Shown here piece after piece: positions 1-64,000 of a stretch of DNA of 64,000 nt. The translations under genes and the position numbers were made by a program. The first letter of the stretch is position 1; the number at the start of each line of letters is the position of its first letter. The stretch lies in the NCBI GenBank assembly GCA_948467495.1, contig CAOKEO010000001.1, positions 5,271 to 69,270 of the forward strand. The letters run 5' to 3'. The notes below the pieces were generated by a model. That model ran no database searches. It was not told the DNA's origin and saw only the letters and a list, made by a program, of their open reading frames with translations. Source of the DNA: an uncultured Clostridium sp. (GTDB lineage: Bacteria > Bacillota > Clostridia > TANB77 > CAG-508).

Positions 1-10564: not shown

Positions 10565-11446
10565 ATGAAATCACTATGTATTAAAACAAATAATTCTGAT
10601 TTACTAAATTATCTACTAAACGAATTAAACACTATAGAACTAAAAGACATCTGTTTTTCAAAAAATGAATTTAAACAATATAAAAATATTATCATTCACT
10701 ATTCTGGGAAAGACGAAGCACAATTTTTATCCAAAATTTCCTCCATGCTTTGTTTCCTTGTAATAGACGAATTAGAAGAAACGCTATTAAAAAGACTTAT
10801 CCTGCAAAATTATTTTTATTTTGATACAAGCGAAAGAGAAAAAATTTTAGCCATCTGTTTTGATATCATGGCAGACGACTTTACTCATCTTTTTGACAAA
10901 AAATACAAAATTTTATATGATATATTTTATCCCTATTTATCATCCCATAAATCAATTGTATTAAATGGATTTATCAATTTCAGGTTAAAAGACTATTTGT
11001 CTCTTCTAGATAACATCATAAATGAAGCTGTGAATAGTTATGTAATAGAAAAAGAATATTTTGAATTTATTTCATTACTGAAATTATATATCAATTCACA
11101 AACTTATGGATGTGAACTAGTGCATATTATCTTTTCTTCCTCTGAATCCATTTTATTAGATGAAAATAAAAATTTAATTGTAGTGTCAGATGCTATTTTC
11201 AAAGCTAAATATTTAAGTGATATCAGTTTTTCTACCAATGATTATATACTAAATTCACTTCTGTCGTTACTTCCTAAAAAAATTTATATTCATCTAATCG
11301 ACGATTGTATGGACGAATTTATTAACACTTTACAATTAGTATTTGAAAATAGAGTCGATTTATGTACAGATTGTAATATCTGTAACTTATATCGATATTC
11401 TAATAAAAATTTAGATAAAAAAATTCCACATTCAGAACATCTTTAG
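10565..11446 (+). CDS. ytxC: YtxC-like putative sporulation protein.
   Basis: The length and sequence character resemble the YtxC family. I cannot confirm the family without a search. Confidence 0.45.
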   Translation: MKSLCIKTNNSDLLNYLLNELNTIELKDICFSKNEFKQYKNIIIHYSGKDEAQFLSKISSMLCFLVIDELEETLLKRLILQNYFYFDTSEREKILAICFDIMADDFTHLFDKKYKILYDIFYPYLSSHKSIVLNGFINFRLKDYLSLLDNIINEAVNSYVIEKEYFEFISLLKLYINSQTYGCELVHIIFSSSESILLDENKNLIVVSDAIFKAKYLSDISFSTNDYILNSLLSLLPKKIYIHLIDDCMDEFINTLQLVFENRVDLCTDCNICNLYRYSNKNLDKKIPHSEHL

Positions 11447-11470
11447 TCTGACATGTGGAATTTTCCTCAT

Positions 11471-12154
11471 TTAGTTAAAAGCATTAATTGCATCACTTAA
11501 TCCTGGTAACAAAACATTAAACAAGTTTTCATCTCTTACTACTTCCCATTTTCCATCTTTTTTCTCTACCATAATAGATTGATTTGATGTTACAGTTTGT
11601 ATTTGGTCATTTTTTAATTCTTCTATCAAATAATTAGACATATCCTCTTCGCTCATATTTTGCCCTGTCATCGCTACTTTTAACATCTTTTGCATAGCAT
11701 TTCCCATGATTGTTTTAAAATCTTTATTGGTAATTTCTACTTCAACTGTTGCTGTCTTTCCCTCTTCTTTTGCCTTAAGAACTTTCCAACTCAATTTATC
11801 AAAAAATAATTTTTGAGCTTCTTCATTAAAACTATCTTCTTCTGATAAATCAGATAATTTTGTATTTCCTGATTTTAAATCATTTAACATCGTTTCCACT
11901 GACTTTTTAGGAGAGTCTGACATTAAGAACATACAAGCTAATATAGCAATAATAACAACTACTGCCACTGCCACACCTATGATAACTTTATTATCTATTT
12001 TTGGCATTTCACCTTTCACCTTAGTAAATTTCTTTTTGCTATCTTTTGATGTATTTTGCTTCTTAGCCTCTTTGTTTCCGTCTGCTGACTCTCTTTTATC
12101 CGTTACCTTCTTTTCAACTTTTTCTGTTGCTTTTGCATTTTGTTTTTCTTCCAT
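11471..12154 (-). CDS. Membrane-anchored hypothetical protein.
   Basis: It has a charged Lys-rich N-terminus, a single transmembrane segment (VIIGVAVAVVVIIAILACMFL) and an extracytoplasmic domain. Confidence 0.55.
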   Translation of the reverse strand: MEEKQNAKATEKVEKKVTDKRESADGNKEAKKQNTSKDSKKKFTKVKGEMPKIDNKVIIGVAVAVVVIIAILACMFLMSDSPKKSVETMLNDLKSGNTKLSDLSEEDSFNEEAQKLFFDKLSWKVLKAKEEGKTATVEVEITNKDFKTIMGNAMQKMLKVAMTGQNMSEEDMSNYLIEELKNDQIQTVTSNQSIMVEKKDGKWEVVRDENLFNVLLPGLSDAINAFN

Positions 12155-12301
12155 AATAATCCTCCTCTATTTTGTTTTCTATAATTTGATTATATCTTAA
12201 CAAAATACATTTTGCAACATTTTTTAACATTTTTTTGTTTTATAAAGTAACTATTCAAACATTTTGTTTTTTGCAATAAAAGTTTCTATATTTTTTATGA
12301 T

Positions 12302-12334
12302 GTAACAATTCGGGGGGGACCAGCAAGATTATAG
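12302..12334 (+). repeat. RF-A repeat, 5' half only.
   Basis: GTAACAATTCGGGGGGGACCAGCAAGATTAT, truncated where it meets the gpr 3' end. Confidence 0.65.
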
Positions 12335-13288
12335 TGCTCCATTAATTCCACTTGCGACAATATCCTTCATATTTTCAATCAAATCATCAATTTCTTTTGG
12401 TGTCACAATCAAATTATAATCTTTAGGAAGCAATGCCTCTTTTATTTCCTCATAATTATTTTCTTCTTTTAAGTGATTTAGGTAATCATTTGATTTAGCC
12501 TCATTTTGTAATTTCTCGATTAATAAATCCAAGCAATCATTCACCAAAACAGCCGTCTCAACTACAGTTGGAATACCAATTGCTACTACTGGAACCCCTA
12601 ACGTATTTTGACTAATCTCACTCCTTGTATTGCCTACTCCTGCACCTGGAACAATTCCTGTATCTGACAATTGAACCGTACTGCTAATTCTTTCCATACT
12701 ACGAGAAGCTAAAGCATCAATTACAACCACCAATTTAGGATGAATATTATCTACAATTCCTTTTAAAATTTCAACTGTCTCAATTCCTGTTGTTCCCAAT
12801 ACACCTGGTGATATCGCACTTACCATTCTAGTTCCTTCTTCTACATATTGTGGTAAATACTTTATGATATGTCTGGTAACCTCTATCTCATTAATTACTT
12901 TTGGACCCAGAGCGTCTGGTGTTACATAAATATTACCAAGTCCTACTACCAAAATTTCTCCTTGACTGTCTACATGATTTCCAATGACTTGTTTTAATTC
13001 TTTTGTTAGGGTTTCAGCTGCTTTTTGTATTTCCTCCTCTTGTGCAATTTTTAGTTTTTTAATATCAATGGTAATATAGTTTCCTACTGGTTTTCCAATT
13101 GCCTTTTCTCCATTTTCATTGGTTATTTTTACTCTCTCAACTTTGATATTTTCATCTATTTCTTCTTGATTTGCCTCAATTCCATCAATTTCTTCTAATT
13201 GATTGGCTTTTTGATAGATTTCTCTTCTTTCTGATGCTAAGTCTGTTCTAAAATTAGAAACTTCCCTTATTTCTTTATTATTTAACAT
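12329..13288 (-). CDS. gpr: Germination protease (spore endopeptidase).
   Basis: GPR signature segments are present (TDLA.E, VVGLGN..VTPDALGP, SAI.PGV.G.TGIET, IDALA.RS, GVGN, GIPTVV). Confidence 0.85.
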   Translation of the reverse strand: MLNNKEIREVSNFRTDLASERREIYQKANQLEEIDGIEANQEEIDENIKVERVKITNENGEKAIGKPVGNYITIDIKKLKIAQEEEIQKAAETLTKELKQVIGNHVDSQGEILVVGLGNIYVTPDALGPKVINEIEVTRHIIKYLPQYVEEGTRMVSAISPGVLGTTGIETVEILKGIVDNIHPKLVVVIDALASRSMERISSTVQLSDTGIVPGAGVGNTRSEISQNTLGVPVVAIGIPTVVETAVLVNDCLDLLIEKLQNEAKSNDYLNHLKEENNYEEIKEALLPKDYNLIVTPKEIDDLIENMKDIVASGINGAL

Positions 13289-13579
13289 AAAAAAACCTCA
13301 CTTTCTAATATTATTGTGAGATTTTTTCATCTTTTTATGCAAAATAATTGTATCATTCTTATGCTGTTCTATCTGTTTGTTGCTGTTCTTCTCTATTGTC
13401 AACTCCTTGTCGATTTGAAAAATTAATGATTGGTGTTTGTTCCACACTAACTCTCTCTTTTAAAGACTGATTCGTTTTATTAAATCCTCTAAATTTATTA
13501 CATATTTATTCTGAATAGCTTCCTTTTCTATCTTAGCCACCATTAATAAAACTGTTTTATTAAATTTTTATTACATCTA

Positions 13580-16412
13580 TTATGATAAATATTTCTTCAA
13601 AAACTTACCAGTATAGCTTCGTTCATTGGTACAGATTTGTTCTGGTGTTCCAACAGCAACTACTTCTCCTCCATTGTCGCCACCCTCTGGACCCAAATCA
13701 ACAATATGGTCACAAGTCTTAATCAAATCCAAATTATGTTCAATCACAATAATCGTATTTCCTGTATCCACTAATCTTTGTAAAATATCCACTAATTTAT
13801 GAACATCTGCAATATGAAGACCTGTTGTTGGTTCATCTAAAATATACAGTGTTTTACCTGTTGCTCTTTTTGACAATTCTGTGGCTAGTTTTACTCTTTG
13901 TGCTTCTCCTCCTGATAATGTAGTGGATGGTTGTCCTAGTTTGATGTAACTAAGACCTACATCATATAAAGTTTGCATTTTTTGCTTAATTTTTGGAATT
14001 TTATCAAAAAATGTTAAAGCTTCTTCTACGGTCATATCTAAAACATCAGCAATAGTTTTACCTTTGTATTTAACTTCTAGCGTTTCACGGTTATAACGTT
14101 TTCCCTTACATACTTCACATGGCACATAAATATCTGGCAAGAAATGCATCTCAATTTTGTGAACTCCATCACCATTACAACTTTCACATCTTCCGCCTGC
14201 TACATTAAAGCTAAATCTTCCTTTTTGGTAGCCTCTCATTTTAGCTTCTTCTGTTTCTGCAAAAATATCACGGATTAAATCAAATACTCCTGTATAGGTT
14301 GCTGGATTAGAACGTGGTGTTCTTCCAATTGGTGATTGGTCAATATTAATGATTTTATCAATATTTTGTAAGCCTTTAACGCCCTTACATTTTCCTGGTT
14401 TTTCATTCGAACCATTTAATTCTTTGGCAACCGTTTTGTATAATACTTCATTTACTAAAGTTGATTTTCCGAGAACCAGAAACACCTGTTACACAATTAA
14501 ATACACCTAATGGAAATTTTACACTAATATTTTTTAAATTGTTTTCACTTGCTTCTTGTATTTCAATTACTTTAGTTTTGGTGTGCTTTCTTCTTTTTTT
14601 CGGTACTGCTATTTGCTTTTTACCACTTAAATATTGTCCTGTAACAGATGCTTCCACCTGTTTTATCTCCTCGGCTGTTCCCTGTGCCATCACTTGTCCA
14701 CCATGGGTTCCAGCACCTGGTCCAATATCAATAATCTGATCTGCTGCATACATGGTGTCTTCATCATGTTCCACCACTAAAAGTGTATTTCCTAAATCTC
14801 TTAACTTTTTAAGAGTAGCTAATAACTTATCATTGTCTCTTTGATGAAGTCCAATACTTGGCTCATCTAAAATATATAATACGCCTGTTAGCCCAGAACC
14901 AATTTGAGTAGCTAAACGAATTCTTTGTGCCTCTCCTCCAGACAAGCTTCCTGCATTTCTAGAAAGAGTTAAGTACTCCAAACCTACATCCATTAAAAAT
15001 TGTAATCTTTGGTCTATTTCTTTTAATATCAGTTCTGATATCATAACCTCTGTTTTGGTTAGGGTAAGTCCATTCAAATATTTCTTAATTTGATTGATTG
15101 GCATATCTGTCAATTCATTGATATTTTTATCTCCTATTTTAATCGATAATATTTCTGGTTTTAGTCTTGCTCCATGGCAAGAGTAACATGGTGAGTTACT
15201 CATATACATTTCGTAAAAATCTCTCATTCCTTGTGACTTGGTTTCATTATGACGTCTATCTAAGGTTGGAATTACGCCTTCAAATGGTGCTTTAAATTTT
15301 CGAACTCCTGCATAAGAAGAATATTCAAAATCAATTTCTTCTTCTCCTGTCCCATATAAAATTTTCTCTAAAAACCATCTTGGTAAATCTTTTATTTTTT
15401 TGTTTTTGATAGGTATATCGTAGTATTTGGCAATGCTTTCAAAATACATTTTTGCCATGGTATCTCCCTTTTTCATAGTACTAGAACCAAATGCCTTTAC
15501 CCCATCATACAAAGTTTTATTCTGATCTGGAATAATTAAATCTTCATCCATTTTCATCAAATAACCAATTCCTGTACAAGTTGGACAAGCTCCAAATGGA
15601 TTGTTAAAAGAAAACATTCTTGGTGTCAACTCTGGAAAACTAAATCCACAGTCTGGGCAAGCATAATTACAGCTATACAAAACTGGTTTTTGTCCTATTA
15701 CATCAATTAAAACCAATTTATCAGCATGTTTTAAAGCAATTTCTACCGATTCAGTTAATCGACTTACCACATCTGGTTTGATGACTAGCCTATCTACAAT
15801 CAATTCTACCTCATGCTTTTTCTTTCGATTCAAACTAATCTCATCTATTCCTAATTCATATACTTCTCCATCAATCCTGGCTCTCACAAATCCATCTTTT
15901 TGGTAGCCCTCCAATTGTTTGGTAAATTCGCCTTTTCTTCCTCTTACAACTGGTGCCAATACCTGAATTTTTGTGCCCTCTGGTAAACACATAATATTAT
16001 CAATAATCTGGTCAATACTTTGCTTTTCTATTTTTTTGTGACAATTCGGACAATAAGGAACTCCAATTCTGGCATATAACAAACGAATGTAGTCATAGAT
16101 TTCTGTTACGGTTCCAACCGTTGAACGTGGGTTTCTAGACGTCGTTTTTTGATCAATCGAAATCGCTGGTGATAAGCCATCAATCCTTTCTACCTCTGGC
16201 TTTTCCATCAATCCTAAAAATTGCCTTGCATAGGAAGACAAACTTTCTACATATCGCCTTTGTCCCTCTGCATATAAAGTATCAAATGCTAGGCTTGATT
16301 TTCCTGATCCAGAAAGTCCTGTAATAACTACTAATTTGTCTCTTGGTATTTCCAAGTTTATATTTTTTAAATTATGCTCTTTTGCTCCTTTTATGGTAAT
16401 TTTATCATTCAT
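13580..16412 (-). CDS. uvrA: Excinuclease ABC subunit A, requiring one +1 shift at CGG 14469-14471.
   Basis: There are two ABC ATPase modules and zinc-finger cysteines. The junction reads VTGVSGS-[C]-GKSTLVNEV, which restores the second Walker A (GSGKST). The start is [10 protein letters not shown], with RBS GGGGGAAGG. Confidence 0.85.
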
Positions 16413-16445
16413 AAAAACCTTCCCCCTGTTTTTCTCTTGGGACAT

Positions 16446-16675
16446 GGGGACATAGATAATGTCCCTAAATACTTAAAACTACTAACTTAATGTATTATCA
16501 TTATTTATGCAACACCGCGTAAGCGACCAAACGAGCGATAGCGAGTGCGATTGGAGCAACCTACCATCTTAAAAATCTGAAGGTTGCGACACACAAGGTG
16601 TAAAAAAATAATAGATAATACATTAAGTTAATGGCATTATTTATGAAAGGAACATTATCTACGTCCCCATATCCC
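16446..16675. repeat. RF-B element, copy 1: ~100-nt GC-rich core (16509-16608) flanked by ~55-bp imperfect inverted repeats.
   Basis: Core: GCAACACCGCGTAAGCGACCAAACGAGCGATAGCGAGTGCGATTGGAGCAACC..AAGGTTGCGACACACAAGGTGTAAAAAAA. Flanks: GGGACATAGATAATGTCCC..AACTTAATGTATTATC and the reverse GATAATACATTAAGTT..CATTATCTACGTCCCC. A second copy is at 58156-58305. Confidence 0.7.
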
Positions 16676-16722
16676 AAATCCTATTATACTATATTTCTTT
16701 TTTAAAAACAAGAGTTTGGTTT

Positions 16723-18468
16723 CATTTTCTTTTATTTTTAGTAACGATTCGTTTTACTGGATAAGAAAAGCAATTTTTATCGTCAAAAAACAAGACATTG
16801 GTATCAACTATCTTTCCATCTTTCATCTCGATAATCTTATTACACTTCTCAATTGTTGACAATCTATGAACAATCATAAAGGTAATCTTTCCGTTCTGTT
16901 ACTTGTTCCATTGCATTTTTAATTAATTCTTCATTTCCCCAACTCAAACTAGAAGTCACTTCATCCAAAATTACTACATCTGGTTCCATAGCCATAATTC
17001 TAGCAAAACTAATCATTTGTCTCTCTCCTGTAGAAAGTAAATCTGGATTTTCATAAATATTGGTTCGGTAGTCCTTTGGCAAAGACATAATCTTTTCATG
17101 CATTTTCAATTTTTTAAATATATCTACTATTTCATCCTTTGTTATTTTGGAATTGACATATTTAATATTGTCAACAATGGTATTGGGAACAATTTGTACT
17201 TCTTGCATAATATATCCAATTTTATCTCGGATGGAAGCAATACTATATTCTCTATAATCTTTTCCATTTATTCGGATTTCTCCTTGTTGTGGTTCGTACA
17301 ATCTCTCTAGTAAATTGGTAACCGTTGTTTTTCCGCTTCCTGTCTTTCCAACAAGAGCTATTTTTTCGTTTTCTGCTACTTGTAAGGAAAAATTCTTGAT
17401 ATGTTTTTGTGTATTATTATAAGAAAAAGATACTTTATGATATTCAATGCTCGTAATTTTTTCTGTCAGTTTTTCTCCCTTCTTCAAATCTTCTTCCTCT
17501 GTTTTCTCTAGCAATTCCAAAATTTTAGAATAAGCAAAAAATGACTGATTAAAATCGGTTAAATGTCCAATAAACCAGTTAAAATTAAATGCAAGCTCCC
17601 CAGAATAATCTATCATAAGCATAATTTCTGCATAAGTCATCACACCTTGCCATACATCCATTCCTCCAAAATAAATAACAGCAAGAATCGAAAAAGAAGT
17701 AATAAAAGAGAAAATGCCATTGTAAGTACTAATAACTTTTTCTAATTTTGAATTTTGGTCATTGTATTCTTCCAACTTATTTTCTAAATCTCTTATCTTT
17801 TGATTGACAATTCCTAACGTTTTAATTGCTAAAAAATTCTGAATTCCTTCATTAATACTTGTATAGATTGCCATATTCATTTTTCTAATTTCTTTTATTT
17901 TTGCCACCGTTCTACGATTAAATACTAATGTAACAAAAAAACCAATCACATATAAACTCAAGATAATAAGTCCTATTTCTAGATTAACAAACATTAGAAA
18001 AATGGCAATAATGGAAAATCGTATCAAGCCCATAACAAACATTTCTGTTGATGTAATGGGAAATAATTCTCCTGCATTTTGGGTATCATCTTGTAAAAAT
18101 TGCAAAATAAAACCTGACTCATTTTCATCAAAAAACTTTGCTTTCACCTTTTGTAACTTTTCAAATATTCTATTTCGTAAATCTCTTCTAATCCATCTGG
18201 ATAAATGACATCTCATTTTACAATGTTCTAAAACCATATAGCATTGTATTGCTAGAATAAAAATATAGATACCTACAAAAATAGCCAATCCTTGCAAATT
18301 ATGCTGTGGGATTTCAACATCTAATATCTCTTCCACAATAAAAGGAATGGTTATAATTTCTATCACAACCGTGCCTATAATCAGGACAAATAAAGCAATA
18401 AATCGATTATGATATCCCACATCTTCATACATTTTATTAAATTGTTTCCATTTATCTTTCCATCTCAT
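16723..18468 (-). CDS. ABC transporter fused permease/ATP-binding protein, requiring one +1 shift at CGG 16891-16893.
   Basis: It has a transmembrane domain and a nucleotide-binding domain with Walker A (GKTGSGKTT), a signature motif and a D-loop. Shifting at AMEQVTE-[C]-GKITFMIVHRLSTIEKCNKIIEMKDGKIVDTN restores the H-loop and C-terminus that the unshifted ORF lacks. Confidence 0.8.
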
Positions 18469-20173
18469 TTTTTATTTCCTTTTCTCTATTTTGTATTTCT
18501 AAAGTTCCCTTATCCAATTTAAAAATTTTATCTACATATTGATTAATTTCTAAATGATGCGTAATAAAAATCATTGTAGTCTGTGGATATTTTTTTATCA
18601 AATGCTGCCATATTTTATCTCTTGTTTGGTTATCTAATTTATTAAAACTATGATCAAATATCATAATTGGTTTATTTCTAAGCAAAGCTCTTACAATTAA
18701 AATTCTCTGTTTCTGTCCACCAGAAAGTTTCACTCCTTTCTCACCTACCAGAGTTTGATATCCCTCTTGCAATCGTTTCAAATCATCATAAATCTCTGCT
18801 TCTTTTACCACTTTTGTTAATTGTTTTTCTTCATACTTATTGTCTAACTGAATATTTTCCAATATCGTTCCTGTAAACAAATCTGTTTCTCCTGAAATCA
18901 AATCTATGTATTGCCTTATATTTTCTTTATTTAATTGCTTATTATTATGGTAATTCAAATAGATATTTCCTTGTATTGGATAAAATCCTAATATCGCTTT
19001 TACTAAAACACTTTTACCACTTCCATTTTCTCCTAGAATAGCTATTTTTTCTCCTTTTTTAACTTCAAAATTTAGGTTAGCTAAAATTTTCTTTTGGGAA
19101 ATCTTAACAGAAACATTATGAAAAACAATATCTCCTTGTAAATCATAAAAATAATTTTCATTCGTTTCTTCCTTTAATGCCATTAAATCTTTAATTTTTT
19201 GCTTCACCACCAAAAAATTATCTAGCACCTCCAAATTTTCTCCAAAAGTATATAAACAACCTAAAATATTACCTGCCAATAATAAAAAAGTAGCTAAAGT
19301 TCCCAATGTCATATTTCCTCTCATAATAGCAATTCCGCCTAATAAGTAAATAATAGGAGCTTTTAAATAAGTTAAATGTTCACTTAGAATTTCATAAAAT
19401 AAAATTAAATCTATAAACTTTACATCTTCTTGCGTATATTCTCTATTTAATTTTTTATATTTTTGTATTTCTTCTTTTTGTCGATTATAAATCCTAACAA
19501 ATTTAAAATGATTCATATTTGTTACAATATGTCCTAACATCTTTTTCTTTTTGTTAATCACTTTTTTCAAAATCTGATTCATTTTCTGATAATACCACAA
19601 AGCAAATGCTAACATAAGAGCAATTGTCAGCATAAGATACATTGTAATAAAACGACTCAAAAAAACGCCTCTAATTACTAAAAAAAGACCTAAAGATATA
19701 ATATCTAGTATCAAATTAAACTGAACTTTAAAGAAATTAGCATATTCTTGTGCATCATCATTTGCCCTTTGCAACATTTCTACTTTACTATAAGAATGAT
19801 AACTTGCATACTCCAGTTTTAAAATATGAGCATATAATTTTTTCTTTAAATTAGAACTAATCTTTAAAGTAAAATTAGTAGTAATTCTTTCTCTCCTATA
19901 ATTAATAAAAACAATAAGTAAATTCATCATAATAATTATAATCGTTATCACAACAAGGGCTTCTATGGTATTTATTTCTAAAACTTGTTTTAAATAATTG
20001 GGTATATTTTCTATCTTATGAAATAAGATACCATCAATGGCATAGCTAATATACATTGCTATCTGTAAATTTAAAAATGATACCATGATACTTAATATTA
20101 TTAATAAAAAAATAGATTTTCTTGACTTTATCAATACACGATTGTTTCTCATATACTTTCCTTTCAATAGCAA
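18452..20173 (-). CDS. ABC transporter fused permease/ATP-binding protein, partner of the previous gene (heterodimeric exporter).
   Basis: It has a transmembrane domain and a nucleotide-binding domain (GENGSGKS, LSGGQKQR). It overlaps the downstream gene by 17 nt. Confidence 0.8.
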   Translation of the reverse strand: MLLKGKYMRNNRVLIKSRKSIFLLIILSIMVSFLNLQIAMYISYAIDGILFHKIENIPNYLKQVLEINTIEALVVITIIIIMMNLLIVFINYRRERITTNFTLKISSNLKKKLYAHILKLEYASYHSYSKVEMLQRANDDAQEYANFFKVQFNLILDIISLGLFLVIRGVFLSRFITMYLMLTIALMLAFALWYYQKMNQILKKVINKKKKMLGHIVTNMNHFKFVRIYNRQKEEIQKYKKLNREYTQEDVKFIDLILFYEILSEHLTYLKAPIIYLLGGIAIMRGNMTLGTLATFLLLAGNILGCLYTFGENLEVLDNFLVVKQKIKDLMALKEETNENYFYDLQGDIVFHNVSVKISQKKILANLNFEVKKGEKIAILGENGSGKSVLVKAILGFYPIQGNIYLNYHNNKQLNKENIRQYIDLISGETDLFTGTILENIQLDNKYEEKQLTKVVKEAEIYDDLKRLQEGYQTLVGEKGVKLSGGQKQRILIVRALLRNKPIMIFDHSFNKLDNQTRDKIWQHLIKKYPQTTMIFITHHLEINQYVDKIFKLDKGTLEIQNREKEIKNEMER

Positions 20174-20246
20174 AAAAGCACCTTTATTAGATTATATCTC
20201 TAATAAAAGTACTTTACTTCATATTTTTGGTATCAATAATATAAAA

Positions 20247-21077
20247 TTATTGAACTGGTATGCAAATCTCACACTCATCTTCATAATAAATTTCCAATTC
20301 TCCATATTGGGAAATCAAATAATATTCTGAGCTTGGTAACCATTTACTATAAATATTATCACAAAGTTTTAGAATATTATTTTGTTCATGATTTGGTAAG
20401 CTAAAACAAGCCCATTCGCATTTTGGTAGCTTTATTTCTACCAAGTCGTCTCGTGGTGTTGTTCCCACTATATAATACTTTCCTTTTTTAGTGTACTGTT
20501 TTTTTTCAAAAATCGGATCAAAAATTCCATAATATAATTCTTTTCCCTTACTATGATTTATGAAAAAATCCATAGTTCCATCTTTTATCACTTCTTGGTA
20601 TAAATCTTGTATTGCTTTAGCATCATATTCTCCTATTACTCCTGTTGTTTTACCATAAAAGATTTGTTCTTTTCTTTCCACAATTCGGTATTTTAGTTCT
20701 TTTCTTCCTTTTATAATGGAATCAAATTCTATTTTGGGAAAAAAAATCATCTCTGTATTACTTTTTCTAAAATTTGCTGGTGATTGTCCTTGTATTTTCT
20801 TAAATGCATTAGAAAAAGACACTGGCGATTCATAATGATATTTGATAGCTATGTCAATAATTTTATGATTTGTTTTTCTTAATTCTTCTGCTGCTTTGCT
20901 TAATCTTCTCCTTCTGATGTATTCTGTTACTGTCATACCAGTTAGAAAAGTAAAAATTCTTTGCATAGCATATGCAGATGTCCCAATTACTTTTGCTAAT
21001 TCTTGATAGTCTATTTCATTTTCCAAATTCTTTTCTATGGTATCAATTAATTTGTTCAAACTATTATTATGGTTCAT
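20247..21077 (-). CDS. AraC-family transcriptional regulator with a C-terminal GyrI-like effector-binding domain.
   Basis: An N-terminal AraC HTH (QELAKVIGTSAYAMQRIF, PANFRK) is joined to a GyrI-like C-terminus. It lies upstream of the ABC exporter pair. Confidence 0.7.
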   Translation of the reverse strand: MNHNNSLNKLIDTIEKNLENEIDYQELAKVIGTSAYAMQRIFTFLTGMTVTEYIRRRRLSKAAEELRKTNHKIIDIAIKYHYESPVSFSNAFKKIQGQSPANFRKSNTEMIFFPKIEFDSIIKGRKELKYRIVERKEQIFYGKTTGVIGEYDAKAIQDLYQEVIKDGTMDFFINHSKGKELYYGIFDPIFEKKQYTKKGKYYIVGTTPRDDLVEIKLPKCEWACFSLPNHEQNNILKLCDNIYSKWLPSSEYYLISQYGELEIYYEDECEICIPVQ

Positions 21078-21149
21078 TTCAAAAATTCCCTTGCAAATTC
21101 TATCCTTTTACTTCTTATGATTAAAAATTTATAATATATTTTAAATGAT

Positions 21150-21181
21150 TGCCAAAAGGTTCGTTCCTCTTGGCAATTTTA
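21150..21181. terminator. RF-E palindromic hairpin (TTGCCAAAAGG..CCTCTTGGCAA) after fhs.
   Basis: An inverted repeat sits immediately downstream of the fhs stop. This is one member of the recurring TTGCCA..TGGCAA family. Confidence 0.5.
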
Positions 21182-22846
21182 TTAGAATATTCCTACAATT
21201 TCTCCCTTTTCATCAATATCTATACTTTCTGCTGATGGTACTTTAGGAAGACCTGGCATAGTCATAATTTTTCCAGCTAAGGCAACAACAAATCCTGCTC
21301 CCGTTTTTAGTTGAATGTCTCGAATGGTGATATTGTAATCCCCTTTACACTCTAAGTTTTTGGCATCATCTGAGAAAGAGTATTGTGTTTTGGCAATACA
21401 TACTGGGAAATTGCCATATCCTAGTTCTTCTATTTTTTTGATTTCTGCTAAAGCTGATTCTGAAAAATCAACCCCTTTTGCTCCATAGATTTTAGTAGCT
21501 ATTTTTTCGATTTTAGTGGGAATAGAGTCTTCTAATTCATACATGTAGGTAAAATTAGGTTCTTCTTTTTCTGTTAGTTTCACTAATTTTTCAGCAATAT
21601 CTCTGGCTCCTTCGCCACCTTTTGCCCATCCTTCTACTAGACTTAATTCAACCTCTTTTTCTGCCAACTTTTCTTTTAAGAATTCAATTTCCTTTTCGGT
21701 GTCTTGTACATATCGGTTTAAAGCTACTATAACATTTAATCCAAATTTATTTTTCAAGTTATCAATATGACGATATAAGTTATCAATTCCTCTTTCAATT
21801 CCTTCTATATTTTCTTCTTGTATTTTATCTTTTTCTATGCCACCATGATATTTAATCGCTTTAATGGTGGCAACTAATACAACAGCATCTGGCTTAATTC
21901 CTGCTTTTCTACATTTGATGTCAATGAATTTTTCAGCTCCTAAATCTGCTCCAAATCCAGCTTCTGTTATCACATAGTCTCCTAATTTTAAAGCCAATTT
22001 GGTTGCCATAATACTATTGCAACCATGTGCAATATTAGCAAATGGTCCACCATGAATAATGGCTGGTGTATGTTCTAAGGTCTGTACTAAATTTGGATTT
22101 AAAGCATCTTTTAATAAAACGGTCATAGCTCCTTCTGCTTTTAGTTGTTTGGCATAAATCGGTTCTCCTTGCTTGTTATAGCCAATTAAGATATTTCCTA
22201 ATTTTTCTTTTAAATCTTTGATATCCGTTGCTAGACATACAATTGCCATAATTTCAGAAGCAACGGTAATGTCAAATTTATCGTTTCTTGGTACAATCTT
22301 CTTTTCTCCTGATAAACCTGTCTCTACTTGTCTTAATTGTCTATCATTCAAGTCTACACATCTTTTCCATACAATTTTTTCAAAACCTAATTGATTTCCA
22401 TAATAAATGTGGTTATCAATTAAGCTAGATAATAAGTTATTAGCTGCTGTTATCGCATGGATGTCACCCGTAAAATGTAGATTGATATCTTCCATTGGTG
22501 CAATTTGTACTTTTCCTCCTCCTGTTGCTCCTCCTTTAATTCCAAACACTGGTCCTAAGGATGGTTCCCTTAAAGCTATGATAGAATTTTTTCCTATGGT
22601 TCTTAGACCATCTGCTACAGCTATGGATATGGTCGTTTTTCCTTCTCCTAATGGAGTTGGATTAACGGCTGTTACTAAAATTAGCTTTCCATCTTTTTGC
22701 TCTTTTCTGCTTTCATAAACTTTCTGGGAAATTTTAGCTTTGTATTTTCCGTATTGTTCAATATCTTCTTCGTTAATTTCTACCTTTTTAGCTATGTCTA
22801 CTATTTTTTCTAATTTTGTGCTTCTTGCGATTTCTATATCTGTCAT
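21182..22846 (-). CDS. fhs: Formate--tetrahydrofolate ligase.
   Basis: It is full length (554 aa) with FTHFS motifs (PTPLGEGKTT, GGPFANIAHG). Confidence 0.9.
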   Translation of the reverse strand: MTDIEIARSTKLEKIVDIAKKVEINEEDIEQYGKYKAKISQKVYESRKEQKDGKLILVTAVNPTPLGEGKTTISIAVADGLRTIGKNSIIALREPSLGPVFGIKGGATGGGKVQIAPMEDINLHFTGDIHAITAANNLLSSLIDNHIYYGNQLGFEKIVWKRCVDLNDRQLRQVETGLSGEKKIVPRNDKFDITVASEIMAIVCLATDIKDLKEKLGNILIGYNKQGEPIYAKQLKAEGAMTVLLKDALNPNLVQTLEHTPAIIHGGPFANIAHGCNSIMATKLALKLGDYVITEAGFGADLGAEKFIDIKCRKAGIKPDAVVLVATIKAIKYHGGIEKDKIQEENIEGIERGIDNLYRHIDNLKNKFGLNVIVALNRYVQDTEKEIEFLKEKLAEKEVELSLVEGWAKGGEGARDIAEKLVKLTEKEEPNFTYMYELEDSIPTKIEKIATKIYGAKGVDFSESALAEIKKIEELGYGNFPVCIAKTQYSFSDDAKNLECKGDYNITIRDIQLKTGAGFVVALAGKIMTMPGLPKVPSAESIDIDEKGEIVGIF

Positions 22847-22954
22847 TTTAATTCCTCCTTTTTATCTCTTAATCTTCACCATGTGCTTTTCCTTCTTGAA
22901 TCGTTTTTCTTTTTTCTACAAATTTTCGATTTAATCTCAAAACTTCTACACAAA

Positions 22955-23396
22955 TTAAACTATCAATCCTACTGTTACTCCTATTAAAGCTCCGACAAAT
23001 ACTTGAACTGGTGTATGTCCAAGAACTTCTACCAATCTTTCTGACACTTGTACCCCTGTCAAACCTGGTGTTTCAATCAATTTATTTAATAAAGCAGCTT
23101 GTTTTCCTGCTGCTCTTCTCACTCCACAAGCATCATACATAACAACCAATGCAAAAATAAAAGCCAAAGCAAATAAAGATGTTCCCACTCCCTCTTGTTT
23201 TCCTATTAAAGTAGCTAAACTTGCTACCACTGCTGAATGAGAACTTGGCATTCCGTCCAGCACCTATAATTCTTTTAAAATTAAACTTCTTTGTTGTCAC
23301 TAAATCATAAATTAGCTTAAACAACTGGATTCCGAACCATAAAAAGAACGGAACATATATATATTTGTTTCCTGCAAAAGTAACAAAATCATTCAT
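22955..23396 (-). CDS. Divergent PAP2 / DUF212 membrane protein, requiring one +1 shift at CGG 23253-23255.
   Basis: The junction reads RIIGAG-[C]-GMPSSHSAVVASLA, which restores the family's conserved GMPSSHSA motif. Confidence 0.7.
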
Positions 23397-23439
23397 TTTT
23401 TTCTTATGTTAGTATAAAAAGCTAACATATCCTCCTCTC

Positions 23440-23661
23440 TTATTCTTCTGTTTCAAAATTTTCTTCTTTCATCTCTCCATTTTGATTAACTAAAATAGTT
23501 ATTTTCCTTTCTGCCTCTTCTAAAATCTTATTACAATCTTTTGAAATTTTAATTCCTTGCTCAAATTTAGAAACGGAATCTTCTAAACTTAATTCACCTT
23601 TTTCTAATTCTTCTACAATTTCTTCTAAAGCTTCCATTTGCTCTTCAAAACTCTTACTCAT
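23440..23661 (-). CDS. xseB: Exodeoxyribonuclease VII small subunit.
   Basis: A 73-aa acidic coiled-coil protein lying 3' of xseA. Confidence 0.8.
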   Translation of the reverse strand: MSKSFEEQMEALEEIVEELEKGELSLEDSVSKFEQGIKISKDCNKILEEAERKITILVNQNGEMKEENFETEE

Positions 23662-23836
23662 TGTAACCCTCCTTTTTCTTTCTAGATAATATTTTCATCC
23701 CTATTCTTGTAACATTTATTAGAACAAAAGAGGCATGATTAAAATTTCTTGACCTTTTATTTTAGAGTACTTTTCATGCCTCGTCTTGTTCGCCCGCGAA
23801 AAATTCGTTAGCATTTTTTTGTGGAATGTGCTAACT

Positions 23837-25030
23837 TTACTGTATTTTAGCCTCTACCTGTCCATCCATAAAACGAAGAGCAACCACATCACCACACTCT
23901 AAATCTGCTTGTGACTTAACCACTTTTCCGTCTTTTTGTGTTATGGAATATCCTCTAGATAAAGTTTTCAATGGGCTATACGCATCTAACTTAGCCATTA
24001 ACTCACCATATCTCATTTTGTTCTTTTCTTGTCGTACTTGCATAAAACTCACTAACTGTTTTAGTTGATGGTCAACATGAATATACTTTTCTTGAACCCT
24101 TCTTACTGGTTCTTTAAAAACAGAACTTGACATACTTTTCTCATATCGTAATTTCATAACCTCCACTTTTTTAACCAAAGCCATTCTTAATCGATTTTGA
24201 TAAGTTATGATTTTCTGTTTTACCTCATAGCTATCGGGAACGGCTAATTCAGCGGCTGCTGAAGGTGTTGGTGCTCGTAAATCGGCTACAAAATCAGCTA
24301 TGGTAAAATCTGTTTCATGACCAACTGCTGATATAATTGGAATTTCAGAATGATAAATACTATGTGCTACGATTTCTTCATTAAATGGCCATAAATCTTC
24401 TAAAGATCCTCCTCCTCTTGCCAAAATCAGTACATCTGCTAATCTATTTCGATTCATAGTTTCAATACCCTCTGCAATTTTTTCAGCAGCACCTTGTCCT
24501 TGTACAGGAACTGGCAACAAACGAATGACAACTTTAGGATTTCGTCTAGTTGATACATTGATAATATCTCGAATTACCGAACCTGTTTGAGAAGTTAGCA
24601 CTCCTATTACTTTTGGCATTTTAGGAATCGGCATTTTATGTTCTTCATCCAATAAACCTTGCTCTTCTAATTTGCTTTTCAGTTCTTGATATTTTGTATA
24701 TAAATCACCTAATCCATCTTCTTCCATTGCTTTCACATAGATTTGATAAACACCATCTCTTTCAAAAACAGATACTCCGCCAAAAAGAAATACCTTCATT
24801 CCATCTTTTGGCATGAAGTTCAACTTTTGAGCATATGTTTTAAACATAACACACTTTATTAAAGCCTTTTCATCTTTTAATGTAAAATACATATGCCCTG
24901 TATAATGATTTTTAAAATTAGAAATTTCTCCTTTTACTAATATCTCATTAAGATACTCATCTTCTGCTATTTTGTTTTTGATATATAGATTTAAGTCTGA
25001 AACTGTTATCGCCATATTTGCATATTTCAT
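23837..25030 (-). CDS. xseA: Exodeoxyribonuclease VII large subunit.
   Basis: An OB-fold N-terminus and catalytic core, full length at 397 aa. Confidence 0.85.
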   Translation of the reverse strand: MKYANMAITVSDLNLYIKNKIAEDEYLNEILVKGEISNFKNHYTGHMYFTLKDEKALIKCVMFKTYAQKLNFMPKDGMKVFLFGGVSVFERDGVYQIYVKAMEEDGLGDLYTKYQELKSKLEEQGLLDEEHKMPIPKMPKVIGVLTSQTGSVIRDIINVSTRRNPKVVIRLLPVPVQGQGAAEKIAEGIETMNRNRLADVLILARGGGSLEDLWPFNEEIVAHSIYHSEIPIISAVGHETDFTIADFVADLRAPTPSAAAELAVPDSYEVKQKIITYQNRLRMALVKKVEVMKLRYEKSMSSSVFKEPVRRVQEKYIHVDHQLKQLVSFMQVRQEKNKMRYGELMAKLDAYSPLKTLSRGYSITQKDGKVVKSQADLECGDVVALRFMDGQVEAKIQ

Positions 25031-25040
25031 ATTCTTACCT

Positions 25041-25442
25041 CTATTCCTTCACAATACTGGCTAAAATTCCATTAACAAAATTTTTAGAAGAGTCCTCACC
25101 ATACTTTTTAGCTAATTCTACTGCTTCATTAATCGCTACTTTAAATGGTATATCTGTATATTTCAACTCATAAATAGCCAACTTTAAAATAGCCAAATCA
25201 ATTTTTGAAATTCTTTCCAGTTTCCAATCTGTTTTCAAATTTTTTTCTATCTGTTCAAGAATATCTTCTCTATTTTTTTCAATACCAAAAACAGTATCTT
25301 TTATATAGACTTTTGCCTTTTGATCTGTAATTTCATTGCTTTGTTCATATAATTCGATAACCTCTTCTAATTCGTTTTGTTTTTGTATCTCTAGACTATA
25401 AATTAATTTAAAAGTTTGTTCCCTGATAGCTGTTCTATTCAT
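25041..25442 (-). CDS. nusB: Transcription antitermination factor NusB.
   Basis: A 133-aa NusB fold ([19 protein letters not shown]). Confidence 0.85.
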
Positions 25443-25495
25443 ATTTGCTAGTTTATGTCAGTCCTAATAACTAACATTTCCTCCTTTATTTCATT

Positions 25496-25696
25496 CTACA
25501 TTTTGTCAATAAATGTTTTTAACTTTGTTTTGACATCTTCTTTATTTTGTTGTACATAATTTCCTACCAATGCCCCTAATACTAGAACTACGATTGCTAA
25601 TATCAAATCATGTAATCTTGTAACTAAAATTAATATCGCTACAACAATTCCTATCATTGCTCCTTTATAATTGTTCCAAAATTCCTTTAGGTTCAT
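25496..25696 (-). CDS. DUF2273-like small membrane protein.
   Basis: A 66-aa protein with two transmembrane segments, next to the Asp23/AmaP genes. Confidence 0.6.
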   Translation of the reverse strand: MNLKEFWNNYKGAMIGIVVAILILVTRLHDLILAIVVLVLGALVGNYVQQNKEDVKTKLKTFIDKM

Positions 25697-25805
25697 TCTT
25701 ATTCATTCCTTTCTGTTTTTTTCTCTTTACATACCAAAACAATTTTTCATATCATTCAATCACCCCATAAAAAAAGATATTTTTATAACTGTTTTGGTGA
25801 TGAAA

Positions 25806-26360
25806 TTATTCTGTTTCTTGTTGTGTTGGTGCCACCTTCTTAACTGTTATATTCACTTCTTTTACTTCCAAATCTGTTGCAACCTTTATTTTTTCTTTAA
25901 TCTTAGCTTGTAAATTTGCTGATAACTCTTTAATCACTGCTTCTTCATTTACAATCAAATTCACAAACACTTTAACACTATTCTCTTTATCTAATTCCAC
26001 TCTAGTTGTAACATCTTCTGCACTTTGAAAATTCATAGCCACTGAATTAACTAAATTTTGAATCGTTTCTCTTGAAATCATTAATTTTCCGCTTTCATTT
26101 TCTAATAAAATGCCTTGTCTTTCGTTCATTTCCTCTTTCGATGTACCATCAAAAAAGATACACTTAATTGATAATAAAATAAATACAATGCTTACTCCTA
26201 ATACTATTTTGCTTGAAGTCTCCCCTACTATAATGTTTGTTGCAACATCTCCTATCAATCCCATGTCTAACCATCCAAATACTAATAAACATAGAACAAC
26301 TGATAGAATTAACATGATACTTGAATAAATAATTAGTGCAATTTTTTCTAAAACTTTCAT
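25806..26360 (-). CDS. amaP: Alkaline-shock-response membrane anchor protein AmaP.
   Basis: An N-terminal transmembrane pair and its position downstream of Asp23. Confidence 0.65.
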   Translation of the reverse strand: MKVLEKIALIIYSSIMLILSVVLCLLVFGWLDMGLIGDVATNIIVGETSSKIVLGVSIVFILLSIKCIFFDGTSKEEMNERQGILLENESGKLMISRETIQNLVNSVAMNFQSAEDVTTRVELDKENSVKVFVNLIVNEEAVIKELSANLQAKIKEKIKVATDLEVKEVNITVKKVAPTQQETE

Positions 26361-26386
26361 TTCATTTCCTCCTACTTTTTTTATGA

Positions 26387-26836
26387 TTACTCATCATCTT
26401 CTGTGTCTTCTGACGTTTCGTTTTGTTTGATTTCTTCTTTTGCATTATCTGTATTAACACCTTGAACATGGACATTTACTTCTTCTACTTTTAAACCTGT
26501 CATACTCTCCACAGCTTTTTTCACTCTATTTTGAATTTCAAAAGCTACATCTGGAATCCTCGAACCATACTCTACTATAATATTGACATCAATTTTAGCC
26601 TGTGTTTCCATTACTTCAACTTTAATTCCTTTGGCCAAATTTTTCTTTCCACTTAGTACCTCAGATATACCTCCTGCAAATCCTCCTGCCATACCAGCTA
26701 CTCCTGAAACTTCAGATACTGCCACTCCTGCTATTACGGCTACTACATCATTGGATATCTTAATTCCTTCATTTTCTGTTTTTATCTCTTCCTCTAATTC
26801 TACTATTTCGCCTTTTTCTTGATTTTCTTCACTCAT
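26387..26836 (-). CDS. Asp23/Gls24-family envelope stress protein.
   Basis: The conserved Asp23 core is present (ISNDVVAVIAGVAVSEVSGVAGM). The start is MSEENQEK, with an AAAGGAGG RBS. Confidence 0.8.
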   Translation of the reverse strand: MSEENQEKGEIVELEEEIKTENEGIKISNDVVAVIAGVAVSEVSGVAGMAGGFAGGISEVLSGKKNLAKGIKVEVMETQAKIDVNIIVEYGSRIPDVAFEIQNRVKKAVESMTGLKVEEVNVHVQGVNTDNAKEEIKQNETSEDTEDDE

Positions 26837-26970
26837 ATAAAATCCTCCTTTATCTATCAAAAAATTGATATACTTAAATTCTCATTCAAGTATATCAATT
26901 TTCTTACCTTTTTACAACCATTTTTTGAAATTTTTTTTACTCATTTTGTAACTATTTGTTACCATTCACA

Positions 26971-27004
26971 GTTAAATGACTGGATAAGAAAAGCATCTCC
27001 TAAA
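26971..27004. repeat. RF-D motif TTAAATGACTGGATAAGAAAAGCATCTCCTAAAG, upstream of the Asp23 operon.
   Basis: Near-identical copies are at 30355-30388 (upstream of the surface-protein gene) and partially at 16745-16775. Confidence 0.6.
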
Positions 27005-27025
27005 GTAACAATTCGCTTCATTCTC

Positions 27026-30000
27026 TACTGTGCAACCCAATAGGCATACAAAACAACACCTTCATCTTTCGTATAACTTCCGACCAGGATAATACATACC
27101 CGCATTCGGTTGATTTTTTGAGATAGTCCAACCCATAAATCTATAGCCAGTTCTGGTTGGAACCGTTGAACTTAACGTTAAATCAACTCCTTCTGTCTTT
27201 ATTTGCGTTGCTGGTGCTCCACTTCCTCCATTGGCATCATAATAGATAGAATAAGTTTGAAGCTTTTGCCAATAGGCATACAAAATAATATTGCTGTTCA
27301 TTGAAATAGACTGACCAGGTTGGAAGGTTCCCCCTGTAGTAAACACATCTCTTGTAGTAGTCCATCCTAAAAATCTATAGCCAGTTCTGGTTGGAACCGT
27401 TGAGCTTAGCTTCAAATCAACTCCATGTATTTTCTTTTGTGTTGCTGGTGCTGAGCTTCCTCCATTGGCATCATACATTATACTATAAGTTGGTGCTGTT
27501 TCCCAAACAGCATAATAAGTGATATTAGCATTTCCACTATAAGTTCCACCAGGTTGCATAGAAACCGCTCCACTAGAAGAAGTTGCCCAACCTTTAAAAA
27601 TATAGCCTGCTCTTGTTGGAACACTTGAACTTAATTTTAAATTAGTTCCATGAGTCTTTGCTTGTGCTGCTGGTGCTCCACTTCCTCCATTGGCATTGTA
27701 ACTTACTTTGTATGGTGTTCTTGCTTTTATTCCATATTCTGATGATATATTTCCAGCTTTATCTCTTGCTTTTACTTTTATGGTATATTCTATTCCTGGA
27801 CTCAAACTACTAACAGAATAACTTGTATTCGTTTGATAAGCTGACCATTGTCCTGACTTACTATTATAAAAACTATAACTATATACTCCACTTTGACAAC
27901 TTGTACTTGTTGCATTTGCATCTGTAGCAGTTGCTCTTACAGATATCTTTTCTGTTGTCACCTCACCAACTGCAAGACTTGTAACCGTTGGTGCAAGTGT
28001 ATCAATTTTATTGGGATTTGAGGTAGCAGCACCTCCATAATTTCCTGTGTTATCTATTAGTCTAACAGATATCGTCTGATTTCTTGTTAAGGTAATTTCT
28101 CCGTCCATTGCTAATTGTTTGATAAGTTGTTGTTTCTCCCGCATTTCCAGAAAGTTGCGTTTTATATTGTAAATCATATCCTGTTACTGTTGTTGTTATT
28201 CTTACTTTCATACTAGCACCATAACCATCTACTGATGTCAAATTATTAGCTGCAATTGGTGTATAAGTAAAAGTTACATTTCCATTCGCCCCTGTCGTTA
28301 ATCCTGTTACCTGATTCGTTTTTTGTGTCCATACATTTGACGTGGTTTCATGGTCTAGATTGTCGATTGCTATTACTTTTAAGGAATATGTTGTATTTTG
28401 TACCAAACCTGTCATTGGATAACTTGTTTTGTCTGTTATATCACTTTCTATCCAATTGTTTCCATCTGTGGAGTAACAGTATTTATATCCTTTTAATCCA
28501 CTTACTGTATCAGTTGCTTGTGCTGTTACTGTAATACTATTACTAGTCACAGAAACAACTCTTGTAGAGGATGGCACAAAAGTAGGGCCTTCTCTATCTA
28601 TTTTATTAAGCTTTTCTTTTGCATTAGTAGCTGCACTTTGTTTTGTACTATCTACTACTCTTGCATAAATTTCTTGGTTTCTACTTATCGTTATTCCTTC
28701 TGTTGGATAATCTGTCCATTCAGATACTTCTCCAACTTCTCCTGTCAATTGTGTCTTATATTGCAATGTGTATCCATCAATTGTTGTTTCAATCACTACT
28801 TTTATATTACTTTCTGTGTACCCATTGGTAGGCAATTCTTCATTATTTTCTACATCAAAGTAGCGGAAAGTAGTATTGGCATTTTCTGCTGGTGCTACTA
28901 TTAATTCTGGCACTCTATCTGTTCTTATTGGTATGGGATTGGTTGTTGTGTCATTTCCTAAGTTATCTATCGCTCTCATTTTTAAGCTATATGGTGTGTC
29001 TTGTGTTAGTTCATTAAATGTGTAACTGTTATCTGTTATCACCTTACTTTCCGTCCAATTGGTTCCATCTGTTGAACAATAGTACTGGTACTCTTTTACT
29101 CCACTTTTGTCATCTGTTGGACTTCCTGCAATCGTAATACTGTTAGTTGTTGCAGTAGCTGTTGGTTCTTCTTTAAATACTGGTCCATCTCTATCAATAT
29201 TTGTTATGCTTCCTATTTTTGCATATCTTCCAACTTGCCCTTTATTCCTATCTTTTAATCTAGCATATACTTCTCCATTTTGTTGCATCGCTATGCCTGT
29301 TGTGTAATTCTTCCAATTACTTTCTACCTCTGGATTATCAATTGCATATTGTAAGGTATAGCCAGCCATATTGATATTTTTATTACGAATTGTAACTGTT
29401 ACAGGTCCTTTGGTATAACTAGTTGGTTCATAAGAAAAAATCGTATTACTACTATTTAAGGTTGGTATTCCTACTACTGTTATTTCTTTTTCTTTTCTTT
29501 CTCCATTTTTTGCAATCGCTACTACTTTTATTTGATAAATTTTACTAGCATCAATTTCTTCAAATGTGTACTCATATTCTGCTGGTGCTTGTTCAACTGT
29601 TTCTTTTTTGGTATAGTCTGTGTCATTTTCTTCTTTTATATAAAATTCTAATGTTCCTTCTTCATTTTCTTTCGTAGTCACTTTTACTTTGATTGTATTT
29701 TCTTCATAATTAGCTTCTAAAGTGAGTATTCGAGGCATTGGTTTATCAACCGTTCCTTGTGATTCAAAATCGATATCTCCTTCTTTATCTATGATATCAT
29801 AGATATATCCTCCATCAATGATTATGGTACTTCCTCCATTTTCTCCTTCTGTTACTTCATAGTCTACTCCTGCTTTATCTAATTCATCTAAAATATCTTG
29901 TATGTCAATAGGTCCTCCCATTGCCTGTGTTTTTGCACTTAGCTGGGCTAATCTTAGTTGTTCTTCTATGGCTGCTTTCTCAGTTGCTATTTTGGCTTCT

Positions 30001-30158
30001 TGCGCTTTGGCTAAAATTCCATTTTCTCCTGTTAGCGTAGTTACACTGATGGCTGCTAAAATTAATAATACGATGATGGTAATTACTAAGGCTATCATGG
30101 TAATTCCTGCTGTTTCTTTAACCTTTAATCCTTTTTCCTGTTTTGCAGTTTTTTCCAT
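27026..30158 (-). CDS. Large cell-surface protein (~1040 aa) with a pilin-like hydrophobic N-terminus, FN3-like repeats and Listeria-Bacteroides-type repeats; requires two +1 shifts at CGG 28101-28103 and 27080-27082.
   Basis: The N-terminus (ETAGITMIALVITIIVLLILAAISV) resembles a prepilin-type transmembrane segment but lacks Glu5. There are three FN3-like units (..SGVKEYQYYCSTDGTNW..) and C-terminal YDANGGSGAPATQ..PTRTGYRFLGW repeats. Both junctions (QTISNG-[C]-GEITLTRNQ and MYYPG-[C]-GSYTKDEGVVLYAYW) continue the internal repeat pattern exactly. Confidence 0.75.
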
Positions 30159-30551
30159 GTGTTTTCCTCCCCTTTTTACTATTTTCTAAATACTTTTGTT
30201 TTTCTTTTTATTGTTAGTCATATTATCCTTTTTTATCCATTTTATGTACCCATATTTAACCTTATTTGTCTTAGTTATATCACAATGATTTTTCTCTGTA
30301 AAGTGTTTTTATGTTACATTTTCATTACATTGTAACCATTCGTTATCACTCACAATTAAATGACTGGATAACAAAAGTGTCTCCTAAAAAATGTAAAAAT
30401 CAAGCGGATGTAGAGTAATCAAGTGAGTAGTAACAACCATTCAGAAGTGATACGTTTTAATTAGAAAACTTCTATTTTTGCTTTTTTTATAATTTATTGT
30501 TATACTATCAACATATAAAACAAATACTATAAAAAATAAGGAGGAATTTAT

Positions 30552-31274
30552 ATGTCAACACCACATAATGAAGCAAAATTAGGAGATATTGCTAAAACAG
30601 TAATCATGCCAGGTGACCCATTACGTGCTAACTATATAGCAGAAAACTTCTTAGAAAACGTTAAACTAGTAAATCAAGTAAGAGGGATGTATGCCTATAC
30701 AGGAACCTATCAAGGGAAAAAAATAACCGTTATGGCACATGGAATGGGAATGCCAAGTATAGGAATTTATAGCTATGAATTATACAAATTTTATGAAGTA
30801 GAAAACATTATCCGAATTGGTTCTTGTGGAGCCCATAAACCAGAATTAAAATTATTTGATATTGTTTTATCCCATCAAGCTTATTGTGAGGGAAACTATG
30901 CTTTAACTTTTAATAATGATGATTGCCATCTTGTACAAGCAAGTCAAGCGTTAAACCAAATCATTCAAAAAACAGCACATGAAAAAAACTTCACAATTTA
31001 CTGTGGTGATACCATTTGTTTAGATGTTTTTGACCCCTATATGCCAGATAAAAAGAAATTTATCAATCGTTTGCCAAAAGACCTAGATATCTATGCTGGG
31101 GAAATGGAGGCTTTTGCTTTATTTTATAATGCAAAATTCTTCCATAAAAAAGCCAGTTGTTTAATGACTGTTGTAGATTCTGAGTTTATCCAAGAAATAG
31201 CAACTACAGAACAAAGACAAACTGGCTTAAACCACATGATTGAATTAGCTCTAGATTCTGCCATCAAAATTTAA
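30552..31274 (+). CDS. deoD: Purine nucleoside phosphorylase, DeoD-type.
   Basis: The PNP-I family sequence is present (MPGDPLRA, GMGMPS, EMEAFAL). An AAGGAGG RBS precedes the start. Confidence 0.85.
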   Translation: MSTPHNEAKLGDIAKTVIMPGDPLRANYIAENFLENVKLVNQVRGMYAYTGTYQGKKITVMAHGMGMPSIGIYSYELYKFYEVENIIRIGSCGAHKPELKLFDIVLSHQAYCEGNYALTFNNDDCHLVQASQALNQIIQKTAHEKNFTIYCGDTICLDVFDPYMPDKKKFINRLPKDLDIYAGEMEAFALFYNAKFFHKKASCLMTVVDSEFIQEIATTEQRQTGLNHMIELALDSAIKI

Positions 31275-31290
31275 TAAAACAAAACATCAT

Positions 31291-31334
31291 AAAAAAGCTG
31301 GTAACATGCAAAAATAAAGTTACCAGCTTTTTTA
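31291..31334. terminator. Bidirectional intrinsic terminator between deoD and greA.
   Basis: AAAAAAGCTGGTAAC..GTTACCAGCTTTTTT forms a 9-bp GC-containing stem with A- and T-tracts on both sides. Confidence 0.8.
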
Positions 31335-31342
31335 TAACTCGC

Positions 31343-31819
31343 TTATTTCTTAATAGATAAAATTTTATATTTCATAATTCCAGCAGGTGCCTTGACTTCT
31401 ACTTCTTGGTCTTTCTTAGCGCCTAATAAAGCACTTCCTAATGGTGATTCATTTGATATCTTATTTTCTGCTAAATTAACTTCTGTTGAACCAACTATTG
31501 TATATTCCACTTTTTCATCAAATTCCATATCTAATACTTTTACAATATTTCCAACTTGAATGGTTTCTGTATCGATATCTTTTTCATCAATTATTTTAGC
31601 ATGTCTTATTTTATTTTCTAGCTCTGCTATCTTTACTTCATTTTCTGCTTGTGCCGTTTTTGCCTCGTCATATTCTGAATTTTCTGACAAATCTCCAAAT
31701 CCCAATGCTACTTTTATTCTATCTGCAATTTCTGCTCTCTTTTCTGTTCTTAAATAATTTAATTCTTTCTCTAAGTTGTCATACCCCTCTTGCGTTAATA
31801 TTACTTCCTTTTCTTCCAT
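31343..31819 (-). CDS. greA: Transcription elongation factor GreA.
   Basis: A 158-aa protein with a coiled-coil N-terminus and an FKBP-like C-terminus. Confidence 0.9.
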   Translation of the reverse strand: MEEKEVILTQEGYDNLEKELNYLRTEKRAEIADRIKVALGFGDLSENSEYDEAKTAQAENEVKIAELENKIRHAKIIDEKDIDTETIQVGNIVKVLDMEFDEKVEYTIVGSTEVNLAENKISNESPLGSALLGAKKDQEVEVKAPAGIMKYKILSIKK

Positions 31820-31920
31820 GGTAATTCTCCTTCCGTATTTTGATATAAAATCAAATTTCTTTACTATATTACTGCTGAAAATTTATTTTGTCAAGTATCT
31901 TTCAAAATATTTTTTACTTG

Positions 31921-31997
31921 TAGAATATTCAGAGGTGATATATTTTAATTAGAAAGCTTCTATATCTTTTATTGTCAAAAAACAAGACCTCTAAATT
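31921..31997. repeat. RF-C ~80-nt intergenic repeat.
   Basis: ATATTCAGAGGTGATATATTTTAATTAGAAAGCTTCTATATCTTTTATTGTCAAAAAACAAGACCTCTAAAT. A near copy is at 47957-48030, and partial copies are at 30435-30480 and 42176-42235. Confidence 0.65.
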
Positions 31998-32034
31998 GTT
32001 AATTTTACTTTTTTTCTCTTATATGGTATAATTT

Positions 32035-42078: not shown

Positions 42079-42320
42079 CTCAAAATCACACTCACCTTTC
42101 CCTTATTAGATAACTACATTCTATCTCTTTTTATAAAATATTGTCAACCTATTTTCTTTTTTTCGTTGGTTTTTTTGTAACCATTCAGAGGTGATACATT
42201 TTCACAAATGCGTTAGAAATTTTCTCTAAATTTTGTTTTTTATGTTATCATATTAGAAATTTATATAATAAACTTGACAAAAGAACATATAATATTAAAT
42301 AAACAGAAAGGACTGGTTAT

Positions 42321-43733
42321 ATGATAGATAATTACATTGAAAAGCACAAAGAAGAATTAATTCAAAAAACACAAGAATTAATCCAAATACCAAGTGTTAT
42401 TTCTAATTCCGATAATCCACAACAGCCTTTTGGAAAACCAATTCATGACGCCTTAGCATATATGCTAAAACTAGGAAAAAGTTTAGGATTCCGAACCAAA
42501 AATATAGATGGTTATTGTGGTTATATTGAATTTGGAGAAGGAAAAGAATTAATTGGAATCATTGGACACTTAGATGTTGTACCAGAAGGAGCAGATTGGA
42601 AATACCCTCCTTTTAGTGCCACCCTTGCAGATAACAAAATATATGGTAGAGGTGCGATTGACGACAAGGGACCTGTCATCAGTTCTTTGTATGCCATGAA
42701 AGCGGTTATGGATACTTGTCAGATACATAAACGTGTTCGATTAATTTTAGGATTAAACGAAGAAAATGATTGGAAGTGTATGGCATATTATAAAAAGCAC
42801 GAAGAATTACCCACCATCGGTTTCAGCCCAGATGCTGATTTTCCTTGCATTTATTCTGAAAAAGCAATTTTAACTTGTTATCTAAAAATGGATTATTCTG
42901 CCTTTTTAACCAAAGATATTATCATAAAAGAAATAAATACAAATGCGAATCCCATAAATGTAGTTCCCAAAATTTGTAGTATTATTTTAAAAATAAACTC
43001 CCCAAAAATAAAGATGAAGGATTTTATACAACATCTAAAAAATATTATTGAAAAAACGAATTTTGAAATTGATATTTATAAAATAGATGAAGAAGAAATT
43101 AAACTTACCTCTCATGGTGTTCCTAGCCATGCTGCCCATCCTGAAACTGGTATCAACGCCATTTCTCGATTAATCATTGTCTTAACTAAAATATTTAACC
43201 TTTATGAAATTTCAATCTCCTTATTCGACTTTTTCACCACTTATATTAACACACAATATGGAGGAGAAAACTTAGCTATTAATTTCGAAGATAAATCTGG
43301 AAAACTAACTTTAAATGTTGGAGACTTCTATTTTAAAAACAATATCTTGCAAATTGGATTAAATCTCCGCATTCCTGTTACCATGAACATGTTAGAAATT
43401 GGAAATAGCTTTATGAAACATACTAGCCCTTATTTAGACATTGATTTTGATACCATTTCTTACAAGCCTGCGTTATATATCTCAAAAGAAAATAGATTAG
43501 TCAAAACGCTTTGTGATGTTTATAACAAAGAAACACATTCTAATTTAGAACCTATTGCAATTGGTGGTGCTACTTACGCTCGTGCTTTTGACAATTGCAT
43601 ATCTTTTGGTGCTAACTTTCCTGGTGACAAAGATATGTGTCATCAAACAAACGAATTTATTGCTGTTGATAAGTTGTTACTCTCTTGTAAGATTTATGCT
43701 AAGGCAATTTTGGCTTTGGATGCGTTAGACTAA
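42321..43733 (+). CDS. M20-family dipeptidase (PepV-like).
   Basis: IIGHLDVVP, GRGAIDDKG and the His/Glu ligands are present, 470 aa. Confidence 0.8.
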   Translation: MIDNYIEKHKEELIQKTQELIQIPSVISNSDNPQQPFGKPIHDALAYMLKLGKSLGFRTKNIDGYCGYIEFGEGKELIGIIGHLDVVPEGADWKYPPFSATLADNKIYGRGAIDDKGPVISSLYAMKAVMDTCQIHKRVRLILGLNEENDWKCMAYYKKHEELPTIGFSPDADFPCIYSEKAILTCYLKMDYSAFLTKDIIIKEINTNANPINVVPKICSIILKINSPKIKMKDFIQHLKNIIEKTNFEIDIYKIDEEEIKLTSHGVPSHAAHPETGINAISRLIIVLTKIFNLYEISISLFDFFTTYINTQYGGENLAINFEDKSGKLTLNVGDFYFKNNILQIGLNLRIPVTMNMLEIGNSFMKHTSPYLDIDFDTISYKPALYISKENRLVKTLCDVYNKETHSNLEPIAIGGATYARAFDNCISFGANFPGDKDMCHQTNEFIAVDKLLLSCKIYAKAILALDALD

Positions 43734-43738
43734 TTAAT

Positions 43739-43930
43739 AAAAAGCAAAGTAATCTTAATAGATAAAAAAGGTATTTTCGTTCAATTAATTTTCATAGAAA
43801 TTCTAAATAGATTTTAGGGCACCCTTCCACGTCAAGCGTGAACTCTTTCCCTAAAATCTATTAAAAATTTCTAATTTAATTAATTTCAATTCAAATACCT
43901 TTTTTATCTATTAAGATTACTTTGCTTTTC
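43739..43930. repeat. Nested perfect palindrome: outer 37-bp inverted repeat, inner 12-bp inverted repeat, central CACG..CGTG.
   Basis: AAAAAGCAAAGTAATCTTAATAGATAAAAAAGGTATTT ... AAATACCTTTTTTATCTATTAAGATTACTTTGCTTTT. The inner arms are TAGATTTTAGGG/CCCTAAAATCTA. It lies between convergent genes. Confidence 0.75.
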
Positions 43931-43939
43931 TATATAACT

Positions 43940-44160
43940 TTTCACCAAATATAAAATCCCCCGCCTTAGCCGTCAGCTGCCTTGAATTTTTAAGGACCTG
44001 CTCCTAAAAACAGGTGGGTGCCTACCTAAATATTCCTGGGCTTCTCACTAAGATATGTGAGCTTGCACGCCATATTCAGAGATTTGGCCCCTCTTATCGT
44101 GTGTTGGTTCTAAAAATTCTGCCTATACGCACTACGCAGGGTAAATTTAATATTTAATTA
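43940..44160. other. GC-rich island of ~220 bp in an AT-rich, ORF-free 670-bp gap; candidate structured RNA or mobile-element remnant.
   Basis: Its composition differs sharply from the flanks (CCCCCGCCTTAGCCGTCAGCTGCC..GGTGGGTGCCTACC..). It has no ORF and does not obviously match tmRNA, RNase P, SRP or 6S RNA by eye. Confidence 0.3.
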
Positions 44161-44404
44161 AGTTATCTTTATTGTAACATGGTCTTATTCATTTTACAAA
44201 CGAAAAAATCACCTTAATCATTTCTAATTCTTATAATAGATATTATTATCTTACATTTTCATATCAAAATCTCACTTAAAGACTATTTTTTATCATTTGC
44301 TTATTTAGTTTTTCTATGTTAAAATAAAGTGAGTTTGTGATGATAGAGAACTTAAAAGTTCTCTGTCTTTTCATTTTTAAATCAATAACGAAAAACCCTT
44401 CCTG

Positions 44405-45079
44405 TCACATGACATATAACAATATGCACAAAAATTGCAAAAAGCTACCCAACAAAATAAATAAATGAAAAATGGAATGAGAATATTTATATTTTTTTCC
44501 AAAACCATAGATAATAGCACCTATTGTATAAGCAATTCCTCCTGCCACCAAAAGGATAACCCCATTTGTTGTCAATAGCTCTGGCAATAAGTTAGCTTTT
44601 ACTAAAATGCACCAACCCATTAATAAATAACATATCATAGAAAATACTTTAAATTTCTTGATATCAATTGAATTTAATATAATACCTAAAATAGCTACTG
44701 CCCATATAATTCCAAAAATAAGCCAACCAGATAAAAAATCATGTTCTCGAATGGAGCATAAAGCAAAAGGTGTATAAGAACCAGCAATTAATAGAAATAT
44801 GGAACAATGATCTAATACTTGAAATACCTTTTTAGAATTAATTTTAGGACTTAATCCATGGTAAATGCTAGACATCGTATATAAAACAATCATGGTGACT
44901 CCATAAATAGCTGCACTTACTACTCCATACACATTACTATTTGCTACGGCAAACGCAATGCATAATACAGTTGCTACCATTCCTAAAACAGCTCCCACAA
45001 TGTGGGATGTCATATTAAAGATTTCCTCTCCTTTGGTATAAGTTGGCAATATTCTATCCTTTAATTTTGTTCTTTGCAT
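44405..45079 (-). CDS. Hemolysin-III family (PAQR) membrane protein.
   Basis: Seven transmembrane segments with the HxxxH motifs of the Hly-III family. Confidence 0.8.
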   Translation of the reverse strand: MQRTKLKDRILPTYTKGEEIFNMTSHIVGAVLGMVATVLCIAFAVANSNVYGVVSAAIYGVTMIVLYTMSSIYHGLSPKINSKKVFQVLDHCSIFLLIAGSYTPFALCSIREHDFLSGWLIFGIIWAVAILGIILNSIDIKKFKVFSMICYLLMGWCILVKANLLPELLTTNGVILLVAGGIAYTIGAIIYGFGKKYKYSHSIFHLFILLGSFLQFLCILLYVM

Positions 45080-45222
45080 TTTTATCTCCTAAGATTATTT
45101 TTATCCATTGTACCACAAATATTCAAGGTATAAAAGTTTTTCACAATAAATTTACAAAAATTACCGAATACTTCAGAAGTCTTGTTTTTTGGAATAAAAG
45201 TTTCTACATTTTTTGGATGTAT

Positions 45223-45931
45223 CTATTCTTTAATCTCTTCTGCTAACTTATGAATTGCCTTTGTCTCAATACGAGACACATAAGAACGAGAAATTCCCAT
45301 CATAGTTGCAATTTCATTTTGTGTTTTGGGCTTATAACCACCAAGCCCAAATCTTAACTCTAAAATCGTTCTTTCTCTATCTCTTAAAATTTCTTTCATT
45401 TTCTGACCTAGTAATTTTATTTTCATTTTAATATCTACTTCTTCTTCAATATTTCTTTCATTATTTTCTAAAACTTCTTGCAAAGTTACAACATTATCAT
45501 CCTTATCTTTTCCAATTGGTTCATTTAAATACACCTCTGCTCCGAAGTTTTTTAGTTGCCCTCAAATGCATTAAAATTTCGTTGTCAATGCAACGAGATA
45601 CATACGTAGATAATCTTGCTCCCTTTTCTATCTTAAAACTGTTAATTCCTTTAATTAGCCCTACCGTACCAATTGATATCAAATCATCTTGTTCTACTTT
45701 TGTTGTACTATATTTCTTTGCCACATGGGCAACCAATCTTAAGTTTCTTTCAATTAAAATATTTCTAGCCTCATCATCTCCCTTTGCCATTTGCTCCAAA
45801 CAATTTCTTTCTTCTTCTGCTGTTAGCGGCTCTGGAAATAAGGTTCCTCCCTGAATATATCCAACAACAAATACAGCTGATTTTAAAAATTCTAAAAAAC
45901 CTAATATTCCTGTCATACAAAGCGATAGCAA
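45223..45931 (-). CDS. sigK: Sporulation sigma factor SigK (pro-sigma-K), requiring one +1 shift at CGG 45542-45544; not interrupted by a skin element.
   Basis: A pro-sequence is followed by YIQGGTLFPEPLT and regions 2 and 4. The junction HLRATKKL-[C]-GAEVYLNEPIGKDKDD aligns with the Bacillus subtilis SigK sequence [20 protein letters not shown]. Confidence 0.8.
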
Positions 45932-46149
45932 TATAAATGCACCTCCATTTTTGCGGGTTTAAGTTTTCTATTTCTACTTAAACTTTCTCCATATAATCCA
46001 ATATATGTTTTGCAAAAATGAAAAGTGCATGACCCTTTTATCTTTTTTCATATATTAGGAAAGTCATACTAACTTTCTAATATAGAAAACCAATTGTACA
46101 CAATTTTCTTTTTAATTCTTTTGCCTTTTACTTAAAAAGCATATTTGCA

Positions 46150-46923
46150 TTAAATCCCCATAATATTATAGCCATTATCTGCATAAACCACTTGACCTGT
46201 AACACTATCAGACATAGAACTCAATAAAAATGTAGCCACATTTCCAACCTGTGTTGTTGTCACATTTTGATGCAATGGTGCTTTTTCTTCTATTACCGTT
46301 AAAACAGAACCAAAATCTTTAATTCCCTTAGCAGACAATGTCTTAATTGGTCCTGCTGAAACAGCATTCACTCTCATTCCTTCTTTTCCTAAGTTTTCTG
46401 CCAAATATCTAACACTTGACTCCAAAGCTGCCTTTGCTACTCCCATCACATTATAATTATCAATAACCTTGGTAGAACCATGATAAGTCAATGTAACTAA
46501 ACTTGCCTTTTCATTTAGCATATCTAACTCTTTTGCCATTCTAGCTGCTAACACAAAAGAATAACTACTAACATCACAAGCATGGGCAAATCCCTCTTTA
46601 CTGGTAAAAATAAAATCATGGTGTAAATCCTCTGTATTGGCATGAGCAACTGCATGTACAATACCATCCACTTTTCCATTTTCCTCTTTCATTTTAGTAA
46701 ACGCCTCTTTAACCACTTCATCTTCGGAAGCTCCATTTAGAACATAGGCTTTACTTCCTTTAAATTCTGATATCAATTCTTCTATTTTGTCTTTATTTTC
46801 TTCTCCCATATAGGTAAAAATAAGTTTTGCTCCATTTTCATAAGCAGATTTCGCAATTCCAAATGCAATACTCCACTTATTTCTAATTCCCATAATTAAA
46901 ATTTTCTTTCCTTCTAATAACAT
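46150..46923 (-). CDS. fabI: Enoyl-[acyl-carrier-protein] reductase (NADH).
   Basis: An SDR fold with the FabI-type Y-x6-K catalytic spacing, 257 aa. Confidence 0.8.
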   Translation of the reverse strand: MLLEGKKILIMGIRNKWSIAFGIAKSAYENGAKLIFTYMGEENKDKIEELISEFKGSKAYVLNGASEDEVVKEAFTKMKEENGKVDGIVHAVAHANTEDLHHDFIFTSKEGFAHACDVSSYSFVLAARMAKELDMLNEKASLVTLTYHGSTKVIDNYNVMGVAKAALESSVRYLAENLGKEGMRVNAVSAGPIKTLSAKGIKDFGSVLTVIEEKAPLHQNVTTTQVGNVATFLLSSMSDSVTGQVVYADNGYNIMGI

Positions 46924-46996
46924 TCTCTTTTCCTCCTACTTTTTATTATTTGTATTTTAATTTCTTATTTGGTAACAGTTTATCTATTTTTTAGGC

Positions 46997-47027
46997 AGTA
47001 ACAAATCGTGGGAAACCAGCAACAAAT
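46997..47027 (+). repeat. RF-A repeat, degenerate 5' half.
   Basis: GTAACAAATCGTGGGAAACCAGCAACAAATT, between accA and fabI. Confidence 0.5.
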
Positions 47028-47040
47028 TAAAATATAATGA

Positions 47041-47848
47041 TTAAATAAATTTATATTCGCCCATATTTCTAAATTTCTGATACCTCTCCTCAACAATAAC
47101 CTCTGGGCTTTTACCCTGCATTTCTTCCATGGTCTTTTGTATCTCGTTCTTCAAGTCCTTAGCTACTTTCAAAAAGCTTTTCTCTTCCTCTCCTTTCGGT
47201 TCTTTGATAATCTTATCAATTATCTTCAACTCAAATAAATCTTTTGCTGTTAATTTCATTTTTTCGGCAGCCTCTTTTGTTCTCGAAGAATCCTTCCACA
47301 AAATGCTAGCATAACCCTCTGGTGATAAAATAGAATAAATAGCATTTTCCAGCATAATCACTTTATTTCCTACTCCCAATGCCAAAGCTCCTCCACTGGA
47401 GCCTTCTCCAATCACAATAGCTATCACTGGCACCTTTAATTTACTAAGTTCTAACATTGAACTAGCAATGGCTTCACCGCTGCCCCCTTTCCTCTGCTCC
47501 AATGCCTGGATAGGCTCCTTTGGTATCAATAAAAGTAATAACTGGTCTTTTGAATTTTTCTGCTTGTTTCATAAAACGGATACCTTTTCGATATGCCTCT
47601 GGATTTGGCATGCCAAAATTCCTTTCGATATTTTCCTTGGTAGTTCTGCCCTTTTGTTCTGCAATTATCGTATAATTCTGACTTCCTATTTTTGCCAAGC
47701 CACAAACAATTGACTTATCATCTCTAAAATTTCTATCCCCATGCAACTCTATAAAATCATCAAAAATCTTCTCCATATAATCTAATGCCGTTTTTCTTTT
47801 AGGGCTTCTTGCTATTTCTACTTTTTCCCATGCGGTTCGTTCTTTCAT
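47041..47848 (-). CDS. accA: Acetyl-CoA carboxylase carboxyltransferase alpha subunit, requiring one +1 shift at CGG 47477-47479.
   Basis: The junction reads AEERGQ-[C][33 protein letters not shown]. The site is next to a G5 run on the coding strand. Confidence 0.85.
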
Positions 47849-47956
47849 CTCTATCCCTTCCTTAAATATTTTTTCCAGCAGAGAAATTTGCCATTGGAGA
47901 CGTCCCTTTTTGGCAATTTTCTATACCTACAACTGCTTCAATCCCAAATTTTTATA

Positions 47957-48030
47957 ACCATTCATAGGTGATATATTTCAATTAGAAAGTTTCTATATTT
48001 TTTATTGCCAAAAAACAAGACGTCTGAATC
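47957..48030. repeat. RF-C ~80-nt repeat inside the accD-accA intergenic region.
   Basis: AACCATTCATAGGTGATATATTTCAATTAGAAAGTTTCTATATTTTTTATTGCCAAAAAACAAGACGTCTGAATCGTT. An RF-E-like hairpin (TTGCCATTGGAGACGTCCCTTTTTGGCAA) sits just before it. Confidence 0.65.
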
Positions 48031-48041
48031 GTTACAAATTT

Positions 48042-48878
48042 TTATTTATGGTATTGGATTAACTTATAAATAGTATCTTTTAATTCTTTTCTCTCTACTA
48101 TTTTGTCAATAAAGCCATGTTCTAATAAAAATTCTGCTGTTTGAAAACCTTCTGGCAATTTTTCTCCAATGGTTTGTTCAATCACTCTTTGTCCAGCAAA
48201 ACCTATCATGGCACCTGGTTCTGCTAATATAATATCTGCCAAACTGGCAAAAGAAGCTGTAACACCACCATAAGTTGGGTCAGTTAAAACAGAGATGTAT
48301 AACAAGCCAGCTTCATTTAATTTTGAGATAGCTGCTGTTGTTTTTGCCATTTGCATAAGAGATATAATTCCTTCTTGCATTCTAGCACCACCAGATACAC
48401 AAAAGATAAGCAATGGCAATTTTAATGCAATCGCTTTTTCTATGGCATAAGTAATTTTTTCTCCTACTACAATTCCCATACTTCCCATCAAAAAACCACT
48501 ATCCATAACACAAATGACTACCTTTTCCCCTTTTATTTTTCCTGTGCCACAACTAACTGCCTCTTGAATACCTGTCTTTTCTCGTAAACCTTTTATTTTT
48601 TTCGGATAATCCTCTAATTCCAATGGATTGGTTGTATCAATATTTAAGTCAAACCTTTTATAGGTGTCTTTGTCAACGATACTTTCTAGTCTTTTATTAA
48701 TATGCATTCTAAAATAAGCTCCACAATTTGGGCAAATACTGCTATTGGCTCTTACTGTTTCTTTATATAGGATTTCTTTACATTTATCGCATTTAACCCA
48801 TTTACCAACTTGTATATCAATTTGATTTTCTGTTCTTTTAGCTGTTGGTTCTCTCTTTTTTATTTTATCAACAATCAT
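48042..48878 (-). CDS. accD: Acetyl-CoA carboxylase carboxyltransferase beta subunit.
   Basis: An N-terminal Cys4 zinc finger (CDKC..CPNC) and a carboxyltransferase domain. Confidence 0.85.
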
Positions 48879-49003
48879 TATCTCTATTCCCTTTCTGTGG
48901 AAGATGGAAACGTATTTTTTCCCTATCTACCTATCTATATCTATTATTCTGTTAGAACATATGAATAGGGAGAAAAATACGTCCCCCTGCCCCATCCATG
49001 ACC

Positions 49004-50335
49004 TTAAAATTGTTTCTCAATAAACGATGTATCAAAGTTTCCTCTAATGAAATCAGGATTTCTTATAATGCTAAATAAGAAATCAATATTGGTATCTACT
49101 CCTTCTATGACAATTTCTTCTAAGGCTCTTTTCATTTTACTAATGGCTTCATTTCTGGTATCTCCATGTGTGATAATTTTCGCAATCATAGAATCGTAAG
49201 TAGGTGGAATGGTGTATCCTTCATAAATAGCAGTATCTACTCTAATTCCATTTCCTCCTGGCAAATTTAATCCTGTAATGGTTCCTGGACATGGCATAAA
49301 GTTCTTGCTTGGGTTCTCTGCGTTAATTCTACATTCGATGCTATGTCCTCTAAATATAATATTTTTTTGTTTTAGTTTTAATGGCTCGCCTGCTGCTATT
49401 TTGATTTGTGCTTTTACAATATCAATTCCAGTTCTTTCTTCTGTAATTGGGTGTTCTACTTGAATTCTAGTATTCATTTCCATAAAATAAAAATTCTTAT
49501 CACTATCTACTAAAAATTCGATGGTTCCACAACTTGTGTATTCTGCCACTTTAGCTGCTTTGATTGCTGCTTCTCCCATCTTATTTCTCAATTTATCATC
49601 AATGGCAGTAGAAGGTGTTTCTTCTAAAATCTTTTGATTTTTTCTTTGAATGGAACAATCTCTTTCTCCTAAATGAACTACATTTCCATGCTCATCTGCT
49701 AAAATTTGTATTTCTACATGTCTCGGATTTTTGATAAATTTTTCAATGTAAATTTCATCATCGTTAAAAGACATTTTCGCCTCTTGTTTTACGATATTGT
49801 AATTACTTTCTAATTCTTCGGCAGAATTGACAATACGAATTCCTTTTCCGCCTCCTCCAGCTGCTGCCTTTAACATAACGGGATAACCAATTTTATTGGC
49901 AATTTTAATGGCATCTTTTAAACCTTTTACACTTCCATCTGAACCTGGTATAACAGGCACTCCTGCTGATTTCATTAATTCCTTGCTATTTGCTTTATTT
50001 CCCATTTTTTCAATCACTTGATACGATGGTCCAATGAATTTGATATTGGACTCTTCACATATTTTAGCAAACTGACTATTTTCTGATAAAAATCCAAAAC
50101 CTGGATGAATACTATCTGCACCAGTTATATTGGCCGCTTCTATCATATTTTTAAAATTCAAATAACTTTTTGCACTATTGGCTGGTCCAATACATATGGC
50201 TTCATCTGCCAAACGAGTATGCATCGCATCTTTATCGATTTCAGAATACACAGCCACTGTTTTGATATTCATTTCTTTGCAAGCCCTTATAATACGAACT
50301 GCTATCTCCCCTCGATTCGCAATTAAAATCTTATT
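49004..50335 (-). CDS. accC: Acetyl-CoA carboxylase biotin carboxylase subunit.
   Basis: The ATP-grasp fold is present. The start is MNKILIANRGEIAVRI. The upstream extension in the ORF track overlaps RF-F repeat copies. Confidence 0.85.
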   Translation of the reverse strand, partial: NKILIANRGEIAVRIIRACKEMNIKTVAVYSEIDKDAMHTRLADEAICIGPANSAKSYLNFKNMIEAANITGADSIHPGFGFLSENSQFAKICEESNIKFIGPSYQVIEKMGNKANSKELMKSAGVPVIPGSDGSVKGLKDAIKIANKIGYPVMLKAAAGGGGKGIRIVNSAEELESNYNIVKQEAKMSFNDDEIYIEKFIKNPRHVEIQILADEHGNVVHLGERDCSIQRKNQKILEETPSTAIDDKLRNKMGEAAIKAAKVAEYTSCGTIEFLVDSDKNFYFMEMNTRIQVEHPITEERTGIDIVKAQIKIAAGEPLKLKQKNIIFRGHSIECRINAENPSKNFMPCPGTITGLNLPGGNGIRVDTAIYEGYTIPPTYDSMIAKIITHGDTRNEAISKMKRALEEIVIEGVDTNIDFLFSIIRNPDFIRGNFDTSFIEKQF

Positions 50336-50354
50336 CATGCTATTATTTTCCTTT

Positions 50355-50450
50355 CTTGAAACAAGAGGGACAGGTCTCATTTGTCCCATCTTTTGATACT
50401 CTTCTATGTAATTTTTAAGACAATTAAGACCTATCCCCATTGTCTCATTT
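50355..50450. repeat. Two RF-F-type palindromic units between fabZ and accC.
   Basis: CAAGAGGGACAGGTCTCATTTGTCCC and AGACCTATCCCCATTGTCTCATTTT. Confidence 0.55.
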
Positions 50451-50452
50451 TC

Positions 50453-50875
50453 TCACACTACTGCAAAAGTTAATTCTCCTTTTGCTACGATTTTGTCTTC
50501 TACGGTTGCAATTGCTTCTCCTACTCCAATTGGTCCTTTTTTCTTGCTAATTTTTACTTCTAGTTTTAATTTATCTCCTGGCACTACCATCTTTTTAAAT
50601 TTCATTTTATCAATGCCTCCAAACAAAGCATTTTTTCCTTTGTTTTCTGCTAGGCTAAGAATGGCTACTGCCCCTGTCTGTGCTAGACTTTCCGTAATTA
50701 ATACTCCTGGCATAATTGGATTTCCTGGAAAGTGTCCTTTGAAATACCATTCTTCTTCGCTTACATATTTATAGGCGATTGCACTTTCTCCTGGTATGTA
50801 TTCTTCTACCTCATCTATCATTAGAAAAGGTTCTCTTTGTGGTATGATTTCTTTGATTTCCTCTTTTTTTAACAT
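50453..50875 (-). CDS. fabZ: 3-hydroxyacyl-ACP dehydratase FabZ.
   Basis: A hot-dog fold with HFPGNPIMPGVL. Confidence 0.85.
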   Translation of the reverse strand: MLKKEEIKEIIPQREPFLMIDEVEEYIPGESAIAYKYVSEEEWYFKGHFPGNPIMPGVLITESLAQTGAVAILSLAENKGKNALFGGIDKMKFKKMVVPGDKLKLEVKISKKKGPIGVGEAIATVEDKIVAKGELTFAVV

Positions 50876-50963
50876 TGTTTTTCCTTCTTTCTTTGGCTTG
50901 ATACAAAATTCAAATTGATAAAGAAGCCCTTTAAAAGCTGCCTAAGTTCACAACTTTAAAACT

Positions 50964-51437
50964 TTATTTTATCACAAATAATGGTTTTCCATATTCTACT
51001 GGTTCTCCATCTTTTACCAAAATTTCTTTGATTTCTCCATCCCATTCAGACTCTATCTCATTCATTAATTTCATAGCTTCTACAATACAAAGAACATCTC
51101 CCTTTTTTACTCTTTGCCCTACTTGCACATAAGAATCGCTATTAGGAGAAGGTTTTAGATAGAAAGTTCCTACCATAGGAGATTTTACAATATTACCCTC
51201 TTCCACTTTTTCTTCTTGTTTCTCTTCACTTGTTTCCACATTTTTTATTTCTATTGTTGATACATTTTCCATTGGTATATTTTCTGCTACTGTAATAACT
51301 TGCTTTTCCTCTTTTTTCATACTTATTTTGGTACCATCTGGAAAATCAATATCAATAGCCGTTAATTTTGAATTTCCCATATCTTCCATAAGCTGTTTAA
51401 TCTTTTCATACTCCATCATCTTCTCAATCCTTTCCAT
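50964..51437 (-). CDS. accB: Acetyl-CoA carboxylase biotin carboxyl carrier protein.
   Basis: The C-terminal biotinyl domain carries [10 protein letters not shown]. The start is set at MERIEKMM, because the ORF-track N-terminal extension runs into the RF-A copy. Confidence 0.8.
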
Positions 51438-51472
51438 CTTTCTTTTATAGAATTTTATTATATTTTTATGAA

Positions 51473-51540
51473 ATAACAAATCGGGGGGACCAGCAAGTTA
51501 CAGTCTGTTATTTTTACAGACTGTAACTTGCTGGGAGTTA
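51473..51540 (+). repeat. RF-A structured repeat, full copy, between fabF and accB.
   Basis: AATAACAAATCGGGGGGACCAGCAAGTTACAGTCTGTTATTTTTACAGACTGTAACTTGCTGGGAGTTA. Confidence 0.8.
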
Positions 51541-51574
51541 TTTCAGAAAAATATAATAAACATTCTTAAAATTA

Positions 51575-52810
51575 TTATTGATATTTTTTCAAAATAATAC
51601 TAGCATTATGCCCACCAAATCCCAAAGAATTTGACATTACGACATTGATTGGAGCCTTTCTAACCTCATTTGGTACCACATCTAAATCACAATCCTCATC
51701 TTTTTCTTGATAATTGATAGTTGGTGGAACCATCTGTTTTTCAATTGCTTTGGCACAAATAATTGCTTCCACACCACCTGCTGCTCCCAGCAAATGTCCT
51801 ATATTCCCTTTGGTAGAACTCACCATTACTGTTTTACTTGCCTCTCCTAACGCTGATTTTATCGCCATCGTTTCGCATAAATCATTCAAATGCGTAGATG
51901 TACCATGAGCATTAATATAATTAATTTCTTCTGGTTTCATTTTAGCATCCTCAATTGCTCTTTTCATAGCTCTTGCTCCACCTTCTCCTTCTGGTGCTGG
52001 TGAAGTAATGTGATAAGCATCTGATGTAGCCCCATATCCTACTACTTCTGCATAAATCTTAGCATTTCTTTGAATGGCATGTTCTAACTCTTCTAACACA
52101 AGAATTCCTGCTCCTTCTCCCATGACAAATCCACTTCTTTCTTTGTCAAATGGAATACTGGCTCTATTTTTATCGGTTGCATAAGACAAGGCTTTCATAT
52201 TCTCAAACCCTGCAATTCCTACACTACAGATAGAAGCCTCTGTTCCTCCTGCCAAAACAACATCTTCTGAACCATATTTAATTGTTTTGTAAGCCTCTCC
52301 TATGGCATGTGTTGAAGAAGCACATGCTGTTACAATCGAAATGGATTCTCCTTTTAGCCCTAAATCAATGGCAATATTTCCTGCTGGCATATTCGCAATT
52401 GCCATAGGAATGAACATCGGTGATACTCTGTTATTTCCTTTTACGTAATTAATTTCGCATTGTTCTTGGATGGTTTTCAAACCTGCAATACCAGAACTTA
52501 CAAATACGCCAACTCTTTCTAAATCTGTATTTTCTTCCGTAATTCCACTATCCTGAAAAGCTTCTCTTGCTGCTACTAGAGCAAATTGTGAACTTCTATC
52601 TAATCTTTTGGCTTGTTTTGGTTCTAAATAATCCAGTGGATTAAAATCTTTTACCTCTGCATCTAAACTAGTCTTGTATCCTGTACTATCAAATAAGGCT
52701 ATCGTATCAATTCCACATTTTTTTTCTTGAATTCCTTTCCAGGTTTCTTCTGTATCTTTTCCGATTGGAGTGATTGCTCCTAATCCTGTAATAACAACTC
52801 TTTTTTCCAT
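51575..52810 (-). CDS. fabF: 3-oxoacyl-ACP synthase II.
   Basis: The Cys-His-His catalytic triad context is present, 411 aa. Confidence 0.9.
   Translation of the reverse strand: MEKRVVITGLGAITPIGKDTEETWKGIQEKKCGIDTIALFDSTGYKTSLDAEVKDFNPLDYLEPKQAKRLDRSSQFALVAAREAFQDSGITEENTDLERVGVFVSSGIAGLKTIQEQCEINYVKGNNRVSPMFIPMAIANMPAGNIAIDLGLKGESISIVTACASSTHAIGEAYKTIKYGSEDVVLAGGTEASICSVGIAGFENMKALSYATDKNRASIPFDKERSGFVMGEGAGILVLEELEHAIQRNAKIYAEVVGYGATSDAYHITSPAPEGEGGARAMKRAIEDAKMKPEEINYINAHGTSTHLNDLCETMAIKSALGEASKTVMVSSTKGNIGHLLGAAGGVEAIICAKAIEKQMVPPTINYQEKDEDCDLDVVPNEVRKAPINVVMSNSLGFGGHNASIILKKYQ

Positions 52811-64000: not shown

Follow-up and report, generated by a model that had tools for sequence, protein, structure and literature searches.

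Bacterial miniature transposons (MITEs) are 100-300 bp long and include the Correia elements of Neisseria, RUP of S. pneumoniae, bcr1 of the Bacillus cereus group and the RU/ERIC elements of enterobacteria. Among eukaryotes, the Foldback (FB) and other long-TIR transposons (Galileo) are kilobase-sized and have arms made of tandem subrepeats. Some bacterial insertion sequences are themselves tied to palindromes, as IS1397 and ISKpn1 insert into REP loops. Reviews of the bacterial MITEs are available (PMC3184786, PMC2229807), and the REP/BIME-RAYT systems have also been described (PMC2817692). The IS6/IS26 elements, which include clostridial clades with longer transposases, have the TIR consensus GGTTCTGTTGCAAA and an 8-bp duplication (PMC6807381).

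Here we describe RF-B, an element that occurs twice in a window of 64 kb (the whole stretch of DNA that was analysed, chromosomal DNA of a low-GC Firmicute) and in many other genomes. RF-B elements measure ~180-350 bp as a whole, are intergenic and have no coding capacity. Like the bacterial MITEs, they are small, non-coding and dispersed in intergenic copies, with terminal inverted repeats and short direct duplications. We consider it probable, at roughly 60%, that RF-B is a foldback MITE in which the whole hairpin is the transposed unit and brings its own arms to each site.

Both RF-B cores of the window lie on the + strand, at the coordinates given by the original prediction (Table 1). The prediction had put their identity at ~90%, and we measured 88% (89 of 101 alignment columns identical). 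Nearly all of the differences are confined to two hairpin loops and to one compensated pair (ACACC/GGTGT in copy A versus ACACT/AGTGT in copy B). The 20-mer GCGTAAGCGACCAAACGAGC, common to both cores, is found exactly twice in the window and in none of 100 shuffles. When the window was searched with the RF-B covariance model and filters off, copies A and B were the sole family matches (114 and 117 bits, respectively); the next-best score, 15 bits, belongs to a different hairpin element. The cores are indeed richer in GC than the host DNA, with 41-47% overall and 56% in the conserved part versus 32% in the window. Each of two loops, P2 and P3, has a 1-nt indel between the copies, which therefore share no reading frame, in agreement with the claim that a 1-nt indel breaks any frame and that the element has no ORF.

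The ORFs that touch the RF-B copies are read-ins from neighbouring genes. Copy A has an ABC-transporter gene on one side and uvrA on the other. Copy B coincides with the 3' end of a gene for a DUF368-type membrane protein and is followed by a U32 peptidase gene; its left arm falls within the 3' end of ORF 57862-58248, and the stop codon of this ORF (58246-58248) comes from the copy B core. No transposase or recombinase gene adjoins either copy in the window.

As had been predicted, each core is enclosed by its own inverted repeat. The arms of copy A are imperfect and ~70 nt each. Its left arm, of family F3, comprises an outer module TTGGGACATGGGGACATAGATAATGTCCC, a middle part AACTTAATGTATTATC and an inner part ATTATTTAT, and its right arm overlaps the A-run at the core end. 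In copy B, the left arm is without the GTTTCGACTTTTG segment that the right arm retains, and the same asymmetric arm pair is present at a locus elsewhere (L015). The pattern AAGTTTCGACTTTTKGCAAGTG matches the copy B right arm at 58299-58320 on the - strand. For the complete copy A region, folding energies are -90 kcal/mol on the + strand and -107 kcal/mol on the - strand, with z scores relative to shuffles of -11 and -12.6, respectively.

Table 1. Parts of the two RF-B copies in the window, with the basis on which each was placed.
Feature	Position	Strand	Basis
Copy A left hairpin arm, family F3	16437..16508		Inverted-repeat search, arm extension 80/81 nt, fold
Copy A conserved RF-B core	16509..16608	+	Covariance-model match 16505-16608, 114 bits, E 4e-33
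Copy A P1	16512-16516 pairs with 16597-16601	+	Consensus structure
Copy A GCGTAAGC mini-hairpin	16517-16524	+	Consensus structure
Copy A P2	16531-16536 pairs with 16541-16546, loop 16537-16540	+	Consensus structure
Copy A P3	16552-16561 pairs with 16582-16591, variable loop 16562-16581	+	Consensus structure
Copy A right arm, imperfect complement of 16437-16508	16604..16677		Inverted-repeat search, fold, arm extension
Copy B left arm, family F2	58146..58181		Inverted-repeat search, arm families
Copy B conserved RF-B core	58182..58281	+	Covariance-model match 58178-58281, 117 bits, E 5e-34
Copy B P1	58185-58189 pairs with 58270-58274	+	Consensus structure
Copy B 20-mer	58190-58209	+	Exact match
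Copy B right arm, complete F2 terminus ...CACTTGCCAAAAGTCGAAACTTAA	58277..58322		Pattern AAGTTTCGACTTTTKGCAAGTG

The 20-mer is present exactly in at least 116 blocks from at least 51 assemblies of uncultured gut Clostridia, counts that are lower bounds from a scan of 8-kb blocks in a one-genome-per-species collection. Among the matches listed, all but one (Bacilli) are labelled as uncultured Clostridia, Clostridium, Eubacteriales, Clostridiales or Bacillota, and the listed assemblies come from the guts of humans, rabbits, mice, goats, sheep and chickens. The covariance model identified 10 more diverged copies in the same blocks. In this collection, the RF-B copies thus number at least 129 (at least 116 blocks, at least 51 assemblies), and the flanking genes are mostly unrelated. 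The extra copies in the retrieved blocks suggest a density of about one copy per 30-70 kb. An independent scan of metagenome contigs with the 3' 18-mer GAGTGCGATTGGAGCAAC retrieved 87 stretches, 73 of them true members by the covariance model, from gut samples of human, shrew and marmot. BLAST searches of the phage and plasmid collections with the core and with whole elements, together with a scan of viral contigs, returned nothing meaningful.

The consensus structure and the pair counts are based on 70 and 67 distinct copies. Strong conservation across copies is confined to the core and ~12 nt on each side (TTTTTGMAAYACY ... RGTRTKAAAAAA). Judged by information content per position, a weak AT-alternating stretch continues to ~22 nt from the core, and beyond it the arms are at background. 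P1 is the continuation of the arms, the GCGTAAGC mini-hairpin is invariant across copies, P2 is a hairpin whose length varies, and the P3 loop is variable and reaches 100 nt in some copies. Three unpaired segments (GACCAA, GCGAT and CACAA) are nearly invariant in both the genome set and the metagenome set. Among 101 copies with a locatable 3' end, the arms are 15-93 nt long, with a median of 44 nt; this leaves aside five copies in which the core end was misplaced and two that are truncated at contig ends. The median is 43 nt in the metagenome subset. Nearly every complete RF-B copy measured caps a hairpin, with arms of 15-98 nt overall, and no copy without flanking inverted repeats was found among those whose ends could be placed. 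Some copies are decay products, with deletions between GCGA repeats (L091, L099 and L102), and one locus carries a tandem duplication of the core plus arm (L071).

The constancy of the core raises the possibility that RF-B is a functional RNA, either a multi-copy sRNA or a cis-acting RNA element made from the + strand, which would persist because it benefits the host. Its fold would be multi-branched, with a GNRA-type loop and two helices with tandem G.A pairs, and the arms would act as a processing or stabilising stem. The near-invariance of the unpaired segments across at least 51 assemblies and the metagenome set is consistent with this reading, as are the compensatory changes in P1, P2 and P3 in the latter set. 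There, 98.9% of the cells are paired, 44 distinct sequences have G-C and 18 have A-U in P2, and the observed covariation score is reached by none of 500 shuffles. However, covariation in a DNA palindrome cannot tell RNA pairing from DNA pairing. The GUAA loop (variant GCAA) and the GA/GA internal loops are favourable on the + strand only. A -10-like TATAAT lies ~12 nt upstream of the core in many arms, with a score of at least 9/12 in 35 of 98 left arms versus ~7 in shuffles, but neither a consistent -35 nor a terminator was found in the arms. Without its arms, the core is only slightly more stable than shuffled sequences (z ~ -2).

Rfam gives this reading no support either. With Rfam 15, the sole match in the window is a 6S RNA located elsewhere, with none on RF-B, and at the copy locus no family is matched at E values up to 10, the best score being 16.6 bits to a plant microRNA model. 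The strand-specific signals depend on the dataset. In the core, wobble pairs outnumber A.C by 13:3 in the genome set, where there is also a bias in gene orientation, but the wobble ratio is 11:9 in the metagenome set and 28:31 in the arms. Orientation relative to the flanking genes is 49:12 in the genome set versus 13:14 in the metagenome set, and orientation on the C-rich strand is 76:19 (36 versus 7 assemblies) versus 15:16. Given that these signals were not reproduced in the metagenome set, we build no conclusion on them. RF-B also shows the duplications, nested copies, deletion derivatives and rapid decay of a transposon, and we regard a functional RNA as rather improbable.

The original prediction held that the arms are unrelated between the two loci. 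The arms of copies A and B are unrelated to one another, but they are not unique to their loci: each arm family recurs in other genomes. The F3 arms of copy A (TGGGACATGGGGACRTAGATAATGTCCC...AACTTAATGT...) are also found at two non-orthologous loci beside different genes (L003 and L081). The F2 arms of copy B (TTYAAGTTTCGAC-TTTTTGCAAGTG...) are found at about a dozen other loci from many assemblies, some of them with 9-12 bp direct repeats outside the terminus. The recurrent terminal families are F1 (GTTACWGKTCAG), F2 (TTYAAGTTTCG), F3 (TGGGACATGGGGAC) and F4 (CAATGTTGTCAA), and the same arms of 45-80 nt accompany the core to non-orthologous loci.

Exact direct repeats of at least 8 nt, no more than 3 nt from the palindrome ends, were detected in 10 of 96 copies, versus 0.54 copies on average, and never more than 3, in 200 trials with permuted flank pairs. 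These repeats are mostly 8-10 bp long, with two of 12 bp (for example TACTTTTT, AAAATAAC, ACCAAAAAT and CTTTCGTTCG), and G or C is present in several of them, such as CAACAGTGG, CTTTCGTTCG, AAAATAACG and CGACATTTT. Further cases are the second L088 copy and three loci of the metagenome set (L143, L163 and L210). Copies A and B lack a detectable duplication, as do most RF-B copies overall; these copies are presumably old.

We also identified pairs of orthologous sites with and without an element (L005 versus L003; L061 versus the window at 53.8 kb; L019 versus L006 and L016). In each pair, the empty site is a short ordinary spacer that contains no palindrome. In one intergenic region, different elements lie ~120 nt apart (L031 and L083), and another holds elements with different duplications (L010 and L112), indicating that intergenic regions take repeated independent insertions. 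No precise empty site was detected in very close relatives, where both copies are present on every contig whose neighbour proteins are identical or belong to the same 90% cluster, and a flank-based metagenome scan for the L047 locus gave no match.

Taken together, the recurrent arm families, the direct duplications and the palindrome-free empty sites point to a non-autonomous DNA transposon whose unit of movement is the entire foldback. The description of RF-B as a MITE-like, non-coding DNA or RNA element is supported by its many intergenic copies, the lack of an ORF, the terminal inverted repeats and the 8-10 bp duplications. The two origins first proposed for the flanking palindromes fare differently. 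Insertion into pre-existing host palindromes or terminators does not hold as a general rule, as the empty sites are palindrome-free and the arms travel with the core; nor do we see inverted target duplications, since the duplications present are direct. A pre-existing terminator as the target was also considered and rejected, as the empty sites have no palindrome and the arms do not have the layout of a terminator.

A narrower form of palindrome targeting may still hold, in which the core-bearing unit tends to land, or to be carried, at the tips of other foldbacks, since RF-B hairpins do occur nested at such apices. The window contains three elements of a second hairpin family, RF-A (core AAWTCGGGGGGACCAGCAAG...CTGGGAGTT), and another long hairpin of the same build. 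At two loci (L001 and L049), an RF-B hairpin takes the place of the RF-A apical loop. The composite has GTTACWATTCAC termini (outer GTTAC) and an 8-bp duplication, the repeats outside the two composites being TACTACTA and TTTTATAT. At a third locus (L045), an RF-A motif adjoins the RF-B copy, which is probably also nested in an RF-A element. One RF-B element is at the centre of a GATTTTGGGG..GG palindrome (L047), and a similar palindrome has only a short loop (L048). Finally, F2-type termini are found as a core-less mini-palindrome of 43 bp (L116).

These composites could also mean that the mobile unit is the ~110-nt core only, which would insert preferentially at the centre or loop of DNA that was palindromic beforehand, mostly other foldback MITEs, after which the composite would move as a MITE. 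Such a unit would end in an imperfect terminal repeat of 12 nt (TTTTTGMAAYAC...GTRTKAAAAAA). Targeting of REP palindrome loops is well established for insertion sequences such as IS1397. The RF-B hairpins at the RF-A apical loops and the RF-A motif beside RF-B agree with core-only movement, as do the paired palindromes with RF-B and with a short loop at the centre and the core-less F2-type mini-palindrome. So do the end of conservation ~12 nt outside the core and the occurrence of one core within at least four unrelated terminal families. However, no junction signature or duplication bounds a 110-nt unit, and the sequence adjoining it is inverted rather than direct. Long palindromes without a core are nearly absent from the window (one among eight long inverted-repeat pairs), and ~25 nt of inner arm accompany the core within one genome. 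We know of no mechanism or enzyme for insertion of this kind, and we judge it unlikely. In a bolder version, the core (~85-110 nt) would be an autonomous module, acting as ssDNA or RNA, that recognises structure and places itself at the hairpin tips of other mobile palindromes. This version is quite doubtful, but if true, RF-B would be a hyper-parasitic element that homes to apices and is carried onward by different transposon families, and it would represent a new mode of targeting, by the shape of DNA and not by its sequence.

Movement of the whole hairpin as a MITE has difficulties of its own. A conserved centre combined with at least four unrelated terminal families is not explained by one transposase or one MITE lineage. 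Moreover, the conservation of the unpaired parts of the core across at least 51 assemblies exceeds what would be expected for passive cargo.

The arms change rapidly and remain complementary within each copy. Arm identity is 0.79 within copies versus 0.51 between copies for all elements, and 0.86 versus 0.72 in family F2. Within families, a block of 8-10 bp varies between copies, yet it is complementary inside each copy. In a comparison of two strains with 99.4-99.8% identity (0.5% difference overall), copy A (16437-16677, ~240 nt) has 8 differences versus 2 in the adjoining 280 nt, which gives 10 differences over the 520-nt stretch. One of the differences in copy A creates an exact match between an arm and its partner. 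The strains do not differ in copy B, whose arms are shorter. Among isolated arm mismatches, 28 would be of G.U type on the + strand and 31 would be so on the - strand, and a further 29 are transversions; this lack of strand preference means that arm pairing is not kept by selection on a transcript of one strand. Replication template switching homogenises and extends the arms of inverted repeats and yields changes that look compensatory (PMC8794818, PMC8604942, PMC13100816). Judging from the pattern of changes, we take it as the most economical account of the behaviour of the arms.

A conserved asymmetric segment between inverted repeats is also the layout of an invertible promoter, and opposite core orientations occur in one intergenic region across species. 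RF-B might accordingly be an invertible switch, with the arms as recombinase targets between which the core is flipped or exchanged. Yet gene spacing and alignment give a single orientation in the 17 contigs of the window strain (L117-L133), which have one substitution among them, and in six contigs of the second strain. No recombinase gene adjoins the element, and the variation of the arms between copies is incompatible with a single recombinase site. Inversion of the core through recombination between the arms was considered for the pairs with opposite orientation (L010/L112 and copy B/L064) and rejected: the members differ in arms or duplications and thus represent separate insertions. An invertible switch is therefore highly improbable.

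Under the foldback MITE reading, RF-B would have dispersed across a clade of uncultured gut Clostridia with low GC. What transposes would consist of two long inverted arms with family-specific terminal repeats and a ~85-nt GC-rich core at the tip. As RF-B carries no gene, it would have to be mobilised by a transposase acting in trans. The direct duplications suggest that this enzyme, itself not seen, would make cuts staggered 8-9 bp apart in non-palindromic intergenic DNA. After insertion, the arms would mutate fast, and those within a copy would remain more alike than those of different copies. This likeness is most likely maintained by correction at the DNA level, through template switching or hairpin-templated repair that copies one arm onto the other, rather than by selection on an RNA. 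The core is probably needed in cis for spread. The mobilising machinery may bind or nucleate there, or the core may act as an asymmetric spacer that makes a long palindrome tolerable; alternatively, it could be a module that has come to lie at the apex of one foldback element after another.

Searches of ~1.5 Mb of locus sequence and of the plasmid and phage collections turned up neither a transposase nor an autonomous element whose ends match, and no transposase, of the Y1 type or otherwise, adjoins the RF-B copies examined. A search for a partner by loose matches to the terminal repeats and by long inverted-repeat pairs 0.7-3.5 kb apart returned chance matches only, plus a segment of 2.25 kb. 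This segment carries Fic and methyltransferase genes.

RF-B is relevant to annotators of these uncultured gut Clostridia. Its hairpins break short-read assemblies, and several contigs of this organism terminate inside an RF-B element. They are also local mutation hot spots that can remodel the ends of genes, as in the gene fragment whose stop codon is supplied by copy B. More broadly, RF-B provides a natural dataset on how bacteria tolerate and maintain long palindromes, with hundreds of independent hairpins around one centre whose arms diverge between copies and are complementary within each copy. The presence of one core in several terminal-repeat families, together with nesting at the apex, is unusual among MITEs. 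It leads to a testable question: what places the RF-B core there, and why is its sequence so constant across at least 51 assemblies?

The resemblance of RF-B to the bacterial MITEs extends to its folding into long stem-loops with internal motifs and to its occasional overlap with gene ends. Unlike in ordinary MITEs, in which the ends are conserved, the conserved part of RF-B is the centre. Its arms are long (to ~95 nt), hypervariable and self-complementary, its core is common to several unrelated terminal families, and its duplication is 8-10 bp and not TA or TTTAT. We know of no partner insertion sequence for RF-B.

Like the Foldback and Galileo transposons, RF-B consists almost entirely of inverted arms around a short middle, and it shares with them the concerted evolution and variable length of the arms. 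It differs from them in being bacterial, ~180-350 bp long and equipped with a structured, conserved, GC-rich centre. With IS1397, ISKpn1 and the REP/BIME-RAYT systems, RF-B shares the association of mobile DNA with extragenic palindromes, and its nesting at the apex resembles loop-targeted insertion. Unlike the palindrome-targeting insertion sequences and REP-RAYT, however, RF-B has no gene and no GTAG-type head, its hairpins (60-250 nt) are far longer than REPs (20-40 nt), and it has direct duplications and palindrome-free empty sites. Elements derived from IS200/IS605 (PATE) and REP/RAYT are characterised by a lack of terminal inverted repeats and duplications, by subterminal hairpins, by short REP units with a conserved head and by strand-specific insertion. 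RF-B does not fit this description, given its terminal repeats, its direct duplications, its 60-250 nt hairpins and an orientation bias that is not reproducible.

The termini of F1 (GTTACTGTTCAG) and F4 (CAATGTTGTCAA) carry the CTGTT/TGTTG centre seen in IS6/IS26, and F1 also has the G at position 7 and 8-bp duplications. In contrast to IS6/IS26, these F1 and F4 termini do not start with GG and the resemblance spans only 7-9 bases, so that a relation between these termini and IS6/IS26 can be taken as a lead only. RF-B is distinct from the described MITEs and foldback elements in its central conservation, in the occurrence of its core in several terminal families and in its long, fast-changing, self-complementary arms. 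It is an oddly built new family within a known kind of selfish DNA and not a new kind of system.

RF-B, the foldback mini-transposon with a conserved GC-rich core between long inverted arms, occurs in other genomes in several altered forms (Table). One variant of the core carries an insertion of ~55 nt (CAGCTAACRCATACTGCCACT..AACAGTGRACAGCAAAACGA) that follows the first mini-hairpin and precedes the P2 helix, and this insertion is common to two different assemblies. In the deletion derivatives, the stretch between two GCGA repeats of the core is missing.

Table. Altered RF-B elements in other assemblies and RF-A copies in the window.
Feature	Locus	Positions	Strand
RF-B core variant with ~55-nt insertion	L042	846-1007	-
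RF-B core variant with ~55-nt insertion	L009	5673-5833	+
GCGA-GCGA deletion derivative	L091	2534-2591	
GCGA-GCGA deletion derivative	L099	4310-4372	
GCGA-GCGA deletion derivative	L102	~3690	
Tandem duplication of core and right arm (one case)	L071	1930-2160	
RF-A copy	window	10283-10415	+
RF-A copy	window	51443-51571	+
RF-A copy	window	39030-39149	-

RF-B elements break assemblies. Contigs L122, L123, L125, L126, L129, L131 and L133, which belong to the window strain and were assembled independently from short reads, end inside or right at RF-B hairpins. Two genes of the window are split: uvrA (13580-16412, - strand) is present as two open reading frames of 654 and 301 amino acids, and a DUF368-type gene (57354-58248, + strand) as two of 164 and 128 amino acids, the second of which enters RF-B copy B and terminates within the core. 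Since two strains show the same splits in identical form, these are not random assembly errors.

Just to the right of copy B, a perfect promoter (TTGACA-17-TATAAT, 58337-58365, + strand) is directed at the 3' end of a U32 peptidase gene that runs in the opposite direction, and is followed by ~180 nt with hairpins (58380-58560). The promoter and hairpin region has no credible Rfam match. It may correspond to a small or antisense RNA. Comparable TTGACA boxes are found in other genomes past the right end of several copies of F2, the arm family to which copy B belongs. A solitary motif at 53822-53841 (- strand; GGGGACGTAGATAATGCCCC) matches the outer part of the arms of copy A, which belong to arm family F3. 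It lies in an intergenic region that holds a full RF-B element in a related species (L061), and may be what is left of an F3-type element.

Other inverted repeats were also detected. A further long hairpin at 43740-43929, with arms of 52 and 37 nt and a GC-rich apex of 30 nt (CACCCTTCCACGTCAAGCGTGAACTCTTTC), directly adjoins the 6S RNA gene (43954-44145, - strand), the sole Rfam match in the window. The only long inverted repeat of the window that lacks a core (61888-61936; AT-rich arms of 22 nt, 5-nt loop) lies directly past a gene ending at 61885. In another assembly (L103, 3020-5273), inverted repeats of 42 and 35 nt enclose a 2.25-kb segment in which sequence motifs, identified by eye and not by domain search, indicate one Fic-domain-like and one methyltransferase-like gene. 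The segment carries no transposase.

RF-A, the second family of hairpin elements, has AT-rich arms with a GC-rich core (AAWTCGGGGGGACCAGCAAG-TTACAGTCTGT..ACAGACTGTAA-CTTGCTGGGAGTT) at their apex. One of its cores forms the tip of a palindrome of ~256 bp (38962-39217) in which three or more layers are nested, with GATTTGGGGACAAATAAGG on the outside, AGGGCGAGAAACCTTTTTGGCAATTTT in the middle and AAAGGTTATTATAG... on the inside. The RF-A arms are similar to those of RF-B (AAAGGTTAT...TTTTT..GCAAC), and in other species (L088, L004) RF-B is found in place of RF-A at the intergenic regions orthologous to those at 10.3 kb and 39 kb.
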